Part shown: positions 1 through 64,000 of the stretch, one piece after another
Layout of the letters: every line of letters begins with the position of its first letter
Numbering within the stretch: position 1 is the first letter of the stretch
IMG/VR virus record: IMGVR_UViG_3300024518_000034
Span: 128,309-192,308 of that record
Strand: one strand, 5' to 3'
DNA: 64,000 nt
Source of the DNA: a virus
Translations under genes and position numbers: made by a program
Notes under the pieces: model-generated
What the model saw: the letters and a program-made list of their open reading frames with translations, nothing else
Told to the model about the DNA's origin: nothing
The model's database searches: none

Positions 1-2
1 GA

Positions 3-263
3 CATTGGATCCAGGCGAAGTCATGGCTGGAACATAAAAAAATGTTTAACAGGATTGAGTCTGACAATATATTTCATCTTAAGTATGAGGACGTTTGTAG
101 AAAACCACATAGGTCGTTGGAGGGATTGTTTAACTTTTTAGAAATGCCTTATAAGTGTGAGAGCTATGTAAATAAAAACTTTAGAGGAAGAGCGGGATCG
201 TGGAAATTATCTAGTGTTGGAGTTGATAAAAGGGCGCATAAGTTAATGGGGTATGAATCATGA
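3..263 (+). CDS. sulfotransferase-family protein, C-terminal part (5' truncated by window edge)
   Basis: Frame is open from base 3. IFHLKYEDVCRKPHRSLEGLFNFL resembles the 3' YE(D)L..dP...l..l..FL motif of sulfotransferases. TGA overlaps the next ATG. Confidence 0.55.
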   Translation, partial: HWIQAKSWLEHKKMFNRIESDNIFHLKYEDVCRKPHRSLEGLFNFLEMPYKCESYVNKNFRGRAGSWKLSSVGVDKRAHKLMGYES

Positions 264-1018
264 GAGTAGCAGTATTAATAGTTGGTCGCAATAGACCAGA
301 CTTAGAAAAAAAACAAAACAAACAATTTGATGCCTTAGAAAAACAAGAGCATGAACATGAAGTAGATAGAATCTTTATTGAATGTAGTGAGAAAGATTTT
401 AAGGGAAAATGTTATGGACACAATAGGGGACTAGATGATCTAAAAAAACATGGTAGGTTTGAAGACTATGACTATTTTCTTTTCATGCACAATGATGTGT
501 TTTTCCCAAATAGAGAATACGGCGATCCAATAGATGTCATGATAACAACCATGGAGAACCATAAGCAAATAGGAGTGTTAAGTCCAACTGAGCATGGCAG
601 TTCATATCCTGATGCTCAGCCTAGACCTTTTCCTGAATCATACTGGAGAAAAGTAAGTACATGTGATTATCTTTGCATAATGATGAGAAGAAGTACTTTG
701 GAAAACGTAGGATTCCTTAATCCAGATTTCAAATATTGCTGGGGCGCTATTCATGAATTGTCTTACAAGTTGTACAAAAGAGGGCTGTGTGTAGCCTATG
801 AAGATAAAGTGCAAATGAGACATCTAGGTGGGTCAACATATGGTAAGAAGACCGGCACAATAAGTAGAGATGAATATCAGAAGAGAGCCAAGAGGTTCGC
901 TGCAAATTACTTCAAGAAGACTTATGGGGATAGGTGGGACGAGGAGTTTACTAAGCACTTACCAAAAGATATAAAGATTAATACGTATAAGGAACATAAA
1001 AAACTATGGGAATCATAG
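260..1018 (+). CDS. glycosyltransferase family 2
   Basis: N-terminal VAVLIV, FMHNDV (DxD-like) and FLNPDFKYCWG/VQMRHLGGST segments typical of GT2. Confidence 0.75.
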   Translation: MRVAVLIVGRNRPDLEKKQNKQFDALEKQEHEHEVDRIFIECSEKDFKGKCYGHNRGLDDLKKHGRFEDYDYFLFMHNDVFFPNREYGDPIDVMITTMENHKQIGVLSPTEHGSSYPDAQPRPFPESYWRKVSTCDYLCIMMRRSTLENVGFLNPDFKYCWGAIHELSYKLYKRGLCVAYEDKVQMRHLGGSTYGKKTGTISRDEYQKRAKRFAANYFKKTYGDRWDEEFTKHLPKDIKINTYKEHKKLWES

Positions 1019-1383
1019 ATAGGTTTTGGAAAAAAATAAAAGCAAATTATTCTAGTGGCATGTGTGACGTTATGGCTATAGCGATAGCTAGAAAATACAA
1101 TAAGCCGTTGGGTGTTGTAAGAGGTTTTTTCTTTGATGAAACAGAACAAGATGAATATTATATAGATTGCCACATGGTGGTAATTATGGAAGACAATAAG
1201 GTGGCTGACTCACAGGGAGTGAGAGATCTGGAAGAGGTTTTAAGTTTGTGTGTGTGGGATGCTAAACCAAACAGGATAGAGTTAATCCCTGTGTCGGAAG
1301 AAGAGGCTATGCATTGTATGACTGCAGATGGTGTAACGGAAGAAGAAATAAATGAAACAATGGAGGATGTACCAGAACTATGA
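1006..1383 (+). CDS. hypothetical protein
   Basis: 125 aa ORF overlapping both neighbours (translational coupling). Contains YYSSGMCDVMAIA...HMVV motif. Confidence 0.6.
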   Translation: MGIIDRFWKKIKANYSSGMCDVMAIAIARKYNKPLGVVRGFFFDETEQDEYYIDCHMVVIMEDNKVADSQGVRDLEEVLSLCVWDAKPNRIELIPVSEEEAMHCMTADGVTEEEINETMEDVPEL

Positions 1384-1456
1384 GAATAAGAATGGGACCA
1401 GACCAAAGATATTTAGAGGTATCTGAAAAGACTACTGATTTTCATCCACTATTAAA
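1380..1456 (+). repeat. direct repeat, copy 1 (leader shared with ORF 3254..3448)
   Basis: 1380-1409 is identical to 3254-3283, and 1410-1456 is identical to 3380-3426. Confidence 0.95.
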
Positions 1457-3245
1457 AAAGTTAGCGCAGTTTCCCCCTGAGGAAAACTATTTAGATCCAG
1501 ACGCTTATGTTCAACAATTGGAACCTCCGCAGCCAGTTGCACCAACTGACGTTCAGGAAAATATGAATTGCCCACATTGCGGGAGTATTTTCCCAACAAG
1601 TCGCTTAGAAAATGATCACGCGGTATGTGACAATTGCAATTATTATATTGAATTAAAATGTGATGATTGCGATAAAAATCTTCTCTTTGGAGAAGAAAGA
1701 AAAGATCCTTGGGGCAATGAAATATGTGAAGAATGTTTTGAAGGAAGTTATGTAGTATGTGTGAATTGTGAGGAAACGGTAAAAGAGGAGGACGAAAAGA
1801 AAGACGAAGATGGTGACTCGCTTTGCGAGGAATGTTTTTACGATAATTATACATACTGCGAGCCGTGCGGAGATGCTATAAAAATAGATGATGCAGCTTT
1901 TGTAGACGAAGATAGGTGGATGTGTAAAGAGTGTGCTAAAGATTTTTACTGTGATGAATGTATGGGATATAAAACAAACACGCAGGATCGTCAAATAGGT
2001 GAGGAAAATAAAAAACTATGTGATGAGTGTTTTATGTCGATGTGGGAAAATGGTGAAATAGCAACTTGTGACCAATGTCATGCTGTAGTTACAGGAGACA
2101 ACATTCACTATACAGAGGATGGATCTGAGTGTAATGAATGCTATGGAGGCAATGATAACATTAAAAGTTATTATGAATTAAAAGAGGCGGCAGAGGGGAA
2201 TCTTGAAACCCAAAGCGATTTGGAATATTACAAAGATATGTATCCTAACTTATTTAGTGTGTCGGAAGATTATAATAGGAAGAAAAAAAAGTCTTGGAAT
2301 TATATTCAAAAGTGGTCAGGCGGATTTGACTATGTTCCAGAAATGGATGTTGGAGTAACTAGACCATCTACTGATTATGAGGGAACATACATTGAGTTTG
2401 ATTTGTCAGTTAATGAAGGAGAAAGATTGGCAGAAAAAATAGGAATGGACGAAAGTCAAATGTGGGATGTGTTTAAAAGATGCAACGATTATCACCCATG
2501 TTTAGTAAGTTCAGACGCAGACAGAATGATAGTGTCCAGAGTTTTGGTGGATGATAACGGAGACTGGAATGTTAAACTAATGCAAGGTTCTATAAATCAA
2601 GAAGCAAAAGCAGAAATGTCAAGAATTGAGGATGAAATAAGAGGGGAAGAGCGCAAGTGTAGGGACTGCGGCGGTGGCGGGAAAAGTTATTCTTGGCGAG
2701 GAGGGCCGTGTAAAGCTTGTAATGGAAAAGGCGTCGTTAAGATTATTAATGAAGAACAATTGGAGGGGTGGGATAAAACGAGGGGAGAAGAGGAAGCGGA
2801 AAAGCTTTACCCAAAAGAATATGGAGGAGAAGATCCATTAAAAGGACTTGAAGAGAGGGGAAAAGACTATTATCTTAAACAGGACTTACAACAGAAAATG
2901 GAACAATTAGATAAAATTGTAAAACTAACAAATGGTGCATATATAGCAGCATATGATTGGATAAAGAACCTGGCTAAACAAAAAGGAAAAAAATGTTATG
3001 TAGAAGTGCCAGAAGGCCAAGCGCGTCAACATCCAAATGCACCTAAAATAAGTCTTGAAGTTATATATGGTGGAATACCATTTTTGATGGGATTTGAAAA
3101 AGAGAAAATTAAGAGGGAGTTAGAAGGTGAGGGAGAGAAAGGTGTGGAACAAAAAGGAAAATCAAGATATAGGATGGCTAAGGCAAACAATTGGGATTTT
3201 GAAGATATTGCAGATATGGCAATATTTGACCCTCTACTTAGATAG
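1380..3245 (+). CDS. large protein with many CxxC zinc-finger repeats and a DnaJ-like CxxCxGxG pair
   Basis: More than 12 CxxC motifs in aa 60-255, then CRDCGGGG...CKACNGKG. Confidence 0.75.
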   Translation: MRIRMGPDQRYLEVSEKTTDFHPLLKKLAQFPPEENYLDPDAYVQQLEPPQPVAPTDVQENMNCPHCGSIFPTSRLENDHAVCDNCNYYIELKCDDCDKNLLFGEERKDPWGNEICEECFEGSYVVCVNCEETVKEEDEKKDEDGDSLCEECFYDNYTYCEPCGDAIKIDDAAFVDEDRWMCKECAKDFYCDECMGYKTNTQDRQIGEENKKLCDECFMSMWENGEIATCDQCHAVVTGDNIHYTEDGSECNECYGGNDNIKSYYELKEAAEGNLETQSDLEYYKDMYPNLFSVSEDYNRKKKKSWNYIQKWSGGFDYVPEMDVGVTRPSTDYEGTYIEFDLSVNEGERLAEKIGMDESQMWDVFKRCNDYHPCLVSSDADRMIVSRVLVDDNGDWNVKLMQGSINQEAKAEMSRIEDEIRGEERKCRDCGGGGKSYSWRGGPCKACNGKGVVKIINEEQLEGWDKTRGEEEAEKLYPKEYGGEDPLKGLEERGKDYYLKQDLQQKMEQLDKIVKLTNGAYIAAYDWIKNLAKQKGKKCYVEVPEGQARQHPNAPKISLEVIYGGIPFLMGFEKEKIKRELEGEGEKGVEQKGKSRYRMAKANNWDFEDIADMAIFDPLLR

Positions 3246-3253
3246 GAAACAAT

Positions 3254-3448
3254 ATGAGAATAAGAATGGGACCAGACCAAAGACATTCGTTAGATAGAGC
3301 AACAGAGGCTTTAAGAAAAGCTTTTAATATTGACAGTGAGAGTGATACACCAGCTAGAAATGATGAAGGATTTTTAAGATATTTAGAGGTATCTGAAAAG
3401 ACTACTGATTTTCATCCACTATTAAACGAAGAAAAAAATGAAGAATAA
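3254..3448 (+). CDS. small protein sharing the leader of ORF 1380..3245 (possible remnant)
   Basis: MRIRMGPDQR + 32 aa + YLEVSEKTTDFHPLL, upstream AGGAAAC. Confidence 0.5.
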   Translation: MRIRMGPDQRHSLDRATEALRKAFNIDSESDTPARNDEGFLRYLEVSEKTTDFHPLLNEEKNEE

Positions 3449-4199
3449 AAATGCTATAGTTGGGCTAGTTAGAGGTTATGCAAATCCTAAAGGATACCAT
3501 ATGCTTAGGAGAAGAAATAGACTTCTAATGGAGAACTATTATAAACACAATAAAAACGCAGATGTGATTATATTCCATGAAGGAAATATTAAAAAAGAGC
3601 ATCAAGAAGAATTAAAGAAAGATATACCTATTAAGTTTCACAGCGTGGGTAATCTATTTAAAGCACAGGGCTCTAATAAAACAAACCTGGGATATAAGCA
3701 CATGTGTCGTTTTTATGCTATGCAGATGGCACCAATACTTGACAAGTGGGGATATGAAAAGTATTGGAGGTTGGACGATGATAGTTTTCTCTTAAAAAAA
3801 GTAGAATATAATGTGTTTAAGTTTATGGAAAACAACCAGACGGTATATGGTTATATACATACGAAATGGCCAGTCGCTCCGCAGGCCAAACTGACAGAGA
3901 GAACATTACTGCCATTGGTGAAGAAGCATATGAGCGAAGATGGTTTAAAGTGGGGTAAATTAGATGGGCAGAATCATTACAGCAACTTTCATCTTTCGCA
4001 AGTTAAGTTTTGGATGAAACCAGAAGTTAGAGAATTTCTTGATCACATTGATGAAAGTGGTGGCATATATGCTCATAGGTGGGGCGACCATATAATTCAA
4101 ACATTAATATTGAAATTATTTGCAATGGAAAAGGAAGTAAAGAAAATGCCGTGGATACACTACAATCATGGCAGTCATAATTTTGAGGTGAAAACATGA
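3438..4199 (+). CDS. glycosyltransferase family 15 (Kre2/Mnt1-like alpha-1,2-mannosyltransferase)
   Basis: GYKHMCRFY, YWRLDDDS, HYSNFHLS..KFW, SGGIYAHRWGD match GT15 motifs. Confidence 0.8.
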   Translation: MKNKNAIVGLVRGYANPKGYHMLRRRNRLLMENYYKHNKNADVIIFHEGNIKKEHQEELKKDIPIKFHSVGNLFKAQGSNKTNLGYKHMCRFYAMQMAPILDKWGYEKYWRLDDDSFLLKKVEYNVFKFMENNQTVYGYIHTKWPVAPQAKLTERTLLPLVKKHMSEDGLKWGKLDGQNHYSNFHLSQVKFWMKPEVREFLDHIDESGGIYAHRWGDHIIQTLILKLFAMEKEVKKMPWIHYNHGSHNFEVKT

Positions 4200-4789
4200 A
4201 GTTTCCAGTAAAAGTGCCATTTAAATATGATCAGCATGGAGAGGTAAAATGCATTGTTGACTATATTAGACAGAACAATATAACTGTGCCAACAATGTAT
4301 GTAGATGTTGGGGCATCAGACGGAGTATGTAATAGTAACTCAAGATATTTTGTCCATCAGGGATGGAGGACGTGGCTTATCGAACCATGCCCTGTAAACT
4401 TTAAACTTTTGAAAACAAATACAAATTTCATGGGTAGTGCAGTTGCGGTGAATTATGCAGTTGGAAATGAAAATGGAAAAGTAAAATTTAAATCAGAAGG
4501 TGGGCTATCTAAGGTTACTCATAGTGGAAATATTGAAGTGCCAATGATAATGGTAAAAGAATTGGTTGAAAAAATTAAGACAAAAGATATAGGAATTTTA
4601 GACGTGGACACAGAGGGTGGAGAAGAAGGAATACTTTTACAGTTTATGAAGTTGAAAATATATCCTCATTTTATTATTGTAGAACACCAATGTCATGAAC
4701 CAAAAATAAAAGAACAAGAAAGAATATTATCGCCAAGATATAAGAGAATAGCCAGAAAAGGCGTTAATGACATATGGCACTTAAAATAA
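4196..4789 (+). CDS. FkbM-family SAM-dependent methyltransferase
   Basis: YVDVGASDG, LIEP, NYAVG, ILDVDTEGGE. Confidence 0.85.
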   Translation: MKFPVKVPFKYDQHGEVKCIVDYIRQNNITVPTMYVDVGASDGVCNSNSRYFVHQGWRTWLIEPCPVNFKLLKTNTNFMGSAVAVNYAVGNENGKVKFKSEGGLSKVTHSGNIEVPMIMVKELVEKIKTKDIGILDVDTEGGEEGILLQFMKLKIYPHFIIVEHQCHEPKIKEQERILSPRYKRIARKGVNDIWHLK

Positions 4790-5412
4790 TAGTTACGGGA
4801 CAACCGAGAACTGGTACAAGTTTTCTTACAAGTTTAGTGGCTAAGATGAGCGGGTATTCTCTGGGACCAAAGGGTGGATTGAAAAAACAAGATAGACACA
4901 ATCCTAACGGGTATTTTGAATCTGTAGATATAATGCAAATAGAGGATGCGTTGTTGCAAAAATTGGGAGGATCGTACCAAAAGATACCAGACAAAAAGAG
5001 TAATTGGCATAAGGAGTGTGATGGAATAAAGGCAATACTAAGGGGTACGATAAATAGAGATAAGATAGAAATAATTAAGTCTCCTAGAGGAATTATGATA
5101 GGTGACATATATTATGATATGTATCCTAAAGCTGTATGGTTCTATACAAAAAGAGAACCAGAGGTAACGTACAAGAGTAGGTGGGGCAAAAGGATTTCTT
5201 TGAAAAAATGGAAGAAAATTTGTGCAGAGAGAGAGATAGTTTGGAGAAAGTCAAAAGTAAGTAGAAGAGTTTGGAATGTAAACTATGAAAACTTTGAAAC
5301 AAATTTTAAAGGTGAGTGGTTAAGAATAATACGGGCGTTTAGGTCAGAGGGGATAAAGATAAATTGTTCATTTGAAGAATGTGAAGCGTTATGGAAACCA
5401 AGAAGAAAATAA
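4774..5412 (+). CDS. sulfotransferase family protein
   Basis: IIVTGQPRTGTSFL (5'-PSB loop), NPNGYFE, IKSPR, VNYENF. Confidence 0.8.
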   Translation: MALKIIVTGQPRTGTSFLTSLVAKMSGYSLGPKGGLKKQDRHNPNGYFESVDIMQIEDALLQKLGGSYQKIPDKKSNWHKECDGIKAILRGTINRDKIEIIKSPRGIMIGDIYYDMYPKAVWFYTKREPEVTYKSRWGKRISLKKWKKICAEREIVWRKSKVSRRVWNVNYENFETNFKGEWLRIIRAFRSEGIKINCSFEECEALWKPRRK

Positions 5413-6245
5413 AGATAGCATTTAAGAGGTGGTGGACTCCTTGGAATATGAATTATTTCAGAGAGAGATTTCCATTTATGACTAGTCAATACGATTTTGT
5501 TGAATCAAAGAATCCAGACTATGTAATGTATTCAGTATTTGGGAATGAGCCATTGCCTAAGAATTGCACTAAGGTTTTCTATACGGCAGAAAATGCAGCG
5601 CCAAATATGAGTGAATGCGACTATGCTATATCCTTTAGAAGAGATATAGGAGGCAAGCACTTTAGGTTACCAAATTATGCTGTGAGATACAATCATTGCA
5701 AGAATCATGATTTGATAGATTTGGTAAGAAACGACAGACCGCGAAGTCATGTGAACTTTAAAGATCGCAAGTTCTGTGTTTTCCTTCATAGAAGACCATC
5801 TGAACCAAGAGATAGTTTCGTAAAAGAGCTTTCTAAATATAAAAGAGTAGACTGTCCAGGGATAGTTCACAGAAATATGAATGTGGAAATTCCTAAGGGT
5901 GGAGACGCTAAGATTAACTTCTTTAAGCAGTACAAATTTGCAATGGCATTTGAAAATAGCAGAGGAAATGGATATGTAACGGAGAAATTAACAGATGCTA
6001 TGATGGCAGGCTGTATACCTATATATTGGGGTGATCCAGACGTAAAATTAGATTTTAATACTAGGAGTTTTATCAACGTTTTGAACTATGGTAATTTTGA
6101 TAGGGCAATTAAAAGGATTAAAAACATAGATAGTAACGATGAGGCATGTAAAAAAATATTAGCACAGCCCTGGGTAAATGAAGACTCGTGGATTTTATTA
6201 AATAATCATAAAACAGAGAAATTTTTTAGGAGAATATTCGGATGA
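5391..6245 (+). CDS. glycosyltransferase family 10 (alpha-1,3/4-fucosyltransferase-like)
   Basis: YKFAMAFENSRGNGYVTEKLTDAMMAGCIPIYWG is the GT10 alpha-1,3 motif. Confidence 0.9.
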   Translation: METKKKIKIAFKRWWTPWNMNYFRERFPFMTSQYDFVESKNPDYVMYSVFGNEPLPKNCTKVFYTAENAAPNMSECDYAISFRRDIGGKHFRLPNYAVRYNHCKNHDLIDLVRNDRPRSHVNFKDRKFCVFLHRRPSEPRDSFVKELSKYKRVDCPGIVHRNMNVEIPKGGDAKINFFKQYKFAMAFENSRGNGYVTEKLTDAMMAGCIPIYWGDPDVKLDFNTRSFINVLNYGNFDRAIKRIKNIDSNDEACKKILAQPWVNEDSWILLNNHKTEKFFRRIFG

Positions 6246-7033
6246 AAGTACACCAAGATTCTTTTTTATTTATAACATTAGATAGTTGTAGATGGGATAC
6301 GTTTAGGGATGCTCACGCACCTAATATAAAAGGAATCGGTCCCCATAGGAAAACCTTTACACAGGCTACTTACACTTATCCAGCACATCAGTCGTTTTTC
6401 ATGGGTTTTCTTCCAACGGATAAGTCAGGACAAAGATATTGGGACAGTAGAAGATCGAGAATATTTCACTTAGTGTCGCCCACTAGCACCAAGGAGTCTG
6501 AAGCATATGTGAAGCTAAAGGGTAGAAATATAGTCGATGGATTTAACAGAAAAGGATATAGGACGCTAGGACTAGGTGCAATGGGGTGGTTCAATAAAGA
6601 ATTACCAGCGGGTAAAGTTTTGACAGACGATTTTCAAAGATTTGTATTTACTGGACCATTTGATATTAAAAGACAAATAGATGTAGCATTGAACGATGCA
6701 GTGAAAAATGCTAATAAACCGCTTTTCACATTTATAAATGTAGGTGAGACACATCATCCATATTGGCATAAGGGTGCAACGTGGGATCAGACAAATTACT
6801 GCATGCCATTTGGCACTTTCAATAATAGGGCTGAATGTCAGAAGAGACAGCGAGGATGTCTAGAATACGTCGATAGAAAAATCAAGCACCTGTTGCAAAT
6901 TTTCAGCAATGCGTCTATAATAGTATGTGCAGATCATGGAGATGTACATGGAGAGGATGGATTATGGGGACACAGCGTAGTACACCCGACCGTAATGACG
7001 GTGCCGATGGTGATGAAGTTAAGAAAAAAATAG
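6242..7033 (+). CDS. sulfatase/alkaline-phosphatase superfamily protein
   Basis: FITLDSCRWD, TYTYPAH, INVGETHHPY, CADHGDVHGEDGLWGH. Confidence 0.75.
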   Translation: MKVHQDSFLFITLDSCRWDTFRDAHAPNIKGIGPHRKTFTQATYTYPAHQSFFMGFLPTDKSGQRYWDSRRSRIFHLVSPTSTKESEAYVKLKGRNIVDGFNRKGYRTLGLGAMGWFNKELPAGKVLTDDFQRFVFTGPFDIKRQIDVALNDAVKNANKPLFTFINVGETHHPYWHKGATWDQTNYCMPFGTFNNRAECQKRQRGCLEYVDRKIKHLLQIFSNASIIVCADHGDVHGEDGLWGHSVVHPTVMTVPMVMKLRKK

Positions 7034-7057
7034 AGATGTTATTTGGAAGCTTGAAGA

Positions 7058-7864
7058 TTGATGTGTGATCTAACGGTAGTAGTTTCAACATACAACAGAC
7101 TTAAGCACCTGAAGAAATCACTTCATTGTTACGAGAGGCAAACTCATAAAAACTTTGAGGTGGTTGTCACAGATGACGGTTCGTCGGATGGAACAAGAGA
7201 GTATATAGAAGAAGCTATAAAATCTGAGTTTTATGACTTTGACCTTAGTTACGTTAGACAGCCAGATAGAGGATACGATCTCGCTGGGGCAAGAAATAGA
7301 GGGATCGAGTTAGCTGAAGGAAAGAGAATACTTTTTACAGACAACGACATATGGTTTTCCCCTAGATCTGTCGAATTCCACGTAAAGATAAAACCTAACA
7401 ATATTGGAGTGAGTTCTATATATTGGTTGAACAAAGAGTTTAGCAATAGATTATTAAGGGATGATCCAATACCAGAGAATTCGGAATTTGCGAAGAGAGA
7501 AAACATACAGAGTAGAGAGGTTAGAGGGAATATAAATATCCCATGTCCAGATAACTGTTATGGTGGGGCAGTATCTTATCATAGAGGTTTACTGAGACAT
7601 GCTGGAGGTTTTGACGCTGAAGGATTTTTAAACAAATACGGCTTTGAAGACATAGATTTGGCTCAGAGACTAATGAGATCTCCACTTGGCGTGCCTAGTG
7701 GAGGAAGGGCTGGATATGAAGTGGCTAACACCTCTATTGCCTTTCACATATGGCACCCATATGGTAAGTATAGGGGAGACATAGGGAATGCTTTTGGTGG
7801 AAGAAGAATTAGAGAAGGCTATTACAAAAGGGTACACAAGGGGTCGTTGAAAGGGAAAATATAA
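7058..7864 (+). CDS. glycosyltransferase family 2 (galactosyltransferase-like C-terminus)
   Basis: VVVSTYNR, VVTDDGSSDGT, ARNRG, FTDND, GGFD..F..YGFEDIDL. Confidence 0.9.
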   Translation: MMCDLTVVVSTYNRLKHLKKSLHCYERQTHKNFEVVVTDDGSSDGTREYIEEAIKSEFYDFDLSYVRQPDRGYDLAGARNRGIELAEGKRILFTDNDIWFSPRSVEFHVKIKPNNIGVSSIYWLNKEFSNRLLRDDPIPENSEFAKRENIQSREVRGNINIPCPDNCYGGAVSYHRGLLRHAGGFDAEGFLNKYGFEDIDLAQRLMRSPLGVPSGGRAGYEVANTSIAFHIWHPYGKYRGDIGNAFGGRRIREGYYKRVHKGSLKGKI

Positions 7865-8631
7865 TGGGGAAGAAAAAGAAAGATCCGTTTTGTGAAGCTG
7901 TAGATAAATTTATAGTGAAACAGACAATAAAAGAAAATAAAAGATATCTAGAGAGAAAGAAAAAAGAAGGCACGAAAGAGGGAAAGTTGGCAAACAGCTT
8001 TAGCCCTTCTTTCATTTCTAGCAAAGAATGTCTAAGGTCTTGGTATTATCATTATTTGAAAACGCCAAAAGATCCGGGAATTGATCCAAGATTGCAAAGA
8101 ATATTTGCTAACGGTCATAGTATGCACGATAGGGTCCAGGCAATGTTGCAAAAGATGGGTGTGCTGGAAGAGGAAGACATTGAAATAGGAATAGTAGATG
8201 ACGAGTGGATGATTAGTGGTAGAGTTGATGGGGTGGTAAAGAGAAAAAAGGGTGAAGAAATAAAGAGATTAGTTTTAGAAATAAAGAGCATAAATGCTTG
8301 GGGTTTTGGCGAGGTAGAAAAGAAAGGCCCAAAAGATGAACATAAGAGGCAAGCTAACATTTACATGTGGCTGTTAGATCTAGAGGAAGCAGTTATATAT
8401 TATGAATGCAAAAATAGTCAGCAGCATATGTCGTGCATTATAAAATATAGTCCAAGGATGGTACAAAAGCAGATAAAAAATAAAATCATCAAAGCGTTAG
8501 AGCATGTGAAACTTGAAGAGTCGCCAGACGTATGTTACAATGGATCAATAAGAGAGTGTGAGTGGTGTGACTGGAAAGAGAGATGTCAAGATGAAGGTGG
8601 CAAAAGAAGAAAGAACATTATAAAGGTTTAG
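7864..8631 (+). CDS. Cas4-like PD-(D/E)XK exonuclease (solo, Fe-S type)
   Basis: N-terminal Cys (ECLRSWYY), GHSMH, GRVDG, LEIKS, QANIY and C-terminal CxxCxW...C. No CRISPR array or cas1/cas2 in window. Confidence 0.8.
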   Translation: MGKKKKDPFCEAVDKFIVKQTIKENKRYLERKKKEGTKEGKLANSFSPSFISSKECLRSWYYHYLKTPKDPGIDPRLQRIFANGHSMHDRVQAMLQKMGVLEEEDIEIGIVDDEWMISGRVDGVVKRKKGEEIKRLVLEIKSINAWGFGEVEKKGPKDEHKRQANIYMWLLDLEEAVIYYECKNSQQHMSCIIKYSPRMVQKQIKNKIIKALEHVKLEESPDVCYNGSIRECEWCDWKERCQDEGGKRRKNIIKV

Positions 8632-8635
8632 GAGA

Positions 8636-11107
8636 GTGATGGTGGAATATAAAGAAAGCGAAGTAATTGAGGCGACAAAAGCATATTTTAACGGGGATGA
8701 ACTGGCTACGAGTGTGTGGGTAAATAAGTATGCCTTGAGAGATAAGGAAGGAAGGTGGCTAGAGAAGACTCCAGAAGAGATGCATATGAGGCTGGCAAAA
8801 GAGCTAGCTAGAATAGAAAAGAAATATCCTAACCCTATGGGCGAGGACACAATTTTTGGTTTATTAGATAGATATGAACACATTGTGTTACAGGGCTCAC
8901 CGATGAGTGGAATAGGTAATGATCATCAAGTACAGAGTCTTTCAAATTGTTTTACAATAGCTCCACCATACGATTCTTATGGAGGAATATTAAAGACAGA
9001 CCAGGAAATGGTTCAGTTGATGAAACGTCGCGGTGGTGTAGGTTTTGATATGTCAAATATTAGACCTAAAGATATGATGACAAACAATGCAGCTAGAACT
9101 ACAGATGGGATAGCTTGCTTTTTGGAGAGATATTCAAATTCTACTAGAGAGGTAGCACAGAATGGTAGACGTGGAGCGTTGATGCTCACTATATCAATTC
9201 ATCACCCAGAAATAAGAACCTTTATAAACATCAAAAGAGATCTTACAAAAGTGACAGGCGCTAACATGAGTATCAGAATAACTGATGAATTTATGAAGGC
9301 TGCAAAGAATGATGAAGAGTTTGAATTGTATTGGCCACTGGATGGATCAGAGAAAAAGATCAGTATGGTGGTGAAGGCCAAAGAAATATGGGACGAGATA
9401 GTATCATCAGCTAGAGATATGGCAGAACCAGGACTTATCTTCTGGGATACTGTATTAAATAATTCTCCAGCAGACTCATACGCAGACGATGGTTTTGAAA
9501 CAATAAGCTGCAATCCTTGTAGTGAAATAATGTTGTCGGCTTATGACAGTTGTAGGTTGATTCTTTTAAATTTAACATCATATGTAGACAATCCATATGC
9601 TGGAAGTTCTGAGTTCAATTATGAAGCTTTTGCTAACCATGTTCAGAAAGCCCAAAGAATGATGGATGATCTTGTTGACTTAGAAATAGAGAAGATAGAT
9701 AAGATTATAAAAAAGATTGAGAATGATCCTGAGCCAAGGTATATAAAAGAAACAGAAATTGCTTTATGGACAAAAATAAAGAATTCGTGCTTAGGAGGAA
9801 GGAGAACAGGGCTGGGTATTACTGGTCTGGGAGATACTATTGCGGCTCTAGAAATGACTTACGGTTCACCTCAATCCATTGAAGTAACAGAAAAAATATA
9901 TAAGGCTTTAGCATTAAATGCTTACAGGTCTTCTTGTATTTTAGCCGAAGAGAGAGGCGCTTTTTCTGTATGGAATAAGGACAAGGAAAAAGATAATAAC
10001 TTCTTAAATAGATTATTTGAGGCAGATCCAGAGCTAAAAGAAAAGATGCAAAAGTATGGAAGAAGAAATATAGCCATTCTTACTACAGCACCATGTGGAT
10101 CTACTAGTACTCAAACGCAGACTTCTTCAGGGATCGAACCAGTTTTCCTTCTTAAATATACCAGAAGAAGAAAACTAAGTGATAACGACATTGATAGTAG
10201 AGTAGACTTTGTAGATGATTTAAATGATAAATGGCAGGAATATGAAGTTTATCATCATGGTCTTGAAAAGTGGATGGAAATAACAGAGAATGAAAACGTT
10301 GAAGAATCCCCATATTGGCACGCTACGGCGAACGATGTAGAGTGGAGCGATAGGGTCCAACTTCAAGCTGGAGCGCAAAAGTGGATAGACCATGCGATTT
10401 CGTCAACCTGTAATCTACCATCAGATATAACAGATGAAGAGGTTAGTAACATCTATTTTGCAGCCTGGGAAGAGGGCTGTAAGGGATTTACAGTATATCG
10501 TGAAGGGTGTAGGACCGGAGTAATTATCGATAAAGACAAGGAGGAAAAGAAGGAAGAATCTAGAAAAGGAAACAAGAGAAAAAAACTACCAATGGATAGG
10601 GTGGCTATTACTCATAAATTTAGTATAGGAGGACACACGGGATTTTTGACAGTAGGATTTTATGCTGACGGTAAGATAGGAGAGGTGTTTGTTAGGATGT
10701 CCAAGGCTGGATCTACTATAAACGGACTATTAGATTCATGGGCTAAGGCTACATCCATGCTATTACAGCACGATGTAAGCTTAGATGAGATAGTGGACAA
10801 TTTTGAAGGAGTAGCATTTGAACCAGCAGGGTTTACTAGTTGTAAGAATGTGCCTACAGCTAGAAGTGCAATAGATTATATAGTAAAAATATTAAAACAG
10901 AGATTTATTATAGGTAGAGGCGTAAACATGGACTTCGATTTATTCTTTGATAAGGATTTAACGTCAAAACCGCAAAATGAGAACGAGGGTACGATGGTGC
11001 CATATTCTATAGACTCCCCGCCATGTAGGAATTGTGGAGCAATGATGCATAAAGTTGGAGGTTGTTATATGTGCCCATCTTGTGGAGAAACAGGCAGTTG
11101 TGGGTAA
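8636..11107 (+). CDS. nrdJ: class II (adenosylcobalamin-dependent) ribonucleotide reductase with C-terminal TSCPD/Zn-ribbon domain
   Basis: SLSNCF, RRGGGVG, NPCSEI, RRTGLG, TAPCGST, AQKWIDHAISSTCN, GCKGFTVYREG and terminal CPSCGETGSCG. Confidence 0.93.
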   Translation: MMVEYKESEVIEATKAYFNGDELATSVWVNKYALRDKEGRWLEKTPEEMHMRLAKELARIEKKYPNPMGEDTIFGLLDRYEHIVLQGSPMSGIGNDHQVQSLSNCFTIAPPYDSYGGILKTDQEMVQLMKRRGGVGFDMSNIRPKDMMTNNAARTTDGIACFLERYSNSTREVAQNGRRGALMLTISIHHPEIRTFINIKRDLTKVTGANMSIRITDEFMKAAKNDEEFELYWPLDGSEKKISMVVKAKEIWDEIVSSARDMAEPGLIFWDTVLNNSPADSYADDGFETISCNPCSEIMLSAYDSCRLILLNLTSYVDNPYAGSSEFNYEAFANHVQKAQRMMDDLVDLEIEKIDKIIKKIENDPEPRYIKETEIALWTKIKNSCLGGRRTGLGITGLGDTIAALEMTYGSPQSIEVTEKIYKALALNAYRSSCILAEERGAFSVWNKDKEKDNNFLNRLFEADPELKEKMQKYGRRNIAILTTAPCGSTSTQTQTSSGIEPVFLLKYTRRRKLSDNDIDSRVDFVDDLNDKWQEYEVYHHGLEKWMEITENENVEESPYWHATANDVEWSDRVQLQAGAQKWIDHAISSTCNLPSDITDEEVSNIYFAAWEEGCKGFTVYREGCRTGVIIDKDKEEKKEESRKGNKRKKLPMDRVAITHKFSIGGHTGFLTVGFYADGKIGEVFVRMSKAGSTINGLLDSWAKATSMLLQHDVSLDEIVDNFEGVAFEPAGFTSCKNVPTARSAIDYIVKILKQRFIIGRGVNMDFDLFFDKDLTSKPQNENEGTMVPYSIDSPPCRNCGAMMHKVGGCYMCPSCGETGSCG

Positions 11108-11160
11108 AGATAAACTATGAGTGCTTAACCATAGTCTTAATTTAGCAAAATTTCATTGAA

Positions 11161-11192
11161 GGGATAGCAGAATATTCTGTTATCCCTTTTTT
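11161..11192 (+). terminator. intrinsic terminator after nrdJ
   Basis: GGGATAGCAGA/TCTGTTATCCC stem followed by a T run. Confidence 0.8.
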
Positions 11193-11225
11193 ATTTGATA
11201 CTATTGTACTTGTGAGGAGTTTTAT

Positions 11226-11744
11226 ATGGATTTGAAGGCTTTAGAGAAGCTTAAAGTTAAGATGATTATAAGGACAGCACAAGGACCACAAGGCGGTGCC
11301 CCTGGCGCAGGCCCAGGACCAGCAGCTAGTCCCTTTGCCGGTCCCATGCCAGGTATGGGAGGCGCTCCAGGTGGACAGCCACCAGGAGGCGTGCCGCCCA
11401 GTGGCGCTGGCGCGGGTGGAGGTGGAGTACCAATGGCACCCCCTGCTCCGCAAAACCCAGGGGCTGTTCACCCAGAATCGCCTGCGGGAGATCAAACGAC
11501 ACCGAAAGGTAGAGAGGCTGAAGTGAGAGGTTCTTTAGAACAATTTAGAAATTGTATATTGGACCTAGCTCAAAAAGTATATGAAATTCCAATCACAGAA
11601 GATCAGTTAAAGGACATAGCAGAAAGAATGATACAAACTTTTTCAGATAGAATAAACGAAATCACGGTTGACCGAGTAATTGATATTGGTCACGACTTAA
11701 TTGGTGGATATAGAAGTCCATATGAAAGAAAGCGCAGGAGATAA
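11226..11744 (+). CDS. hypothetical protein with Gly/Pro-rich N-terminal half (head module)
   Basis: RBS GAGGAG, first gene of head block. Confidence 0.7.
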   Translation: MDLKALEKLKVKMIIRTAQGPQGGAPGAGPGPAASPFAGPMPGMGGAPGGQPPGGVPPSGAGAGGGGVPMAPPAPQNPGAVHPESPAGDQTTPKGREAEVRGSLEQFRNCILDLAQKVYEIPITEDQLKDIAERMIQTFSDRINEITVDRVIDIGHDLIGGYRSPYERKRRR

Positions 11745-11750
11745 ATAAAT

Positions 11751-12659
11751 ATGTCTAGAGCAGAAACTAGTATTAAGAAACAGATATCAGATATGACATT
11801 GTTGAATCAACTTAATGACAAATATCTAGATACGACTGGCGCAGAAACAGTCGAAAGAAAAGGAACTGTAAGAAGTATGCGTCACGCTATGCGCAGAAAT
11901 ATCGCTGATGCTGGCAGTGGAAATCTATATGTTAATACGTTAGATGGTCAAATGCTTAAGGCTCTTGCAGGATTAACAGGGGCAGCTACAGCTTCAGATA
12001 TGATCTTAGCAGTTAGAGGCGTAGTGACTGGCAGTGCAACATCGTTTGCAGATGATAGCCCAGATTCAGATATTTCATCAAGATCACTAAAACACTTTTT
12101 GTCTGATGTAACAGTACTTAAATCAAATGGTCATTATTACATTGACGACTATGGGATGACAACATTGTTTAGACCAACAGTTGTTAAAGACCTTAAAAAG
12201 GGCTTGAGAAGAGTTGTGGGAGATAATGGTGATGGGACGTTTAGACTGTTGACGGTTACGGGTGACGCAGTAAGCGCACTTTCAGCAGTTACAGCACCAG
12301 TTACAGCAGTTAAGATTTTAGCAGCAATCAATTCAGTGGTTATAGATTCATCAACATCAGCTACAACAAAAATTGATGAAACTACTAGGCCATCAGTGTC
12401 AGCCAGACAGATCTTTCAGAAGGCTTTGAGAAAAGTCGGTGGAAGTAATAGAGTAGTAAGAATAGATAATGTCGGCCATGACTCTGGCGTTGCTGGACTA
12501 AGATATAGTAATAGAAAAATGCTGTACGATGCATTAGCCACAGATGGTAGTAATATTAATACGGTCAGTGGTGACGCATTGGCAGCTATTGCATTATTAG
12601 ATGAAGGCTCAGCAAGCTTTGCAGACATTGTGTCGGCAGTAGCAGCGGCAATTGTCTAA
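11751..12659 (+). CDS. putative virion protein with three internal repeats
   Basis: NTLDGQMLKALAGL / LTVTGDAVSALSAV / NTVSGDALAAIALL recur at about 100 aa spacing. Confidence 0.65.
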   Translation: MSRAETSIKKQISDMTLLNQLNDKYLDTTGAETVERKGTVRSMRHAMRRNIADAGSGNLYVNTLDGQMLKALAGLTGAATASDMILAVRGVVTGSATSFADDSPDSDISSRSLKHFLSDVTVLKSNGHYYIDDYGMTTLFRPTVVKDLKKGLRRVVGDNGDGTFRLLTVTGDAVSALSAVTAPVTAVKILAAINSVVIDSSTSATTKIDETTRPSVSARQIFQKALRKVGGSNRVVRIDNVGHDSGVAGLRYSNRKMLYDALATDGSNINTVSGDALAAIALLDEGSASFADIVSAVAAAIV

Positions 12660-13023
12660 TATGGACGTTTTCAATCAAATAGCCCAAGCACAAAATGAGG
12701 GGGAAATAAGAAGGGCTATTGATAATTGGTTTCTTTTTGGAGATCAAAGCCAAGACGCTGAATATGTTATTCCGCATATAGTAGAGCATCTAAAAAAGGT
12801 TAAAGAATATTCTTATTACTTACAAAATACGGGCGTGGAACAACATGTACTGCACCACTTAAACAACTCAATAGCTGAAGTTGAGAAAGTGATGTCTCAC
12901 ATACATGAAACTTTAGAGAGAAGAAAACAAGAAGCTTATAATAGTAGTTACGATCATGGAAATTTGAGCGATGAAGAATTGAAACAGAAAGTAATAGATA
13001 AGCTTCACGGTGTGATTGGGTAA
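12652..13023 (+). CDS. hypothetical protein
   Basis: Coupled ORF between structural genes. Confidence 0.6.
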   Translation: MSNMDVFNQIAQAQNEGEIRRAIDNWFLFGDQSQDAEYVIPHIVEHLKKVKEYSYYLQNTGVEQHVLHHLNNSIAEVEKVMSHIHETLERRKQEAYNSSYDHGNLSDEELKQKVIDKLHGVIG

Positions 13024-13025
13024 AT

Positions 13026-14894
13026 ATGGCAAAAAAAGTATTAGTAAGAAAAAATAGAACAGCGGAACCACCTCATAATGACAGAGTAATCGTTAGTATG
13101 GGGAGAGGTAGAGATAATCTAATTACTAATAATTTAGATTCAGAGTTTAGATCTGCGAGAAGAGGCGATCCACACGTTCCGCAAAGAAGATCTCCTACTG
13201 TAAACGTATCTTCGCTGCCAGGTAATATGCAGAGCGAGATGAAAAGAAGAGCCCAGGGTGGTGGTGCCCAAGGTGTATTTGGTTCCTTCTTTTCACCATT
13301 TAGAATTCGCCCATCCATTGAGTCTCCGACAAAGCGTAAGGATTTAAATGAATGGTATAGATACTATTTCAAGCATGATCCAATTGTTGGAACGGCTATA
13401 GATCTGCACTCAACATTCCCTCTGAGTAGATTTTCAGTAGAACATGATGATCCAGAAGTAGCTGAATTTTTCAACGATATGGTAGAAGAGTTGAACTTGC
13501 AGGAATTTTTGATACAAATGAGTATTGAATATTTTGTGGTAGGTGAGGCTTTCCCGTTTGGATTTTTAGATGATGTAAAGGATCCAACAAGATGGACTAA
13601 ATTCATTCTATTGGATCCTGACAAGATTAGAATAAATCACCACGTATTTGCATCAGGAGAAGGGTCAGGATATACAATTAAGTTGCAACCTGACGCTGAC
13701 TTACTTACGATAGTAGAGCGAGGACCGAATGATCCAGCTACAGGTCCATTATTTAAAGCATTACCTGGTGATATAATTGAATACGTAAAACAAAGAAAAG
13801 ATATACCTCTAGATCCACTACAGGCATCACACTTTAAAAGATCAACTAACTACTTAAATGTAAGAGGCGAAAGCATTTTGAGTAGAATTATTCAGGATCT
13901 AATGTATCTTGACAAATTAAGAGATGCACAGTGGGCTATCGCTGATAGACACATCACTCCTAAGGAATTTTATCTAATTGGAGAACCAGACAATCCAGCA
14001 GATGATTCAGAAATTGCAGCTTTCCAAAGTATTCTTGCTACACAGTGGCAATCACCCAACCAAGCATACGTGTGGCACCACGCAGTTAAGATTCAGTGGG
14101 AAGGTGCCTCAGGTAGAATCTTACCATTGCAGCCTGAATTCGACTTTATAGAAAGAAGAATACTTTCTGGATTGGGAATAAATAAGTCTATGCTTTCAGG
14201 TGAAGGACCATCTTATAGTAATGCAAGTGTGGCTATGGATGTTCTAATTGGTAGATATATGCTTTACAGAGAGAAGATGGAACAGTGGTTGCTTGAGTCT
14301 GTATTTAAGCCATTATGTAGAATGCATGGAATATATAAGACTTCAAAGAAAGAAGTAAGCAATAGAATTAAAATGAAGAAGAGAAGGAAATTGCCAGACC
14401 TTCCACGTATCAGTTGGGACAAGTCACAGTTGAGAGACGAGATGACAAAGATTATGCTATACGAGAGATTGGTACAACAGGGAATTATACCAAGAAAGCA
14501 GCTTTACAGTATATTGAATATGAGTCCAAAACAGATGAGAGAAGAATTCTACGATCAGAAGAAAGAGGATTTGGAAGATCAAAAGAAAGTACAGGAAATG
14601 ACGAACCAGATGTCTGGCGGGCAAGCTGGTGGAAACTTACCATCTATGGGCGGTCCAGGCGGCATGCCAGGTGGATTAGGAGGATTATTTGGAGGAGGTG
14701 GAGGACCAGCAGGCGGCATGGGCGCACCGACAGCGGGCCTTCCAGGTGGAACATTAGGTGGAGGCCCAGGAGGATTATCAATGAATAAACCATTGCCTGG
14801 CGCACCAGGAGGATCACCAGCGGGAGGAATAACTAGTCCGATGGGCGGTGGCCCAATGAGGCCACCAGGAGCGGCTCGACCGCCAGGAACTTAA
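13026..14894 (+). CDS. portal protein with Gly/Pro-rich C-terminal tail
   Basis: WYRYYFKHDPIVGTAIDLH, EYFVVGEAFPF, RGESIL motifs, size and position upstream of protease and capsid genes. Confidence 0.8.
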   Translation: MAKKVLVRKNRTAEPPHNDRVIVSMGRGRDNLITNNLDSEFRSARRGDPHVPQRRSPTVNVSSLPGNMQSEMKRRAQGGGAQGVFGSFFSPFRIRPSIESPTKRKDLNEWYRYYFKHDPIVGTAIDLHSTFPLSRFSVEHDDPEVAEFFNDMVEELNLQEFLIQMSIEYFVVGEAFPFGFLDDVKDPTRWTKFILLDPDKIRINHHVFASGEGSGYTIKLQPDADLLTIVERGPNDPATGPLFKALPGDIIEYVKQRKDIPLDPLQASHFKRSTNYLNVRGESILSRIIQDLMYLDKLRDAQWAIADRHITPKEFYLIGEPDNPADDSEIAAFQSILATQWQSPNQAYVWHHAVKIQWEGASGRILPLQPEFDFIERRILSGLGINKSMLSGEGPSYSNASVAMDVLIGRYMLYREKMEQWLLESVFKPLCRMHGIYKTSKKEVSNRIKMKKRRKLPDLPRISWDKSQLRDEMTKIMLYERLVQQGIIPRKQLYSILNMSPKQMREEFYDQKKEDLEDQKKVQEMTNQMSGGQAGGNLPSMGGPGGMPGGLGGLFGGGGGPAGGMGAPTAGLPGGTLGGGPGGLSMNKPLPGAPGGSPAGGITSPMGGGPMRPPGAARPPGT

Positions 14895-14906
14895 CGAGGA
14901 GATAGT

Positions 14907-15482
14907 ATGAAAAAAACTGAAAAACTGATGAGTGCAGCGGGAATGTTACTTATCTTAACAATTGTATTGTCTAGCTTAACTTTGTCGCACCAGGCGGTGA
15001 AGAAAATAGGAGTACAAAAGAAAGAGTCAACACAGTTAGTATCGCCAAAGGCTTTTAAACCACACTACATTAGAGTAGCAATGGTATATGAAGGTTTGGT
15101 TCATCAACGTTATCTCCTGAAAAAGGAAATGTTGGACAAGTATGATGTTACATTCATTGGAAGATCAATGGTTTTGGGGCATGAAAAAGCTGACCCAGAT
15201 AGAGTAGTTGGAAGAATTATAGCAGCAGATCTTAGATATGATAAAAAGTTAAAAAAGTATTATGTGGAAGGGATAGTGAAGGTTTTAAGTGAAGAGGCAG
15301 TTAAGAAGATTAAGTTGGGATTGTACTATCATGTAAGTATTAGTTGGGAAATTTTAGAAAGGCGGGGTCAAGTAGTAACAAAAATAGAGGGGATAGAAGT
15401 GTCAATCGTTGGAGCGGCAGCTTCTAGGCATGCTAGAATTTTAGAGATAAGTCAAGAAGAGTTGAAACTAAGTAAGAGGTAA
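14907..15482 (+). CDS. HK97-type prohead protease-like protein with N-terminal hydrophobic segment
   Basis: VLGHEKADPDRVVGRI (His), GLYYHVSISW (Ser), EVSIVGAAASRHARI, and N-terminal AAGMLLILTIVLSSLTL. Confidence 0.55.
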   Translation: MKKTEKLMSAAGMLLILTIVLSSLTLSHQAVKKIGVQKKESTQLVSPKAFKPHYIRVAMVYEGLVHQRYLLKKEMLDKYDVTFIGRSMVLGHEKADPDRVVGRIIAADLRYDKKLKKYYVEGIVKVLSEEAVKKIKLGLYYHVSISWEILERRGQVVTKIEGIEVSIVGAAASRHARILEISQEELKLSKR

Positions 15483-15607
15483 TAAGAAAATGGCAATGAG
15501 AAAAATAGTGGCGGGTAAAGTAAAGTATATTGGTAATGAGGCACCTAAACCTTGTTGCCCTATTTCTGATAAAATTATAAAAGAGTCATTGAAAGAAAAA
15601 GAGAAAA

Positions 15608-15994
15608 GTGACGATGAAACCACAGAAAAAAAAGATAAGCATACTAAGTAGATTTCATTCTGCGCAAGAACAGAAGAAGGTAAATGCTGCGTGGCCACCT
15701 ACTGGTCCTTTTAGAGATTTAGGACCAGCAACAGGCTACGAACAGCAATGGGAGGCAGAGGAAAAGGAGCGTTCTCGCCAGCAGCAATTGGAAAGACAAA
15801 AAACAAAAGAACAGAATCCAAGAGAAGTTGAAGAAGTTCAAGAAACTCCTGGGTCAGACATATATCAAGACCCTTTATATACAGCATATGAAAAAATGTT
15901 AGGATCTGATATTCTTGGGCCAGAAGAGAAGCAAGCGGTAGAACAGGTTTATAATGAATGGAAACAGCGTATAGTAGATATTGGTAGTATGTAG
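15608..15994 (+). CDS. hypothetical protein
   Basis: 128 aa ORF in head block. Confidence 0.55.
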   Translation: MTMKPQKKKISILSRFHSAQEQKKVNAAWPPTGPFRDLGPATGYEQQWEAEEKERSRQQQLERQKTKEQNPREVEEVQETPGSDIYQDPLYTAYEKMLGSDILGPEEKQAVEQVYNEWKQRIVDIGSM

Positions 15995-16005
15995 GAGATA
16001 AAATT

Positions 16006-16890
16006 ATGGCAATGTTTAAAACTTGTAAAGCAAAAGTAAAAAGAGTAGACCCCAAACTCTGTGGAAATAGGACGGCACAAGGCTCTAATGACATTTTCAA
16101 ATGCACGGGACACTGTGTAGGCTGTTACGGAGGGTGCAGGCCTATTTCCAATATAAGAATGGCAGCTTCAGGAAAGAAGGTATGTGAAGTTGATCCTGAC
16201 TACATGTATGTCCATGTTTCTGGTTTACATGGAAGTCAGAAGTGTGCTAACAAAGACCATCCAGGTTATGGGCAATTTTCAGGAAACTCAAATGGAGACT
16301 TCTTTTGGTGGAACCAAACACTGTTGGCATATAATGATAGATTTGGTATGAGAGCTTTTGAAACATGGAGAGGTAAAGATAATTTAGAAAATCATGATGA
16401 GAGCCAAGTGATAGGTGATATACCAGATGTGTGGCCATCTATTAGAGATAAGAGTATTGACATGCTGATAAGAACTTCAAAAAGAAGAGCGTGGTCTATT
16501 TGTGAAAGCGTTAGAAAAGGATCTGTGACAGACGTATCAATGGGTACTTTAGTAAATTATAGTTTATGTTCGATTTGTGCTAATAAGGCAGAAACAGAAG
16601 AAGAGTGGTGTGACCATTTGCAGTATGCCAAGGGTCAGTTCTTACCAATCAGCGAACTATCATTGAAAGATAAGATGGAGTTTCCTCAGGGTAAGTGGAG
16701 TTATGAAGATAATAGAGATATCTATGGAATAGAAACCTCATGGATTACGGTAGGTGAGGGAGCAGATGAGGATGCTATAGTTAAGAATTTGATTGCAGGA
16801 ATAGATGCACCAATGGGAAAGCAATTTGCAAGTAAGAAAAATCAAAGTCTTGCAGACATGTATTGGGCAAAGTTTGGTAAACAACACTAG
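16006..16890 (+). CDS. prohead (maturation) protease of jumbo-phage type
   Basis: NSNGDFF, NHD...IGDI, VTDVSMGT, CSICANKA....WCDHL, IETSWI. Confidence 0.7.
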   Translation: MAMFKTCKAKVKRVDPKLCGNRTAQGSNDIFKCTGHCVGCYGGCRPISNIRMAASGKKVCEVDPDYMYVHVSGLHGSQKCANKDHPGYGQFSGNSNGDFFWWNQTLLAYNDRFGMRAFETWRGKDNLENHDESQVIGDIPDVWPSIRDKSIDMLIRTSKRRAWSICESVRKGSVTDVSMGTLVNYSLCSICANKAETEEEWCDHLQYAKGQFLPISELSLKDKMEFPQGKWSYEDNRDIYGIETSWITVGEGADEDAIVKNLIAGIDAPMGKQFASKKNQSLADMYWAKFGKQH

Positions 16891-16900
16891 GGGATTATAA

Positions 16901-17965
16901 ATGGCAAAAGTTAGAAGTAGAGTAGGAAGAAGTGCGTTAGGCAATGCGTCCACTAGACGTAGTAATGGTTTCAGAGAGAAGAAATCTGATATTGGTGAAA
17001 AATATCAAATTCTTCAGAAAGGCGGAAAGATTAATTTTCCAGTAGAACCTGAAGAAAGAGAAAGAATACACGCGCAGGAATACCTAGAGGCACAGTTTGA
17101 GGATGGACATGGAAGAGCAAGAGAATACGTGGGAAGAAAAGGTGAAGACTACAAGGCTGATACGCCAAAACAGGCTTTAGAATTGTTTCATAGGGAAAAG
17201 ATAAGTAAGAGTGAACTTCCAATTATAGCATTTACACTTGGTCTTATAAACGATCCAGACGATTGTTCAGTAAATAAAGCGCTTAATAGTCTTAAGCAGG
17301 CGTCGGAAGGACAAGTGGTGGTCGAAGAAGGATTAGAAGAATTAGTAAGACAAAATACCGGACTGGCTTCTAGTAAAAATCAGAAGCGTAGAAAAGGTAA
17401 AAAGAAAGCGCCTTTGATGACACCCGAGGAAAGATTAGAATATCAGAGAAAAGCCAAAAAAAGAATGAAAGAAGCTAAGAAAAAAGAACTGGTTTTGACA
17501 GGAAAGCCAAAAGTTAGATTTAAAAAGAAAGTCAAGGGGCAGTATAGCAATGAGGCTTATACTGGTAATGGCGGTAGCAGACCAGGAACTCACACTGAGG
17601 AAGATACACAAATAGAGGAAAAAGGAGAATCGACGCGATACGATGAGCGTCAGCGTAAGTTACTTAAGAAAAAGAACTTACAACCAAAATCAGACACAGA
17701 TGGTGCAGTAGAACAATTTAGTGTTGAAGATCCGCGCAATGAAGGATTGAAATCAGCTATGAAAAATATATCATCTGAATTGGATTCTTTGTCAGTATCT
17801 GATTTACAAGATATTAAAGAACAAGTATCTTTTTTAATAGAAAATAATGCAAAAAGCTCTATTGTAGTTAGTGAAGACACTATGCAAATGCCTTCACCTG
17901 AAGACATTGCAGAACAAATAGAGTATCCAGAATTAGTGGACGATTTGAGGAGTAATTTTAATTAA
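16901..17965 (+). CDS. hypothetical head-module protein
   Basis: 354 aa highly charged ORF between protease and scaffold-like gene. Confidence 0.65.
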   Translation: MAKVRSRVGRSALGNASTRRSNGFREKKSDIGEKYQILQKGGKINFPVEPEERERIHAQEYLEAQFEDGHGRAREYVGRKGEDYKADTPKQALELFHREKISKSELPIIAFTLGLINDPDDCSVNKALNSLKQASEGQVVVEEGLEELVRQNTGLASSKNQKRRKGKKKAPLMTPEERLEYQRKAKKRMKEAKKKELVLTGKPKVRFKKKVKGQYSNEAYTGNGGSRPGTHTEEDTQIEEKGESTRYDERQRKLLKKKNLQPKSDTDGAVEQFSVEDPRNEGLKSAMKNISSELDSLSVSDLQDIKEQVSFLIENNAKSSIVVSEDTMQMPSPEDIAEQIEYPELVDDLRSNFN

Positions 17966-19896
17966 TGTCAAAAGCAGAATTGAAAGTAGTGGAAGATTTA
18001 ATATCAATGAAAATTGCAGAAAAATCTAAAGCTCTTATGTTGAAGGAAGCTCCTGAAAATATTACTGACGAAGGAAAGTGGACACAAGCGAAAGCACAGG
18101 CTAAAAAACAATACGGAGAAGAGCTTGGTGAAGACAAGTTTTATTCAGTAGTGAATCATATATATCAAAACATGGGCGGCGAATTTAAAAAGAAAAAGAG
18201 TAAGAAGACTACAACCAATAGTCATGAGTGTCCCTGTGGCACTAAGCTAAAGAAAGACGACAGCAAATATGGTGTAAAGCCTGGCTGGTCGAAATACGAA
18301 TGCGATGATTGCGGTTATAGTAGAGACTACAGAGACGGTGCCCCAGTATATCAGGCTATAAAAATAGCAAGTAGGTGGTATATATGTGAATCAGGATTAC
18401 CGCTATTTTCTTTAAGTGCAGACGATGTTGTCAAAAGTAAAAGAAAAAGCTTTTTGAATATCAAACATGGTCAGGCCATAGCAGAACAAGTAGCTAGCAA
18501 GGGTGCATATAATGCTGTAAAGAGTTGGTTTGTAGACGGTGAAGGTGCAGAAATTTTTCATCCAGGTCTAAAGCTAGCATCGGCTGGTATAGATGAATCA
18601 GATTATCGCCTTATTATAAGAGATATACTGTTAAATAATCCTTACAAAAGGTCAGCAGCTAAGTCACAAATAAGCTCTGAGTGGTATAGTAGTTTAAAGC
18701 AATTAGCAAAAGTAATGGATTCTGCCGAAAAAGAAGGTGGATTAGAAAAGCTGACACCGGGATATTGGGCAAACAAATTGATGCCTGACGACGAAGGCAC
18801 TGAAAAAGAAGGTGCTGAATATAGTCACTATACACCGGGATGGCAAAAATGGTGGGAAGAAAATTCTCCATTGAACTATATAATACCAAAATCAAAGAAA
18901 GCAATGATGTATTTAACAGCAGGCCATATTGTAGAAGCACAGATACCAATGCAAACAGATGTGTCTGTGTCTGAACCAGGAATAGAGGCACCATCGGAAC
19001 AGCCAGGAGAGATGGGCGGCGAAGGAGCAGATGCGTTAGTTGGTGAAGAGATGGGTGCTGAGTTAACTGAAGATAAGATGGACCACTCAAACATAGTTGA
19101 TGCTATAGGCGATGTGTTGGCGACAATACTTGCCAATTCAGATATGCTTAGTGTGGAAGATGTTGTAAATGAAATAAGAGAAGTCTTTACGGACGACGAT
19201 GCAATGTCTGAATTTAGAGGTAAATTAGAAGAAAAAGTAGAAGAGTCTGACAATGATGACATTCAGGAAGACTTGATGAGCGACGAGCCGCCCGCCGATC
19301 AGATGCCAGGACAAGAAGGCCCAGGTCCAGCACCACAGGTAGTGGCAGCAATGAAGAAAGCTGAAAAATGGGAAGGATATGCTAGAAAAGTATGGGCCTC
19401 TCATGAAGAATATAGAATCAAGAACGATGTCTTAACAGTAGAGGCTAAAAGCCTTAACGAAATTAAGATTGAGAATGAAGAATTGAAGAGAATTAATAAG
19501 AGGCTTTTAATAGAGAGATCAGCAAAGATTAGAGCGCCAAGAGCAGTTAAGTTAGCTAAGAAATGCTACGAGATTGGCGAACTAGGAGATGCTGCAAATG
19601 ATGATCATCAGAGGATGGTTATTAAAGCAAAAGTTGATGAGCTTATGAAACTTCCAGACGATTCGTTCCTAGAAAAAGAAGAAACAATCAATAACATTCA
19701 TTCTAAGATGTTAAGTCAAAAGGCAAATAAGGTGGAAAGTAATGGGAATTCGTTATTGATGCCATTCCTTCCAAATAAGCCTGTGAGTCAATCTGAATTG
19801 GCGTCTTGGGAACACATGTCAAAGAGGACAGGATCAGCGAAAGCCGATAATGAATTCTATGACTGGAATAGGTCATCGGGGCGTGCCCGATGGTAA
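17965..19896 (+). CDS. putative scaffolding/prohead core protein
   Basis: Acidic, coiled-coil-like C-terminal half, one CxC..CxxC finger, located directly before decoration and capsid genes. Confidence 0.5.
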   Translation: MSKAELKVVEDLISMKIAEKSKALMLKEAPENITDEGKWTQAKAQAKKQYGEELGEDKFYSVVNHIYQNMGGEFKKKKSKKTTTNSHECPCGTKLKKDDSKYGVKPGWSKYECDDCGYSRDYRDGAPVYQAIKIASRWYICESGLPLFSLSADDVVKSKRKSFLNIKHGQAIAEQVASKGAYNAVKSWFVDGEGAEIFHPGLKLASAGIDESDYRLIIRDILLNNPYKRSAAKSQISSEWYSSLKQLAKVMDSAEKEGGLEKLTPGYWANKLMPDDEGTEKEGAEYSHYTPGWQKWWEENSPLNYIIPKSKKAMMYLTAGHIVEAQIPMQTDVSVSEPGIEAPSEQPGEMGGEGADALVGEEMGAELTEDKMDHSNIVDAIGDVLATILANSDMLSVEDVVNEIREVFTDDDAMSEFRGKLEEKVEESDNDDIQEDLMSDEPPADQMPGQEGPGPAPQVVAAMKKAEKWEGYARKVWASHEEYRIKNDVLTVEAKSLNEIKIENEELKRINKRLLIERSAKIRAPRAVKLAKKCYEIGELGDAANDDHQRMVIKAKVDELMKLPDDSFLEKEETINNIHSKMLSQKANKVESNGNSLLMPFLPNKPVSQSELASWEHMSKRTGSAKADNEFYDWNRSSGRARW

Positions 19897-19948
19897 GTAA
19901 CTATATTATGGTAATTTTAACCACCCAGACAAAAGGAGTTAACTTATA

Positions 19949-20452
19949 ATGAGTACAACTACATTTGATCGTGGCTCTCAGTTTGGTGGAGACGATGGCT
20001 TTGAGATTCTTCAAGGTGGTCAAATTCGTTGGAGTCTTCCAATAGATGAAGCGTCAGTCTTAACATGGCTACGTGGATATGTATTGGAATTGAAGGCGGA
20101 TGGTACTGTCGATAAGGATTCTAGTGCAACAAACGGTCTGTTAAAGGGCCTTGCTTTGGAGCGTAGATCACCTGTTGGCGGTAGGCCAGAAGAAGATGAA
20201 ACTCTTGGTTCTAAGAAAGCTTCAATGCTTTTGGACGAATCAATTGTACGCACTATTGCGGTAGCATCAGGTATTTCGGTAGCAGTTAATGACAAAATGT
20301 ATCCTAACGGTGCAGGTCTGTTAACTAATGTCGATGCCGGTGGAGCCCCAGTATTGGGTAAAGCGTTGTCATCAGCACTGGGAGACGGTGGAGCAGGTGG
20401 TTCTGGCTCTACGCTAACAATGTTCTATTCGAACCATAGCGTAAGCTCATAA
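19949..20452 (+). CDS. putative head decoration/cement protein
   Basis: Small beta-rich Gly/Ala-rich ORF immediately upstream of the capsid gene (GYVLELKADG, VNDKMYPNGAGLL). Confidence 0.6.
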   Translation: MSTTTFDRGSQFGGDDGFEILQGGQIRWSLPIDEASVLTWLRGYVLELKADGTVDKDSSATNGLLKGLALERRSPVGGRPEEDETLGSKKASMLLDESIVRTIAVASGISVAVNDKMYPNGAGLLTNVDAGGAPVLGKALSSALGDGGAGGSGSTLTMFYSNHSVSS

Positions 20453-20474
20453 TGATTGAAAAGGAGAAATAGAT

Positions 20475-21329
20475 ATGCCAGCAACACAAGCAGAACGTGA
20501 ATATGCATTAGCAAATGCGCTGCGCACTCCCGAAGGTCGTTTCGAGGTTGCGCAAACTATTCTTGAACCTTTCAAGGAAGGTCGAGATTATGTCGGGATA
20601 GGTCGTAAGATTCTATTCGTTGATCAGATTCCTCAAGGTGCCCCAATGTGGTACGACCGTGACCCGCAGTTTAGTTCGGTTACTATGTCACAACAGGGAG
20701 CAGTACCTGTAGAGGAAATCTTTGGTGAACGTGTTGAACTGACGCCATTCCCAATTGTCCAGTTGATTCGTATCCCTGTTTTGGAAGTTGCGGTTCGCCG
20801 TTTTAACATCCTTGACAGAGAGCAGGTTCGCGCTCGTGCAGAGATGGCTGAGCAGGAAGATACAGAAGTACTAGCTACTCTGTCTTTCGCAGCTACACGT
20901 ACAAGTTCGGCAAATGCAGAAATCACTGGGTTCCCAGACGTTTCTCGTGAAGCTTTAGCAGACGCTTTCGCGCAAGTGGAAGATAACGATGCACCAGTTG
21001 CAAACGTTATAATGAATGCTAAGGACTATCGTGACATTCGTACATGGGACGGTACAGATTTTGATCCAGTAACTAGAAGAGAGTTAATCAAAACTGGTTA
21101 TATGGGTGATCTGTGGAGTGCCGCAATTAGAATTACTAAGAAGCAGACAGAGGGAAGTATCTTGGTACTTGCTGATCCTGAATTCTTAGGTGTAATTGCA
21201 GTACGTATTGATTTGGACCAGATGGAAGCTCCAAATCCTGACCTGTTGGAGTATGGTTGGGTATTCTACGAGTACATCTCGGTTGCTGCACTTACTGACG
21301 TTGGTGCATGTAAGATCACCTTATCGTAA
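20475..21329 (+). CDS. major capsid protein (HK97 fold)
   Basis: ALRTPEGRFEVAQTILEPF..GRDYVGIGRKILFVDQIPQG, IMN..DY.DIR, strong RBS AAGGAG and highly biased codon usage. Confidence 0.85.
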   Translation: MPATQAEREYALANALRTPEGRFEVAQTILEPFKEGRDYVGIGRKILFVDQIPQGAPMWYDRDPQFSSVTMSQQGAVPVEEIFGERVELTPFPIVQLIRIPVLEVAVRRFNILDREQVRARAEMAEQEDTEVLATLSFAATRTSSANAEITGFPDVSREALADAFAQVEDNDAPVANVIMNAKDYRDIRTWDGTDFDPVTRRELIKTGYMGDLWSAAIRITKKQTEGSILVLADPEFLGVIAVRIDLDQMEAPNPDLLEYGWVFYEYISVAALTDVGACKITLS

Positions 21330-21443
21330 GATAAGTAAAAGAAAATTAAATTGGGAGGGAGGCACACTAATCGCGGTGATGTCTGCCCTACAATCTAGCC
21401 TGTCTCCCTATTTTTAATTTCTATCCCCATAAAGGTATAACAA

Positions 21444-22346
21444 ATGGCTGACTTATTAGTAAAAAATCAATTAGACTTCTTGAACAGTGTAGTCGTTGAA
21501 GACCCTACAACTGGATTGTTTTCCATGGATTTAACTGGCACTATAGCTGGTGAAAGAGGAAAATTTAAGAAGATAACTGACCTTTTAAATGCTATTACCG
21601 ACGTAACCAGAGTTGGTGGAGTTTTAAAAGGAGATCCTCGTATTTCAGGATTGACAGCAGATGTTGCAGATGGCTCTATAACAGATGCTAAATTGACAGA
21701 ATCTTATGTAAAAACAGATGGTAGCAAGCCATTAACAGGAGATTGGTCGGCTGGTGGAAACAAAATAACAGGACTTCCTACGCCATCTGCTAGCTCAGAG
21801 CCAGCCACCAAGGGGTTTGTTGATGTGACAAAGAGAACTTTGGTTCTGCCAGCAAGAGGAGCCAGAGGGACCGCAACATCCGGGGCAGGAGATGCATCTG
21901 GTTTGCCAGAGAGCAGAGAATTAGCTACTAATGATATAAATATAGATTATATGGCGTTTGATTCAGTTTCAGATGAAACTGCGTCTTGGCCACTTTCAAT
22001 GCCGGATAGTTGGGATGGTGGAGCCATTACTTTTAGAGTATATTGGACTGCTGAATCTGGAACGCCTGCTGAAACAGTTATATGGGGATTACAAGTTAGA
22101 TCTTTTGGTGACGATGATCCGCTAGATGCGCCACAGGGCGTTTCAGTTACAGTTACAGATTCGCTCATAGCGACCGAAGATATGCATATTAGTGCTGAGT
22201 CTGCTGACGTAACAGTTGCGGGTTCACCGGCAGGGGGAAATTATTTGATTTTTGAATTAACTAGGGACACAACTGATACTTTATCGGCTGATGCCCAGTT
22301 ATTGGAAATTCATATAGAATACACTAGCTCTTCTTACGGAGACTAA
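21444..22346 (+). CDS. putative virion structural/fibre protein
   Basis: DGSITDAKL, DGSKPLTGDW, NKITGLPTP...EPATK motifs common in phage fibres, plus beta-sandwich C-terminus. Confidence 0.6.
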   Translation: MADLLVKNQLDFLNSVVVEDPTTGLFSMDLTGTIAGERGKFKKITDLLNAITDVTRVGGVLKGDPRISGLTADVADGSITDAKLTESYVKTDGSKPLTGDWSAGGNKITGLPTPSASSEPATKGFVDVTKRTLVLPARGARGTATSGAGDASGLPESRELATNDINIDYMAFDSVSDETASWPLSMPDSWDGGAITFRVYWTAESGTPAETVIWGLQVRSFGDDDPLDAPQGVSVTVTDSLIATEDMHISAESADVTVAGSPAGGNYLIFELTRDTTDTLSADAQLLEIHIEYTSSSYGD

Positions 22347-22405
22347 TATATGTCAATTAATCAAATTAATTTAGGAGGCTTGAGTTTATCCAATCCCAGC
22401 GCAGG
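22341..22405 (+). repeat. direct repeat, copy 1 (second copy at 24281-24345)
   Basis: 65 nt with 5 mismatches, first 38 nt identical. Confidence 0.95.
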
Positions 22406-23816
22406 TGGTGGCATTCCGCTAACAACTGACCTGATCGCATGGTGGGAGCTAGGGGAATTGTCGGGCAATCGTTTTGATTCAACCCTGAACAATTTGGACC
22501 TTGCCGACAACAACTCGGTGGGCATGAAACCCGCGCCGAGCCCGGCGCTGACCGGTGCGGCCCATTTCACTCTGGCTAACGACGAATACCTAAGTCACGC
22601 CGACGACCCGTTGCTTTCGACGGTCGGTAGCTTTACTTTCTCGGCATGGGTTCTGGCTGATTCGCTTCCTGCGGGTGCCGGCTCTTTAGCCGTAATCGCT
22701 GGCAAATGGACAGGCACCGGATCGCCCCGAGAGTGGCTACTCTGTTACAACAAGGATACCAATAACTTCCTGTTTGAGATGTACGAAACGGGCGGGAGTG
22801 TAACCGGCCAAGCGTTTTCAACCTCATTTGGGAGCCCCGTAGTTAGCACTTGGTATCACGTTGTTGTCCGGTATGACAGTACCGGGACATGTAGCATTCA
22901 AGTGGACAACGGCACCGAGGACGTGGCAGCCCTAACCGGAGCCGACCCAGGGGACACCGCAGCAGTATTTCAGCTTGGAAAAGCCGGCACCTCAGTCAGC
23001 CAATGGGACGGCAAAATCTCAAACGCGGGCTATTGGAGCCGCGTACTAACGGAGGAGAATGTTACCGAATTGTATCAAGGTGGGTACGGTCTGGCCTATC
23101 CGTTCTCTACAACGCCGGCCCTAGCTGCTAGTCTTGAGGGGTTCTGGGCGTTGGATGAAACGAGCGGCGTAAGATCCGATACAAGTGGCAACGCCAGGGA
23201 TCTTTCCGACTTCAACAGTGTAACGGGAGCCGTAGGCGTAAGCGCGTCCACTAACCTATTGGCCGCGCAATTCACTAACGCCAATTCGGAATATTTGGCG
23301 GGCGCGTTGGGAGATTTTGATCCAGCCGCAAACTGGATGGTCTCCTGTTGGGTTTATTTAGATAACAAATCAACAACCCAATTCCTTATTGGGAAGGGCG
23401 CGATAAATCAAAAATTCTGGCACATTCGGTATGATCTCGGATTGGATCGGTTTGTGTTTTTCACAAGCCCGAATGCGGTCATAAATCAGTTGGTAGTGGC
23501 CAACAATTTCGGGTCGCCGCCTATCGGGACTTGGCTGTTCCTGCAAGCTTTCCACACCTTTCAGGGAAACACGCTTGTTGGTTCCGAAAAGTATCTATCT
23601 GGCATCCGGGTAAACGACGGAAAGCCTGACGTGATTGACGCGGGTTCGTCGGGCGGGCATCCAGCTTGGGGGATTTCTCTCGGCGGCGGTGTTCTCGGGA
23701 CTAACGCCTATTCGGACGCACGCATGGATGCATCAGGAGTCTGGAGCAAGGATCTAACGGGGCCTGAGTGGGCGCATTTGTATAATGGTGGACTTGGAAA
23801 GGAGCACCCCTTCTAA
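22350..23816 (+). CDS. two-domain LamG/concanavalin-like virion protein
   Basis: Two modules each starting W.L.E.SG.R.D and ending VWSR.L....V..LY.GG.G..YPF. GC-richer than the flanks. Confidence 0.8.
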   Translation: MSINQINLGGLSLSNPSAGGGIPLTTDLIAWWELGELSGNRFDSTLNNLDLADNNSVGMKPAPSPALTGAAHFTLANDEYLSHADDPLLSTVGSFTFSAWVLADSLPAGAGSLAVIAGKWTGTGSPREWLLCYNKDTNNFLFEMYETGGSVTGQAFSTSFGSPVVSTWYHVVVRYDSTGTCSIQVDNGTEDVAALTGADPGDTAAVFQLGKAGTSVSQWDGKISNAGYWSRVLTEENVTELYQGGYGLAYPFSTTPALAASLEGFWALDETSGVRSDTSGNARDLSDFNSVTGAVGVSASTNLLAAQFTNANSEYLAGALGDFDPAANWMVSCWVYLDNKSTTQFLIGKGAINQKFWHIRYDLGLDRFVFFTSPNAVINQLVVANNFGSPPIGTWLFLQAFHTFQGNTLVGSEKYLSGIRVNDGKPDVIDAGSSGGHPAWGISLGGGVLGTNAYSDARMDASGVWSKDLTGPEWAHLYNGGLGKEHPF

Positions 23817-24220
23817 TGCCGTTGCCTCAAGCCATAATTGATCGGGCTGATTCAGATTTAGCCGAGTTAGATGCACAATTAAGTGATGGCGAAAAGCAAG
23901 ATGAAGTATTAGCTGCAGAAGGCAAATATCTTCAAATAATCAGCGGCATGACTGAATTGCCTAAAGATGGGGAAGCTGAAGCTGTAGATGATACAGCTAA
24001 ACCACTTGATCGACTGACAAGCCCGGCGGATAATAATATTATTAGGCAAACAAATAGTACTGTTTCTACCTGCGTAGATGAATATTGTTCGAAAAACGGA
24101 CGCGGGTGGGGGTATCGTCAAGAAGTAATTATATCAGGTAAAATCTGGCTTAGAACGCAGTGGGTCGTTAATCCTGATAATCAATCAGATTTACCTTGGA
24201 CTGAAGTTTTAGACGTATAA
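23816..24220 (+). CDS. hypothetical protein
   Basis: Coupled to the LamG gene (TAATG overlap). Confidence 0.65.
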   Translation: MPLPQAIIDRADSDLAELDAQLSDGEKQDEVLAAEGKYLQIISGMTELPKDGEAEAVDDTAKPLDRLTSPADNNIIRQTNSTVSTCVDEYCSKNGRGWGYRQEVIISGKIWLRTQWVVNPDNQSDLPWTEVLDV

Positions 24221-24289
24221 TAATATTTGTCCAGAAAGTGGGGGATCTCGATACCACGAAATACGACGCTGTCTCAAGGGGACTAATAT

Positions 24290-24379
24290 ATGTCAATTAA
24301 TCAAATTAATTTAGGAGGTTTGGGCCTATCCAATCCTAGCGCAGGGAACGGGCTGGAATACCCATTTGTAGCGCCATGA
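24290..24379 (+). pseudogene. 29-codon remnant of the LamG gene (N-terminus joined to C-terminal YPF motif)
   Basis: MSINQINLGGLGLSNPSAG-NGLEYPFVAP*. Confidence 0.6.
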
Positions 24380-24449
24380 CCCATATATCGTATAAAAAAA
24401 TGGCATAATTTGATTACCAATGGTATTGTATAATAAGAGAGGATAAATA

Positions 24450-24743
24450 ATGACGGCACCAAATAGATCATTTGATAAGTTTTTTAACCAAGATAGTAAT
24501 CCTTTGTCTGGAAATTATACTATGTTGAGCTTCGACAGAACCATGGATGGACATCAGATAGTTAATGATGATTCTAGTTTAGATCTAGAAGTATCATATA
24601 CTGGCGGACCAGTTCATTTTGTTGTTAAGCCTGGTGAAGATCATTCTTATGACGAGAGAAGAAGAAATAAAATATATTTAAGAGAGGCTGGCGGAACAGA
24701 TTCTGGAATTTCCTATAGGGTATCGTCTTGGTCAACAAATTAA
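24450..24743 (+). CDS. hypothetical virion protein
   Basis: RBS GAGAGGA, located in head block. Confidence 0.65.
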   Translation: MTAPNRSFDKFFNQDSNPLSGNYTMLSFDRTMDGHQIVNDDSSLDLEVSYTGGPVHFVVKPGEDHSYDERRRNKIYLREAGGTDSGISYRVSSWSTN

Positions 24744-24752
24744 TATTTTAAT

Positions 24753-25502
24753 ATGACTACTATTACAGCAAAAGAAAGAAAATTGATAGACACTGTGCTG
24801 ATCCTCTTAGGAGGGTTTCAGCACATACCAGTTCATAATGAAATAGGTATTCCAAAGGAAAGTGTTACTGGAAAAAGAGACGTAATAACTTTTGCATATG
24901 ATGACTGGAACTTAACTAAGAGAAAATGGTTTCATCTTAACAACGGACAAAGGGAGTTGAGAGAGGGAACAGATTTTACCTTAGATGGGACAGCAGGAGA
25001 GATGGGATTACTTACTAGTGCTGGCAGTGTGTTTGCTGACGATGGTGAATTACCAGTAGGTCAACAAATAGAGGCTAGTTACCATTTCAAATATTTCAGC
25101 GATGAGTGTATCTTGATATGTCTTGAGATTGCATTAAATTTCTTAAATATGGAAAGACCTGTAACGTCTTTTGCCACATTAGATGCATCGCCAGCAGAGT
25201 TTTTTGGCGGGTTAATAATTTACGGATATTATTGTGCATTAAAGAAGATTCTAATGGACAATCAAATCTGGAACAATCATCTGATTTGGGCTACAAATGC
25301 TGATGGCAATATGCAGGGATTTCATGGACAAGTATATCAACTTAAAGAAGAAGCATGGCGAGAATGGGCAGAGCAGAAGAAGATGGCTAAGCCTAGGTCG
25401 TTCGCCAAACCTCGCGGGGTACACAGTGGTAAGTTTGCTACACAACAAAGAGTTACAGGAGCTAACTTTCAGGATTTTACCATCATTGGTGGTAGTTTAT
25501 AA
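24753..25502 (+). CDS. putative neck/head-completion protein
   Basis: SYHFKYFSDECILICLEIALNFLN-type motif and position. Confidence 0.5.
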   Translation: MTTITAKERKLIDTVLILLGGFQHIPVHNEIGIPKESVTGKRDVITFAYDDWNLTKRKWFHLNNGQRELREGTDFTLDGTAGEMGLLTSAGSVFADDGELPVGQQIEASYHFKYFSDECILICLEIALNFLNMERPVTSFATLDASPAEFFGGLIIYGYYCALKKILMDNQIWNNHLIWATNADGNMQGFHGQVYQLKEEAWREWAEQKKMAKPRSFAKPRGVHSGKFATQQRVTGANFQDFTIIGGSL

Positions 25503-25514
25503 TAGAGATTAAGA

Positions 25515-25724
25515 ATGCCATTTAGAGAAGATAACGGAACAGTATTATATGTATTTGACCAAGATGATGCTGGTCGTAGTGCATATGAAGAACTAAATGG
25601 ACAGCATGCAAGTCTATTGTTAGGACAACAGTGGGTATTACATGAAGAGTTAAGGCTTGAGTTTGATAGCGAAATACATTTTGAAGGTGATGAGGGCTAT
25701 CTGCCGTTAGTTATTGAAATATGA
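25515..25724 (+). CDS. hypothetical protein
   Basis: Coupled to the downstream fibre gene. Confidence 0.55.
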   Translation: MPFREDNGTVLYVFDQDDAGRSAYEELNGQHASLLLGQQWVLHEELRLEFDSEIHFEGDEGYLPLVIEI

Positions 25725-28000
25725 GTAGAATAAGATTTGAAAATTCACCTGAGCCAGTAACGCCACCAGCCGGGAGAACTTATGTTTATGTTGATAGTGT
25801 TGATGGACATACAAAGCAAAAAGATGATGCAGGAATAGTAATAGATTTAGCTGCTGCAGCCGCAGGCGGGGGGCTGACAACAACAAACGTCAACTGGGTG
25901 GACACAGCAGGAAATGACGGTACTGCTGTGGCCGACAGAGCCGACCTCCCGTGGTTGACCATTGGAGCAGCGTTGACGGCATCAGCATCGGGCGATGTGG
26001 TGGTGGTCCGCCCAGGCACCTATGCCGAGTCTGGCCTGACAGTTCCGGCGGGGGTGTCTCTGATCTCCGAAGGAGGCTTCGGGACGACTATCGTGGGAGA
26101 TGCCGCAGCGGTCGCCCACATCATCACCCTCTCGGCTGGGAGCTATTTGCAGGGCTTTCAAATCCTCTGTCCGACGACGGCTAGCTTGGCTGGTGTGTCC
26201 CATAGCGCGGGCACAGGAACGATCTACGATCTCGACCTGCGCGGCGACGGGGCGACGGGATCAGGCGACGGGATCTACAAGACGGGCGCGGGCAAGGTTG
26301 TCGGTGGGAATATCAGATGCGAGGTCGGCGGTTTCGGGAACCTACTGCATGTGGACGCGGCGGTCCTGGCGCTCGATGATGTGCATGTGCCTGGGTCCAC
26401 AGGCGCGATAGGAAATGTGATCCTGACCGAGGGCGCTGGTCGATTCCAGGGACAAGGAGTCAACATCGGCAATGCAAACGTCACCGACTGTATCCATGTT
26501 GCCGGGACTAGCACCTGCATCATCTACTCGCCTAACTGGTTCAATGCACTAATCGGCGGGCACATCGCAGATGATGGTGTCTCCGTGACCATCGTGGGCG
26601 GGAGTGTCGATTCAAGTGTGGCTACGCTGCTGGTTGACCCTGCGCTCACAGGCGTCGGGACAACCATCACTGTGAGCGGGACAACAATTCAACCACTATT
26701 TAGCTTCCCATCAGCGGCTATTGGCGAGATGGATCTGAGCGCCCAGATTCACCAAGTAGTTACAGCTACCCGAGACTCGGAAGTCAGGGTACTGGGGTCA
26801 GACTTGGTGTGCGGGTTCCCTGAAGTTGGTTCTGGTGTATCGGCAGGGGAGGGGTCCGCTTACTCAGATGGGATCAAGGTGGTTACATCTGACGGGACGG
26901 CGACACCAACCACACTCGGAGGGAACCTCACTGATGTTACGACTGCGGCTCAGAGTAGATCTGGAAGCACGATAGCCTTCCAGGGGTTGACAGCAGATCA
27001 TTGTATTTACTTCGGCAGCACCAGATCATCCCCCGGCGGCACTGAACTAAAACATTGGGGCGCTCGTGTCGAGCAAACAGTTGCAGGGGTGGGCGGGTCT
27101 TACGTGGTCGAGATCTTTGACGGTGTGAACTGGGTTGCTATCGGGGTGATGGCGACAAGCAATGTTGAGACATACCGATACTCTAACGCATTGTTTCTCC
27201 GGGCGAGCAGCAGCGAGTTCCTTCAGTATGGAATTGATGCAGACACGACATGGGCCACGGTTTCGGTCGATGGGACAACCGCGTACTGGGTGCGTTGGAG
27301 AATTGATACCACCCTAACGACAGGCCCCACATTCGAGAGAGTGTGGCTAACCCCGTCCGCTATTCAGTTCAACAATCGAGGGCTGCGAAGGTCGTTAGGG
27401 CTCGCAACGTGGACCAAAACCATCGTCTCTGCGGGCAATGTTTTTGGTGAATCAGGTGGAGTAGTCTCGGCAAATTTTGCTGTTGGTTCAGGAGGTGTTC
27501 CCACAGGATGGACACACAATTCCCCTAATAGCCTGATGAATCAGAATGGTGACGCGATGTACGCGCAATTCACGTTGCCCGCCGGGATCTCCACAGCGTT
27601 TCCGTTGAATATTGATGTCATCTTCTCGTTTGACCCCGGTGGGCTGCTTTCGACCCCGGTACTGGGGTTTGTATCCGCCATTCCGGTCGAGACTGCTTTC
27701 AATAAAGTGGCCGACCCCACTGGTGGAATTACTCCTGTAGCTCGTGCAATCGCAGACACCGAAACGACAACTGCCAAGGCAGCGACGAGCGTTTCCTTCG
27801 ACTCGTCGCTTATCGCGACTACGTGGCCTGCCGATACCTTGGTCAAGGGTGAATTTGGCCCTTACGATATCAGTGGCTACTATAGCGGGGACGCTGTACT
27901 GGTTCGCTTTGAACTCGATAACGATGGAACACCCAACCAGGATGTGGCGATTATCGCGATGATTGTTAGCGGAACTGCCTTTACGGACGGGGAGATCTAA
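25721..28000 (+). CDS. fibre/spike protein with pectate-lyase-like beta-helix
   Basis: [25 protein letters not shown] is the typical entry into a right-handed beta-helix. High GC. Confidence 0.7.
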
Positions 28001-29292
28001 TGGCGGGTTTCTTCACTATCCTCCAGAGTCAGGATTTTACCTCTACTGATTCAATCACTGTCACGCATGGGCTCAACCGGGCACAGGTAGCTATCGCTGT
28101 TCGAGTGGGGGACGAATTGCGGAATGACCTGATAGAAAAGGTCCAGCCAGGTTCCGCTGACCCCCGAAACGAGGTGGTTGTCACGCTTACTTCGGCGCAA
28201 TCGGGTTCGATCCTGTTGCTGGGAACTGACTATATCTTCTCCAATACACCAGCACCGGAAGAAGCGGCCATTATCTCAACCGCAATCCATGCTGATGTCG
28301 CCGGGGAAGTCGATGGCATTGCCGAGAAAGTGGCCCCAACGGCGAGCGATATTCTTCTAATTGAAGATGCCTCTGACTCTAACAATAAGAAGAAGCTGCA
28401 AATCGGCAATCTACCCGGAGGAGGTGGGGGACAGTCCAACACGGGATCAAATGTTGGAACTGCGGGTGTAGGCCCATTTGACGCCAAGGTTGGTGTGGAC
28501 CTCCAATTCAAGAACATCAATGCCGGGTCATCAAAGATCTCAGTGACAGACGATCTAGCTGACAAGGAAATCGACATTGATGTTGTCGAGAGCAACGTCG
28601 TCCACCAGAACTTGAACGGGTCGGGGACCAATACCCACGCTCAGATTGATACTCATATCGCGGACACGGCTAACCCACACGCGACTGACGTGGGTAACTT
28701 GGGTAGTGGAACCCTGGCCGAGCTAAACACAGCCATCACAGACGCAACCCTGGATGATTCCGGGGATAGCCGTCCACCTAGCGGAAGTGCAGGTGGGGAT
28801 TTGGCCGGGAGCACGTACCCTAACCCGACCATCGCTGCGAGCGGCGTTGTTGCGGGCAGCTACACCAGCGCGGATATTACGGTAGATGCGGCGGGGCGTC
28901 TGACCGCAGCGGCGAGCGGGAGCGGGGCCACGCAGATCTACACTATTGCCATCGGGTCGGAGTTTGACGACCTGGGGAAATTCGGCGTCGTGAACGGCAA
29001 GGGTTCCGACAGAGATGAAACGACAGAGGCCAAGACCCGCGCACCTATCGCGGCGGATGGGACGATAACAACTGTGGCCTATCGCACGGCGAGCGCGGAT
29101 GCTACAACGCAGATGAAAATCCACATCGACGGAGTGGTGCAGGCGACTTTTACCCTGGCTAGTATTTCATCTCTCGGCGGGGCCGAGACTGTCAGCGTGG
29201 CCGTCACCGCCGGGCAATATCTTGAGTTGGAGTACGACGCGGGAACCGCCCCGGACGAAAGCACCTGGCTCATCTTGCAGGAGGTGTCCTGA
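28000..29292 (+). CDS. fibre protein
   Basis: [48 protein letters not shown] fibre motifs. Confidence 0.7.
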
Positions 29293-29879
29293 TGATCGTC
29301 GGCATCGTGAGGGACGGGTCGGGTGAGATACCGCTGGAAGAATTCAGGGAGGCTGCGGACGTGGCGGCGGGCGTGGCTGCGTTCTGCGCGGACCATACAC
29401 CGCCGCTAGATCCCGCAGACTATGTCGGCATCGACACGGGCTGGGCACCAGGCGCGTCGGAGTTGCAAAAGCAATGGGCATGGGACGGGTCCGCGCTGAC
29501 GCAGATCGGGTGGCGCTCGCCCATCATGGACGACGTGAGCGAGCACCGCGACGAGCGGCTCGCTACTGTCATATTGGCTGAATATCCCGCTGCATCAGGA
29601 AATCTATTCGGGTGTAGCGCGGCCGATCAGGACAACTGGGCAAAGTTGGCCACCCTCGACGAGCGGGGCCTGATGACGTACCCTTTCCGAGCCTACACCT
29701 ACGATCACGCAGCGCATCACGACATCGTAGACAGCGCGGACCTGACAGCAGCTATCGCGTCGATCTCGCTCGCGGTGATGACCGAGCGGAATACCGCGAG
29801 CGGTGTGTTGGACAATGTCGCAGCGGCGACGACAGAGGCAGCAGCGCAAGCGGCGGCTGAACCATATCTAAGTTCATAA
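29292..29879 (+). CDS. putative fibre assembly chaperone (DUF4376-like)
   Basis: Follows fibre genes. HRDERL...Y...F...DQDNW motif. Confidence 0.5.
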   Translation: MIVGIVRDGSGEIPLEEFREAADVAAGVAAFCADHTPPLDPADYVGIDTGWAPGASELQKQWAWDGSALTQIGWRSPIMDDVSEHRDERLATVILAEYPAASGNLFGCSAADQDNWAKLATLDERGLMTYPFRAYTYDHAAHHDIVDSADLTAAIASISLAVMTERNTASGVLDNVAAATTEAAAQAAAEPYLSS

Positions 29880-29908
29880 AATGGGTAAAACTATAAGAGA
29901 GGTATAAA

Positions 29909-30400
29909 ATGGCATTAACACCAGATAAAGTTTTTGGAAGTACTTTTTATAGTGGTACGGGAGAGAATATCGAGCGTATCTTAAATATGATTGAAATCGG
30001 TGGAGGAAGATTAGCTTCCTTAACCGATGAAGATTTAGCTATTTACCAACAGGAAGTAGATAGGTTGATTAATAACAGATTGTCACCATATTATGCTGTT
30101 CCACTAAGTAAGGACGTTGAAGGATTTTACCCCTTCCCTATTCCTTTCATAGCTGCTCGAATAGTAGCCGCAGACATCATCCATAACGAGTTCACAGAGA
30201 TCGATGCTAATAAATCAGAAGCGGCCTTGACCATGAAGCGTAATGCATTAGACGAATTAGACAGGCTGACTATGGGCGTCAGAGCGGGAACACAGAGGTT
30301 AGAGAACCAGAGACTCAAGTCTAGAGATCGTTTCCCACGACCAACTATCATACCGTTGACACAACCCCCTGAAACTGGAGGTGGGAGGCCCTTAGCTTAA
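29909..30400 (+). CDS. head-tail connector-like protein (Mu gp36/DUF1320-like)
   Basis: INNRLSPYYAVPL...P.PI..IAARIVA motif. Confidence 0.6.
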   Translation: MALTPDKVFGSTFYSGTGENIERILNMIEIGGGRLASLTDEDLAIYQQEVDRLINNRLSPYYAVPLSKDVEGFYPFPIPFIAARIVAADIIHNEFTEIDANKSEAALTMKRNALDELDRLTMGVRAGTQRLENQRLKSRDRFPRPTIIPLTQPPETGGGRPLA

Positions 30401-30430
30401 ACGATTTAAGACCCTTCCCCCTGAAGTTGA

Positions 30431-30469
30431 ACAGGTCAGACTCTATAAGGTCTGGCCTGTGTTTATTTT
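30431..30469 (+). terminator. intrinsic terminator ending head block
   Basis: ACAGGTCAGAC/GTCTGGCCTGT stem followed by T-rich tail. Confidence 0.7.
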
Positions 30470-30500
30470 AGGGCGACTTGAAAAGTTTCTAGAAAACTGG

Positions 30501-30529
30501 TTGCATTCACTAGGCCTCATCAGTATACT
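30501..30529 (+). promoter_or_regulatory. sigma70-like promoter (TTGCAT-17-TATACT)
   Basis: Matches the promoter family repeated across the window. Confidence 0.75.
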
Positions 30530-30601
30530 GGGTGTAGTTGATAACAACAGCACTGGCCGACACCGGCAAGCAACAGTCTAAAAGACGAAAGGAAATTTAT
30601 T

Positions 30602-31675
30602 ATGGCTAAGGTAGCAACAGAAGTAAGCGTTCCTCAGGGGACACAGAAGCAAGTCGAATTTGACAAGATTCAAACCGACCCAGAGCAGTTCGAAAATGTT
30701 CGCCACGAGATGGGTGATCTGAAGGAACTGGCTAAGTCAATTAAGAAGGACGGTTTGCTGGTTCCGATGATCGTTCGTAAACGTGGTCGAGGTAAGACTC
30801 TGGCTTATGATCTGGTCGATGGCTGGCGTCGTCATGGTGCAATCAGTCGCCTTCGAAAGAAGGACAAGACGATTCTCACACAGGTTCCTGTAATCATTAC
30901 TACGGCATCCGACGAGCAAGGTCTGCTGTTGGTGAATCTGGTTTCGAACTTTCAACGCAAGGAGTACACTCAGGCTGAGATGTCTGCTGGACTTCATCGT
31001 CTGGAACAGATGGGTATGAAACGTAATGCAATCGCTAAGGCGTTCAACAAGACCGCTGGTTGGGTTACTCAGGTAATGCGCTTCGAAACAGGTGCGACTC
31101 CTGAACTGAAGAAGCTTTCTCAGGAAGGTAAGATCACCAACACTGCCGCACAACGCGGTGCCGATCTGAAGAAGAAGAATCAGAAGGAACTGGTTAAGAC
31201 CATTAAGGATCTTGACGAGAAGGTGGAAAAAGCCACTAAGACGGGAACTAGAGCTACTTCTGATCGCAAGAAGTCGGCAACAACTTCTAAAAAGAAGGAA
31301 ACGACTAAGGCGAAGGAAAAGATCAATAAGACTCTGACCGAATTGGAAGCGAACGAAGGACGCGCCTTCTTCAAACTGGCACTCAAGAAGAAGGAAGTTA
31401 TCGCTTTGGTCGATGAATTGACAGATCGTCTCTTCAACGGTGAGGTAGAGGACGACGAGGCATACGCTCTTGGCGCTCTCGCTGCAATCTCACGTCTTCT
31501 TGGAATGCCTGAAATGGGCGAGGATATCAACGATATTCGTGACTTTCTCAGAACCTTGAGCATCGAGGTTAACATTCCTGTGGATCAGGACGAGGAAGAA
31601 GAGGAAGTCTCTGTGGACTTTGAAGAGGACACTGATGGCGAGTACGAGTGGGAAGACGATAGCGAAGAAGAGTAA
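30602..31675 (+). CDS. ParB/Spo0J-like protein with acidic tail
   Basis: LKELAKSIKKDGLLVPMIVR, LVDGWRRHGAI, NFQRKEYT..E, HTH (RNAIAKAFNKTAGWV). Confidence 0.85.
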   Translation: MAKVATEVSVPQGTQKQVEFDKIQTDPEQFENVRHEMGDLKELAKSIKKDGLLVPMIVRKRGRGKTLAYDLVDGWRRHGAISRLRKKDKTILTQVPVIITTASDEQGLLLVNLVSNFQRKEYTQAEMSAGLHRLEQMGMKRNAIAKAFNKTAGWVTQVMRFETGATPELKKLSQEGKITNTAAQRGADLKKKNQKELVKTIKDLDEKVEKATKTGTRATSDRKKSATTSKKKETTKAKEKINKTLTELEANEGRAFFKLALKKKEVIALVDELTDRLFNGEVEDDEAYALGALAAISRLLGMPEMGEDINDIRDFLRTLSIEVNIPVDQDEEEEEVSVDFEEDTDGEYEWEDDSEEE

Positions 31676-31689
31676 GATGTAACGACAAT

Positions 31690-31736
31690 GGGGGTGACAC
31701 GGCTCGATGAAAGCAGCGTGTCACCTCCGCTTTTTT
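31690..31736 (+). terminator. intrinsic terminator after parB-like gene
   Basis: GGGGGTGACACG/CGTGTCACCTCC stem followed by T6. Confidence 0.7.
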
Positions 31737-31766
31737 ATTATAACAGTACTATTTTTGGAGGATTTT

Positions 31767-32810
31767 ATGGATAATTGGGGTGGAGTATTTGATTGTGGAG
31801 TATTGATTTCGCTACACGTTTCTCGCTGGGGAGCGAGAAAGATGATTAAGTTAGAAGATCTAGGTCTAGGAGAGAGAGACGACCAGGATCGTTTAGTAAA
31901 GTTATTTAAGTTAGGATCTAAAAGACTAATTGATCCAGCACACTTGGAAATCTTTATTAAAATAGAAGGTAAGGCCCGAAGACTTATCGCAAACCACGGA
32001 GTAACATTTCCAGTGGTTCCTACCGCATATTTCGTTTCAGACGAAAGCTTTATTGGTCTAAAAGAAAAATTAGACATTCTTCAAGAAGCGTACAATGACG
32101 CTCTAGATTTATTTATTAATTCATATGAAGACTATAGAGAAGAATGGCTAGATCAATTTTATGAGTATGCCAAAGAAGAGCTATCTCAAGGTCAAGATCC
32201 AGAAATGGTCGCCAACAAGTTTGTTTCAAAGCTATCTGGTTTCTATCCAAAAGCAGAAGATCTAAAAGAGAGATTCGGTTTTGTTTATACCACATTTACC
32301 ATTACTTCTCCTGCTAACAAGATTGACCCTAACGAATACATTGAAACTGTCAAAAGTAGAAGAGAAATTCAGAGACACTATCAAGCACAAGTTAAGCAAC
32401 AAATCGATGGGTTTTTGGAACAAACGGTTAGCGGGTTAAGAAAAGAATTGGTAGAAACATGCGAACACGTTAGTGGATTACTGATGGACGAAGGAAAGCA
32501 GTTTAATAACAGATCTCTTTCAGCTATGTGGAACAAGGTGGAGAAGTTCAGAAGACTAAACTTCGCTGGTGACAAGAGAGTCACTGATGCAATAAATGAA
32601 TTAGAAAACTACATCACTGTTGATGCTAAGAAATATAGGGACTCTAGAAAGTTTAGTAAAGAGTTTAATGACGTGTTGAGTAGTGTAGGTAGCGATCTAA
32701 GGTCTACTCTGAAAACAGAGTTAAGAGAGATAGTTACAAGTTTTGGTCATACATCTAAGAGAAAATTGAAGTTGAAAAAAAAGAAGAAGAAAGAGAGAGT
32801 TGAGGTATGA
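31767..32810 (+). CDS. DUF3150-like helical protein
   Basis: Start moved to ATG 31767 (RBS GGAGG). GVLISLHVSRWGARK, KLGSKRLIDP and YP..EDLKERF recalled as this family. Confidence 0.6.
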   Translation: MDNWGGVFDCGVLISLHVSRWGARKMIKLEDLGLGERDDQDRLVKLFKLGSKRLIDPAHLEIFIKIEGKARRLIANHGVTFPVVPTAYFVSDESFIGLKEKLDILQEAYNDALDLFINSYEDYREEWLDQFYEYAKEELSQGQDPEMVANKFVSKLSGFYPKAEDLKERFGFVYTTFTITSPANKIDPNEYIETVKSRREIQRHYQAQVKQQIDGFLEQTVSGLRKELVETCEHVSGLLMDEGKQFNNRSLSAMWNKVEKFRRLNFAGDKRVTDAINELENYITVDAKKYRDSRKFSKEFNDVLSSVGSDLRSTLKTELREIVTSFGHTSKRKLKLKKKKKKERVEV

Positions 32811-34414
32811 ATTTTAATGAGAAGCTAAATGGCTATATTAGATCTACATATCCCAGCCTATACATAGTTACGTCAGAAGAGCAGAGATGTGAAAGCGACA
32901 TCAGGTATATAATTGAGAAAGAGTTTGCTGGCGACGAAGATCAGCCTGTTATATACAGTTGGGCATTGACTAAGGGACTATTTAGAGAGTATCCTGGGAA
33001 GGAATGGATTAAGACTCACTCAGAAGACGAAGAAACTGGTCCACATGATCCAGCAGCAGTATTAGATTATTTCTACGCTCAGAAGGGTGAAGGAGATTAT
33101 ATTTTAATACTGAACGACTACCACCACTACATTAAAGACCCTTATATTTTGAGAAGACTCAAAGATCTATTTAAGGAATTTAAAGAGAAAGGAGCTATGA
33201 TAATATTCTTGTCACCAGTGTTAGAAGTTCCGGCTGACATAGAAAGAGAGGTAGTTATTGAAGAGTTTGATCTACCAGACAAGAAAGTATTAAGTGAAAG
33301 ATTGGATGTTATACTGGATGCTGTAGCTGGCGATCTAAGTATAGTAATGGATGAGGAAAAGAGAAACAGCGTTCTTGATGCAGCTTTAGGTATGACGACT
33401 GGAGAAGCTGAGAATGTATTCGCTAGATCAATCATTGAGTGCGAAGATTTAAATATTAAGACTATTATTGAACATAAAGCACAGGTTATAAAGAAAACAG
33501 GATCGTTGGAGTGGATTGATTCGAACGTGAACATGGACACAGGAGTAGGTGGACTGGACGTTCTAAAGAATTGGATTAGAAAGAGAAGTAAGGCGTTTAC
33601 TAAACAGGCTAAGGAGTTTGGACTACCAATGCCAAGAGGGGCTATGTTAGCCGGTATACCAGGCTGTGGTAAAAGTATGGCAGCTAAGGCGACAGCAGAC
33701 CTCTGGTCTATTCCACTATTAAGATGTGACATAGGATCAATCTTTGGGTCGCTAGTTGGAGAGTCAGAAGCAAATCTAAGAAAAGTTTTAGCTATTGTAG
33801 ACAGAGTGGCACCGTGTGTATTATGGTTAGATGAGATTGAGAAGGGATTTGCAGGCGCAGGCGGCTCAGGAAATTTGGATGGTGGAACAAGTAAGAGAGT
33901 ATTCGGGTCATTCCTAACTTGGATGCAAGAACGTACTACACCAGTATTCGTATTCGCTACAGCTAACGATATTAAAAGCTTGCCTCCTGAATTTCTTAGA
34001 AAGGGTGGAAGATTTGATGAGATATTCTTTATTGGTCTACCAAACAAAGTAGAACGTGAGGCGATTTGGAAGATTCATCTAAGTAAGGTTAATACCTACA
34101 AGGAAGAAGATTTCGACTTCGTAGGACTATCTGCACTAACTGAGTTTTTCTCGGGCGCTGAAATAACTTCAATTATTGACAGTGCTTTGTTTGATGCGTT
34201 CGATGAAGATGAAAGTTTGGAGATGAAGCACTTAATTGATGTTGCTAAAAATACTGTTCCCCTAAGTAAGACAATGGGAGAAGAGCTAGGAAGATTAAGA
34301 GAGTGGGGTAAGTCTCACGCCAAATTGGCATCAACTCCTGACAAATCTGGGAAGGGTGTAAAGATAACTAAGAAGCGTAAAATAAGGCACAAGAAAAGCG
34401 TAGAGAAAAATTAA
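32807..34414 (+). CDS. AAA+ ATPase, Ycf46 family
   Basis: Degenerate N-terminal AAA (LILNDYHHY), Walker A GIPGCGKS, Walker B LWLDEIEKG, SRH ATAN...LPPEFLRKGGRFD. Confidence 0.9.
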   Translation: MNFNEKLNGYIRSTYPSLYIVTSEEQRCESDIRYIIEKEFAGDEDQPVIYSWALTKGLFREYPGKEWIKTHSEDEETGPHDPAAVLDYFYAQKGEGDYILILNDYHHYIKDPYILRRLKDLFKEFKEKGAMIIFLSPVLEVPADIEREVVIEEFDLPDKKVLSERLDVILDAVAGDLSIVMDEEKRNSVLDAALGMTTGEAENVFARSIIECEDLNIKTIIEHKAQVIKKTGSLEWIDSNVNMDTGVGGLDVLKNWIRKRSKAFTKQAKEFGLPMPRGAMLAGIPGCGKSMAAKATADLWSIPLLRCDIGSIFGSLVGESEANLRKVLAIVDRVAPCVLWLDEIEKGFAGAGGSGNLDGGTSKRVFGSFLTWMQERTTPVFVFATANDIKSLPPEFLRKGGRFDEIFFIGLPNKVEREAIWKIHLSKVNTYKEEDFDFVGLSALTEFFSGAEITSIIDSALFDAFDEDESLEMKHLIDVAKNTVPLSKTMGEELGRLREWGKSHAKLASTPDKSGKGVKITKKRKIRHKKSVEKN

Positions 34415-34424
34415 GGAGGGGTAT

Positions 34425-34961
34425 ATGAGTATATTTAGAGGACAAAGGGTAGCTATTCTGGCAGATGTTCAAAACCTATATTATGCAACCGTAAGAAATG
34501 GGAAAAGGCTTAATTATTTGAAGTTAATGAATACGTTGACAAACAATAGAACGTTAGCGAAAGCAGTAGCATTTGTAGTACACAAAGAGAACGCACAAAG
34601 TCAAGAAAAGTTCTTTGATGCACTAAGATATATGGGTTGGGACTTAAATATCAAAACTCTACAAGAGAGAGAAGAAGGAACAAAAAAAGCTGACCAGGAC
34701 ATGGAGTTGGCAATGGAAGCCTTGACAATCGCTGACAATATTGATACAATAATACTAGTCAGCGGGGACTCAGACTTTATCAATTTAATCGAAAGATTGA
34801 GACATAAAGGGAAGAGAATAGAAGTGGCATCGTTTAATGCCTATACTAGTAACAAGCTAATGAAAGTGGCTGATAGATTTTATTCATTAGATGATATTGA
34901 TGGATTGGTTACTGTAGTAGAAGATGAGATCGTTTCTTCGATTGTCGGAGGAACAAAGTAA
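34425..34961 (+). CDS. NYN-domain (PIN-like, LabA/DUF88) ribonuclease
   Basis: ILADVQNLY, KKADQDMEL, LVSGDSDF, L...AD.F. Confidence 0.9.
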   Translation: MSIFRGQRVAILADVQNLYYATVRNGKRLNYLKLMNTLTNNRTLAKAVAFVVHKENAQSQEKFFDALRYMGWDLNIKTLQEREEGTKKADQDMELAMEALTIADNIDTIILVSGDSDFINLIERLRHKGKRIEVASFNAYTSNKLMKVADRFYSLDDIDGLVTVVEDEIVSSIVGGTK

Positions 34962-34967
34962 TTATTA

Positions 34968-35228
34968 TTGGAGACTGTTGCGATGTTATTTAATGTGCTA
35001 GCTGATGGAAATGTAGAATGTTTGTACACGGAAGAAATTGACTTGCCGTCAGTTGGCACGTTAAAGATTAGTCGTGCATCAAAAGTTGAATTTGATGATT
35101 ATAGTCAGGGATGGATGGTTACAATTTTGAAAACTGGAGAAACGCTTGGTCCTTATAGATCTAGAAAAGCGGCTCTTGCAGAAGAAGTAGCATTTTTGGA
35201 AGATAGAATGAGTGAATATGGCAGATAG
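34968..35228 (+). CDS. conserved small hypothetical protein of the Ycf46 module
   Basis: DGNVECLYTEEIDL...RASKVEFD...GPY.SR..ALAEEV. Confidence 0.6.
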   Translation: METVAMLFNVLADGNVECLYTEEIDLPSVGTLKISRASKVEFDDYSQGWMVTILKTGETLGPYRSRKAALAEEVAFLEDRMSEYGR

Positions 35229-35847
35229 AAAAAGTAATGCTTTTAGAAAACACAATGAACACTTTTTTAAAGAATGGAATGAAAATTCGGCTTACGTATT
35301 AGGATATCTAGAAGCAGATGGTTGGTTGGACAATAGGAATAAGGCGATTGGGGTACAGTTTGGATGTAGCATAAAAGATTATGAATATTTAACTCGTTTG
35401 AAAAATATTGTTTCACATACGGGAAAAATTTATGAAAAAGGTCAAATGGTGGGGTTTACAGTTTATAGTAGACAATGGAGAGATTCATTATTAACTAAAA
35501 GTTTTAGAAAAAGAAAGTTGCCTAAAATTCCTAGAGATTTAATACATCATTACATAAGAGGATTTTTCGATGGAGATGGCAGCGTTTATTTTTTTAATCA
35601 TCTTAAACGAGTTAGTTTAGTTTTTTACAATTTAAACTTTGCTGAAGAAGTCTTAAAGTTAATAGCAAGAGAGGTTGGATTTAGTAAAGGGATGAAGATA
35701 TATAGAAAAGAAAATACAAAAGATAGTTGGTATTTTAGAATAGCAAAGCAAGAAATAGTAGAAAAGTTTGGGAATTGGATATATAAAGATGCAAATATTT
35801 TCTTAAAAAGAAAAAGAGAAAGATTTTTAGAAAGGAGGTCTAAGTAA
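35212..35847 (+). mobile_element. free-standing LAGLIDADG homing endonuclease gene
   Basis: AYVLGYLEADG and HYIRGFFDGDGS double motifs. Confidence 0.85.
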
Positions 35848-35866
35848 AATTAGCCATACAACTGAA

Positions 35867-36277
35867 GTGAAAACAGAGTTTAAAGATATAGATTGCTTAG
35901 TAAAATCTTTAGTAGATAAAGGGTGGACTGAGAGTCAGATTCAAGTAGGAACTAAGTTGGCTTTTAAAGCATATTATGCTAGACAGAATACTGAGGTAGA
36001 TGTTCTCATTAAGAAGAAGAATCTAAAGGCAGGAAGCTATGGAGATTTGGGATTCAAGAAAGAGGACGGAAAGTATACTGTAGTTATCGATAGAGATAAT
36101 ATGAGCAGAGGTCATTATAATGAGAAATGGTTCAACGATCTCAAGCAAAGATATACTTATCATAAGATAAAGAAAGAAGCTAAAAGGAAGGGCTATAAGG
36201 TTTATGAGAAGTATATAGAAACTGATAATGGTAAGGTTCTTCAGCTTAAATTGAAAAAGGTGAGTTATGGCAGTTAA
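35867..36277 (+). CDS. DUF1257 (Ycf35-like) protein
   Basis: KTEFKDIDCLVKSL, YGDLGFKK.EDGKY.VVID, LKQRY...I..EAKRKGY. Confidence 0.75.
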   Translation: MKTEFKDIDCLVKSLVDKGWTESQIQVGTKLAFKAYYARQNTEVDVLIKKKNLKAGSYGDLGFKKEDGKYTVVIDRDNMSRGHYNEKWFNDLKQRYTYHKIKKEAKRKGYKVYEKYIETDNGKVLQLKLKKVSYGS

Positions 36278-36446
36278 GAAACGACATCAAAAGACTAAGA
36301 TAGTTTGTAATACCTGCAAACACCCAGTGAATACTAAGGGTCACGAAGACATGACAATTGCTGTAAAGCATTATATTGGCGGAAAGGCAAAAATGATTAG
36401 AGTTGCATGTCATGCGTGTGTAAAAGATGGGAGAAGGAAGCCATGA
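36267..36446 (+). CDS. small CxxC...CxxC zinc-finger protein (not in ORF track)
   Basis: 59 aa, CNTC...CHAC, overlaps both neighbours. Confidence 0.5.
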   Translation: MAVKKRHQKTKIVCNTCKHPVNTKGHEDMTIAVKHYIGGKAKMIRVACHACVKDGRRKP

Positions 36447-36640
36447 GTGAAGAAATTATAGTTAATATAGACCCTGAGGGTGGGTTTAGTATAGATGCTA
36501 AAGGATTTAAAGGAAAGACATGTACAGAGGCTACAAAGTTCCTTTCAGACCTGGGAAGCGTTAAAAATACTAACTTAAAACCAGAATATAGGCAAGCTGC
36601 TAAGCCAGTGCAGCAAAAAAATTATCTGAAGGGCGGATAA
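36443..36640 (+). CDS. DUF2997 protein
   Basis: EEIIVNIDPEG...IDAKGFKGKTC.EAT..L..LG...KPEY. Start moved to ATG 36443. Confidence 0.8.
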   Translation: MSEEIIVNIDPEGGFSIDAKGFKGKTCTEATKFLSDLGSVKNTNLKPEYRQAAKPVQQKNYLKGG

Positions 36641-36841
36641 ATAGTCCTTGCAAAGCGTTGAGAAGTTGATATAGTACTAGTATTCTACAAAATGGAATGT
36701 TCATTGACAACTCAACTTAATCAACTCAACTTATCAGCGCTGTGTTCTGGGGGTTGTGGTAAGATCTAGCAAAAGGTAGATCATTTTTTGGGGCGCGTCG
36801 AGCGGGGCCACCAAAAAGTTGTAAACTTAAATAGATTAAAA

Positions 36842-36914
36842 AGCAGGGTGGAGGAGTGGTTTCACTCGCGGCTCTCATAAGGCCGAGACGCTGGTTCGAA
36901 TCCAGCCTCTGCTA
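36842..36914 (+). tRNA. tRNA-Met(CAT)
   Basis: Acceptor AGCAGGG/CTCTGCT, anticodon loop CTCATAA, T loop TTCGAAT, CCA not encoded. Confidence 0.8.
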
Positions 36915-36933
36915 TTATTTTAAGGAGGATAAA

Positions 36934-37422
36934 ATGACAACCAAGAAAGCGCCAGAAGAGGAAGTAAGTCATAATCAAAAACTACAAACTGTCATTAGAC
37001 ACATAAAGATAGTACAAGAAGCATGTCAGAAATTGGGAATGGCTTTAATAGATAAAGGCGACGAAGAGTTTGGTAGGAACTTAATAGCAAATAGTATGGT
37101 TCATGATAATTCTAAATTTTCTGGAATCGAATGGGACTGTTTGCACCCAGGCAAAGATAAGAAAGAGTTAGAGATGGCATTACGACAACATGTAACTACA
37201 AACATGCATCATCCAGAATATTGGGGAGGTGCAGAAAAAATGCCAGAAATTTACCTTGCAGAAATGGTCGCTGACTGGTATGCTAGATCTGTTGAGTTTG
37301 GGACAGACTTAAGAGATTGGATAAAGAATTCAGCATATGAAAGATTTGAAATCCCTCCAAAGGGAAAGTTGAGTAAGAAGATAAAAGAATTCTTAGATTT
37401 ACTTCTCGAAAAACCTTTTTGA
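36934..37422 (+). CDS. HD-like phosphohydrolase (DUF5662-like)
   Basis: RHIKIVQ, HDNSKF, HHPEYW, EMVADW. Start moved out of the tRNA to ATG 36934 (RBS AGGAGG). Confidence 0.7.
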   Translation: MTTKKAPEEEVSHNQKLQTVIRHIKIVQEACQKLGMALIDKGDEEFGRNLIANSMVHDNSKFSGIEWDCLHPGKDKKELEMALRQHVTTNMHHPEYWGGAEKMPEIYLAEMVADWYARSVEFGTDLRDWIKNSAYERFEIPPKGKLSKKIKEFLDLLLEKPF

Positions 37423-37569
37423 GAAAGTAGTTGCATTCTGAGAATGAAGTTGGTAGAATAAGTAGAAGTAAATGGGAGTAGCAGTCAACGGTGTGGGGCA
37501 CCGTAGCAGTATGACTACTACATCAGTATTGGAGACGATAAAGGTGGGGCCAATATTGAAATTAAGTAT

Positions 37570-37640
37570 GCGCGGTTGACCGAGTGGCTAGATGATTGGT
37601 TGCAACCCTTTTTACCCCAGTTCGAATCTGGGACCGTGCT
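37570..37640 (+). tRNA. tRNA-Cys(GCA), weak anticodon stem
   Basis: Acceptor GCGCGGT/ACCGTGC, U73, loop TTGCAAC, T arm CCCAG-TTCGAAT-CTGGG. Confidence 0.75.
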
Positions 37641-37648
37641 TTATAAAA

Positions 37649-37710
37649 GCTAGATGCTGATGGAGTTACTGTCAAATGAGAAAAGAAAACTTCATTAACT
37701 ATATGCTAGC
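37649..37710 (+). ncRNA. short Y-RNA-like hairpin, twin 1
   Basis: GCTAG/CTAGC terminal stem, bulged helix, 8-bp upper stem. Homologous to 42228-42291. Confidence 0.6.
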
Positions 37711-37722
37711 ATTGAAATAAAT

Positions 37723-37847
37723 CCCGAATGTGGAATGGAGTTACAATTCTCTACGAAAGAAAAGATGTCGGTTCGATTCCGGCTCTCTCCGTTGGAGAGA
37801 TGGTGTAATGGTAACATAAAAAATACACTTCTTCCGTTTATGTTGGG
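37723..37847 (+). ncRNA. YrlA-type Y RNA (circularly permuted tRNA-like module on a long terminal stem)
   Basis: Order is T arm (37767-83), acceptor-like stem closed by GTT (37784-800), D arm (37803-17), with paired 5'/3' ends. Ro60 gene lies 1.2 kb downstream. Confidence 0.75.
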
Positions 37848-37853
37848 TAATAT

Positions 37854-37932
37854 GGTGGGTAGCTTAAGGAAAAAAGCGCAGGGCTTATATATGCCCTGAA
37901 GTTGCTGGGTGGAATGCCTGGCCCCGTCACCA
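37854..37932 (+). tRNA. atypical tRNA (Ile(TAT)-like, enlarged anticodon loop)
   Basis: D arm GCTT/AAGC, CAGGGC-TTATATAT-GCCCTG, 6-bp acceptor plus 6-bp T stem, ends ACCA. Confidence 0.55.
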
Positions 37933-38316
37933 GGGACTGAAATAGGATCGACAGGATTCAAGACAATATTAGTGGCACGTAGTAGTTGGTGGAATGGCTA
38001 CTTTAAAAATCTACTAAAAAAAGTTTTAATTGACAACAACAATGTCATTTCTCTGAGTGATCGTCGCAAGGGTCGTAAGACTCGTGCGTTCGCTCGCCTA
38101 GCTGCTTAATTAACAGCCAGAGCCTGAAGCACGGACTCCGATACGTGTGGACGGTCGTATCGGATTGTTTGAATTTCTTATTTTATAAAACTTAAAACTT
38201 AAAAATAAGTGGTGGAGGCAAATGGTTGCTTGTTACCTAATTTAACAAGACAAACGTGTAGAAGCTATATTTGATGGATTACTGGACGCGGGATGCGATG
38301 CCCGCCAGTTCCACCA
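37933..38316 (+). ncRNA. ssrA: tmRNA
   Basis: GGGACTG/CAGTTCC-ACCA with G3-U70, 5' ...GGATCGAC, T arm GCGGG/CCCGC, internal tag ORF ending LAA*. Confidence 0.93.
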
Positions 38317-38322
38317 AACAAA

Positions 38323-38392
38323 CGGTGTTCAGGTGATATGCGGCAGAGATTACATCAAGCTGCTGACGCTGGTTCAAAACCAGCAACACCGG
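38323..38392 (+). ncRNA. tRNA-like RNA lacking a D arm
   Basis: CGGTGTT/AACACCG, GCTGG-TTCAAAA-CCAGC, CGGCAG/CTGCTG with 13-nt loop. Confidence 0.55.
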
Positions 38393-38514
38393 TTACGTTC
38401 GATGGAATGGTCATTAATGAACAAAATGGGAACCTACCATAACCCATCGACTGAAATAAAGTAGTTGCAATTGAGGTTTCATCTTGGTATTATAGATGAA
38501 GAGTAAAAGTGAAA

Positions 38515-38671
38515 GCGAGGGTGTCGGAAGACACAAGTGGACTTAACATAAAAAAGCGTTCTTTTTATAATCTGCTCATTTATTTGAGTTACATTTTAAA
38601 AAGACTTTGAAAATATTTGTAAGGTTCGAAAGAGGACTACTGCTTGGCAGGTGAAAGCCCTGTCCCTCGCC
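38515..38671 (+). ncRNA. tRNA-like/Y-like RNA upstream of groES
   Basis: Own promoter (38465-93), GCGAGGG/CCCTCGC terminal stem, T-arm-like GCAGG-TGAAAGC-CCTGT. Confidence 0.5.
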
Positions 38672-38692
38672 ACACCTTTAAAAGGAGAATAT

Positions 38693-39004
38693 ATGCCATA
38701 CGCGGTAACGGACAGTAAGTTGGAGATGCTTGACAATAAGGTGTTAGTTAAGCCAATTAAACCACTAGAGAAGACACCAGGCGGAATAATTTTGCCAGAT
38801 GTCGCACAAGAAAAAACAAGAGAAGGCGAAGTAATATCTGTTGGTCCTGGTAAGGTGCTAGAGGATGGCAGCAGAGGTGAAATGCAAGTGAAAGAGGGAG
38901 ATCATGTACTATTCGAACATTATAACACTAATGACATCTTAATTGATGGAGAAGAGTACAGAATCATGTTTGAGCCAAGTATTTTGGCTAAACTTAAAAT
39001 ATAA
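38693..39004 (+). CDS. groES: co-chaperonin GroES
   Basis: LDNKVLVKP...KTPGGIILPD.AQEK..EGEVISVGPG, VKEGDHVLF. Start at ATG 38693 (RBS AAGGAG). Confidence 0.93.
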   Translation: MPYAVTDSKLEMLDNKVLVKPIKPLEKTPGGIILPDVAQEKTREGEVISVGPGKVLEDGSRGEMQVKEGDHVLFEHYNTNDILIDGEEYRIMFEPSILAKLKI

Positions 39005-39046
39005 CCAAGTCGGCAGTAGGGCCGAATGAAGAAAGGGAGAATTATC

Positions 39047-40594
39047 ATGAATACAATCACAAAGAACGCGGCAGGCGGTGTAGCAATTCGTAAGAGCAAG
39101 GAAAACGCTCTAGCAACAATGGTGTGTACTGGCACTCAGAACGGAGCGTTCTATGCCGACGCAAGCAAGATCACTGATGTAATGAAAGCTCTAGCTCATC
39201 AGGTAAGTCCTGAAGCTCTTGCAAAGATTTTGGTCTACGGACGCAAGAAGGGGCACATGAAAGATCTGCCTGCTCTTGGTCTGGCAATTCTTGCAACCAA
39301 GGACAGCAAGCTATTTCGTAAGGTCGCACCTCACATTCTAGACAACAGCAAGATGTTGCGTAACTTCGTTAAGTATATGCGAGATGGATCAGTGGGACGT
39401 AAGTCTCTCGGTCACGCTGCAAAGAAGGCTGTACAGAGATGGTTTGATGCAAAGGATGCTAAGGGATTGTTCTATAATTCGATTGGTAACGATCCGTCAC
39501 TGGCAGACGTAATTCGTTTGGCGCATCCAAAGCCAAAAACTAAGGAAGCTGAAAATATGTTTGCTTACATTCTTGGAAGAGAATATAAGACTAACTTGCT
39601 TCCTGACAACGTGCAGGATTATGAAAGATACAAACAGTCTGATCGTCCAGGTGGACGAGCAGTTCCGAATGTTCCGTTTCAGATGTTGGACAGTCTAGGA
39701 TTGGACAAGGCTGGATGGATTCAGATTGCAGAAAGAGCAAGCTGGCAACAAACTAGAATGCTTTTGAACACTTTTGTTAGACATGGAGTATTTGAGAGTC
39801 ATGCAGGTATGGGTAAGATAATTGCAGATAGGTTGCGTAATCGTGATCTGATCGCTAAATCTAGAGTGTTTCCATATCAGTTGTTGGTAGCATTCAAGAA
39901 CGCAGAGGGTGTTCCACAAGAAGTATTGTTGGCATTGCAGGACGCTTTGGATATTGCATGTGAGAACATTCCAGAGATCGATGGAAAGGTGTACGTATTT
40001 CCTGACGTTTCAGGCTCAATGAGAAGTCCAGTGACTGGATATCGTTACGGTGGACAGAGAAGTTCGACTGTACGTTGTGTTGACGTGGCAGCATTGTTTG
40101 CAGCAGCGCTTTTGAAAAAGAACCCTGAAGCAATCGTTAGACCGTTTGATACTAAGGTGCATCGTCCTACGTTGAATCCTAGAGACAGCGTGATGACTCT
40201 TGCAGATAAGTTGGCTAGGTATGGTGGCGGTGGAACTAATTGCTCTCTTGCTATGCAGGAGTTAAATGGGGAAGTTACTAGAGATACTTCGGCAGTAATA
40301 TATATTTCAGACAGTGAGTCTTGGGCTGATATTGAAGGACGAAACAGATATTGGTATGGTGAATCTTCAACTGGTCTGATGGATGGCTGGAACGAGTTTA
40401 AGTCACGTAACCAAGAAGCTAAGTTGGTATGTATGGATATGCAGCCGTACACTACATCGCAGGCTGACGAGCATCGTAGAGATATTTTGCTAGTCGGTGG
40501 GTTCAGCGACAGAGTATTTGATGTTGTTGCTGACTACGTGAAGTATGGTGAACGTAACTGGATGGATATCATCAACCAAGAAGTTAATCTTTAA
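39047..40594 (+). CDS. rsr: Ro60/Rsr TROVE-domain RNA-binding protein with C-terminal vWA domain
   Basis: KDLPAL, MLRNFV, GRKSLG, NDPSLADVIRLAHPKP, VFPYQL, PDVSGSM, GGGTNCS, ISDSESW, GFSD. Start at ATG 39047. Confidence 0.93.
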   Translation: MNTITKNAAGGVAIRKSKENALATMVCTGTQNGAFYADASKITDVMKALAHQVSPEALAKILVYGRKKGHMKDLPALGLAILATKDSKLFRKVAPHILDNSKMLRNFVKYMRDGSVGRKSLGHAAKKAVQRWFDAKDAKGLFYNSIGNDPSLADVIRLAHPKPKTKEAENMFAYILGREYKTNLLPDNVQDYERYKQSDRPGGRAVPNVPFQMLDSLGLDKAGWIQIAERASWQQTRMLLNTFVRHGVFESHAGMGKIIADRLRNRDLIAKSRVFPYQLLVAFKNAEGVPQEVLLALQDALDIACENIPEIDGKVYVFPDVSGSMRSPVTGYRYGGQRSSTVRCVDVAALFAAALLKKNPEAIVRPFDTKVHRPTLNPRDSVMTLADKLARYGGGGTNCSLAMQELNGEVTRDTSAVIYISDSESWADIEGRNRYWYGESSTGLMDGWNEFKSRNQEAKLVCMDMQPYTTSQADEHRRDILLVGGFSDRVFDVVADYVKYGERNWMDIINQEVNL

Positions 40595-40625
40595 AAATCA
40601 AGGATCGTGATTGGTCCTCCTTTCG

Positions 40626-40660
40626 GGAGACAGGGGATATATTCCCTTGTCTCCTTTTAT
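40626..40660 (+). terminator. intrinsic terminator after rsr
   Basis: GGAGACAGGGGA/TTCCCTTGTCTCC stem followed by TTTTAT. Confidence 0.75.
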
Positions 40661-40675
40661 TAAAGGAAAAAAGAG

Positions 40676-40864
40676 ATGAAAGTTTATGAGTGGTATCACA
40701 GTGGCGGCTACGCTTCTTGGGAAAGAATAATTGTAGTCGCTGAAGACGAAGAGACAGCGAGGCAGATGGCAAAAGATGATAGGTCTTTTATGGAAAAGAA
40801 AGTTCTAGATGGAAAACCAACCAAAATTAGTGAATTGGCATACGTTTTTTATGACTGTTATTAA
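40676..40864 (+). CDS. hypothetical protein
   Basis: 62 aa ORF with upstream AAGGA. Confidence 0.5.
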   Translation: MKVYEWYHSGGYASWERIIVVAEDEETARQMAKDDRSFMEKKVLDGKPTKISELAYVFYDCY

Positions 40865-40892
40865 GAAAACAACTATAGCATGTGTATAAAAT

Positions 40893-40964
40893 GGGGCGGT
40901 CAGTGGGCCTGGGTTGGACACTTGCAATGTCTGAAACGGAGTTCGATTCTCCGTCGCTCCACCA
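40893..40964 (+). tRNA. tRNA-Ala(TGC)
   Basis: G3-U70, loop CTTGCAA, encoded ACCA, short D arm. Confidence 0.85.
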
Positions 40965-40978
40965 TAAAGGGGGAGTAA

Positions 40979-41476
40979 ATGATTGTAGAACTAACTAAAG
41001 AACAAGTGTCGGGATGTAGGGCCTTGGCCACACTAAGACAGAACGACAATGTAAAAAAAGGCAAGAAAGATGCAGACGGTTTTAGAGGAGATCCTTTAAG
41101 ATTGCATTTTATAGGACTGCTGGGCGAGTGCGCAGCGCACACTGTGCTTGGTGGAGACTGGAACGATTTTACTGATAGTGAAATTGAGAGAAAGAAAGGC
41201 GATGTAGGGAAATACGAAGTAAGAACTACAGAATATTCAAGTGGTGGTTTATTGATTAAACCTAGAGACGTAGACGATAGGATTTATGTTTGCGTAAGAA
41301 GAGTGAATAAAAAAGAGTATAAGTTTGAAATTGCTGGATGGATGAAAGGGAAAGAAGCAAAGCAAGAGAGATTTTGGAAAGCTTATGTTAGAAAACCATG
41401 CTACATTGTGCCAGCATATAAACTAAACGACATAGAACTTTTAAAGCAAAAAGTTAAAGGGCAAATAAATGATTGA
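40979..41476 (+). CDS. hypothetical protein (possible PD-(D/E)XK-like fold)
   Basis: GLLGECAA, GDVGKYEVRTT motif. Confidence 0.55.
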   Translation: MIVELTKEQVSGCRALATLRQNDNVKKGKKDADGFRGDPLRLHFIGLLGECAAHTVLGGDWNDFTDSEIERKKGDVGKYEVRTTEYSSGGLLIKPRDVDDRIYVCVRRVNKKEYKFEIAGWMKGKEAKQERFWKAYVRKPCYIVPAYKLNDIELLKQKVKGQIND

Positions 41477-42212
41477 AGAAAGTTTAGATAAGATTGATGA
41501 ACAACTCAACGATCTGAAGGGTAAGAAAGAGCCAAATATTCTAGTAGACCTTATTGTAGACAGATCGTCTTCAATGTATCATCAAACCAAAGATGTGATT
41601 AAGGGGATTAACGAATATCTGGACGGACTAAGACAAGATAAGGAAAACAGAATATTGGTCAGCTTGACACTATTTGATGATCAGATCGAGACACCATATG
41701 TTTTGACACCAATCGCTGAAGTTCCTGTGTTAGACGATAGTGTTTATTTTCCCAGAGGATGTACAGCGTTGAACGACGCTGTAGGTATCACATTGAATAG
41801 ATTAGAAAGACACATTAGAGAGTACAAGGAAGAGCCAAAGGTTTTAGTAGTTATTCTCACAGACGGCCTGAATAACGTTACTAGAGAGTTCAAGGCAGGC
41901 GAAATACAGAAAAAGATCAGCGATTTGGATAGGGAAAAAGATAATTATACTATTGTATATTTAGGTTCACATGCAGATGCTTGGGCAGTTGGACAGTCGT
42001 TAGGTATTAGTGGCGGAAGTTCAATGTCCTTCGATCAGAATAACCTAGTAGGGACAATGAGAGGCATGTCAACAGCTACTTCGAATTATGCAAGAAGTAG
42101 GGAAAAGTCAGCACAAAGCTTTTACATGTGTGCTTCAGACACCTTCGAAAAAGAAGGTGTGACTGTGGCAGATGATGTAAAAGGAAAGCTTGACAAGATA
42201 GAAAATAAGTAG
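41469..42212 (+). CDS. von Willebrand factor A domain protein
   Basis: MIDAS DRSSSM, GCTALNDAVG, ILTDGLNN. Confidence 0.85.
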   Translation: MIEESLDKIDEQLNDLKGKKEPNILVDLIVDRSSSMYHQTKDVIKGINEYLDGLRQDKENRILVSLTLFDDQIETPYVLTPIAEVPVLDDSVYFPRGCTALNDAVGITLNRLERHIREYKEEPKVLVVILTDGLNNVTREFKAGEIQKKISDLDREKDNYTIVYLGSHADAWAVGQSLGISGGSSMSFDQNNLVGTMRGMSTATSNYARSREKSAQSFYMCASDTFEKEGVTVADDVKGKLDKIENK

Positions 42213-42227
42213 TAAGATACAAACAAC

Positions 42228-42291
42228 GCTAGATGCAAGTAGGAGCTACAATCCTTTAAATTGAATCCGCTTCTACAAACTATATGCTAGC
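42228..42291 (+). ncRNA. short Y-RNA-like hairpin, twin 2
   Basis: Same 5' GCTAGATGC and 3' ACTATATGCTAGC as 37649-37710. Confidence 0.6.
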
Positions 42292-42296
42292 ACTAA

Positions 42297-42367
42297 AGCC
42301 GGATGGTGTAATGGTAGCGCACGGGTCTTTGAAGCCTAGAGCGGAAGTTCGATTCTTCCTCCGGTTG
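42297..42367 (+). tRNA. tRNA-Gln(TTG)
   Basis: AGCCGGA/TCCGGTT, loop CTTTGAA, T loop TTCGATT. Confidence 0.8.
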
Positions 42368-42374
42368 TTATATT

Positions 42375-42445
42375 AGCCTAGTGATGTAATGGTAGCATAA
42401 GTGTTTCTGAGACATTTTGTGAGGGTTCGAATCCTTCCTAGGCTG
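42375..42445 (+). tRNA. tRNA-Gln(CTG)
   Basis: AGCCTAG/CTAGGCT, loop TTCTGAG, T loop TTCGAAT. Confidence 0.85.
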
Positions 42446-42529
42446 TTAGTCCTAGGCGTCATAAGGATGAAAATATATATTAATAAAGGATCGTTGAACG
42501 CGGTCCTTTTTTTATTGAAAGGTAATAAA

Positions 42530-43150
42530 ATGAAAAAGTTGGCAATGTTGGCACTAGTATTGATGTTGGTCGGCTGCGGAGTTTCACCAGAGTACCAGAC
42601 AAGCGACGGTATTTATATGCCAATGGCTAGATATAATGATACTCTAATTATAGATACAGACGTTAAGACGAATATGAAGTTTAAAGCTGCAATCGTTAAT
42701 TGTCTTATAAATTCTCCAAAAGCAGCTAGATATGTTAAAGAGATTCACATTACTATGGAAAAATGGGGAGATGATGGTAGATTGCATATTGGAAGATATC
42801 ATCATAGAACTAGAGTCATTACTATTTCCATAATCCCTAGATATATCGATGAGTTGGAACCAGTTGTTTATCATGAATTAGGCCACGCAATCTGGTTTCA
42901 TAGATTAAATGATAGTCAGCGTGCTAGTTGGGTGACTCTTTATAATTATAAGAAGATGGGACGTGATCTTACAGATTGGGGAATGCCATATGGGAAACGA
43001 GGACTTCCCTCTGTGTATGCAGCTAAGAACGTTAAAGAGTTTTTCGCAGAGCATTATAAGATATACAAGACAGACCAAAATCTGCACGAAATAAGGTTCT
43101 GGCAGGCCAACGATTTAATGTTTAAACAAGGAGTAATAGCACGAAAATAG
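42530..43150 (+). CDS. lipoprotein-signal zinc metallopeptidase-like protein (HExxH)
   Basis: MKKLAMLALVLMLVGC lipobox, YHELGHAIW, YAAKNVKEFFAE. Start moved to ATG 42530. Confidence 0.75.
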   Translation: MKKLAMLALVLMLVGCGVSPEYQTSDGIYMPMARYNDTLIIDTDVKTNMKFKAAIVNCLINSPKAARYVKEIHITMEKWGDDGRLHIGRYHHRTRVITISIIPRYIDELEPVVYHELGHAIWFHRLNDSQRASWVTLYNYKKMGRDLTDWGMPYGKRGLPSVYAAKNVKEFFAEHYKIYKTDQNLHEIRFWQANDLMFKQGVIARK

Positions 43151-43219
43151 TACTATAGTACTTATGGAACGCTAGGGGAAGGCGACCAGTCGCCCCGTGC
43201 AAATATAGGGTCGCCAGTT

Positions 43220-43288
43220 GGGTCGGGTGCTGGGACACAGGAGAGCCTCCAAAACTCTTTATGCCGGGTTCGATACCTGGACGGCCTG
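43220..43288 (+). tRNA. tRNA-Trp(CCA), imperfect
   Basis: Loop CTCCAAA, T arm CCGGG-TTCGATA-CCTGG, G73. Acceptor and D arm are irregular. Confidence 0.55.
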
Positions 43289-43292
43289 TTAT

Positions 43293-43721
43293 ATGAAACA
43301 ATGTACGAGATGTAAAGAAAAAAAAGAAGAGGAAGATTTTTATTGGAAAAATAAGAGAATAAGAAAAACCATATGTAAAACTTGTTGTTTGGAGTATGGG
43401 AAAAAACATTATTTAGAAAATAAAAAAACTTACATAAAACAAAGCGTAAAAAGAAACAAAGCTATAAAAGACAGAAATGTTAAAACTTTACTTCATTTTT
43501 TGAGTGACAAGGAGTGTAAAGACTGTGGTGAAAATGATCCAATAGTTTTAGAATTTGATCATAGGGATCCAAAAGAAAAAACAACTCTTGTTAGCAGATT
43601 ATATAGCTATTCTTGGAAAAGAATAAAAGAAGAAATAGATAAATGCGACATCAGATGTGCAAATTGTCATAAAAGAAAAACAGCCGTGCAGCTAGGTTGG
43701 AGAAAATTGAAATATTTGTAA
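43293..43721 (+). mobile_element. HNH endonuclease gene next to tRNA
   Basis: N-terminal CxxC...CxxC and CKDCGENDPIVLEFDH...CDIRCANCHKRKT. Start at ATG 43293. Confidence 0.85.
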
Positions 43722-45949
43722 TGGCAACTACTAAAGAACACGACTTAATTAGTAAAATAATAAGAGCCCAGGACGAAGTTCTACCCAATTTAGTCGTCCC
43801 CCTCCAGCCAGATCCCCACATGCCAGGCGACGAAGAAGAATCGCCAAAACCCTCAGAAAGATGGAAACAAATAGTAAAGAAAAAGAGGGAAGAAGATTTA
43901 CAAGAAGGCCCCCTCAACGAGGCTGCGGGAGGTTTTCCTGAAAAAAGGATGCAATTTTCCGAGACAGACAAAAAAGAGTGGGAAGATTGGCTGAGTACAG
44001 TAACCTCTGGCAAGAAACAACAGAAGGCTAGGATACTGAAATTCCTTAAAAATGAGCCACGCATGATAAGAGACTTCGTATTGAAGAGAGAAGATCTCTA
44101 CCATGAAACCGTTGCGGAGATGGACGAAGAAGCAATGGAAAAATATATGGTGGTAAAAGAGAATTTAAAAGAGAATTTTGAGGAAGAAACAAACAATACA
44201 GTAGATTATTTTTATAATATGTTTAAAGAGGCAGACCCTACTGGAAAGTCATACGTAGATCAAATCATTACTTGGTGGACAAACTATTCTTTTAATGAAC
44301 GAAACGCAAAAGAAGACATGGGTCAGGTTAAATCTTTATTAGATATTTTTCATAGAAATAAAGAGAACTTGCCAAACAATAATATAGCCACTTATAGAAG
44401 TATGAAGGAACTATATGATGTTGTGAAAACTGTTATGCCTGAAGCAATTGCTTCAGAGGAGGCAGAGATGGTAGCCAAACAGGAAATAGATGGTGACAAA
44501 TATGAGTTATATAATTTAAAAACAAAAGATGCAGCAATGGAGATGTGTAAGGGAACTACTTGGTGCATAAAAGATCCAAACGCTAGACACTATGAAGGCT
44601 ACAAAGAGAAAGGAAACGTTTACACGATTTGGAAGAATGACAAGCCGTTTATAGGAGTGGCAAATTCTATGCCAAATGCTAATGGTGGAGGTTTCGTTTA
44701 TGCAGACAATGAATCAGTAAGTAAAGAAGATAGAGTTTTATTAAAGGATTTAATAGAAGTATTTGTAAGCGATTGGGAAGACTTGGAAACGCCAGAGGGA
44801 GTTTATAACTTAGCAAAATTTTCTGCAGGGGATTTAAATGAGGAACAGGAAAACATATTACTTAAAGATTTAGCATATGCAACCGACTATGCGGTATTTA
44901 TAAAGAAGGATAGATGGGAAAAGGGAGAACCTTTAATGGCTTCTTCTCCACGTACAGCACACAGCTATGCAATGAATGCGTTAAAGGGTAGGTTTCCAGA
45001 AGGAGAGCCTGCAATAGCTGAAGATGGCAAATATGCTATGTTGTATGCTAAGAATGTTATAAAAGATAGATGGACTGAAGGCGAGCCTGCAATAGCTGAA
45101 AACGGTGAATATGCGTATAGATATTCCGCAGAAGTTGTGAGAGGTAGATGGCCAGAAGGTGAAGCTGCAATAGGGCAAGATGCATGGACGGCTATGGATT
45201 ATGCAGAAAAAGTTATAGAGGGAAGATTTCCAGAGGGTGAAGCTGCAATAATAGCAAAAAGCTCAGAACAGACGTACCATTATGCTAAAAATGTTTTAAA
45301 GGGAGAAAGAGTTCCCGAAATAGAAACTGCGTTAGCTCAAGATAGAGAGTGGGGGCAGTATGCGTACCACTATGCTAATACTGTATTGGAAGATAGATTT
45401 CCAGAGGGGGAAGCTACAATAGCTAAATATCCAGCTTATGCGGGTTATTATGCTAAAAATGTTATAAAAGGTCCGTGGCCAGAAGGAGAACCTGCAATAG
45501 CTTCGCATTTTGCTAGCGCGGGTGAATATGCTAGGGATGTTTTAAAAGGCCCATTTCCTGAAGGGGAAGCAGAAATAGCAAAATATCCGGCATGGTCGAT
45601 AAATTACGCTATTCAAGTTCTAAAAGGTAGATTTCCAGAAGGAGAAGCAGAAATAGCAAAAAGTCCCCTTGAGACAGCGTCGTATTTTACAAATATATTA
45701 GAACCACAAGGGTTAACTTGGGAAATGATAAAGGGACAAGAACAACCACAGCAACCAGCAATAGAAGAACAGCCAGCAATACCACAACAAGTACAGCAAC
45801 AACCACCAGAGGACGAACTAATGATTGAAGCTAAAAAGAAAGTAAAGGCGGCTGTGCCATCTGATATTCAATTAGACGAAGCATCACTGTATTGGTCGCC
45901 AGAAGATGACGAGGAATGGAAAAAATGGATAAGTTTATACCAAAAATAA
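43721..45949 (+). CDS. large protein with about 22-aa tandem helical repeats
   Basis: About 11 copies of (A/S)YxYAxxV(L/I)KGR(F/W)PEGEPAIA, N-terminal MCKGTTWCI motif. Probable start ATG 43721. Confidence 0.8.
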   Translation: MATTKEHDLISKIIRAQDEVLPNLVVPLQPDPHMPGDEEESPKPSERWKQIVKKKREEDLQEGPLNEAAGGFPEKRMQFSETDKKEWEDWLSTVTSGKKQQKARILKFLKNEPRMIRDFVLKREDLYHETVAEMDEEAMEKYMVVKENLKENFEEETNNTVDYFYNMFKEADPTGKSYVDQIITWWTNYSFNERNAKEDMGQVKSLLDIFHRNKENLPNNNIATYRSMKELYDVVKTVMPEAIASEEAEMVAKQEIDGDKYELYNLKTKDAAMEMCKGTTWCIKDPNARHYEGYKEKGNVYTIWKNDKPFIGVANSMPNANGGGFVYADNESVSKEDRVLLKDLIEVFVSDWEDLETPEGVYNLAKFSAGDLNEEQENILLKDLAYATDYAVFIKKDRWEKGEPLMASSPRTAHSYAMNALKGRFPEGEPAIAEDGKYAMLYAKNVIKDRWTEGEPAIAENGEYAYRYSAEVVRGRWPEGEAAIGQDAWTAMDYAEKVIEGRFPEGEAAIIAKSSEQTYHYAKNVLKGERVPEIETALAQDREWGQYAYHYANTVLEDRFPEGEATIAKYPAYAGYYAKNVIKGPWPEGEPAIASHFASAGEYARDVLKGPFPEGEAEIAKYPAWSINYAIQVLKGRFPEGEAEIAKSPLETASYFTNILEPQGLTWEMIKGQEQPQQPAIEEQPAIPQQVQQQPPEDELMIEAKKKVKAAVPSDIQLDEASLYWSPEDDEEWKKWISLYQK

Positions 45950-48924
45950 GCTCTAAAGAGTTAGAGATGGGCGTTGAAGAAGAAATGGAACATACAGACG
46001 ATCCAAAGAAATCTAGACAAATTGCATTGGATCATTTAGAAGAAGATCCAAAATATTATACCAAGTTAAAGAAGTGTATGCCAAAAGAGGCACTAGAAGG
46101 ATCAGGGTATGCAGACCCTAGGGATGGCTCAACAAATACAACTAGTAGAAGTACTAGCGGTCAGGAGACACAGTTCTCTGCTCCTGACATACCAGAAGCA
46201 CCAGAGGATAAAAAAAAGAAGGAAAAGAAGTACATGACAGTCACTCCACCGAAGAAGGAAGTAGTGGAAGTGGAAGAGAAAAAGATGGCAAAGTATGTTA
46301 AAGCCATGGAGTGTCCAAAGTGTGGAGATGAATATTGGCAAGGAGATCAATGTCCACAGTGTCAGGATGATGATGAAAAGGGCGTTGCATATTATAATAT
46401 AAATAAAGAAATTGATGTTGAAAATTTATTAAAATCTAAACAAGATTTGGTAGATAATTTAGTATCATTTCCTGCAAGGTATAAAGATGAATTTTCACAT
46501 GAAGAAGATGAAAGTCTCATAGATGCAGGAGAATGTCATTATTGTGGAGAAAAAATAAAATTATTACATTGGCCTAGTACTTACGAGGGTGGAGTGGGTG
46601 AACCCGGTCAAGTTTGGATAGATAAAACAGGTGGAGATGTTTGTTCAGGGAATGATGAAGGTGAAAACGAACATGAGAATCACGAACCGTTTCCAGAGGA
46701 GGAAGCAATGTCAGTAGATGAACTAAAAAGTATATTTAAAAAATCAAGAAGAGAAGAGAAGAAGGTTCAAACATGTATAGACCTTGTAGAAGGTAAGGTA
46801 CATAATGTTAAGACAGCAAGACTGTGGAAGGATTTAACTGAAAGTCTAAAGAGTGTAGTGTCTTTAAAAAAAACAGCACAGACTGAAGAGTGGGAAAATC
46901 CATATGATGCCGCAGGCGCTCAGATAAATTATAATGCTTTAGAAGATGCATATAATGAGTATGCTAAGACTGAATCACCTGGAGCAATATATTGGAAGTT
47001 GCAGCAGGATTTAATACAAAACAATACTCCCAAGGAGCAAGCTAAGCAACAAGTAGATAGTTTTTTTGAAAATATAGGAGTCAGTCCTGCCGACGAATCT
47101 AGTCCAATACAAGATCCATATAGACCAGACGTTGGAGATATTTTTGAACAGTATGATCAGCCACAAGAGCGAGGCGAAAAGGCTAGCGACTATATTAAAG
47201 ATAGACCGGGAGAGGAAGTTAAGCCAAAGCAATTCTCAGATCGCCAACACATGAAGAGCATGATGGATAGAAATCAGATTGGTGAAGGTGGAACTTATGA
47301 AAGTAAGCCACAGATTAAGATTAGAGAAATGGCAGCATATTCTCAAAGCCCAAAGTTAAGACAAAAGATACAAAAGCAGAACCCTGAGTTGGCAAAGAGA
47401 ATGGAAAATTATATGTCAAGAAAAGTGGGTGGTTTGGGGGAAGCTGGAAGACAGTTGTTCGCCAAAGACCCAGCTAATTTTTGGAAGTTAGTACATAGGA
47501 AGCCAGGCGATAAAAAAGCCTTTGAAGCTGCTGCACAACAATTTGCTAGCACAGGCGAAATGCCATTACAGAGTTTAAGTCCTGGTCAAGCGAAAAGAAT
47601 GCCACAACTTAAAGACGTTAAAACAGCGCCAGCGCCAGGATCAGCAGGCTCATATGAATTGCCAACACAGGAAGAGCAGTTGGCAACTAATAGGGAGAAA
47701 TTTACTCCAACGCCACCACAAACAGATCAGCCAACAATGGAAGCGATTCCAGCGGGATATAGTCCAGTAAAGACAGAGCAAGACAAACAAAGAGAACGTG
47801 CAAGAGAACAGGCTGACATTGGTTATACAGAAAGAATGAAAGACCCAGAACGCTCATTGCCTCCTGAAGAACTTAAGAAACGAGAAGAAAAGACTGAAAA
47901 ACTCCATGAGAAGATTGGAACGCCAGCCGGTTTAGAACATCAACGAATGGAACCAAAGCCAGAGGAGAGGGAAATGGTTGATGTGATTGATCCAAGAGCG
48001 GTCAGTCCAGAACCAAGTGGGCAAAAAACAATTGAAGGTCCAGACATTACACAAGAAAAGCTGGACGTGGATGACCCAGAACCATTAGAGTTAGCGCCGA
48101 GAACAGAGCCAGAAGCGAAAGTTGAGGAGTTAGAACCTGAAGCTGTAGTTCCAGGTCAGCCTAGTGGTAATGCGGTAAGTAAATTATCAAATGCGATGGA
48201 AGATCCAGAGACTGGAAGAACAAATCCAGAGTATTTGCCAACAGGAGGCTGGAATCAAGAAAAGGCTAAGAAAATATTTACTCCCGAAGCTTTCAAGGAA
48301 GTTTTTAAAGATTCATTTGTGATTCCAAAAGAAAGCAAAGACAAATTGGGAAAGTATATGAATTATGACAAGCAAATGAATAATTGGAAAAATCCACTAT
48401 CTAAGGGACTGTGGGAAAGTTTTATGGAAACTTTTGGGCACGGACCAAAAGTGAAAGATGAAGAAAAGCCAGAAGTTAAAACTAGATCGCAGAGAGCGAA
48501 AGAATTTATTAATGTAATAAAAGACAATGGTCCGCTGTTTAAAGCATTTAAGAAATATGTAGAGCCGCATCTGCAAAGAAAAGAAGTGCGTGAAGAAGAT
48601 AAGGTAGATCTTAAATTGAAAGATGCACCGGCAGAGGTTGAAGTAAGTGAAGACGAAGGCTTGGGGCAAGCAACAGCTAGACTAAGAACAGTTACATCTA
48701 GCAAGTTAATTAGAGGAGAGCTTATAAATGGGCCAGAATGGCTCCACAGAGTAGCCTCAACCAATAAATACTTACCTGTTGGTGACTATGCCTGTGTACT
48801 CTTGACAAATAAGCTGATAGCTGTTAGACTACCTGATAGTCACAAGGCAAAAAATCGTATGAGATCAGAAGAAGTAAGAGAACTGTATAAATCAGGGGCA
48901 CCAACATGGGCAATCCCAAGATAA
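45916..48924 (+). CDS. 1002-aa protein with N-terminal DUF5661-like motif (putative head-internal protein)
   Basis: ELEMGVEEEMEHTDDPKKSRQIALDHLEEDPKYYTKL, long charged/Pro-rich body. Confidence 0.7.
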   Translation: MEKMDKFIPKISSKELEMGVEEEMEHTDDPKKSRQIALDHLEEDPKYYTKLKKCMPKEALEGSGYADPRDGSTNTTSRSTSGQETQFSAPDIPEAPEDKKKKEKKYMTVTPPKKEVVEVEEKKMAKYVKAMECPKCGDEYWQGDQCPQCQDDDEKGVAYYNINKEIDVENLLKSKQDLVDNLVSFPARYKDEFSHEEDESLIDAGECHYCGEKIKLLHWPSTYEGGVGEPGQVWIDKTGGDVCSGNDEGENEHENHEPFPEEEAMSVDELKSIFKKSRREEKKVQTCIDLVEGKVHNVKTARLWKDLTESLKSVVSLKKTAQTEEWENPYDAAGAQINYNALEDAYNEYAKTESPGAIYWKLQQDLIQNNTPKEQAKQQVDSFFENIGVSPADESSPIQDPYRPDVGDIFEQYDQPQERGEKASDYIKDRPGEEVKPKQFSDRQHMKSMMDRNQIGEGGTYESKPQIKIREMAAYSQSPKLRQKIQKQNPELAKRMENYMSRKVGGLGEAGRQLFAKDPANFWKLVHRKPGDKKAFEAAAQQFASTGEMPLQSLSPGQAKRMPQLKDVKTAPAPGSAGSYELPTQEEQLATNREKFTPTPPQTDQPTMEAIPAGYSPVKTEQDKQRERAREQADIGYTERMKDPERSLPPEELKKREEKTEKLHEKIGTPAGLEHQRMEPKPEEREMVDVIDPRAVSPEPSGQKTIEGPDITQEKLDVDDPEPLELAPRTEPEAKVEELEPEAVVPGQPSGNAVSKLSNAMEDPETGRTNPEYLPTGGWNQEKAKKIFTPEAFKEVFKDSFVIPKESKDKLGKYMNYDKQMNNWKNPLSKGLWESFMETFGHGPKVKDEEKPEVKTRSQRAKEFINVIKDNGPLFKAFKKYVEPHLQRKEVREEDKVDLKLKDAPAEVEVSEDEGLGQATARLRTVTSSKLIRGELINGPEWLHRVASTNKYLPVGDYACVLLTNKLIAVRLPDSHKAKNRMRSEEVRELYKSGAPTWAIPR

Positions 48925-49331
48925 TTTCTAAAGCATTAGCAAATATTGTTATATCGGTAGCAAAGATCCCACCGGGCCTATTAAGGCCTATGGCAATTAT
49001 GTCTGCTCCCGGCGTATGTCCTACTCTGGAGATGAGTCAATTTTTTAATAAAAAGAAAGTGTTCAACAGAAGACTTTTTAATATGGCAGTCTTAGAGGCA
49101 ACTTTGAAATTCAACGTCTATGAGATTGTTGTAGTGATGAAAGTGAAAAAAGGTGCAAGGATTGATCACGCTCACATCTTAGGTGAACAAAACTATATCA
49201 TGCCCAAGTTTCCTACTCTTGGTGGCTATCAGTATGGTTCATGTGAATTAATTAAAGACAGGGAACAAACAGACCTTTCGTTTATAATGAAATCTCCGCA
49301 AGAGTATAAAAACTGGAAAAGGAATAACTAA
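48906..49331 (+). CDS. hypothetical protein
   Basis: Coupled ORF. Confidence 0.55.
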   Translation: MGNPKIISKALANIVISVAKIPPGLLRPMAIMSAPGVCPTLEMSQFFNKKKVFNRRLFNMAVLEATLKFNVYEIVVVMKVKKGARIDHAHILGEQNYIMPKFPTLGGYQYGSCELIKDREQTDLSFIMKSPQEYKNWKRNN

Positions 49332-49509
49332 AATGGACAAGAGAAAAAAGATTGAATTATGTATGACTGGCTCAGGCCTTCTATTAGTATACCTAGCTAT
49401 ATTTATATTAGCTACTACTTTTAATTAATCAAAAACTTTTCAAAAACTGGTAGCATTTGACTCTTGTTTAGGGTACTCTATGTAAACAGAGAACTTAAAG
49501 GAGGCAACC

Positions 49510-49731
49510 ATGTACCAGACTGATGTCGATGGACTATCTGACATCCTAATCGAGATAGGCAATATGAAATCAATAACTGTCTTATTTAACGTGCAAGGAA
49601 ACGCTCTACCAATCAAGGTCAATGCTAATGAAAATGAATCGAATTCATCTTTGATTGGAAAAGCAAGAAAAATCGTAATGTGTGACATAATCCAGCAGCA
49701 AGGAAACCCAAGGCTAGAGGAAGAAAGTTAA
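49510..49731 (+). CDS. hypothetical protein
   Basis: RBS GGAGG, promoter at 49451-79. Confidence 0.6.
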   Translation: MYQTDVDGLSDILIEIGNMKSITVLFNVQGNALPIKVNANENESNSSLIGKARKIVMCDIIQQQGNPRLEEES

Positions 49732-49905
49732 GAATGAAGAAGGAAAAGAAGTATAAGGGCAATAGGCACGACGCACGCAAGGATTCTTTTGAGCTTGCGG
49801 CTAACAAGAGAGATAAGAGTAAGAAGAAAAAACGAGGTGCTAGGCAAGAGCAGGATGAGTATCTGACAGAATACGAAGAATATCTAACGCAAAAAGGAGC
49901 GTAAA

Positions 49906-50199
49906 ATGGTTTGTGAATTTGTTCAGACAGCTATCGATGAGACTGGAGAAGAAGGCTTAGAGCAGTTAAGAAGCATGATGAATAGAAATATGATAAGTAT
50001 ATCACAAGATAACAATCTGGTTGCAGCGCTTTTTAGTTTAATTCAGTCTGGTTACGATGGACAACTAGCAGAAGACCCAGGGCTGTCAATCATTCTAGGA
50101 AACGCAATAGATTTTTTATTCACAAATGTGGTCATGGGCGCATATGATCGACAAAAGATAGCAAGTAAGTACCAAGAGCATTTTGAGAAAGAACTGTAG
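49906..50199 (+). CDS. hypothetical protein
   Basis: RBS AAGGAG. Confidence 0.6.
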   Translation: MVCEFVQTAIDETGEEGLEQLRSMMNRNMISISQDNNLVAALFSLIQSGYDGQLAEDPGLSIILGNAIDFLFTNVVMGAYDRQKIASKYQEHFEKEL

Positions 50200-50242
50200 C
50201 AATTTGCTATAGTGTATGGTAGTCTATATAGACGACCATGAT

Positions 50243-50322
50243 GGTGGCTGAAGCTGAAGTAGCCGACGCACCCGGCTGTGAACCGGGAGTATTAGCGAGT
50301 GCAAGTCTCGTCAGTCACCCCA
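50243..50322 (+). tRNA. tRNA-His(GTG)
   Basis: G-1:C73, CCCGG-CTGTGAA-CCGGG, encoded CCA, own promoter (50197-50225). Confidence 0.88.
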
Positions 50323-50350
50323 CAAACAACTTTTACAAAGGAGCGGACAA

Positions 50351-50923
50351 ATGAGTGACGCTGTAATTTTGGATCTGAAGGATGAGAAGTTTGGACACCT
50401 CATTCGAGGAATTCTAAATGGTAAGAATTGCGAAGCTGAGCTTTTTGACATTCACAGTAAGAAAAAACTAAAACTTAAGCATCTTAAGACTACCAAGGTA
50501 GTTTTTCTTGGTAAAGTGCCGAAAAAGATTATGGAAACTCTAATGACGGCACCAGGAGTAAGCTTGATTCGCGTTGGACAAGTTAAGGAAGAGTATCGTA
50601 ACAGATATCACGAAATTATTCCTAGACCTATCGCGTTGAACAAGTTGGACGCTATAATGACCAACTACGGATTGGTAAAGAAGAGAATCTTTAAGCCAGT
50701 AGCAAGACGTGGAAGAAAGAGTAGTCACAATCTGTCAGATATCGCAAACGAAATCTTGCACTCCGTTGGTGAGGGCAACGAGACTAGAAGCGAAATCCTT
50801 GGAGCAATTACTAAAGACATTCCCCAAACCGCTTGGGCTCAGGCTATCAAGATGTTGGTCAAGGACAAGCAGGTAATCAGAAAGGGTAAGAAACGTGGAG
50901 CAAGATACTATCTCCCAGAGTAA
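50351..50923 (+). CDS. putative DNA-binding protein with C-terminal winged helix
   Basis: TRSEILGAI...WAQAIKMLVKDKQVIRKGKKRGARYYL. Confidence 0.6.
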   Translation: MSDAVILDLKDEKFGHLIRGILNGKNCEAELFDIHSKKKLKLKHLKTTKVVFLGKVPKKIMETLMTAPGVSLIRVGQVKEEYRNRYHEIIPRPIALNKLDAIMTNYGLVKKRIFKPVARRGRKSSHNLSDIANEILHSVGEGNETRSEILGAITKDIPQTAWAQAIKMLVKDKQVIRKGKKRGARYYLPE

Positions 50924-50927
50924 GCCG

Positions 50928-51158
50928 ATGCATGATTATTCACTAGCAAGAGGTCGAGCGGTCCAGAAGGCAATTAAGCTGTCAACTCTAAACAGCATTT
51001 CGTATTATGTTGTTAAGATCGTTTATGACAATAAGAACGTGCCAGATGAATACAAGGTAAACAAAACTGGGACAAAGAAACTGACAAAGAAACAGAAGAG
51101 TGAAGGCGGGACTGTTGCTAGTGTACAAGAATATAAACCTTATTATGATATGTTCTAA
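50928..51158 (+). CDS. hypothetical protein
   Basis: ORF after the winged-helix gene, start uncertain. Confidence 0.4.
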   Translation: MHDYSLARGRAVQKAIKLSTLNSISYYVVKIVYDNKNVPDEYKVNKTGTKKLTKKQKSEGGTVASVQEYKPYYDMF

Positions 51159-51374
51159 TGGCGATTAATTGAGTTAAACACTTTGTACTAGCTGCAATAT
51201 TTCAAATAGCATTCCGTAACTGGAAGCTAACACTTTTTCTGATTTTGATGAAGGAGTTTCACGATGATCTACTGCATAGTGCTGATTTGGTTGATAGCAT
51301 GTTCGATGTTCGATGTGGGATTTGGTACTGTTGGCGCAATGTTTGGCGAGTTAACTTTGAGGAAATGAAAATGA

Positions 51375-51447
51375 GGGCTAGTAGCTCAATGGTTAGAGCA
51401 GCACTCTCATAAAGTGAAGGTTCCAGGTTCGAATCCTGGCTGGCCCA
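51375..51447 (+). tRNA. tRNA with CAT anticodon (probably Ile2, otherwise Met)
   Basis: GGGCTAG/CTGGCCC-A acceptor resembles Ile tRNAs, loop CTCATAA. Confidence 0.8.
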
Positions 51448-51480
51448 TAAAAAATTTATTCATAAAAGGAAGGTAAAAAA

Positions 51481-51954
51481 ATGAAAATCTATACTTTTGT
51501 ATCGAAAACTAGGCAGAATATTTACGCAGGCTATGGTGCCAAAATGTGGGCCATTCCGCTACCCAAAGATAGGAGCCAATTTAAGAGGTTGGCAACTAAA
51601 GCAAAAAGGGTTAAAGCTGGCGATATTTGTCTGTTTTATTGTGTGATGGATAAGAGATTTTATATGCCATCAATCGTTGAAAGTACACCAGTAAATAAAA
51701 GTTTTAATGATCAGGTTTGGAATGGAAAGTGGCATTTTCCATTCAACATTAGACCGCTAAGAGATTCATTCATCAGTTGGTCTAAAGACGAGATCAAGGA
51801 TCTTAATATTATTAAATATAAAGATAAAAATTGGAACTATATTTTGCAAGTTAACTCTTTGTCAACCTTTACGCCCATTAGGGATTTGCATGAAAAAGAA
51901 AAGGAAGTTTTGTTTAACTACTTCATCAGAAGTGAACAAGAGATTTTGGTATGA
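51481..51954 (+). CDS. EVE/PUA-like domain protein
   Basis: MWAIP...KRVKAGDICLFY...IVESTP...VW...HFPFNI pattern. Confidence 0.6.
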   Translation: MKIYTFVSKTRQNIYAGYGAKMWAIPLPKDRSQFKRLATKAKRVKAGDICLFYCVMDKRFYMPSIVESTPVNKSFNDQVWNGKWHFPFNIRPLRDSFISWSKDEIKDLNIIKYKDKNWNYILQVNSLSTFTPIRDLHEKEKEVLFNYFIRSEQEILV

Positions 51955-52120
51955 TCACACTTAAAATGGATAGACTTGCAGCAGAGAAGGTGCTACAATT
52001 GGTACAAGAACATCAGGAAGAACCAATTCGCACTAGGCATAACAATGCTGGTAGTTACTTCGTTACCGACGAATTGCAGAGGCTGTTGTTTTTGGAGAAA
52101 TTTGAAGCAAGGGGTAAATA

Positions 52121-52315
52121 ATGAAACTGAATCCTAAAGCACCAGAGGTTAAAGAACTGCTAGAAGCGTTTGTTGGTAAGAAACTAGATGGAAAGAAGTG
52201 TGCGTTTTGTCCATCAACTAGGACAAATAAAGAGGACTTCAAGGACGACTTGTCTCGTGCGGAGTTTGGTATTTCCAGTCTATGTCAAGAATGTCAAGAT
52301 CAAATCTTTGGATAA
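52121..52315 (+). CDS. small zinc-finger protein
   Basis: CAFC...EFGISSLCQECQD. Confidence 0.6.
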   Translation: MKLNPKAPEVKELLEAFVGKKLDGKKCAFCPSTRTNKEDFKDDLSRAEFGISSLCQECQDQIFG

Positions 52316-52324
52316 GGAATCAAG

Positions 52325-52397
52325 CGACCTGTAGCTTAACGGTGAAAGCACCAGTCTTATATGCTGGCAAATCGGAGTTCGATTCTCCGCAGGTCTA
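52325..52397 (+). tRNA. tRNA-Ile(TAT)
   Basis: CCAGT-CTTATAT-GCTGG, D arm GCTT/AAGC, T loop TTCGATT, C1-U72 mismatch. Confidence 0.8.
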
Positions 52398-52416
52398 TTA
52401 GAAAGAAGGAAAAGTA

Positions 52417-52842
52417 ATGCATTTTGAAGTCAAGTACGGAAATAACTTACCAAAAGAAATGAGGAGTATTTTTAAGAAAGCAATAGATAAATACTCTGAG
52501 TTGGTTCCTACTTGGTGTCATGTGATATATGTGAAGCTTGAAGATGTGGATGAAGATGGATCACCAGCACACATTCAAGTGCAAGAGAGATATAGAGAGG
52601 CGACAATTACTCTTTCGACTGCCATCTTGTCGGAAGAGCCCAAAGAAAGAATCGATAGAATAATTTTACATGAGATTATTCATATCTTGATAGATCCATT
52701 AGCAACAGTGGCCCAAAGAGTCATAGCAAAAACCATAGAAAATGAGAAATTCAAAGGTTGGGCCGAAGGTCAGCTTGAAGAAAAAGAAGAAGCTGTGATC
52801 CAAGATTTGCTAAGAATCTTTAAAAAATACCCTCCTAATTAA
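52417..52842 (+). CDS. HExxH metallopeptidase-like protein
   Basis: IILHEIIHILID. Confidence 0.6.
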   Translation: MHFEVKYGNNLPKEMRSIFKKAIDKYSELVPTWCHVIYVKLEDVDEDGSPAHIQVQERYREATITLSTAILSEEPKERIDRIILHEIIHILIDPLATVAQRVIAKTIENEKFKGWAEGQLEEKEEAVIQDLLRIFKKYPPN

Positions 52843-53087
52843 CTAAAATAGTTAACTTTACAACATCACCCTGTTATAGTACTGGTAGAGATTTATATTT
52901 TTAAATCATAATAGGGCATGATGTTGGATACGAGTGAGCATCGTGAAGCCATACTAAGCTGCTTCAACTTTTACCATTCAAAAACTCACTTCAAACTAAC
53001 CCATCAAATCATCCTACCCTGTAGTATGACGGTCGCAAACTCTGTCCTCTAGTCTCTTTATGATTTAATATCAAGGAGATATTATGT

Positions 53088-53258
53088 ATGGATTTTGCAG
53101 CCGATAAAACTTACAAAGATGATTTTGAAAAAGATGAAGGAGATTTTGAGGATATTGCCAGTGTTAATATGGAAAAACCCACTGAAGAAGATCCCAAGAT
53201 GAAAATAATAGAGGAGGCAGTGCATAAATTATTTAATATTATGCACATGTTACTATAA
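53088..53258 (+). CDS. small acidic protein (not in ORF track)
   Basis: 56 aa, RBS AAGGAG. Confidence 0.4.
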   Translation: MDFAADKTYKDDFEKDEGDFEDIASVNMEKPTEEDPKMKIIEEAVHKLFNIMHMLL

Positions 53259-53261
53259 AAT

Positions 53262-53807
53262 ATGACCGATGTACCAACAAGTTTTTTTACACCATATGAT
53301 TTGAGCGATCAAGTAGCAATAACCGTAGAAAGAGATCTAACGGCAGGGCTACCAGTCTTTGAGAAGGTTTTTAGAGATCAGGGGTTTGTTTCAAACAAGA
53401 CTAAACCAATTATAGGCAGAGTGTTGAGAGGCGAACCAACAAGGGTTGGAAATAGGGCAGCTATAAGAGTGGTAGTGACAGAAAAAGTAGAAAACTGGCA
53501 TGCAACTAGAGTAAAGGATGACATCTATAACTTCAACATTGACTGCCTTTCTAAAATGACAAGTAAGAAAGAAGAAGTAGAAAAGTTTATAAACGTATTT
53601 GGATCAATCGTACAAAGTTATTTAAATAGATTTAGTAATCTACAACCAGTAATCGCAGAAACAGAACCCCCAATTGCTGCATACGATTCCTGGGCCGAAA
53701 GAATGCAAAAGGGATTTGCTCAACAGGGAACATATCGAGTAGCAAGAATAAGCTACTGGATTAAAATACTTAACCCTTATGTCATTAGGCCAAATTTAGT
53801 ATGCTAA
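53262..53807 (+). CDS. putative tail completion/terminator protein
   Basis: Position before the tube-like gene, alpha/beta pattern (YNFNIDC, ARISYWIK). Confidence 0.45.
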   Translation: MTDVPTSFFTPYDLSDQVAITVERDLTAGLPVFEKVFRDQGFVSNKTKPIIGRVLRGEPTRVGNRAAIRVVVTEKVENWHATRVKDDIYNFNIDCLSKMTSKKEEVEKFINVFGSIVQSYLNRFSNLQPVIAETEPPIAAYDSWAERMQKGFAQQGTYRVARISYWIKILNPYVIRPNLVC

Positions 53808-53822
53808 GGAGATTATAGGAAA

Positions 53823-54632
53823 ATGGGAATAATTACAGGACCACAATATATACCAATCGCAGACAGGGTAGCTTGCCAAGCAATAAATTTAGAAAATGCT
53901 ATCAATAAGAATAGGTCTGGAATAAGCTATTATATCCGCGTACACGATAAACTGTGCGAGCTATTACCAGGATTAGGTGATTTTCAAATAGAAAATGACT
54001 TAATCAGCCCAGCCAACTCAACAGATGAAGGTATGGTCTTCGCACCAGGCGCGAGAACATACTTTACCGACATTATTAATGGACTTAATAGTCACGTTGG
54101 ACTAAGAGGAACAGATTTCGGAATATCTACAATGGACAATTACTTGAATAAATCGGGTATTAATGTTCATGAGTTATATAACGAAGCACACTTGGCTGTT
54201 ACTGGTGGAGCGCTTGACGCTGTTAACGTGTACCGTGATGACCAAATTCAGATGGCTCAAATTGATGTAACATCGTCAGGTGTTGGAACATTCACTGACG
54301 GCGAGAAGTTGGGAACAGGAACAGGAGATTTCGTAAGAGACACTGGGCCATTGGTAACTCCAAACAGCGCTGAAGCTAATGTTGAATGGTGTACTCCATC
54401 AGGTATTGGACCAGGCATTGATATTGAAGTAAGAGTGCGTGGAAAGAATGAGCAAGGAAATAGTGTTACTGAAATAGTAACAATACCATCTGGAACTACT
54501 TCTGGAATATGCGCTCAGTTTGGCGCAGACGGATTTAAACTGTTAGATGTAACTTCGATGAGTTTTGCTGGCGGAAACCCAGGGGACATCGTAACAATTA
54601 GATCATTAATTGAAAGAAACTGCGGGCTATAA
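53823..54632 (+). CDS. putative virion structural protein
   Basis: Gly/Thr-rich beta-sandwich C-terminus, located in tail block. Confidence 0.55.
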   Translation: MGIITGPQYIPIADRVACQAINLENAINKNRSGISYYIRVHDKLCELLPGLGDFQIENDLISPANSTDEGMVFAPGARTYFTDIINGLNSHVGLRGTDFGISTMDNYLNKSGINVHELYNEAHLAVTGGALDAVNVYRDDQIQMAQIDVTSSGVGTFTDGEKLGTGTGDFVRDTGPLVTPNSAEANVEWCTPSGIGPGIDIEVRVRGKNEQGNSVTEIVTIPSGTTSGICAQFGADGFKLLDVTSMSFAGGNPGDIVTIRSLIERNCGL

Positions 54633-54635
54633 AAA

Positions 54636-54947
54636 ATGAATAAGCCATTATTAGATTTATTTCATAAAAGGGTCGCTCAAACTGTTGAATATAGTCAAAA
54701 TCCAACAGCAGATTTAATTGAAGCTGCAAGATTAATTCAGAACGTGATCGATAAGGTTAGAAATGAACAAATGGGAACTCAACAAGCTCAAGTACAAGGT
54801 GACGCTGGTTCTGTTACAGTATCGGGATCGCAAATACCTGAATCGTTACAGCAGGCAAAACAAATATGCGTTGATGCGTCAGGACAAATAGGGTCATTGC
54901 TTGCTGCACAAACAGATACAGGACAACCAGTGGGGGGAACAATATAA
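54636..54947 (+). CDS. hypothetical protein
   Basis: Coupled ORF in tail block. Confidence 0.55.
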   Translation: MNKPLLDLFHKRVAQTVEYSQNPTADLIEAARLIQNVIDKVRNEQMGTQQAQVQGDAGSVTVSGSQIPESLQQAKQICVDASGQIGSLLAAQTDTGQPVGGTI

Positions 54948-55480
54948 TGGCTAGAAAAAGAAAAGAAGAAACAGTTTCCAAAACTTTGAAAAAGAAAAGG
55001 AAATACAGAAAGAGAACGTCGAAGGTTGAACCAGTAGTTGAAGAGGTGATTCCTGAGCCAGTACCAGATTGGCCTGAGCTTGGAGAGGAAGATTTTATAG
55101 CAATTACTTACAAAAGTAATAATGGTTCGTTGCAAATCGGAGGTCATACAGTTACCCATGACACTCCACTAATTACGAAAGATCCTCATGGATTGCCAGC
55201 AACTTATGCAATACTTAAATCGATTAAGTTAGTTGACGTTCAAATAATAAGAGATCCACTAAAGTTCGTCAAAGAAATATTCAAACAAGAAGTTAAAGAA
55301 ATTAAGAAAGAAAAAGTAATATCAATGGATGGAGTCGTGTGGATGGGTGATACTCTCTACAAGACAACAGCCTATGGTCAATTTAAAAAAGACGTGCCTC
55401 ATTTTGGATTGTCTCCAGAAGAAGTAGACGAGTTGACTATTAGTGGCCGCTTTGTAAGGGTCAAGAGGGGCCAAGGATAA
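54947..55480 (+). CDS. hypothetical protein
   Basis: Coupled ORF in tail block. Confidence 0.55.
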   Translation: MARKRKEETVSKTLKKKRKYRKRTSKVEPVVEEVIPEPVPDWPELGEEDFIAITYKSNNGSLQIGGHTVTHDTPLITKDPHGLPATYAILKSIKLVDVQIIRDPLKFVKEIFKQEVKEIKKEKVISMDGVVWMGDTLYKTTAYGQFKKDVPHFGLSPEEVDELTISGRFVRVKRGQG

Positions 55481-55574
55481 AAATAAAATTGAGATGGTGT
55501 CAGCAGTGCTTCAGTAGTTTTGATTTTATCTGGGGCCACGTCAGGGGCCTAGAATTGGCTTATAGCAGGTGTAG

Positions 55575-55766
55575 ATGGAAGACTTCCGAGAGAAGCTTAA
55601 AGAAAAATGTAAAAAGTGCGAATTTTATGGCACAAAACTTGATAAGGAACCTTTTTGGGTTCCATGTAAAATAATGATAGAAAAAGTAGAAAACTGTATT
55701 TTTCACTACTCTGATAAAAAAGAATATGAATTTTATCAAGACGTGAAGAAAAAGGAGAATGAATAA
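55575..55766 (+). CDS. hypothetical Cys-containing protein
   Basis: Coupled to the tube-like gene. Confidence 0.45.
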   Translation: MEDFREKLKEKCKKCEFYGTKLDKEPFWVPCKIMIEKVENCIFHYSDKKEYEFYQDVKKKENE

Positions 55767-56746
55767 TGAGTTGTACTCCTCCAAAGGTAGCTATTGGATG
55801 GAAAGGTTTTATGATGCTGGGAACAGCGGTAATGCCTTACCTAACTTTAGACGTATCAGAGAAAATTAATCACATTGTGGCAGACGACGTTCACGGTGGT
55901 GGTATAGGAACCTCACATGGTGCCTACCACTCGCAGATCAATGCCGCTGAAGGACAAATCACTTACGATGGTCGAGTAACTGGCAATGTATATGTAGGGG
56001 CTGGTGGATTCGGAACAGGGTTCAGAAAGTTTCTAGAGAAAACAATTGGTGAGTCAGGAGCCGATACTACAGAAAGAGAATGCGGATTTGACGCATCGTC
56101 TCCATTGATTCTGTCAGCAGGTGGTACTGGTTTAGACGGCGCAAAGTCAATGACCTTCCCAGCAGCCGCTGTTGGACGTGCTGTAGTGGCTTCAATGTCC
56201 CTCAACGGGAACTTAGGTGGACTGGTTGGTTGGGAAGCTGAAATACAAGCATCATCTTTAGGTGATTCAAGTACAGTTCCAGCATTTCCTGGTGGGTTCA
56301 CTTTTGAATCAGGCTCCTCTCTTGGCGCTGGATCTCCAGTACCATATTTTGAGTCAGGTTTCGCTTTCGGCGCTGGTGGTTTAGGCCAAGCTGGTGTAAG
56401 CGATCTAATTACTGGTTGGACAATGAACATAAATAATAATACTCAGCCAGTGTGGACTTTCAACGGTGAACGTTCACCGAGAGATGTCTACCAAGGACAA
56501 ATGGAAGTTACAGGAAACTTTACATATTATCAAGACGGTGGTGACTTTTCGAGACTAAAAAACGGTGCAACACTAACAATTACATTTGGTGATTCACTGG
56601 GCGCTGGGGCTTTGAAACTATTCAGTCCGTACCTCGCTTTAGATCCAAGACCGATTACATCTGGTGGTGTTAATGAAATTACTTCCAGAGAAGTAAACTT
56701 TAGGTGCTTGGGTGCTGCGTCGGGCGGCTCTCTATATATAATCTAA
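55766..56746 (+). CDS. tail tube / major tail protein
   Basis: ITGWTMNINNNTQPVWTFNG.RSPRDVYQGQMEVTGNFTYY and EITSREVNF are typical tube-protein strands. Confidence 0.7.
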   Translation: MSCTPPKVAIGWKGFMMLGTAVMPYLTLDVSEKINHIVADDVHGGGIGTSHGAYHSQINAAEGQITYDGRVTGNVYVGAGGFGTGFRKFLEKTIGESGADTTERECGFDASSPLILSAGGTGLDGAKSMTFPAAAVGRAVVASMSLNGNLGGLVGWEAEIQASSLGDSSTVPAFPGGFTFESGSSLGAGSPVPYFESGFAFGAGGLGQAGVSDLITGWTMNINNNTQPVWTFNGERSPRDVYQGQMEVTGNFTYYQDGGDFSRLKNGATLTITFGDSLGAGALKLFSPYLALDPRPITSGGVNEITSREVNFRCLGAASGGSLYII

Positions 56747-56808
56747 GAGCTTAAGGAATTTAAGTTTCTCGCTTCAACTCAGATAACCATAAGCATCTTA
56801 GTTCACTT

Positions 56809-56837
56809 AGAATACCCCCTAATTGACTAAGATGCCA
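56809..56837 (-). promoter_or_regulatory. antisense copy of the phage promoter (TGGCAT-17-TATTCT-AAGTG) inside an inverted repeat
   Basis: Reverse complement matches the family consensus including downstream AAGTG. Confidence 0.65.
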
Positions 56838-56854
56838 CTAATAAATAATAATTA

Positions 56855-56901
56855 ATCCTGGTCATTACTTAACTAACTTAAGTGATGCCCAGGATTTTTT
56901 T
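56855..56901 (+). terminator. intrinsic terminator ending tail block
   Basis: ATCCTGG..CATTACTT/AAGTGATG..CCAGGAT followed by T7. Confidence 0.75.
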
Positions 56902-56976
56902 GTAGCCAGATTTGGGGTTAGATGGTATACTAGGTGTTATATAAAGAGTAGGTAACATAACCTGAGAGGAAGAGAA

Positions 56977-57159
56977 ATGAAAATCGAAAAAGACACAGTG
57001 GATGATATCAAGGAGATTCTGCAATATAATTGGGAAGATGAGTTGGACGATTTCATCGACTCAGGCTCTGACGAAAATCATGTATTCTGTACCCTCGTTA
57101 GAATCGACAATGCTATCTATAAAACTAAGCATACCCCAGAATATTGGAAAAGAAAGTAG
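56977..57159 (+). CDS. small early protein
   Basis: Promoter plus RBS. Confidence 0.55.
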   Translation: MKIEKDTVDDIKEILQYNWEDELDDFIDSGSDENHVFCTLVRIDNAIYKTKHTPEYWKRK

Positions 57160-57206
57160 TATCATTTACTAACCGCTGTTGGTAGACTAATTGAAAGGAG
57201 AACAAC

Positions 57207-57398
57207 ATGGACAACGAAACATACAGAGCGGTAGGGCTAGCTGAAGGCTTTGTTCACAGTGACGATGAGGAAGAGATTCTTGGAGCCTGGCAGCACCTTA
57301 TCAATACGGGAGTAGTTTGGCAACTTCAGGGTTCTTTCGGAAGAATGGCTAATCAGCTTATCGAGGCAGGCGCATGTCAAACCGCTCAAAACGCTTAG
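57207..57398 (+). CDS. small early protein
   Basis: Promoter plus RBS AAGGAG. AWQHLINTGVVWQLQGSFGRMA..LIEAG motif. Confidence 0.65.
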   Translation: MDNETYRAVGLAEGFVHSDDEEEILGAWQHLINTGVVWQLQGSFGRMANQLIEAGACQTAQNA

Positions 57399-57568
57399 GA
57401 GAGCCCAGGCTGGGCCAGAGAATCAAGTGGACTAAGAACGGGAAAATCATCAAAGGTAGAGTCGTTAATCTAAATCAGAGAATGATTAAGATTAGAAGGA
57501 ATGACGGTGAAATCTTAGAAATGTACCGTTCTGCTTGGGGTCTATTGTTTGACCCAGAAGAAATTTAA
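57374..57568 (+). CDS. small SH3-like beta-barrel protein
   Basis: RLGQRIKWTKNGKIIKGRVV...MIKIR. Confidence 0.45.
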   Translation: MSNRSKRLGEPRLGQRIKWTKNGKIIKGRVVNLNQRMIKIRRNDGEILEMYRSAWGLLFDPEEI

Positions 57569-57580
57569 CGGAGATAAGAA

Positions 57581-57850
57581 ATGACGATAAAGGACTGGGA
57601 AGAGTTTTTTAATTCGGAATTGCCAATTGACCATAGTATCAAAAAGGTAGCTGGAGAGTTTGTCACTTGACCTATGGGTATCCTTTATCCACAGTTTGTG
57701 GAAATTTATGGCGACGGACACAACACGTCGAGCGAGGACATTCCAGAGGATCTGTTGCAGCTTTCTTATGAATTTTACAACGCTGCTTGGGCATTACAAA
57801 AGGTCCAAATGGAGGAAGTCTTTAATAAGATAAAAAGCTGGAAGGAATAA
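57581..57850 (+). pseudogene. 90-codon frame interrupted by a single in-frame TGA (57668-70)
   Basis: MTIKDW...GEFVT*PMGILYP...KSWKE*. Confidence 0.5.
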
Positions 57851-57854
57851 TATA

Positions 57855-58568
57855 ATGGGACTAAAGGTAGTAGCAATATCAGACACGCACAACGACCATA
57901 AACGGCTAGTCCTCCCAGATGGAGATATGCTGATTCATGCTGGCGATTTTACCGGAATGGGAACCAAGAAGGAAGTCAAAAACTTTGTAAAATGGTGGAG
58001 GTTTCAGGATTTCAAATATAAGATACTCATACCTGGAAACCATGACTTTAGGGCACAAAAGCGACCAATACATACTAGAGCAACCGTCTATGGTGGCACT
58101 ACGGAACCTGATGAGAATTGGCACTACTTGGTGGATCAGTCTGTAGTAATTGAGGGTATCAAGTTTTATGGTAGCCCCTGGCAACCCTGGTTCCACGATT
58201 GGGCATTTAATCTGTCTCGGGGTCCAGAAATACGTGAGAAATGGGATCTAATTCCAGAAGATACTGACGTGTTGATTACTCATGGACCGGCCTATGGATA
58301 TGGAGATAGAGTAGCTCAAACGTTTCTAGACATGGACAGGCCGATGAACGATAGTAGTATTGTAAATCAAAGAAAAGGATGCGAGGAGCTTGCTAAAGTA
58401 ATTAAATTAGTTAAGCCCAAGTATCACATATTTGGTCACATCCACGAAGACTATGGGATGTTTAATCAATATAAGGAAGATGAGACTACTTACATAAATG
58501 CGTCTTCTTGTGGTGGTCCAGGTATGTATAGGCTTATAGCCAACAAACCAATTGTTTTTGAAATGTAG
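57855..58568 (+). CDS. calcineurin-like metallophosphoesterase
   Basis: ISDTH, HAGDFT, PGNHD, LITHGP, FGHIHE. Confidence 0.92.
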   Translation: MGLKVVAISDTHNDHKRLVLPDGDMLIHAGDFTGMGTKKEVKNFVKWWRFQDFKYKILIPGNHDFRAQKRPIHTRATVYGGTTEPDENWHYLVDQSVVIEGIKFYGSPWQPWFHDWAFNLSRGPEIREKWDLIPEDTDVLITHGPAYGYGDRVAQTFLDMDRPMNDSSIVNQRKGCEELAKVIKLVKPKYHIFGHIHEDYGMFNQYKEDETTYINASSCGGPGMYRLIANKPIVFEM

Positions 58569-58633
58569 TAGCAATCCTTGAGTTTGCTGGGTATTCTAAC
58601 TGTAAGCAAAACAATACTGGCGAGGGAAGACAA

Positions 58634-59161
58634 ATGGAAACTACTGAAAGTGAATATACAACTCTAAAGGAAATTAGGGAAGTGGTTGAGTGGGCTGCAA
58701 TTCAAGTGGGATACCCCGTAGAAGAACTAATATATCTCGGAATCTCATTTAATAACAGATTCACTCGTCGTATGGGCGATGCTAGTTTTACGAAGGGTAG
58801 AATAAGATTTAGCGGTCCCCTCTGGCCTCACGCTACACCAGAAGACCGTAGGGAAACGATTGTCCACGAATTCTGTCATATTGCAGACAGGTATTTTGGC
58901 AATAAAACTAGACGAGGGCATGGTCCGTCTTGGAAACGTTTGATGCGTCAATGTGGATATGCTGGCGATAGGTGTCACACCGTCAATCCTCCGGGTATGA
59001 GAAGGAAAAACAGAGGCACTAAAGAATATACTTGTGGATGTCCAGGCAAAACTCTCTCTTTGGGAAAGAAAAGAGCAACTAGACAGGCATCAGCAGCTAT
59101 GTATGGTAGAGTGGCATTTAGGTGTCGCCAATGTGGATGTGGATTGGTATTAAAAAAGTAG
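58634..59161 (+). CDS. SprT-like zinc metalloprotease
   Basis: FNNRFTRRMGDA, TIVHEFCH, HGPSWK, YTCGC...FRCRQC. Confidence 0.9.
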   Translation: METTESEYTTLKEIREVVEWAAIQVGYPVEELIYLGISFNNRFTRRMGDASFTKGRIRFSGPLWPHATPEDRRETIVHEFCHIADRYFGNKTRRGHGPSWKRLMRQCGYAGDRCHTVNPPGMRRKNRGTKEYTCGCPGKTLSLGKKRATRQASAAMYGRVAFRCRQCGCGLVLKK

Positions 59162-59209
59162 TAGCAAGTTAAATTCCTTAAGGGTATTCTAAGAAAGAAA
59201 GGACAACAC

Positions 59210-59443
59210 ATGAATAAAGAGCAGCAGAAGAAGGCAGAGGCTATCGTTGAACGCGCAGTCAAGTTCGGCGGTCTGATGAGCGGTGAGGCTAAGGAGATTC
59301 TTGAGGATTCACAGTCTCTTGGTGCCGTTCGTCGCGCTATTGGTGCAGCCCAAAAGAATGGTCTGACTAAGGGCGCTATGCGTCGTGATCGAGAGATGGC
59401 AAAAATCAAGAAAAAGAAGAAGAAAGTGAAGAAAAGCCAATGA
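59210..59443 (+). CDS. small basic early protein
   Basis: Promoter plus RBS. Confidence 0.6.
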   Translation: MNKEQQKKAEAIVERAVKFGGLMSGEAKEILEDSQSLGAVRRAIGAAQKNGLTKGAMRRDREMAKIKKKKKKVKKSQ

Positions 59444-59655
59444 AAATAATCCAAATTGATCAAGGGTTTGGCCCTAGTCCGTACAGCATCTCTCTAGGTG
59501 AAAAGTATACAGTGGATGATATTAAATATCCTCAGTATATGAGAGAAAAGGAAGTAGGTAGGGATGAAAAACCACCTTGGGGCACTACATGGTACACTGA
59601 GGGCGAGGAAGGTTATCTTGAGTATTACAGATCCAATTGGGATACTTCAGGGTAA
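59440..59655 (+). CDS. small early protein
   Basis: ATGA overlap with previous gene. Confidence 0.55.
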   Translation: MKIIQIDQGFGPSPYSISLGEKYTVDDIKYPQYMREKEVGRDEKPPWGTTWYTEGEEGYLEYYRSNWDTSG

Positions 59656-59792
59656 AGTTTTTTTAAAAATGAGTAACCAATCTTACGCTAGAAAGGTATA
59701 ACTAGTGTAGAGGCAACAAAGGAAGTGCTGGGGCCGGATGGGTTCACCCACAGTCGGGTAGAGGTTCAAATCCTCTCACGAGTCAGCAGCAA

Positions 59793-59873
59793 GCGGCTAA
59801 CATAACCAACGGGGCTGTTGGATCACCGGAAACTAATATGGTGGTAAGGTAGGTTCGACTCCTACTAGTCGCC
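59793..59873 (+). ncRNA. tRNA-like RNA with non-canonical D and anticodon arms
   Basis: GCGGCTA/TAGTCGC, CCAAC/GTTGG, ATCACC/GGTGGT with 12-nt loop, GTAGG-TTCGACT-CCTAC. Confidence 0.6.
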
Positions 59874-59905
59874 CTAGAATAAGTTTTTGAAGAAAGGAAA
59901 AGAAT

Positions 59906-60094
59906 ATGACGCACAAACCAATGAAATACTGTGAAATGTGTACAACTCGCATTTATCACGGGGAAGGTAGGTTTTGCAGAGTATGTCAAGGGTATCTTGA
60001 CCATCAACGCAAGGCTAAAGAATCAAAAGAGTTTCTCCATTGGCTTAAGGAAGTTAAGGTAAGCGAAACAAAAATAAAAAAGAGTAGCAATTAG
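59906..60094 (+). CDS. small zinc-finger protein
   Basis: CEMC...FCRVCQ. Confidence 0.5.
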   Translation: MTHKPMKYCEMCTTRIYHGEGRFCRVCQGYLDHQRKAKESKEFLHWLKEVKVSETKIKKSSN

Positions 60095-60190
60095 GAAAGC
60101 TAGTTGGTAATCTAAGTAGAAGCAGCAAACGAAGCAGCCCCAAGGAGGGGTAAAACAAAACTTTTAATCTTTATGAAAGGAGTCATTAAC

Positions 60191-60505
60191 ATGGCTACCA
60201 AGCAAAAGCAGGAAAAGGCACTTCGCGGTCGTCCCATCGAGCATCCTTACGGTGAGTACGCTGAAGCCGTGATCGAAAATCTCAAGTTTCAGGACGCTGG
60301 TGTGGGTCTGAGCAAGTCGGATCTGGTCGATTCTTTCGAGCCTCCGCTCGATACGGGTGTTTGGAACTCGCTCGTTCGTCGTATGCTTCAGGCTGGTCAG
60401 ATCACTCGTGAGGGTGACAAGCGAGGCGCTCTGTACTTTCTCGCTAAGGCGAAGAAGGCTCGCAAGCGCAAGAGCGCGTCGAAGGCTAAGGCCAAGACCG
60501 CGTAA
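60191..60505 (+). CDS. basic winged-helix-like DNA-binding protein
   Basis: LSKSDLV...WNSLVRRMLQAGQITREGDKRGALYFL plus Lys/Ala tail. Start at ATG 60191. Confidence 0.65.
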   Translation: MATKQKQEKALRGRPIEHPYGEYAEAVIENLKFQDAGVGLSKSDLVDSFEPPLDTGVWNSLVRRMLQAGQITREGDKRGALYFLAKAKKARKRKSASKAKAKTA

Positions 60506-60661
60506 CAGTCAATTGTAGACTGGGAGTGGGGTGCGTATACTCCGTCAATCACGCACACTCTAAGGAGTTTAAAAGCCCACAAGGACTTAAAGAGATTGCT
60601 GAAAAACACAAGCTGCAAATTCCAGCAATTTTGAAAGAAAGACTCGATAAGGAGAGCAATC

Positions 60662-61021
60662 ATGGATAAACAGCAAACTTTTGACAAGGTAGTTACTCAT
60701 CTTTTGACGCAGAACGAGAAGGCTCAAGATGAGTACGACTGTCTCTATCGTCATCCACTAAGTGGAAACACTTGTGCAGTAGGGTGTTTGATCTCTGAAG
60801 AGATGTACCATGAAAGTATGGAATATACTCCTCTCAAGGATCTGATTCTGGATCATCCTGAATTGCGTCCAATCATCGAACCGCAACTCGATCTGTTGAC
60901 TGAGCTACAAAAGGTTCACGATAGTTTCGACGTTAGTCGTTGGCCTTCTGAGCTTGTTGAGCTTGCAGATAAGCAGATTTTGGAAACTCCAGAAATTTTG
61001 AAAAAAGCAGTAGCACTTTAA
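60662..61021 (+). CDS. conserved phage hypothetical protein
   Basis: QQTFDKVVTHLLTQ...CLYR...CAVGCLI...LQKVHD. Confidence 0.7.
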   Translation: MDKQQTFDKVVTHLLTQNEKAQDEYDCLYRHPLSGNTCAVGCLISEEMYHESMEYTPLKDLILDHPELRPIIEPQLDLLTELQKVHDSFDVSRWPSELVELADKQILETPEILKKAVAL

Positions 61022-61056
61022 TCTGCTTAAAGGTATTCTAAGTAAGGAAAGAAACA

Positions 61057-61260
61057 ATGAGTGAAAATACAAACAGTAGCAGCAGTAGCAATGGACTAGG
61101 ATTTGGAACAGTTTTGTTCCTTATCTTTCTAGTGCTAAAGCTAACAGGACATATCACATGGTCATGGGTGTGGGTAACTGCACCACTATGGATTCCACTA
61201 GCAATCATATTGCCCATAGTGTTGTTCTGTCTTACAATGCACTTCATCACAAGTAGGTAA
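61057..61260 (+). CDS. small two-TM phage membrane protein
   Basis: GLGFGTVLFLIFLVLKLTGHITWSWVWVTAPLWIP. Confidence 0.75.
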   Translation: MSENTNSSSSSNGLGFGTVLFLIFLVLKLTGHITWSWVWVTAPLWIPLAIILPIVLFCLTMHFITSR

Positions 61261-61275
61261 AAAAAGGATAAAATC

Positions 61276-61494
61276 ATGAAACACCAGCGTCAGTATAAGG
61301 TCAAGAAAGCGATTCCTAACAAAAGGAATCCTATCGTGCGAATCGCACGCCAACGTAATGGCGCTGGTTTCATGAAGGACAAGCGAACTCGCCGTGGCGG
61401 GTCGCGCAACCAGCAAGCTGATTGGCTCGCTGAGTGGGAGGATGATGAGTATGAGACGGAAAATCGAGAAGGCGCTCAAGAAAGCAGGATTTGA
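61276..61494 (+). CDS. small basic protein
   Basis: RNPIVRIARQRNGAGFMKDKR..R motif. Confidence 0.55.
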   Translation: MKHQRQYKVKKAIPNKRNPIVRIARQRNGAGFMKDKRTRRGGSRNQQADWLAEWEDDEYETENREGAQESRI

Positions 61495-61636
61495 GAAGAC
61501 ATTTGGTGGTAACCATGACCTATGGAAACATCCAGATGGAAGGTTCTGGGCTATGCCCAACAAGCTAAAGAATGGTTCTGAAAAGAGGCTGAAAATTTAC
61601 CTGTCTCAACTAAAAAGACTAGAAATTCTGGTCTAA
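61451..61636 (+). CDS. HicA-like (dsRBD fold) mRNA interferase-like protein
   Basis: IEKALKKAGFEKTFGGNHDLWKHPDGR...MP. Start moved to 61451. Confidence 0.65.
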   Translation: MRRKIEKALKKAGFEKTFGGNHDLWKHPDGRFWAMPNKLKNGSEKRLKIYLSQLKRLEILV

Positions 61637-61645
61637 GGAGAAAAA

Positions 61646-61909
61646 ATGACGGCACAAGAAGCAGCAGAAAAGGTTAGTAAGGAACACAAGGGAAGTTTTC
61701 AAATTGACGAGGGGGCGACATTCGGTTCTGCACTTTCGAGCGCTCTACGAGATAAGGGATGGAAGAGTGCTAAGATGTATAGCGCTTGCAGCAAGGCTAC
61801 TTTTCAAACTAAACTACAAGAGCCAGACAGTGAAAAGGTAGTAAATATCACTTCTGCATTCTTCTTGGGCTCATTCACCCAAGTAGATTTTTATCCACAA
61901 AATTGGTAG
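61646..61909 (+). CDS. hypothetical protein
   Basis: RBS AAGGAG. Confidence 0.55.
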   Translation: MTAQEAAEKVSKEHKGSFQIDEGATFGSALSSALRDKGWKSAKMYSACSKATFQTKLQEPDSEKVVNITSAFFLGSFTQVDFYPQNW

Positions 61910-62049
61910 CATTTAGATACCCTGGATGGTATTCTAAGTGAGAGGAGAAGAACGAACAAGAAACCAACCCTCCTCTCTCGGGCCAGTGGGCCGCGCATAC
62001 TGATGCAATAACGCGGACGTACAATAAAGCACAAAACGGAGAGATTGCA

Positions 62050-62253
62050 ATGGAATACACAGTCAATTGGAAGATGAGTATTGTTGCAGATAGTCCAAAA
62101 GAAGCAGCAGAGAAAGCTCTAAAAGTTCAACGTGACCCTGAGTCAATCGCTACATTCTTCACTGTTGAGAACCATCAGGCAATCTACAATGTAGATTTGT
62201 TGTATGATGTTCTAACTAAAGTTAAGACTAAAAAACAAATGAGAAAAAAGTAG
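62050..62253 (+). CDS. hypothetical protein
   Basis: EYTVNW...ADSPKEAAEKAL..QRDPES.ATFFTV motif. Confidence 0.6.
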   Translation: MEYTVNWKMSIVADSPKEAAEKALKVQRDPESIATFFTVENHQAIYNVDLLYDVLTKVKTKKQMRKK

Positions 62254-62687
62254 TAGCAAATTATAAGTCTGATTGGTATTCTAAGTGAAGTAAGGAGGAA
62301 ACATGGAAGTTACGACTCTCTGTAGCTCAGGTTGAGAAAGTTTTGGAGCTACTGGAAAAGTAGTAGCAAAACAGTAGTCTGTTTGGTACTCTAAATAGAA
62401 CAAACAACCAACCAAGGAGGTGGAAAAATGCATGATCTGGCAACTATCAATCGTCTGAACAAGGAACACTCTGACAGGTATTTCAAGAACAAGCGAGAGC
62501 AGCAAGTTAAGCTCCTTAACACTCTTACTAAGCGTAAGGATGAGGATGAGGAGGTGATCGAGGATCTCAAGCGAAAGTTAGGATACTAGCAGTAAATGTA
62601 GCATGGCGGTCTACGGGACCATTGAAGAAGGGAAGGCAAGCAATCGGTGCTACCTTCCCAGCTTCCTTTTAATAAAGGAGAGACAAT

Positions 62688-63062
62688 ATGGCTTATCTGG
62701 ATTTGAGTAAATGGCAGGCCAAGCAGCGCAGTGACAAGCAGTCGTTGTATTCTCGTAAGCAGAAGGCTCTCAAGCAGCAAGAGGACCGCAAGATTGCAGA
62801 GCGTAAGCGTAAGGCTGCGATTCGCAAGGCACGCTTGGAAAGTCGAGCGAAGGCTCGTTTGGAGCTTGGTGGGAAGTCTGCTATTGACCAGATTCAGGAT
62901 CGTGGCATGGCTGAGGCTCGCATTCGCAGGACTCTGGGTCGCTCCTTTGAAAGCACCAGCAATGGCTACAAGTTTCCCGGTGGGCTCACCAGCAAGCAGC
63001 GTTCAGCACTCAAGAAGCTCGGCTATCTTTATAAAAATGGTAGCTGGGGGAAGGTGGCGTAA
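62688..63062 (+). CDS. basic early protein
   Basis: RBS AAGGAG. Confidence 0.6.
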   Translation: MAYLDLSKWQAKQRSDKQSLYSRKQKALKQQEDRKIAERKRKAAIRKARLESRAKARLELGGKSAIDQIQDRGMAEARIRRTLGRSFESTSNGYKFPGGLTSKQRSALKKLGYLYKNGSWGKVA

Positions 63063-63291
63063 AGATGTCTAATCTTAAGGAAATGCGTAAATCTCTTAAA
63101 GAAACCCTCGCACGCTTCAATGATAATGGTGGGCGAGGGGTGTGGGACGCTGAAGAGATTGACACCTTGCGTCAACAAATCAAAGAAGAAGTTAATCGTC
63201 GCCGCAGAGAAAAAAGAAAAAATCAGTAGCAAGATGGACTCCAAGAGGGTATTCTAAGTGAAGTAAGAAACCTGACCTAAAGGAGAGAGAG

Positions 63292-63642
63292 ATGGACAAG
63301 ACACAAGAGTGGGCAATCCCTCAAGGGCTGAGTGAGAAGGGCAGGCACGTTGCACAAGTCATCGCTTCCTTTATCAAGAAAAAGGAAAAGGAAAGGTGGG
63401 GGCGAGAAGCTAGCACTGGTGGATGTCGCACATTCTACAGTCCTCAAGAGTGGGCTGCTCGTGGAGAGCCGTATGGAACTGGTTCACTATTGATCGTGGT
63501 CTACGATGGTGGCGATGTTAAACCATACTTCAATATGGATCATGGCTGGCATCGAGTTGAAGAAATGAATGATGAGCTTCGCAAGGTCGGTGTGTTTGCT
63601 GAACCCGCCACATGCTGGTATGGAAGCATTTACGAGATTTAG
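63292..63642 (+). CDS. hypothetical protein
   Basis: Promoter plus RBS AAGGAG. Confidence 0.7.
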   Translation: MDKTQEWAIPQGLSEKGRHVAQVIASFIKKKEKERWGREASTGGCRTFYSPQEWAARGEPYGTGSLLIVVYDGGDVKPYFNMDHGWHRVEEMNDELRKVGVFAEPATCWYGSIYEI

Positions 63643-63863
63643 TCAAGTCTCAGGAAATCAAGCGCACCATGTCCATTGTGAACAAGGTCCAAGTATTTCC
63701 TGAGTATTTTTTAGTAGCAAAAGACAAGAGTTGTTGGTACTCTAAATAGAACAAGCAGCGACACGGTGTTCAGGCATCGCATTCTCATAGCCTAAATCGG
63801 GTTCATTGATATGGGGATTGAAGAGGACGACTACGCCTCTTGGTGGGAAGCCACGCTGCAATA

Positions 63864-63904
63864 GGGGAGGTAGTTTACAGGTGAAAACCCTGTCCTCTCC
63901 ACCA
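63864..63904 (+). ncRNA. alanine-identity tRNA minihelix/TLD within a larger structured RNA
   Basis: GGGGAGG/CCTCTCC with G3-U70, A73, CCA, and T arm ACAGG-TGAAAAC-CCTGT. Confidence 0.55.
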
Positions 63905-64000
63905 CCAAGATTACCGAGAGTATATAATCGGTCACTGCGTCTTGTAGCGCATCACAACGGAATCATTCTGCAAGCGTTCGCATCGGGGCGCAGTCCAGCG

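What the first reader, a model, noticed from the sequence alone, without database searches (positions are those of the whole stretch)
37649..37710. Twin 62-64 nt RNAs (37649-37710 and 42228-42291) on either side of rsr: a possible minimal Y RNA family
Seen: both begin GCTAGATGC and end ACTATATGCTAGC, both have GGAG(T/C)TAC opposite CTTC, and their upper stems differ in sequence yet stay paired (TGATGGAG/CTTCATTA versus GTAGGAG/CTTCTAC). Loops are unrelated. Both can form a terminal stem, a bulged G, then AUG/UAU pairs, and the same bulged element occurs in the YrlA-type RNA. Each sits directly next to a tRNA gene. Established: Ro60 recognises a bulged helix near the paired ends of Y RNAs. Inference: these are minimal Ro60 ligands released by tRNA processing.
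Basis: partly seen in the sequence, partly recalled or inferred. Interest (0 to 1): 0.76.

Follow-up and report, generated by a model that had tools for sequence, protein, structure and literature searches.

The report
Phage mini Y RNAs beside Ro60
Two 62-64-base hairpin RNA genes flanking a phage Ro60 gene are divergent members of a widespread, little-annotated class of small Y RNA-like hairpins, so they are probably real Ro60 partner RNAs rather than a new kind of system.

Summary
The two elements sit at 37649-37710 and 42228-42291, with identical 9-nt 5' and 13-nt 3' ends. They are the only two copies in the 192-kb virus record. They flank a full-length Ro60/rsr gene (39026-40594) and abut tRNA-Cys and tRNA-Gln.

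Their conserved letters (AUGC after stem 1, YUAC after stem 2, U-G before the 3' strand of stem 1) match the Ro60-binding lower stem of the Rfam YrlA consensus. The tRNA-like domain is replaced by a 22-nt apical region.

The same 55-80-nt architecture recurs beside Ro60 genes in 76 viral and 80 bacterial loci, almost always on the rsr strand. All 14 stem pairs covary. A covariance model built only from those outside sequences ranks the twins first and second in the window (E about 0.001 and 0.007).

A relative whose Ro60 is 91% identical keeps the element with a compensatory paired deletion, and has a further copy with a different terminal stem.

The twins lack the canonical CGAA motif (UAGA instead), and binding is untested.

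Precedents exist: YrlB, Yrn2 and Thermus phage phiLo Yrl2. I file the twins as a new member of a known kind. This scan has already noted similar mini Y RNAs on other phage DNA.

The parts
37649..37710 (+). Twin 1: 62-nt Y RNA-like hairpin. It has a 5-bp stem 1, an AUGC internal loop, a 9-bp stem 2, UAC and an A-rich apical region, then an 8-nt 3' loop ending UG.
   Evidence: model R1 gives 21.9 bits, E 0.001, a full-length match
42228..42291 (+). Twin 2: 64-nt Y RNA-like hairpin with the same ends as twin 1, an 8-bp stem 2 of different sequence, and a 22-nt apical region.
   Evidence: model R1 gives 19.0 bits, E 0.007; the ortholog L008:3165-3226 is 81.5% identical with a paired A/U deletion in stem 2
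37570..37640 (+). tRNA-Cys(GCA), with no encoded CCA. Its 3' end lies 8 nt before twin 1.
42297..42446 (+). Two tRNA-Gln genes (UUG, then CUG). The first starts 5 nt after twin 2.
42190..42218 (+). Sigma-70-like promoter (TTGACA, 17 nt, TAAGAT). The predicted start site falls a few bases before twin 2, so twin 2 would be the 5' leader of the tRNA-Gln transcript.
   Evidence: 10 of 12 matches; consensus match only
42485..42509 (+). Terminator-like hairpin with a T run that would close the twin 2 / tRNA-Gln unit.
37431..37459 (+). Candidate promoter (TTGCAT, 17 nt, TAGAAT) preceded by GTAG. The same motif recurs at 38461-38493. It would drive the hairpin / tRNA-Cys / twin 1 / YrlA-like / tmRNA block.
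   Evidence: direct reading; the motif GTAGTTGCAW is exact only at 37427 and 38461; below the threshold of the scan
37723..37847 (+). YrlA-type Y RNA. Its lower stem carries CCCGAAUG and encloses a permuted tRNA-like domain (T arm, closed acceptor hairpin, D arm).
   Evidence: (partial tRNA match at 37730-37783); not detected by RF02553 or by R1
39026..40594 (+). rsr: full-length Ro60 (TROVE plus vWA domains), the presumed protein partner.
   Evidence: Pfam; about 52% identity to bacterial Ro60; MIDAS and other invariant columns kept; related to solved Ro60 structures 9KOP, 2NVO, 1YVP

Best explanation
The twins are small Y RNA-like genes that consist of little more than the Ro60-binding module of bacterial YrlA RNAs. 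That module is a terminal stem, a conserved asymmetric internal loop (5' AUGC facing a 3' strand that ends in U and an unpaired G), a second stem, and a UAC(A) turn. A short A-rich or variable apical region takes the place of the tRNA-like effector domain.

They are transcribed on the + strand inside tRNA operons. Twin 1 follows tRNA-Cys. Twin 2 is the leader of the tRNA-Gln pair. They are probably freed by the enzymes that mature the flanking tRNAs: RNase P at the tRNA-Gln 5' end, and RNase Z or exonucleases at the tRNA-Cys 3' end.

The mature hairpins most likely bind the phage Ro60 encoded between them. Because they lack an effector domain, they would act as gates or competitors: they would occupy Ro60 or stabilise it without tethering it to a nuclease, alongside the YrlA-type RNA next door.

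Shown here: sequence, structure, covariation, family membership and genomic linkage. Inferred: transcription, processing, Ro60 binding and the gating role.
For: - The Rfam YrlA consensus printed reads stem / AUGCu / stem ending Ggaa / CUAc ... stem / cUuG / stem. The twins have AUGC, GGAG, YUAC and U-G in the same places.
- A motif-and-pairing scan of 156 independent Ro60 loci found such modules 152:2 (+:-) in bacterial loci and 77:5 in viral loci. Lengths were bimodal, at 55-70 nt and 120-140 nt.
- In the alignment of 63 short members (A2, none from this phage clade), all 14 pairs show double changes. The covariation score is 0.70, against 0.23 for shuffles (0 of 500 reach it) and 0.07-0.15 for slid controls.
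- Model R1, built from A2 and run with filters off on the whole window, puts the twins first and second. Both are full-length matches. The next hits are partial, at 13.7 bits or less.
- R1 also picks out both elements of the relative L008 as the only hits there.
- In 78 viral loci, all 94 R1 hits lie on the rsr strand.
- Between the window and L008, tRNA-Gln is 100% identical and the element 81.5% identical. Stem 2 loses one A and one U as a pair, and the apical region changes freely.
- L008:3322-3403 keeps the loop motifs with a different, still paired, terminal stem.
- Another phage (L065:3504-3565) has the same 5' nonamer as the twins and the same closing strand at its 3' end, and scores 51 bits.
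- Nine of the 63 members share the G-C closing pair.
- Precedents: Rsr-bound YrlB and Yrn2, with Yrn2 co-transcribed with a tRNA (PMC4201824); phage phiLo Ro60 binds a roughly 60-nt hairpin, Yrl2, with nanomolar affinity (PMC12135203).
Against: - The motif considered critical for Rsr recognition (GNCGAAN0-1G, or CGAA) is not present. The twins read GCUAGAUG.
- Ro60 is reported to contact mainly the 5' strand (10.1101/312249).
- R1 scores are modest (19-22 bits). The E-values are rough, and the pipeline did not report the twins.
- Rfam gives no Y RNA or YrlA hit even at E up to 10.
- Fold z-scores are weak.
- The scan that supplied A2 was designed after seeing the twins, so the invariance of AUG, UAC and UG in A2 is partly by construction.
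- There is no expression, end-mapping or binding data.
- Only one diverged relative of this phage clade (two near-identical contigs) could be read.
Confidence: 0.68

Rival explanations
1. The elements are structured leader or spacer hairpins of tRNA operons. They would guide or buffer precursor processing or transcript stability and have no dealings with Ro60. Their likeness to the Y RNA stem would then reflect common descent from tRNA-operon spacers only.
For: Both elements abut tRNA genes. Twin 2 begins at a predicted transcription start. The canonical CGAA motif is missing. CM scores are modest.
Against: The same module is found on the rsr strand at rsr loci, and most copies (about 85% of the short ones) have no tRNA within 15 nt. 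The conserved loop nucleotides coincide with those of the Rsr-binding module of YrlA. The window has four other tRNA genes (36842, 42374, 51375, 52325) with no such hairpin beside them.
Confidence: 0.15
2. They are Y RNA-like decoys aimed at a different partner. The partner could be the host's own Ro60 or PNPase, or another protein of the island such as the vWA protein at 41469-42212. The AG-AUG subclass would mark that changed specificity.
For: The swap of the two pairs next to the loop (GA/UC to AG/CU) recurs in 9 of 63 members, mostly in phages. The same phage also has a canonical CGAAUG RNA (37723-37847). phiLo Yrl RNAs also bind host PNPase (PMC12135203).
Against: Nothing ties the subclass to a different protein. 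Loci with the subclass still encode an ordinary Ro60.
Confidence: 0.1
3. They are DNA-level direct repeats that mark the ends of a mobile or swappable rsr cassette.
For: Identical 9-nt and 13-nt ends lie 4.5 kb apart and bracket the YrlA-like RNA, tmRNA, groES, rsr and two ORFs.
Against: The interiors differ yet stay paired with G-U pairs on one strand only. The relative L008 holds one copy between two tRNAs, plus a copy with other ends. Unrelated loci carry single copies or tandem arrays on the rsr strand.
Confidence: 0.04

Closest known systems
YrlA (Rfam RF02553), the bacterial and phage Y RNA-like tRNA mimic (Chen et al. 2014, PMC4201824; Wang et al. 2018, 10.1101/312249)
   Same: Encoded within 2 kb of rsr on the same strand. 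The ends pair into stem 1, then comes an internal loop with AUGC on the 5' side and U-G on the 3' side, then stem 2 followed by YUAC (one search compared).
   Different: No T arm, D arm or closed acceptor stem; a 22-nt apical region takes their place. CGA of the GNCGAA motif is replaced by UAG, with a compensating 3' strand. No RF02553 hit at any threshold tried.
Hairpin-type Y RNAs: Salmonella and M. smegmatis YrlB, and Deinococcus Yrn2 (PMC4201824)
   Same: A second, smaller Y RNA next to the tRNA-like one. It has a hairpin shape and is encoded beside rsr. Yrn2 is made in one precursor with a tRNA and Yrn1.
   Different: Those RNAs were shown to be bound by, or dependent on, Rsr, and they carry the GNCGAA-type motif. 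The paper describes small pyrimidine-rich loops, whereas the loop of twin 1 is A-rich. I could not compare sequences directly because none was held.
Yrl1 and Yrl2 of Thermus phage phiLo (PMC12135203, NAR 2025)
   Same: Phage-encoded hairpin RNAs of about 60 nt near a phage Ro60 gene, with a stem / bulge / stem layout.
   Different: The phiLo RNAs contain CGAA. Single changes in that motif weaken binding 3-4 fold. They lie upstream of the gene and are not reported as tRNA-flanked. The phiLo record was not available for a model search.
Metazoan Y RNAs (RF00019)
   Same: The ends pair into a stem with a single unpaired nucleotide close to the Ro60 contact site, and there is a variable loop.
   Different: The metazoan bulge is a C on the 5' strand within GGUCCGA/UUGACU. 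Here the unpaired base is a G on the 3' strand. No Rfam match.

Membership tests
Y RNA-like RNAs of bacterial and phage rsr loci (Ro60-binding module) | Encoded within about 4 kb of an rsr/Ro60 gene, on the same strand | tested here: met
   Twin 1 ends 1.3 kb upstream of rsr and twin 2 starts 1.6 kb downstream. All are on the + strand.
Y RNA-like RNAs of bacterial and phage rsr loci (Ro60-binding module) | The 5' and 3' ends pair into a stem that is interrupted by a conserved internal loop and followed by a second stem | tested here: met
   Every pair of both stems is standard in twin 1, twin 2 and the two L008 elements. The family stems covary at 14 of 14 pairs.
Y RNA-like RNAs of bacterial and phage rsr loci (Ro60-binding module) | The conserved nucleotides of the YrlA lower stem (AUGC, CUAC, cUuG) | tested here: met
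   One search gives the consensus; searches give the twins. AUGC is present in both. UUAC or CUAC is present. The 3' loop ends UAUG rather than CUUG.
Y RNA-like RNAs of bacterial and phage rsr loci (Ro60-binding module) | GNCGAAN0-1G / CGAA motif on the 5' strand | tested here: not met
   The twins read GCUAGAUG. The neighbouring YrlA-type RNA reads CCCGAAUG. The variant closing pair recurs in 9 of 63 family members.
Y RNA-like RNAs of bacterial and phage rsr loci (Ro60-binding module) | Significant match to a covariance model built from independent members | tested here: met
   R1 gives 21.9 and 19.0 bits, E 0.001 and 0.007, the top two hits of 128 kb searched. This is weaker than typical members, which score 27-62 bits. 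The pipeline did not report them.
Y RNA-like RNAs of bacterial and phage rsr loci (Ro60-binding module) | Bound by Ro60/Rsr | not testable with these tools
   Needs EMSA or co-purification.
YrlA proper (RF02553) | tRNA-like effector domain (T arm, closed acceptor stem, D arm) and a score above 69 bits | tested here: not met
   No such domain fits in 62-64 nt. No RF02553 hit.
Metazoan-type Y RNA (RF00019) | GGUCCGA/UUGACU helix with a bulged C on the 5' strand | tested here: not met
   Absent from the sequence. No Rfam hit.

The most novel reading that the evidence does not exclude
Effector-less mini Y RNAs of 55-80 nt are a distinct, widespread and unannotated class, roughly as common as YrlA at Ro60 loci of large phages and soil bacteria. 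The AG-AUG variant carried by the twins would be a functional subclass. It would be produced together with tRNAs through RNase P/Z processing, so that Ro60 gating is coupled to the output of phage tRNA operons, perhaps as part of a phage RNA-repair or anti-tRNase island.
Probability: 0.3. Interest if true: 0.55.

Novelty: new member of a known kind. Interest (0 to 1): 0.36.

Why it matters
The finding adds a clean, compact example of a phage that carries Ro60 together with one tRNA-like Y RNA and two effector-less Y RNA hairpins wired into tRNA operons.

It also shows that the short hairpin class is common. In the motif scan, 55-70-nt modules were about as frequent as the 120-140-nt YrlA class in viral loci. 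In bacterial loci they were roughly half as frequent. The class has strong covariation support, yet no Rfam family reaches its threshold on it.

The natural UAG-for-CGA variant offers a ready-made test of how strictly Ro60 reads the 5' strand of its ligands. None of this changes the current picture of Ro60 biology.

Tried and rejected
- **Exact-end pattern in IMG/VR.** It gave three hits. None has the stem 2 motif, and L003:48-101 lies inside an open reading frame. I treat them as chance.
- **Single-protein scan of IMG/VR with the phage Ro60, and blastn of the island against isolate phages.** Neither found close relatives; only tRNA-Met matched.
- **The contig of the 59%-identical Ro60 (P0003).** Its DNA could not be fetched.
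- **Rfam at the gathering threshold and at E up to 10.** Nothing was found for the twins or for the YrlA-like RNA.
- **The RF02553 hit elsewhere in the record, G000:C1:27400-27497.** It overlaps tandem tRNAs. This is the false-positive type that Chen et al. warn about.
- **R1 through the genome search on the own record.** It returned nothing, unlike the unfiltered cmsearch.
- **Myxococcus phage Mx1, the nearest isolate Ro60 at 44% identity.** No R1 hit within 4 kb.
- **Co-transfer of tRNA-Cys plus Y RNA from bacteria.** Rejected, because the phage tRNA-Cys is at most 65% identical to those in the bacterial loci.
- **Terminator reading.** Rejected, because no T run follows either twin.
- **MAFFT alignment A3 of the clade.** It put L008b out of register, so its pairs were checked by explicit strands instead.
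- **Two reviews (PMC10870794, PMC6047535).** Not held.

Full report
**Context**

The window is the last 64 kb of a 192,308-bp IMG/VR virus record. Between 36.8 and 42.5 kb it carries, all on the + strand:
- tRNA-Met and tRNA-Cys;
- a tmRNA (37933-38316);
- groES;
- a full-length Ro60/rsr gene (39026-40594; TROVE plus Ro60-type vWA domains);
- a small ORF;
- a tRNA-like element (40893-40964);
- two ORFs, one of them a vWA protein;
- two tRNA-Gln genes.

The Ro60 is about 52% identical to Ro60 of Acidobacteriota and Planctomycetota. It keeps the invariant columns of the family and is related to the solved Ro60 structures.

**The observation**

The gapped pattern occurs twice in the whole record and never on the other strand.

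Each element folds as follows:
- a 5-bp terminal stem;
- an internal loop;
- a second stem of 8-9 bp whose sequence differs between the copies but whose pairs are all standard, including G-U pairs that exist only in the + strand RNA;
- a 22-nt apical region of unrelated sequence.

Thermodynamic z-scores are unimpressive (-1.9 and -1.5), so the case rests on comparison, not on energy.

**Relatives of this phage**

Exact look-ups of Ro60 homologues gave one identical phage (L006) and one relative whose Ro60 is 91% identical (L008/L009).

L008 has an ortholog of twin 2 at 3165-3226. It lies 9 nt after a tRNA-Ala and 5 nt before the same tRNA-Gln. The tRNA-Gln is 100% identical, the rsr DNA 86.6%, and the element 81.5%. 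Stem 2 has lost one A and one U as a pair, and the apical region is heavily substituted.

L008 also has a further element at 3322-3403, between its two tRNA-Gln genes. It keeps AUG, GAGUUAC and the 3' loop motif, but its terminal stem is different and still paired. The window has only a 6-nt spacer at that place. These are the marks of selection on RNA structure.

**Link to Y RNAs**

An Rfam search of bacterial rsr loci printed the YrlA consensus. It reads: terminal stem, AUGCu, second stem ending Ggaa, CUAc, the tRNA-like domain, the return strands, and a 3' loop ending cUuG.

The twins carry AUGC, GGAG, UUAC or CUAC, and a 3' loop ending UG at the equivalent places. So they look like the Rsr-binding module of YrlA with the tRNA-like domain removed.

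The same bacterial loci contain hairpins of 62-67 nt with exactly this layout (for example L012:4796-4858 and L014:4656-4717).

**How general the class is**

I fetched 76 viral and 80 bacterial Ro60 loci and scanned them for the module.
- The scan found 152 hits on the rsr strand against 2 on the other strand in bacteria, and 77 against 5 in viruses.
- Lengths are bimodal, at 55-70 nt and 120-140 nt.
- In an alignment of 63 distinct short members, none from this phage clade, all 14 stem pairs show changes on both sides.
- The covariation score is 0.70, against 0.23 for shuffles (0 of 500 reach it) and at most 0.15 for slid controls.

Caveat: the scan required ATG, YTAC and TG, so the invariance of those letters in the alignment is partly built in. 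The Rfam consensus is the independent witness for them.

**Membership test**

A covariance model was built from that alignment (R1) and run without filters over both strands of the window.
- It ranks twin 1 first (21.9 bits, E about 0.001) and twin 2 second (19.0 bits, E about 0.007). Both are full-length matches.
- Everything else is a partial match of at most 13.7 bits.
- In L008 the only hits are the two elements described above.
- Typical members score 27-62 bits, and all 94 hits in 78 viral loci are on the rsr strand.

So the twins are real but divergent members. A differently filtered run did not report them.

**Where the twins depart from the family**
- The published recognition motif GNCGAAN0-1G (PMC4201824), or CGAA (PMC12135203), is not met. 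The twins read GCUAGAUG. The two pairs next to the loop are swapped from GA/UC to AG/CU. The closing-pair swap (A-U to G-C) occurs in 9 of the 63 family members. Another phage (L065) has the same 5' nonamer and closing strand and scores 51 bits.
- In the family, the AUG triplet faces YUU: A-U in 63 of 63, a U-U mismatch in 63 of 63, and G-C or G-U in 59 of 63, next to an unpaired G. In this phage clade the facing strand reads UAU and carries extra bases.
- The unpaired G on the 3' strand is present in every member, although the scan itself required it. The Rfam consensus, which also conserves this G, is the independent witness.

**tRNA context**

Twin 2 starts a few bases after a TTGACA-17-TAAGAT promoter-like site. 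A terminator-like hairpin follows the second tRNA-Gln. Twin 2 would therefore be the 5' leader that RNase P removes.

Twin 1 follows a tRNA-Cys that lacks an encoded CCA. It lies downstream of a candidate promoter whose GTAGTTGCAW motif is exact only twice in the window, both times in this RNA island.

Direct adjacency to tRNAs is not universal. About 15% of short members have a tRNA within 15 nt. It does recur independently, including hairpins squeezed between two tRNAs with gaps of 1-5 nt (L060, L069).

The literature reports Y RNAs beside tRNA genes, and a Yrn2 / tRNA-Asp / Yrn1 precursor in Deinococcus (PMC4201824; 10.1101/312249).

**Comparison with what is known**

Hairpin Y RNAs accompany the tRNA-like Y RNA in Salmonella, M. 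smegmatis and Deinococcus (PMC4201824). BLAST with YrlB found it only in Salmonella serovars.

A 2025 study showed that the Ro60 of Thermus phage phiLo binds two phage-encoded hairpins. One is about 60 nt and binds with nanomolar affinity. Single changes in its CGAA motif cost only 3-4 fold (PMC12135203).

The twins are therefore a new member of a known kind. The family-wide picture obtained here is a useful by-product rather than a new system. That picture is a short class, in viral loci about as common as YrlA, that no Rfam family detects at its threshold.

Earlier notes of this scan describe similar mini Y RNAs beside phage Ro60 genes on other DNA. They agree with the present result but were not used as evidence.

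**Verdict**

Binding, processing and function remain inferences. Interest is moderate to low.

Noticed in passing
window 40893-40964 (+): A tRNA-Ala(UGC)-like gene with G3:U70, a good T arm and an encoded CCA, but an aberrant D region. ARAGORN missed it, and it was hit only by the tmRNA model ends (23 bits). In the relative L008 (3081-3155) the same position holds a regular tRNA-Ala.
   Followed up: partly
L008:3322-3403: A third Y-like element between the two tRNA-Gln genes of the relative. It is absent from the window, which has a 6-nt spacer there. Its apical region contains a small hairpin that includes the canonical GCGAAUGC string.
   Followed up: partly
window 38323-38414 (+): The tRNA-like RNA just after tmRNA has, in its anticodon-arm position, AUGC followed by a stem and then AGAUUACAUC. 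That is the 5' half of the Y RNA module. An earlier scan note on other DNA describes tRNA-shaped RNAs with a Ro-binding module in that position.
   Followed up: no
window 38575-38620 (+): GAGUUAC followed by CUUU recurs inside the roughly 160-nt RNA upstream of groES. Four of the eight + strand GAGYTAC sites in the window fall in the 37.6-42.3 kb island.
   Followed up: no
L021:8554-9038; L018:5946-6909: Other large phages carry tandem arrays of mini Y hairpins downstream of Ro60: four copies at a 142-nt period in L021, and six to seven units in L018.
   Followed up: no
L012:150-2920 and 4676-4860: A bacterial rsr-rtcB locus preceded by about a dozen tRNA genes interleaved with at least six Y-like RNAs. 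Two more Y-like RNAs lie between rsr and rtcB. Some of these RNAs were called as small ORFs in the source annotation.
   Followed up: partly
window 37427-37459 and 38461-38493 (+): Two copies of a promoter-like motif (GTAGTTGCAW, 17 nt, then a -10 box preceded by TG) that is exact only in the RNA island.
   Followed up: partly
G000:C1:27400-27497 (outside the window): A weak full-length RF02553 match (22.6 bits) that overlaps two adjacent tRNA genes. It is probably the tandem-tRNA false positive described by Chen et al. 2014.
   Followed up: partly

What the first reader, a model, noticed from the sequence alone, without database searches (positions are those of the whole stretch)
37723..37847. 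Circularly permuted tRNA-like RNA (YrlA-type Y RNA) that keeps an Arg(ACG)-like anticodon hairpin
Seen, 5' to 3': stem strand CCCGAATGTGGAATGGAGT; hairpin TTCT-CTACGAA-AGAA (7-nt loop, ACG in anticodon position); T arm GTCGG-TTCGATT-CCGGC; 7-bp acceptor-like stem TCTCTCC/GGAGAGA closed by a GTT loop; TG; D arm GTGT-AATGGTA-ACAT; and a 3' strand ACTTC-TTCC-GTTTATGTTGGG that pairs back to the 5' strand. Established: T arm, closed acceptor stem, then D arm on a long terminal helix is the YrlA architecture. Inference: keeping all four tRNA arms suggests a recent permutation of a tRNA gene, either a snapshot of Y RNA origin or a tRNA mimic that can bait anticodon nucleases.
Basis: partly seen in the sequence, partly recalled or inferred. 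Interest (0 to 1): 0.8.

Follow-up and report, generated by a model that had tools for sequence, protein, structure and literature searches.

The report
Phage Y RNA shaped like tRNA
This 125-base stretch is a phage gene for a YrlA-type Y RNA, a rearranged tRNA look-alike that partners the Ro60 protein encoded 1.2 kb downstream; its anticodon-like hairpin is shared by most relatives I compared, so it is not a sign of a recent rearrangement.

Summary
Window 37723-37847 (+) holds, in order, a 5' helix strand, a 4-bp hairpin with loop CUACGAA, a T arm, a closed 7-bp acceptor stem, UG, a D arm and a 3' strand that pairs back.

It lies in a phage tRNA/tmRNA island, 1.2 kb upstream of a Ro60 (TROVE plus vWA) gene on the same strand.

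Rfam's YrlA model misses it. A covariance model built from 32 homologues beside other Ro60 genes, with this sequence left out, scores it 101.6 bits (E 1e-22). All six helices covary. It is a divergent member of the YrlA Y RNA family.

The "recent permutation" reading is not supported. In 23 of 28 distinct homologues, and in actinophage YrlAs, the published "V" hairpin has three tRNA-like features:
- a 7-nt loop;
- U at loop position 2 and a purine at position 6;
- a loop end 9-10 nt before the T stem, the tRNA register. No other register shows this.

The triplets in the anticodon position differ between copies. The four-arm layout is therefore old and appears to be selected.

The likely role is as Ro60 partner RNA. 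The anticodon mimicry is inferred, and the decoy idea is untested.

The scan has noted YrlA-like RNAs beside Ro60 in many other genomes.

The parts
37723..37741 (+). 5' strand of the terminal (Ro60-binding) helix. It begins with CCCGAAUG, a variant of the YrlA motif GNCGAAN0-1G.
   Evidence: Sequence. The motif is defined in Chen 2014. Helices 1 and 2 covary. The first base is C rather than G, with a compensating G at 37847.
37742..37746 (+). UACAA junction. UACA is present in all family members compared except an ordinary tRNA that the search also picked up. It corresponds to the published conserved YUAY.
   Evidence: Chen 2014 figure 2 legend.
37747..37761 (+). Hairpin in anticodon-arm register: stem UUCU/AGAA, 7-nt loop CUACGAA, ACG at 37753-37755. 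It equals the published 'V' stem-loop.
   Evidence: The loop ends 9 nt before the T stem, with U at loop position 2 and A at position 6. The same signature is in 23 of 28 homologues and in no other register. The helix covaries (helix 3).
37762..37766 (+). Linker AAGAU, equivalent to tRNA position 43 plus a 4-nt variable loop. Its last U is position 48.
   Evidence: A15:U48 Levitt pair. In the family the pair is A:U in 12 and G:C in 7 of 25 sequences.
37767..37783 (+). T arm: 5 bp with loop UUCGAUU.
   Evidence: Rfam tRNA local alignment, helix 4, 99.5% paired.
37784..37800 (+). Acceptor-like stem: 7 bp closed by GUU (G at the discriminator position, then UU).
   Evidence: helix 5, 97% paired, all 7 pairs with changes on both sides.
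37801..37817 (+). UG (positions 8-9) and the D arm: GUGU / AAUGGUA / ACAU.
   Evidence: helix 6, 98.5% paired.
37818..37826 (+). A-rich single-stranded linker between the D arm and the 3' helix strand.
   Evidence: Homologues carry comparable A-rich tails.
37827..37847 (+). 3' strand of the terminal helix, ending UAUGUUGGG. The family consensus ending is UUGUCGcc.
39026..40594 (+). Ro60/Rsr orthologue (TROVE plus Ro60-type vWA domains), the presumed protein partner. The gene as called elsewhere gives 515 aa.
   Evidence: Pfam TROVE 30.8 bits and vWA_Ro60 40.2 bits. About 50% identity to thousands of bacterial TROVE proteins.
37649..37710 (+). Short RNA-like element that shares the terminal module (AUG..GGAGUUAC / ACUUC..UAUG plus a covarying 5-bp clamp) but has no tRNA-like part. 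It may be a YrlB-like second Y RNA.
Evidence: Checked by fold and alignment.
42228..42291 (+). Second copy of the short element, downstream of Ro60.

Best explanation
The element is the gene for a YrlA-class Y RNA of a large phage. It is probably cut out of a multi-RNA precursor that also carries tRNA-Cys, a short Y-like RNA, a degenerate tRNA and tmRNA.

Its paired 5' and 3' ends form the helix that carries the CGAAUG motif. Through this helix it docks onto the phage's own Ro60 ring protein, encoded 1.2 kb downstream.

The rest folds as a circularly permuted tRNA:
- a T arm;
- a 7-bp acceptor stem closed by a loop;
- a D arm;
- a self-contained anticodon-arm mimic, the published 'V' hairpin.

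The Ro60-binding helix leaves the structure at the D-arm/anticodon-stem hinge, at tRNA position 26/27.

By analogy with studied Y RNAs, the tRNA-shaped module presents Ro60 to, or shields it from, a host factor that recognises tRNA.

Shown here: sequence, structure, conservation, synteny with Ro60, and the anticodon register of the hairpin.

Inferred: Ro60 binding, processing, and any reading of the ACG loop by enzymes such as the A34 deaminase or anticodon nucleases.
For: Context:
- The Ro60 orthologue lies 1179 nt downstream on the same strand. This is within the 4-kb, same-strand rule of Chen 2014.

Family signatures:
- The family has CGAAUG, a 9-10 nt spacer, then YUAC. The window has a 10-nt spacer, as does the one relative checked for this that scores 60.8 bits on Rfam YrlA.
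- The outer clamp CCCGA/UUGGG, against GGCGA/UCGCC in relatives, is a compensatory change.

Homologues:
- A model made from the candidate alone finds 38 hits at E < 0.005, all full length. All are on the Ro60 strand. The hits I compared with the Ro60 coordinates lie roughly 0.1-1.5 kb from the Ro60 gene. One of the 38 is an ordinary tRNA.
- All six helices covary.
- A model built from 32 of these, without the window, scores the candidate 101.6 bits, E 1e-22.

tRNA-like tertiary signature:
- A15:U48 Levitt pair, UG at positions 8-9, and a GG in the D loop.

Hairpin register:
- 23 of 28 sequences show the anticodon-loop signature. No other register shows it (0 of 28). Shuffles average 1.2, with a maximum of 7 in 2000.
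- The top two anticodon-stem pairs (27-28 with 42-43) form in trans in 17 of 30 sequences, with several different pair types. They form in cis in 8 of 30. The window itself has 28:42 in cis but not 27:43.

Paralogous module:
- Two short RNAs flanking Ro60 share the terminal module.

Published biology:
- YrlA binds Rsr/Ro60, carries tRNA modifications and folds as an L (PMC4201824; 10.1101/312249).
- A phage Ro60 binds phage Y-like RNAs and host PNPase (PMC12135203).
Against: - Rfam RF02553 gives no hit at all on the candidate, even at E <= 10.
- The T-stem and D-stem sequences differ from the strongly conserved YrlA consensus (GCGGG.. and GCUC..GAGC).
- The first G of the published motif is C.
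- The 2-3 bp stem that joins the D-arm tail to the strand before the variable loop in most relatives is absent here.
- There are no expression, end-mapping, binding or modification data.
- No promoter or terminator consensus flanks the element.
- No close relative (above 60% Ro60 identity) with DNA covering this spot could be fetched. Conservation is therefore shown only at family level.
- The alignments used for covariation were fitted to the model's structure, which favours it.
Confidence: 0.88

Rival explanations
1. It is a working, circularly permuted tRNA-Arg(ACG) gene. RNase P would open the closed acceptor stem between 37793 and 37794. The 3' end would be trimmed and given CCA. The resulting two-piece molecule would be charged with arginine and decode CGU/CGC, much as two-piece tmRNAs arise from permuted genes.
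For: - Re-joined in tRNA order, the sequence is called a 71-nt tRNA-Arg(ACG) by ARAGORN.
- The phage has 19 tRNAs but no Arg(ACG).
- The acceptor stem has the 7 bp that RNase P prefers.
- M. smegmatis YrlA is cleaved by RNase P and receives CCA in vivo (PMC4201824).
- Four of 31 distinct homologues encode N-CCA right after the 7-bp stem (p about 0.001).
Against: - The ARAGORN call does not discriminate: 62% of constructs with a shuffled anticodon region are still called tRNA.
- Position 20 of the D loop is U. A20 is the main ArgRS identity element in bacteria (my own knowledge).
- The window encodes no CCA, and the loop is only 3 nt.
- A 17-bp helix with the Ro60 motif projects from the hinge at position 26/27. 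It is conserved with the Ro60 gene, not with codon usage.
- Triplets vary freely among homologues, and several copies occur per phage.
- The phage encodes no CCA-adding enzyme.
Confidence: 0.05
2. It is debris from a tandem tRNA duplication: the 3' three-quarters of one tRNA joined to the 5' third of the next. It would have no function and would only by chance resemble a Y RNA.
For: - The Rfam tRNA model aligns 37730-37783 to tRNA positions 10-63 at 22.9 bits, including a possible upstream D arm.
- Bases 37730-37738 and 37803-37811 share GUGNAAUGG.
- Tandem tRNAs elsewhere in this phage score weakly on YrlA-type models. The Ser/Asn pair scores 22.6 bits on RF02553. The Gln/Gln pair scores 30 bits on R2.
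Against: - The candidate scores 101.6 bits, against at most 30 bits for true tandem tRNAs.
- From reading the homologues' 5' strands, the upstream 'D arm' is not conserved. Those bases covary instead with the 3' strand as a terminal helix (helix 2).
- The flanks carry the Ro60-binding motif and recur beside Ro60 genes in dozens of unrelated contigs.
Confidence: 0.03
3. It is a YrlA Y RNA, but the hairpin is only a structural 'variable arm', as drawn in the 2014 paper. Its likeness to an anticodon loop would have no functional meaning.
For: - Chen 2014 models this hairpin as the variable arm.
- Its stem is short (2-5 bp) in most members.
- Its triplet is not conserved.
- About a fifth of family members, and the Salmonella RNA whose structure was solved, lack it altogether.
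Against: - The 7-nt loop size, U at position 2, purine at position 6 and a fixed 9-10 nt distance to the T stem are kept while the sequences diverge completely.
- A variable arm normally joins the T stem through 1-2 nt, not 4-5 (my own knowledge of class II tRNAs).
- The hairpin's 3' strand runs without a break into the two pairs that stack under the D arm. This favours coaxial stacking as an anticodon arm.
Confidence: 0.3

Closest known systems
YrlA (Y RNA-like A), Rfam RF02553; Chen et al. 2014 (PMC4201824); structure in Wang et al. 2018 (10.1101/312249)
   Same: - It is encoded within 4 kb of Ro60 on the same strand.
- It has the 5' CGAA-containing motif, the YUAY junction and a 'V' hairpin.
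- The T arm, closed acceptor-like stem and D arm come in that permuted order.
- It has the Levitt pair, and a terminal helix made by the two ends.
- The family is already known in phages: 22 in the 2014 survey.
   Different: - It is not detected by RF02553. Relatives reach at most 61.7 bits, against a cut-off of 69 bits.
- Its T-stem and D-stem sequences are different.
- The first motif base is C.
- Its acceptor stem is exactly 7 bp with a 3-nt loop.
- Its hairpin is a self-contained 4-bp anticodon-arm mimic with the loop of tRNA-Arg(ACG). The solved Salmonella RNA is described as lacking an anticodon loop.
Actinophage YrlA-like RNAs (for example beside Ro in Streptomyces phage Limpid and Mycobacterium phages Myrna and Sparky)
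   Same: - The layout is the same, and a hairpin sits in the same register.
- Limpid's copy also has a complete 5-bp hairpin in cis, a GUCGG T stem and a GUGU..GCAC D arm.
   Different: - The Ro60 proteins are only about 23% identical to this one.
- Host range and GC content differ.
- Myrna encodes A-CCA after the acceptor stem. The window does not.
Circularly permuted tRNA genes of Cyanidioschyzon merolae and some other algae and archaea (cited in 10.1101/312249)
   Same: The 3' part of the tRNA precedes the 5' part. The acceptor stem is closed by a loop, and the transcript ends pair.
   Different: Those are processed by the splicing endonuclease through a circular intermediate into ordinary tRNAs. 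Here the terminal helix is a conserved Ro60-binding module. No such endonuclease has been reported in bacteria (as stated).
Two-piece tmRNA from permuted ssrA genes (my own knowledge)
   Same: It is a bacterial example of a permuted tRNA-like gene whose product keeps a tRNA-like domain after RNase P and 3'-end processing.
   Different: It has a different function and different partners (SmpB, the ribosome). The tmRNA of this phage, at 37933-38316, is the ordinary one-piece form.

Membership tests
YrlA Y RNA | Encoded within about 4 kb of a Ro60/TROVE gene, on the same strand | tested here: met
   The Ro60 ORF is at 39026-40594 (+), 1179 nt downstream. TROVE scores 30.8 bits and vWA_Ro60 40.2 bits.
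YrlA Y RNA | GNCGAAN0-1G motif near the 5' end | tested here: met
   CCCGAAUG at 37723-37730 matches five of the six fixed bases. The first G is C, paired to G37847. That position varies in the family: GC 28, AU 5, CG 2, UA 2.
YrlA Y RNA | T arm, then closed acceptor-like stem-loop, then D arm, with tRNA-like conserved loop bases and the 15:48 Levitt pair | tested here: met
   The window has A15:U48, T loop UUCGAUU and D loop AAUGGUA.
YrlA Y RNA | Conserved YUAY followed by the 'V' stem-loop upstream of the T arm | tested here: met
   UUAC at 37741-37744 and the hairpin at 37747-37761.
YrlA Y RNA | 5' and 3' ends pair into a long terminal helix that covaries | tested here: met
   Helices 1 and 2 have 17 pairs, 16 with changes on both sides, and are 85-88% paired. 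The alignment was fitted to the model.
YrlA Y RNA | Reaches the Rfam RF02553 gathering score (69 bits) | tested here: not met
   No hit even at E <= 10. Among the 50 Ro60-bearing virus records searched, none reaches the cut-off; the best score is 61.7 bits.
YrlA Y RNA | Significant full-length match to a model of RNAs found beside Ro60 genes, built without the candidate | tested here: met
   R2 gives 101.6 bits, E 1e-22, covering model positions 1-128. R2 also hits actinophage Ro loci.
YrlA Y RNA | Bound by Ro60/Rsr in vivo and carrying tRNA modifications (pseudouridine 55, dihydrouridine) | not testable with these tools
   This needs immunoprecipitation and modification mapping.
Functional tRNA-Arg(ACG) | Open acceptor stem with a CCA end; ArgRS identity elements (A20, C35, G36) | tested here: not met
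   The acceptor stem is closed by GUU and no CCA is encoded. D-loop position 20 is U. C35 and G36 are present. The identity rule comes from my own knowledge.
Permuted tRNA gene processed through a circular intermediate | Bulge-helix-bulge motif at the junction of the paired ends, and a splicing endonuclease | not tested
   I made no search for a bulge-helix-bulge motif or for the endonuclease. No such endonuclease has been reported in bacteria (10.1101/312249).

The most novel reading that the evidence does not exclude
The published 'V' hairpin of YrlA-type Y RNAs is a true anticodon-arm mimic. On this reading these RNAs copy a whole tRNA, each copy displaying a different anticodon-like loop: ACG here, and GUU, UUU, UGA, GAU, UGG and others elsewhere, often several per phage. 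Proteins that inspect anticodon loops would read that loop. Candidates are anticodon nucleases of host defence, the A34 deaminase, or other modification enzymes. The phage Ro60-Y RNA particle would then act as a decoy, sensor or tether for such proteins.
Probability: 0.3. Interest if true: 0.65.

Novelty: new member of a known kind. Interest (0 to 1): 0.4.

Why it matters
The element itself is one more phage YrlA, a class known since 2014, so the element itself is ordinary.

The comparison adds a family-level point that I did not find in the papers I could read. Most YrlAs that carry the "V" hairpin keep a 7-nt loop with U33-like and R37-like bases, in the exact tRNA register. The top of the anticodon stem is built either in cis or in trans. 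The published structure paper describes YrlA as lacking an anticodon loop, and the effector that binds the tRNA-like module is still unknown.

If the loop is read by a protein, the search for that effector narrows to anticodon-loop binders. This would link phage Ro60 systems to the conflict over tRNA cleavage.

There is also a practical point: Rfam's current model misses this whole phage clade.

Tried and rejected
1. Rfam scans gave no YrlA hit on the candidate. The only RF02553 hit in the phage of any weight (22.6 bits, E 0.0018) is a tandem tRNA-Ser/Asn pair, a known type of false positive; a second, at 10.9 bits and E 4.2, is noise.

2. I looked for close relatives to test conservation at short range.
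- Contigs with the 91%-identical Ro60 start inside the tmRNA and miss the element.
- The 59%-identical one has no DNA available.
- Single-protein scans of the viral and metagenome collections gave nothing closer than 46%.
- Megablast against the phage collection found nothing.

3. Re-joining the parts in tRNA order gives ARAGORN tRNA calls for 51 of 56 family constructs. However, 473 of 760 constructs with a shuffled anticodon region are also called. I dropped this as evidence and used the register test instead.

4. An upstream 'first D arm' (37730-37744, from the Rfam tRNA local hit) would be a relic of a dimeric tRNA. It is not conserved in homologues (my reading). Those bases covary with the 3' strand.

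5. Minimum-free-energy folding is not significant and misses the D arm.

6. I looked for a phage RtcB or CCA-adding enzyme that would point to repair or maturation. Both are absent. One RNA-ligase-family gene lies far away.

7. The Myxococcus phage Mx1 Ro60 locus holds the closest named phage protein, at 44% identity. It has no clear copy within 5 kb.

8. The 2018 and 2020 Wolin-lab reviews could not be read. I cannot exclude that the anticodon-like nature of the V hairpin is already in print.

Full report
**What is there**

Window 37723-37847 (+) reads, 5' to 3':
- A helix strand that starts CCCGAAUG.
- The junction UUACAA.
- A hairpin, UUCU-CUACGAA-AGAA.
- The linker AAGAU.
- A T arm, GUCGG-UUCGAUU-CCGGC.
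- A 7-bp stem, UCUCUCC/GGAGAGA, closed by GUU.
- UG.
- A D arm, GUGU-AAUGGUA-ACAU.
- A 9-nt A-rich linker.
- A 3' strand that pairs back to the start.

**Context**

The window is the last 64 kb of a 192-kb virus record. The element lies in a dense RNA island between tRNA-Cys (37570-37640) and a one-piece tmRNA (37933-38316). Downstream come groES (38651-39004) and a 522-codon ORF (39026-40594). That ORF has TROVE and Ro60-type vWA domains and is about 50% identical to thousands of bacterial Ro60 proteins. The Ro60 gene is 1179 nt away on the same strand. This meets the published positional rule for YrlA genes (PMC4201824).

**Why Rfam misses it, and why it is still a YrlA**

RF02553 gives no hit on the candidate, even at E <= 10. 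Its only hit of any weight in the phage (22.6 bits) is a tandem tRNA-Ser/Asn pair. I viewed the RF02553 consensus on a related phage locus that scores 60.8 bits. The candidate shares CGAAUG, a 10-nt spacer and YUAC, followed by a hairpin, the T arm, a closed stem, the D arm and a 3' strand that pairs with the motif. The outer clamp is CCCGA/UUGGG where relatives have GGCGA/UCGCC, which is a compensatory change.

I fetched 63 viral and 21 metagenomic loci encoding Ro60 relatives at 37-49% identity. On the 50 records searched, RF02553 finds many sub-threshold copies there, the best at 61.7 bits.

A covariance model made from the candidate alone (R1) found 38 hits at E < 0.005, all full length and all on the Ro60 strand. 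One of them is an ordinary tRNA-Thr, which I excluded from the tallies. The hits I compared with the Ro60 coordinates lie roughly 0.1-1.5 kb from the Ro60 gene.

On that alignment, 91.4% of cells pair, against 41-49% when the partners are slid. 34 of 37 pairs change on both sides, and each of the six helices covaries. The caveat is that the alignment was fitted to the model.

A second model, built from 32 homologues without the window (R2), scores the candidate 101.6 bits, E 1e-22, end to end. True tandem tRNAs in the same window score at most 30 bits. R2 also hits RNAs beside the Ro genes of Streptomyces phage Limpid, Mycobacterium phages Myrna and Sparky, and Microbacterium phage Big4. Mycobacteriophages are among the phages in which YrlA was first reported. 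The 15:48 Levitt pair is A:U in 12 and G:C in 7 of 25 sequences, and A:U in the window.

**The hairpin**

Chen et al. 2014 call this the 'V' stem-loop and equate it with a variable arm. Wang et al. 2018 state that the solved Salmonella YrlA lacks an anticodon loop.

I tested each of the 28 distinct family sequences for the following pattern:
- a 7-nt loop ending 9 or 10 nt before the T stem, the distance of tRNA positions 39-48;
- at least two closing pairs;
- U at loop position 2 and a purine at position 6.

23 of 28 fit. None fits at any other register. Shuffled sequences average 1.2, with a maximum of 7 in 2000 trials. Relatedness inflates such counts, but the loops are very diverse: CUACGAA, CUGUUAA, CUUGAAA, CUUCCAC, AUACGGA, CUUUUAA, AUUGGGA and others. 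The five best actinophage hits, read by eye, show the same pattern.

In 17 of 30 sequences, the two bases after N26 behind the D arm pair with the two bases that follow the hairpin's 3' strand. This corresponds to tRNA 27-28 with 42-43. The pair types vary: CG/CG, UU/AA, CC/GG, GG/CC and AC/GU. In 8 of 30, both pairs form inside the hairpin. The window is close to this cis group: it forms 28:42 but not 27:43, giving 4 bp plus an A-A mismatch.

The simplest reading is that hairpin plus mini-helix form a 5-bp anticodon stem with a 7-nt loop. The Ro60-binding helix then branches from its 5' strand. This is an inference from topology, not from a solved structure.

The four-arm layout is not a mark of recent permutation. 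It is shared across a deep family, and its format is maintained while the sequence drifts.

The candidate's upstream 'first D arm', seen in the Rfam tRNA local hit (22.9 bits), is not conserved in the homologues I read.

Re-joining the parts gives a clean ARAGORN tRNA-Arg(ACG). That test does not discriminate, because 62% of constructs with a shuffled anticodon region are still called.

A working tRNA-Arg is unlikely for four reasons:
- The stem is closed by 3 nt with no CCA encoded.
- Position 20 is U.
- A large helix projects at position 26/27.
- Triplets vary freely among copies.

Even so, 4 of 31 distinct homologues encode N-CCA after the 7-bp stem, and M. smegmatis YrlA is opened by RNase P and receives CCA. 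Opening of the stem in some members is therefore plausible.

**Likely mechanism**

By analogy with studied systems, the RNA binds phage Ro60 through the terminal helix. Its tRNA-shaped module engages a tRNA-recognising factor. The analogous systems are:
- Rsr-YrlA (PMC4201824);
- the Ro60-Y RNA-PNPase machine;
- a Thermus phage Ro60 that binds phage Y-like RNAs and host PNPase (PMC12135203).

Two short RNAs at 37649-37710 and 42228-42291 share the terminal module but not the tRNA part. They resemble the YrlB partner of YrlA. This supports the terminal helix as the common Ro60 handle.

Whether the ACG loop is read by a deaminase or by anticodon nucleases is untested. Hughes et al. 2020 already suggested YrlA as a competitive inhibitor of an anticodon nuclease. 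The phage has no RtcB or CCA-adding enzyme.

**Verdict**

This is a real, conserved RNA gene and a divergent new member of the known YrlA family. The family-wide anticodon register of the 'V' hairpin is the one point that may be new. I could not read two reviews that might already mention it. Earlier notes of this scan record many YrlA-like RNAs beside Ro60 in other genomes.

Noticed in passing
window 37649-37710 and 42228-42291: Two RNA-like elements of 62-64 nt flank the Ro60 gene. They share the candidate's terminal module (AUG..GGAG(U/C)UAC / CUUC..UAUG and a covarying 5-bp clamp) but lack the T, acceptor and D arms. They may be YrlB-like minimal Y RNAs. The second has a 7-nt-loop hairpin right after CUACA.
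   Followed up: partly
window 37853-37929: A degenerate tRNA-like sequence (Rfam tRNA 18.5 bits, below threshold) with an enlarged anticodon loop lies between the candidate and base 1 of the tmRNA.
   Followed up: no
window 37933-38316: A one-piece phage tmRNA (Rfam 86.7 bits) with an unusually long tag, DNNNVISLSDRRKGRKTRAFARLAA.
   Followed up: no
window 42297-42446: A tandem tRNA-Gln(UUG)/tRNA-Gln(CUG) pair sits 6 nt apart. Their D arms (UG-GUGU/AUGU-AAUGGUA-GC..) are almost the same as the candidate's D arm. The pair scores 30 bits on the family model, the kind of dimeric tRNA from which YrlAs are proposed to have arisen.
   Followed up: partly
L054:5717-6126; L036:2954-3349; L030:3532-3659 and 5590-5714; L023:3059-3490: Related phages carry two or three YrlA copies beside Ro60, each with a different triplet in the anticodon-like loop. 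One example set is ACG, GUU and UGA.
   Followed up: partly
L041:2638-2764, L054:5717-5842 and 5855-5984, L073:2020-2152; L094:3743-3824 (phage Myrna): N-CCA is encoded immediately after the 7-bp acceptor-like stem, as in tRNA genes that encode CCA. This hints that these members are opened and end in CCA.
   Followed up: partly
L097:1071-1185 (Microbacterium phage Big4): A feature annotated as tRNA-Ser(cga) overlaps a full-length YrlA-type hit (48.8 bits). This is a possible misannotation of a Y RNA as a tRNA.
   Followed up: no
window 31707-36640: A run of DUF3150, an AAA+ ATPase, an NYN nuclease, a LAGLIDADG endonuclease, DUF1257 and DUF2997 genes lies just upstream of the RNA island, preceded by a ParB-like gene.
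   Followed up: no
window 36842-37422: The longest ORF for the DUF5662 protein (36856-37422) overlaps tRNA-Met (36842-36914). The gene called on an identical contig gives 162 aa rather than 188, so the true start is probably further downstream.
   Followed up: no
G000:C1:16078-16557 (-), outside the window: An RNA_ligase-family (PF09414) gene. It is the only RNA-repair-type enzyme found in the phage; RtcB and a CCA-adding enzyme are absent.
   Followed up: no

What the first reader, a model, noticed from the sequence alone, without database searches (positions are those of the whole stretch)
63750..63945. Promoter-driven structured RNA containing a perfect alanine-identity minihelix ending in CCA
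Seen: 63864-63904 reads GGGGAGG-TAGTTT-ACAGG-TGAAAAC-CCTGT-CCTCTCC-ACCA, i.e. acceptor stem plus T arm with only 6 nt between them, G1-C72, G2-C71, G3-U70, A73 and encoded CCA. Upstream, GGGGATTGAAGAGGACGAC (63813) resembles a tmRNA 5' end, and GACTAC..CCTCT can pair with AGGGG..GTAGTT, giving an alternative 92-nt mini-tmRNA fold with no mRNA-like domain. A family promoter (63715-43) would start transcription near 63750, and ACAA-GCAG-CGAC there can pair with 63930-44. Established: G3-U70 is the major AlaRS determinant and minihelices carrying it are aminoacylated in vitro. Inference: an Ala-chargeable tRNA mimic expressed early, for example a tagless tmRNA/SmpB decoy or an Ala donor.
Basis: partly seen in the sequence, partly recalled or inferred. 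Interest (0 to 1): 0.76.

Follow-up and report, generated by a model that had tools for sequence, protein, structure and literature searches.

The report
Stripped-down Ro60-type tRNA mimic in phage leader
The alanine-type RNA minihelix is real and sits behind a phage early promoter, but it is the leftover core of a larger tRNA-shaped RNA family that elsewhere lies next to Ro60 genes; it is not a tmRNA, and whether it is ever charged with alanine is untested.

Summary
Window 63864-63904 is a perfect 7-bp acceptor stem plus 5-bp T arm ending in ACCA, with A73, G2-C71, G3.U70 and G4-C69. It follows a member of the phage's early promoter family.

Three things change the picture.
- The window end and the contig start are one locus of a circular or permuted 192-kb marine phage. 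A second allele carries 27 more bases inside the element, giving a 68-nt cloverleaf-like form.
- The nearest relative (67% identity in the flanking protein) lacks the whole module. It keeps only the leader after the CCA.
- The ends of the element match a covarying family of 107-143-nt tRNA-shaped RNAs with a T loop of type UGNAANY. I found no Rfam match. In five Verrucomicrobiota genomes these RNAs lie directly upstream of Ro60 (TROVE) genes. This phage encodes Ro60 and has a paralogue in the groES-Ro60 leader.

So this is a Y-RNA-like tRNA mimic that has lost its middle. In 13 of the 14 other members used for the model, pair 3-70 is A-U, so G3.U70 is one transition away.

The most likely role is a handle for tRNA-processing enzymes in the early leader. 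A relic or a true alanine acceptor remain possible. The tmRNA reading is not supported.

Earlier scan notes cover the duplicate copy (e1-5856948) and a similar Ro60-linked family on other DNA (e1-4037503).

The parts
63649..63711 (+). Long hairpin (CTCAGGAAAT ... ATTTCCTGAG) followed by TATTTTTT. Probable end of the upstream transcription unit.
   Evidence: Read directly. The simple terminator scan does not flag it because the loop is too long, so this is inference.
63712..63743 (+). Early-family promoter: TAGTAGCAA box (-35-like TAGCAA 63715-20), 17-nt spacer, extended -10 TGG-TACTCT (63735-43).
   Evidence: Family of about 20 near-identical sites on the + strand of the early region. The relative L075 shares the family.
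63750..63863 (+). 5' leader domain: predicted multi-hairpin fold closed by GCAGC (63755-59) / GCUGC (63855-59). Its relation to the tRNA-like family is not shown.
   Evidence: MFE -38.6 kcal/mol, z -2.75 against shuffles. No match to model R1 with filters off. Absent from relative L075.
63812..63812 (+). SNP between the two copies of the locus: A here, G at the contig start.
   Evidence: Alignment.
63820..63826 (+). GAAGAGG, an alternative distal 5' partner of the acceptor 3' strand (6 of 7 pairs). The family model chooses it.
   Evidence: R2 alignment. Constrained folding puts this fold 10 kcal/mol above the minihelix fold.
63864..63904 (+). 41-nt minihelix (short allele): acceptor 5' strand 63864-70, linker 63871-76, T arm 63877-93 (T loop UGAAAAC), acceptor 3' strand 63894-900, ACCA 63901-04.
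   Evidence: Logan contigs of two seawater runs carry exactly this form. Model R2, built without it, matches at E 2e-4 (short) and 7e-6 (long).
63876..63877 (+). Site of the 27-nt indel. The long allele (L002:161-228, 68 nt) adds a D-arm remnant and a 17-nt hairpin that contains CACGAAG.
63906..64000 (+). Start of a conserved 5' leader. It runs on at the contig start (L002:325-372) to the ATG of a 51-aa ORF (L002:373-528). This is the only part of the locus shared with the nearest relative.
   Evidence: nhmmer E 9.5e-25 and blastn 85.5% identity to L075:5534-5669. Consensus fold of 32 pairs, 2 of them compensatory.
38515..38674 (+). Paralogue in the groES-Ro60 leader: 5' strand GCGAGGG, about 125-nt middle, T arm GCAGG-UGAAAGC-CCUGU, 3' strand CCCUCGC, then CACA (no CCA).
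   Evidence: The 18-nt T-arm match has 1 mismatch. Sequence, fold. GroES = Cpn10 at 93.6 bits.
39026..40594 (+). Phage Ro60 (Rsr) homologue.
   Evidence: Pfam vWA_Ro60 40.2 bits and TROVE 30.8 bits, both above cut-off.

Best explanation
The element is the reduced core of a tRNA-shaped, Y-RNA-like RNA. The parent family has a 7-bp acceptor stem, a D arm, a 50-80-nt structured domain where the anticodon loop would be, a T arm with a UGNAANY T loop, and usually NCCA. In Verrucomicrobiota it lies directly upstream of Ro60 genes.

In this phage one copy sits in the leader of an early transcript and has lost the middle. A 68-nt allele keeps a D-arm remnant and one small hairpin. A 41-nt allele keeps only the 12-bp acceptor/T stack and ACCA.

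Inferred mechanism. The early promoter starts transcription near 63750. The minihelix folds. RNase P cuts between 63863 and 63864, and the 3' side is trimmed to the encoded CCA. This would split the primary transcript into three pieces:
- a 114-nt structured 5' piece;
- a stable CCA-ended minihelix;
- the mRNA of a small ORF with its conserved leader.

The alanine identity set is present, so the free minihelix could be charged. It most likely arose from one A3-to-G change and need not be the selected function.

Shown: sequence, fold prediction, promoter family, two alleles, family membership, the Ro60 linkage of the family.
Inferred: transcription, cleavage, end formation, any charging.
For: One locus, two alleles.
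- The window end equals the contig start apart from 1 SNP and 27 nt.
- Logan contigs of two runs run through the junction with the short form.
- The relative L075 is collinear across the junction.

Family membership.
- A 28-nt 3' half is identical at 27 positions to L155:986-1013.
- Full-length alignment to that member scores 54, against shuffles of 17+-3 (0 of 1000 reach it).
- The 5' end GGGGAGG-TAGTTTAA matches the family's GRAGGGG-TAGYTTAA.
- Model R2, built without this locus, scores 35.1 bits (E 7e-6) on the long allele and 29.1 bits (E 2e-4) on the short one.

The family structure is real.
- 96-99% of cells are paired. 10 of 12 and 13 of 16 pairs show changes on both sides. 0 of 500 shuffles reach this, and the slid controls reach only 45-59%.

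Ro60 link.
- All 5 Verrucomicrobiota genomes with the RNA have a TROVE gene 300-600 nt downstream on the same strand.
- TROVE occurs in only 8 of the 61 genomes searched.
- The phage has Ro60 and a paralogue with the same T arm just upstream of groES-Ro60.

The minihelix fold dominates: pair probability 0.97, and it is 10 kcal/mol better than the long fold.

Precedent. M. smegmatis YrlA, a Y RNA with a 7-bp acceptor stem, is cut by RNase P and receives CCA in vivo (PMC4201824).

Indel position. Both alleles keep the 12-bp stack and the ACCA intact, although the indel lies in the middle of the element.
Against: - No RNA data: no RNA run was available, so transcription, the RNase P cut and the CCA end are all untested.
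- The nearest relative lacks the module. The element is also polymorphic for a 27-nt indel. Both fit a dispensable relic as well.
- The T loop lacks U55 and C56, so recognition by enzymes that read the tRNA elbow is uncertain.
- The phage genomes that hold other family members (G002, G005) have no TROVE gene. The Ro60 link is therefore shown for bacteria and for this phage only.
- This copy lies 23 kb from the phage Ro60 gene.
- R2 aligns the distal 5' strand (63820-26), not the proximal one, so the homologous fold is ambiguous.
- 5' strands of some family members were located by searching for pairing. That inflates the acceptor-stem covariation somewhat.
Confidence: 0.45

Rival explanations
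1. Decaying relic. A tRNA-like / Y-like gene copy landed in this leader and is being whittled away by deletions (about 130 nt, then 68, then 41). The minihelix and its alanine marks have no function.
For: - The module is absent from the nearest relative, while the leader after it is 85% conserved.
- A 27-nt indel is polymorphic, and the shorter form is the one in two Logan assemblies.
- The middle domain, conserved in Ro60-linked members, is gone.
- The A3-U70 pair seen in 13 of 13 aligned members is changed.
Against: - The 3' 28 nt are 27/28 identical to a copy in a Verrucomicrobiota genome, although everything between the ends differs. Free drift would not leave that.
- Both alleles keep a flawless 12-bp stack and ACCA.
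- The deletion removes only the interior. The new junction base restores an A-U pair in the T stem.
Confidence: 0.28
2. The processed minihelix is charged by host AlaRS and acts as such, for example as an alanine donor, an AlaRS or EF-Tu sink, or a protected 3' end.
For: - All acceptor-stem alanine determinants listed for bacteria (A73, G2-C71, G3.U70, G4-C69) are present, plus CCA.
- Alanine minihelices are charged in vitro (Francklyn and Schimmel 1989, cited in PMC9976931).
- None of 40 genome shuffles gives such an element.
- Chen et al. raised aminoacylation as a possible protection of an RNase P-cut, CCA-tailed Y RNA.
- G3.U70 departs from the family's A3-U70, which could be a gain of function.
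Against: - One A-to-G transition in a GGAGAGG/CCUCUCC-A acceptor creates the whole set. That acceptor occurs in family members L155B and L182.
- The paralogue in the same phage has G3-C70 and no CCA.
- The phage already has a tmRNA and a tRNA-Ala-like gene with G3.U70.
- There is no partner gene, no conservation of this version in the relative, and no data on ends or charging.
Confidence: 0.12
3. The functional form is the long, family-like fold. GAAGAGG (63820-26) pairs with the acceptor 3' strand, and GACUAC-CCUCU pairs with AGGGG-GUAGUU. This would give an 85- or 112-nt Y-like RNA that binds the phage Ro60.
For: - The independent family model chooses this alignment.
- It restores the family's A3-U70.
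- CUCUUG-GUGGGAAGCC loosely resembles the family's conserved CCUUG-CUCGGGCAACC hairpin.
Against: - It is 10 kcal/mol less stable than the minihelix fold in both alleles and has about zero ensemble probability.
- It has an A.C mismatch at pair 2-71.
- Posterior probabilities in the middle of the alignment are low.
- It lacks the family's UAGYUUAA D-arm start, which the proximal strand has.
Confidence: 0.1
4. Tagless mini-tmRNA acting on SmpB or stalled ribosomes.
For: - G3.U70, A73 and CCA are shared with tmRNA.
- GGGGAUUGAAGAGGACGAC loosely resembles the phage tmRNA 5' end.
Against: - No tmRNA call by ARAGORN or Rfam at E<=10.
- The similarity is within chance (28 of 500 shuffles).
- The fold is disfavoured.
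- The element's relatives are Ro60-linked RNAs.
Confidence: 0.02

Closest known systems
YrlA-type bacterial and phage Y RNAs (Rfam RF02553; Chen et al. 2014, PMC4201824)
   Same: Non-coding tRNA mimics encoded next to Ro60/Rsr on the same strand. They have acceptor-like, D and T arms. Some Y-locus RNAs have T arms without U55 (D. radiodurans RNA a). This phage encodes Ro60.
   Different: - YrlA has its 5' and 3' ends in the Ro-binding stem and a closed acceptor-like stem. The family here has ordinary tRNA topology, with ends at the acceptor stem and NCCA.
- The T loop here is UGNAANY, not UUCRANY.
- No match to RF02553.
- The element in question has lost the middle domain and lies 23 kb from rsr.
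M. smegmatis YrlA after processing (Chen et al. 2014)
   Same: A Y RNA whose 7-bp acceptor stem makes it an RNase P substrate and a CCA-addition substrate in vivo. That is the processing proposed here.
   Different: There the two halves stay bound to Rsr, and the CCA is added rather than encoded. Here there is no Ro-binding part and no experiment.
tRNA-Ala acceptor/T-arm minihelix (Francklyn and Schimmel 1989; identity set in PMC9976931)
   Same: A 12-bp acceptor/T stack with G3.U70, A73, G2-C71, G4-C69 and CCA.
   Different: The classical minihelix is a laboratory construct with a UUCG-type T loop and no linker. This one is genomic, has a 6-nt linker and a UGAAAAC loop, and is untested.
tmRNA tRNA-like domain (RF00023)
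   Same: G3.U70, A73, CCA. The phage has a real tmRNA at window 37933-38316.
   Different: No D-loop analogue, no P2 helix or pseudoknots, no tag frame, and no model match.
Phage T4 stable RNAs C and D (rnaC, rnaD; AF158101 70908-71171)
   Same: Small stable phage RNAs of unknown function, encoded with tRNAs. rnaC ends in a T arm followed by an acceptor-type 3' strand.
   Different: rnaC has a canonical UUCGAAU T loop. There is no sequence similarity, no R1 match to rnaC/rnaD in the T4 locus (only a weak R2 match, 16 bits, on the neighbouring tRNA-Ser), and no Ro60 in T4.
tRNA-like processing signals in messages (plant mitochondrial t-elements, mascRNA)
   Same: An acceptor/T-arm mimic inside a longer transcript that recruits RNase P and 3' processing to define RNA ends.
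   Different: Those are organellar or nuclear systems. This comparison rests on my own knowledge and was not tested here.

Membership tests
tRNA (RF00005) | Cloverleaf with a 7-nt anticodon loop, recognised by tRNA models | tested here: not met
   ARAGORN finds nothing at either allele at default settings. Rfam gives no match at E<=10. At 80% threshold ARAGORN gives only a weak 90-nt class-II-like call at 63811-63900.
tmRNA (RF00023) | tRNA-like domain plus tag reading frame and pseudoknots; model match | tested here: not met
   No ARAGORN or Rfam match. 5' similarity to the phage tmRNA is within chance. The long fold is disfavoured by 10 kcal/mol.
YrlA Y RNA (RF02553) | Match to the YrlA model, with termini in the Ro-binding stem | tested here: not met
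   No RF02553 match at the locus or at family members. The topology is that of a tRNA.
YrlA Y RNA (RF02553) | Encoded within about 4 kb of Ro60 on the same strand (criterion of Chen et al. 2014) | tested here: not met
   Ro60 is at window 39026-40594 and the element at 63864, about 23 kb away. The paralogue at 38515-38674 does meet the criterion.
   Perfect 7+5 pairs here. Family covariation.
   UGAAAAC and ACCA here. Family table.
   R2 gives 35.1 bits (E 7e-6) on the long allele and 29.1 bits (E 2e-4) on the short one. E-values are rough, and the model chose the distal 5' strand.
   The long allele keeps only UAGUUUAA plus a 17-nt hairpin. The short allele keeps neither. I therefore file it as a truncated derivative, not a full member.
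   G3.U70 here.
Alanine-accepting minihelix | A73, G2-C71, G3.U70, G4-C69, free CCA end | tested here: met
   The sequence determinants are present. A free CCA end is not shown.
Alanine-accepting minihelix | Aminoacylation by AlaRS | not testable with these tools
   Needs an in vitro charging assay.

The most novel reading that the evidence does not exclude
A phage has turned a Ro60-type Y RNA into a natural, genetically encoded alanine minihelix. Internal deletions removed everything except the 12-bp acceptor/T stack, and an A3-to-G change created G3.U70. The host would then process and alanylate a 41-nt RNA early in infection. That RNA could protect itself by charging, or draw on AlaRS, EF-Tu or alanine. 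This would be the first natural counterpart of the classical minihelix-Ala substrate.
Probability: 0.1. Interest if true: 0.85.

Novelty: new variant of a known kind. Interest (0 to 1): 0.55.

Why it matters
If the processing model holds, phages reuse the tRNA-like half of Y RNAs as portable RNA-end-defining modules in early messages.

The comparison also brought up what looks like an undescribed architecture of Ro60-associated RNA:
- it has ordinary tRNA topology;
- its T loop lacks U55/C56;
- a large domain replaces the anticodon loop.

It has no match in Rfam 15, and I found no paper on it. That gives Ro60/Y-RNA researchers a new set of candidate partners in Verrucomicrobiota and large phages.

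The two co-existing alleles (68 and 41 nt) are a natural deletion series. They show which part of the RNA is kept.

The alanine identity set makes a cheap and decisive bench test possible.

Tried and rejected
- blastn of the locus against GenBank phages: no match.
- Exact T-arm-to-CCA pattern in IMG/VR: 0 hits.
- GGGGAGG-N6-36-CCTCTCCACCA in IMG/VR: 64 hits, none homologous. The recurrent 8-nt-loop hairpins lie in a conserved reading frame (G-E-x-x-x-P-L-H) and are coding.
- Promoter-family pattern in IMG/VR: 0 hits.
- GroES relatives in IMG/VR: none.
- The genome search on the metagenome loci L075-L078: records not held.
- Sequencing runs: no RNA holder listed. X3 covers only up to 63780 and X4 did not lay, so only two (possibly source) runs inform on the allele.
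- Similarity of the module to the phage tmRNA: not significant.
- Similarity of the 5' domain (63750-63863) to the groES-leader element: 59 of 1000 shuffles as good. R1 with filters off finds no second family copy in 63700-63863. The idea of a tandem degenerate copy is dropped.
- The 27-nt insert has no other copy in the genome or the loci, and no flanking microhomology.
- The interior of the long allele against the interior of L155B: no significant similarity.
- ORF 63806 to L002:354 (TTG start; the 27-nt indel is in frame): rejected as coding. The conserved part shows 1-nt indels against L075, and Pfam finds nothing in the neighbouring small ORFs.
- A GNCGAA-type Ro-binding motif: only loose look-alikes (CACGAAG in the long allele), so not claimed.
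- Literature search for tRNA-topology Ro60-linked RNAs: nothing found in the library searched.

Full report
**1. The observation**

It has a 7-bp acceptor stem GGGGAGG/CCUCUCC with G3.U70, a 6-nt linker, a 5-bp T stem ACAGG/CCUGU with loop UGAAAAC, then ACCA.

Folded alone it gives the minihelix at -16.2 kcal/mol. Folded inside the whole leader, the acceptor pairs have probability 0.97-0.98.

The bare shape is not rare:
- 58 such 7+5 stacks with a short linker occur in the 192-kb genome, against 38+-6 in dinucleotide shuffles.
- With NCCA there are only 3, against 0.5 expected.
- With the alanine set, none arose in 40 shuffles.

The bacterial alanine determinants listed in PMC9976931 are A73, G2-C71, G3.U70 and G4-C69. 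All are present.

**2. The promoter**

TAGCAA (63715-20), a 17-nt spacer, then TGG-TACTCT (63735-43) belongs to a family of about 20 sites. They share the consensus GTAGTAGCAA-N15-GGTATTCTAAGTG. All lie on the + strand, at contig 0-4.7 kb and 165-192 kb.

The generic sigma-70 scan does not see these sites. A long hairpin followed by a T-run precedes the promoter. Transcription from about 63750 is therefore a reasonable inference, but it is not shown.

**3. The window edge**

The window is the last 64 kb of a 192,308-bp IMG/VR record. Its last 297 bases recur at the start of the record with one SNP and a 27-nt insertion.

This is one locus of a circular or permuted genome:
- Logan contigs of two seawater runs (depth 26 and 22) cover 63200-64000 without any difference. 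That of X1 carries a loose end matching the sequence at the contig start (L002:574), and both extend beyond the stretch.
- The relative L075 is collinear across the junction.

The locus therefore has two alleles:
- The long allele (L002:161-228, 68 nt) has the extra 27 nt exactly between the linker and the T stem. It folds into a small cloverleaf-like shape.

Neither allele is called by ARAGORN or matches any Rfam family at E<=10.

**4. The nearest relative**

The flanking 116-aa ORF has a 67% identical homologue on metagenome contigs L075-L077.

In those contigs the roughly 140 nt after the CCA, up to the start of a conserved 51-aa ORF, are 85% identical to this phage. They fold into a shared structure with two compensatory pairs.

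Everything from the promoter -10 to the CCA is missing in them. That includes the 114-nt 5' domain and the minihelix. The module is thus lineage-specific and dispensable in the sister lineage.

**5. What the element is related to**

Within the genome, the T arm recurs with one mismatch in 18 nt at window 38647-63. That copy sits in the leader of groES, just upstream of the phage Ro60 gene. There it is followed by CCCUCGC, which pairs perfectly with GCGAGGG 125 nt upstream. It has no CCA.

A scan of 185,579 species genomes for the T loop plus acceptor 3' strand gave one hit, in a Verrucomicrobiota MAG. There, 27 of 28 bases match, and the 5' strand GGAGAGG lies 96 nt upstream.

A looser pattern in IMG/VR, followed by two covariance models, defined a family of 107-143-nt RNAs. 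Its features are:
- a 7-bp acceptor stem;
- a UAGYUUAA-type D arm;
- a 50-80-nt structured middle in place of the anticodon loop;
- a small hairpin;
- a T arm with loop UGNAANY;
- usually NCCA.

The stems covary strongly: 96-99% of cells are paired, 10 of 12 and 13 of 16 pairs change on both sides, 0 of 500 shuffles reach this, and the slid controls reach 45-59%. One caveat applies: some 5' strands were located by looking for pairing. No member matches Rfam at E<=1.

**6. The Ro60 link**

Model R1 found the RNA in 6 of the 61 genomes searched (the MAG and 60 relatives). One of these, G042, is an ordinary tRNA, which leaves five. In all five remaining genomes, a TROVE gene of 129-147 bits lies 300-600 nt downstream on the same strand.

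TROVE occurs in only 8 of the 61 genomes. Two of the other three TROVE genes lie near the low-numbered end of their contigs (G024 with 166 nt of upstream sequence; for G026 contig length was not checked).

By the operational criterion of Chen et al. 2014 (near Ro60, same strand), these are candidate Y RNAs. They have ordinary tRNA topology, however, not the permuted YrlA topology.

The phage records that hold other members have no TROVE gene. The link is therefore shown for the bacteria and for this phage only.

**7. Membership of the element**

Model R2 was built from 14 members without this locus. It scores the long allele at 35.1 bits (E 7e-6) and the short allele at 29.1 bits (E 2e-4).

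Both ends of the long allele match the family:
- the 5' GGGGAGG-UAGUUUAA;
- the 3' CGAAGAU-GCAGG-UGAAAAC-CCUGU-CCUCUCC-ACCA.

The middle is absent. I read this as a deletion series of about 130, then 68, then 41 nt, in which only the acceptor/T stack and ACCA survive.

The D-arm motif GUUUA|AAC runs across the indel boundary. This weakly favours the long allele as the older one.

R2 itself pairs the 3' strand with a distal GAAGAGG (63820-26). This fold is 10 kcal/mol worse in both alleles, has an A.C mismatch, and lacks the D-arm start. I keep it as a minor rival.

**8. The alanine marks**

In the 13 members with letters at that pair, 3-70 is A-U. Two members (L155B, L182) have the acceptor GGAGAGG/CCUCUCC with A73. 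One A-to-G transition therefore produces the full alanine set.

The paralogue in this phage has G3-C70 and no CCA.

The marks are real, and the free minihelix should be a plausible AlaRS substrate by established rules. But they need not have been selected. The departure from an otherwise constant pair can be read either as relaxed constraint or as a gain.

**9. tmRNA**

The phage has a genuine tmRNA (37933-38316). The 5' similarity of the module to it is within chance, no model matches, and the relatives are Ro60-linked. The decoy idea is not supported.

**10. Mechanism and odds**

The best-supported working model (0.45) treats the minihelix as a handle for tRNA-processing enzymes in an early leader. 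RNase P would cut at 63863/63864 and the 3' side would be trimmed to the encoded CCA.

The rivals are:
- a functionless relic (0.28);
- a true alanine acceptor (0.12);
- the long Ro60-binding fold (0.10);
- a tagless tmRNA (0.02).

That the element derives from the family I hold at about 0.85.

**11. Earlier notes of this scan**

- e1-5856948 covers the duplicate copy and calls such elements anticodon-less tRNA mimics in leaders. I confirmed one of its conserved elements, with compensatory changes, in L075.
- e1-4037503 described Ro60-linked tRNA-like genes on other DNA. It prompted the TROVE test, which I ran independently.

Noticed in passing
window 40893-40964: A 72-nt tRNA-Ala(UGC)-like gene that ARAGORN and Rfam did not call. 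It has acceptor GGGGCGG/UCGCUCC with G3.U70, A73, encoded CCA, a canonical UUCGAUU T loop, anticodon loop CUUGCAA and a shortened D region.
   Followed up: partly
window 50244-50322: A 79-nt tRNA-His-like gene, also not called by the tools. It has anticodon loop CUGUGAA, tail CCCA and a T loop UGCAAGU of the same unusual type as the Ro60-linked family.
   Followed up: partly
window 37853-37932: An 80-nt tRNA-shaped RNA ending in CCA directly in front of the tmRNA. Its D arm UAGCUUAA...AAAGCG matches the Verrucomicrobiota family consensus. It has an 8-nt anticodon-type loop and gives weak R1/R2 matches (17 bits).
   Followed up: partly
window 63906-64000 plus L002:325-372: A conserved 140-nt leader in front of a 51-aa Cys/His-rich ORF with an N-terminal hydrophobic stretch. 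It is 85% identical to the relative, which is more than the neighbouring coding sequence. It is closed by an AAGAUU/AAUCUU helix and has no Rfam match.
   Followed up: partly
L078:5630-5749: A freshwater phage contig has a canonical TTGACA-17-TATGAT promoter 11 nt in front of a 78-nt tRNA mimic. The mimic has a sealed anticodon hairpin (GCAA loop), T loop UGAAAAU and an ACCA end.
   Followed up: partly
L155:1-1300 (Verrucomicrobiota MAG JBEGSF010000001.1): A dense array of seven tRNA genes, two 131-132-nt Y-like RNAs and two further weak tRNA-like matches, directly upstream of the Ro60 gene.
   Followed up: partly
L157:3450-3950: In a 37-kb phage record a family member sits between a cspA-like gene (Rfam cspA thermoregulator match, 67.7 bits, below threshold) and the next ORF's ribosome-binding site. 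It has a 4-bp hairpin with loop GUCAUAA (CAU in anticodon position).
   Followed up: no
contig 2958-3031 and L075:10113-10181: A leader tRNA-like element with a canonical UUCAAUU T loop. It is conserved between the phage and its relative, with compensatory acceptor changes (GATTCCG/CGGAATC against GGTTCTG/CGGAACC).
   Followed up: partly
window 62383-62420 and 63735-63760: Two early promoters share an identical 21-nt -10/start region (TTGGTACTCTAAATAGAACAA) and then diverge. This hints at promoter-mediated recombination as the way such leader modules are swapped.
   Followed up: no
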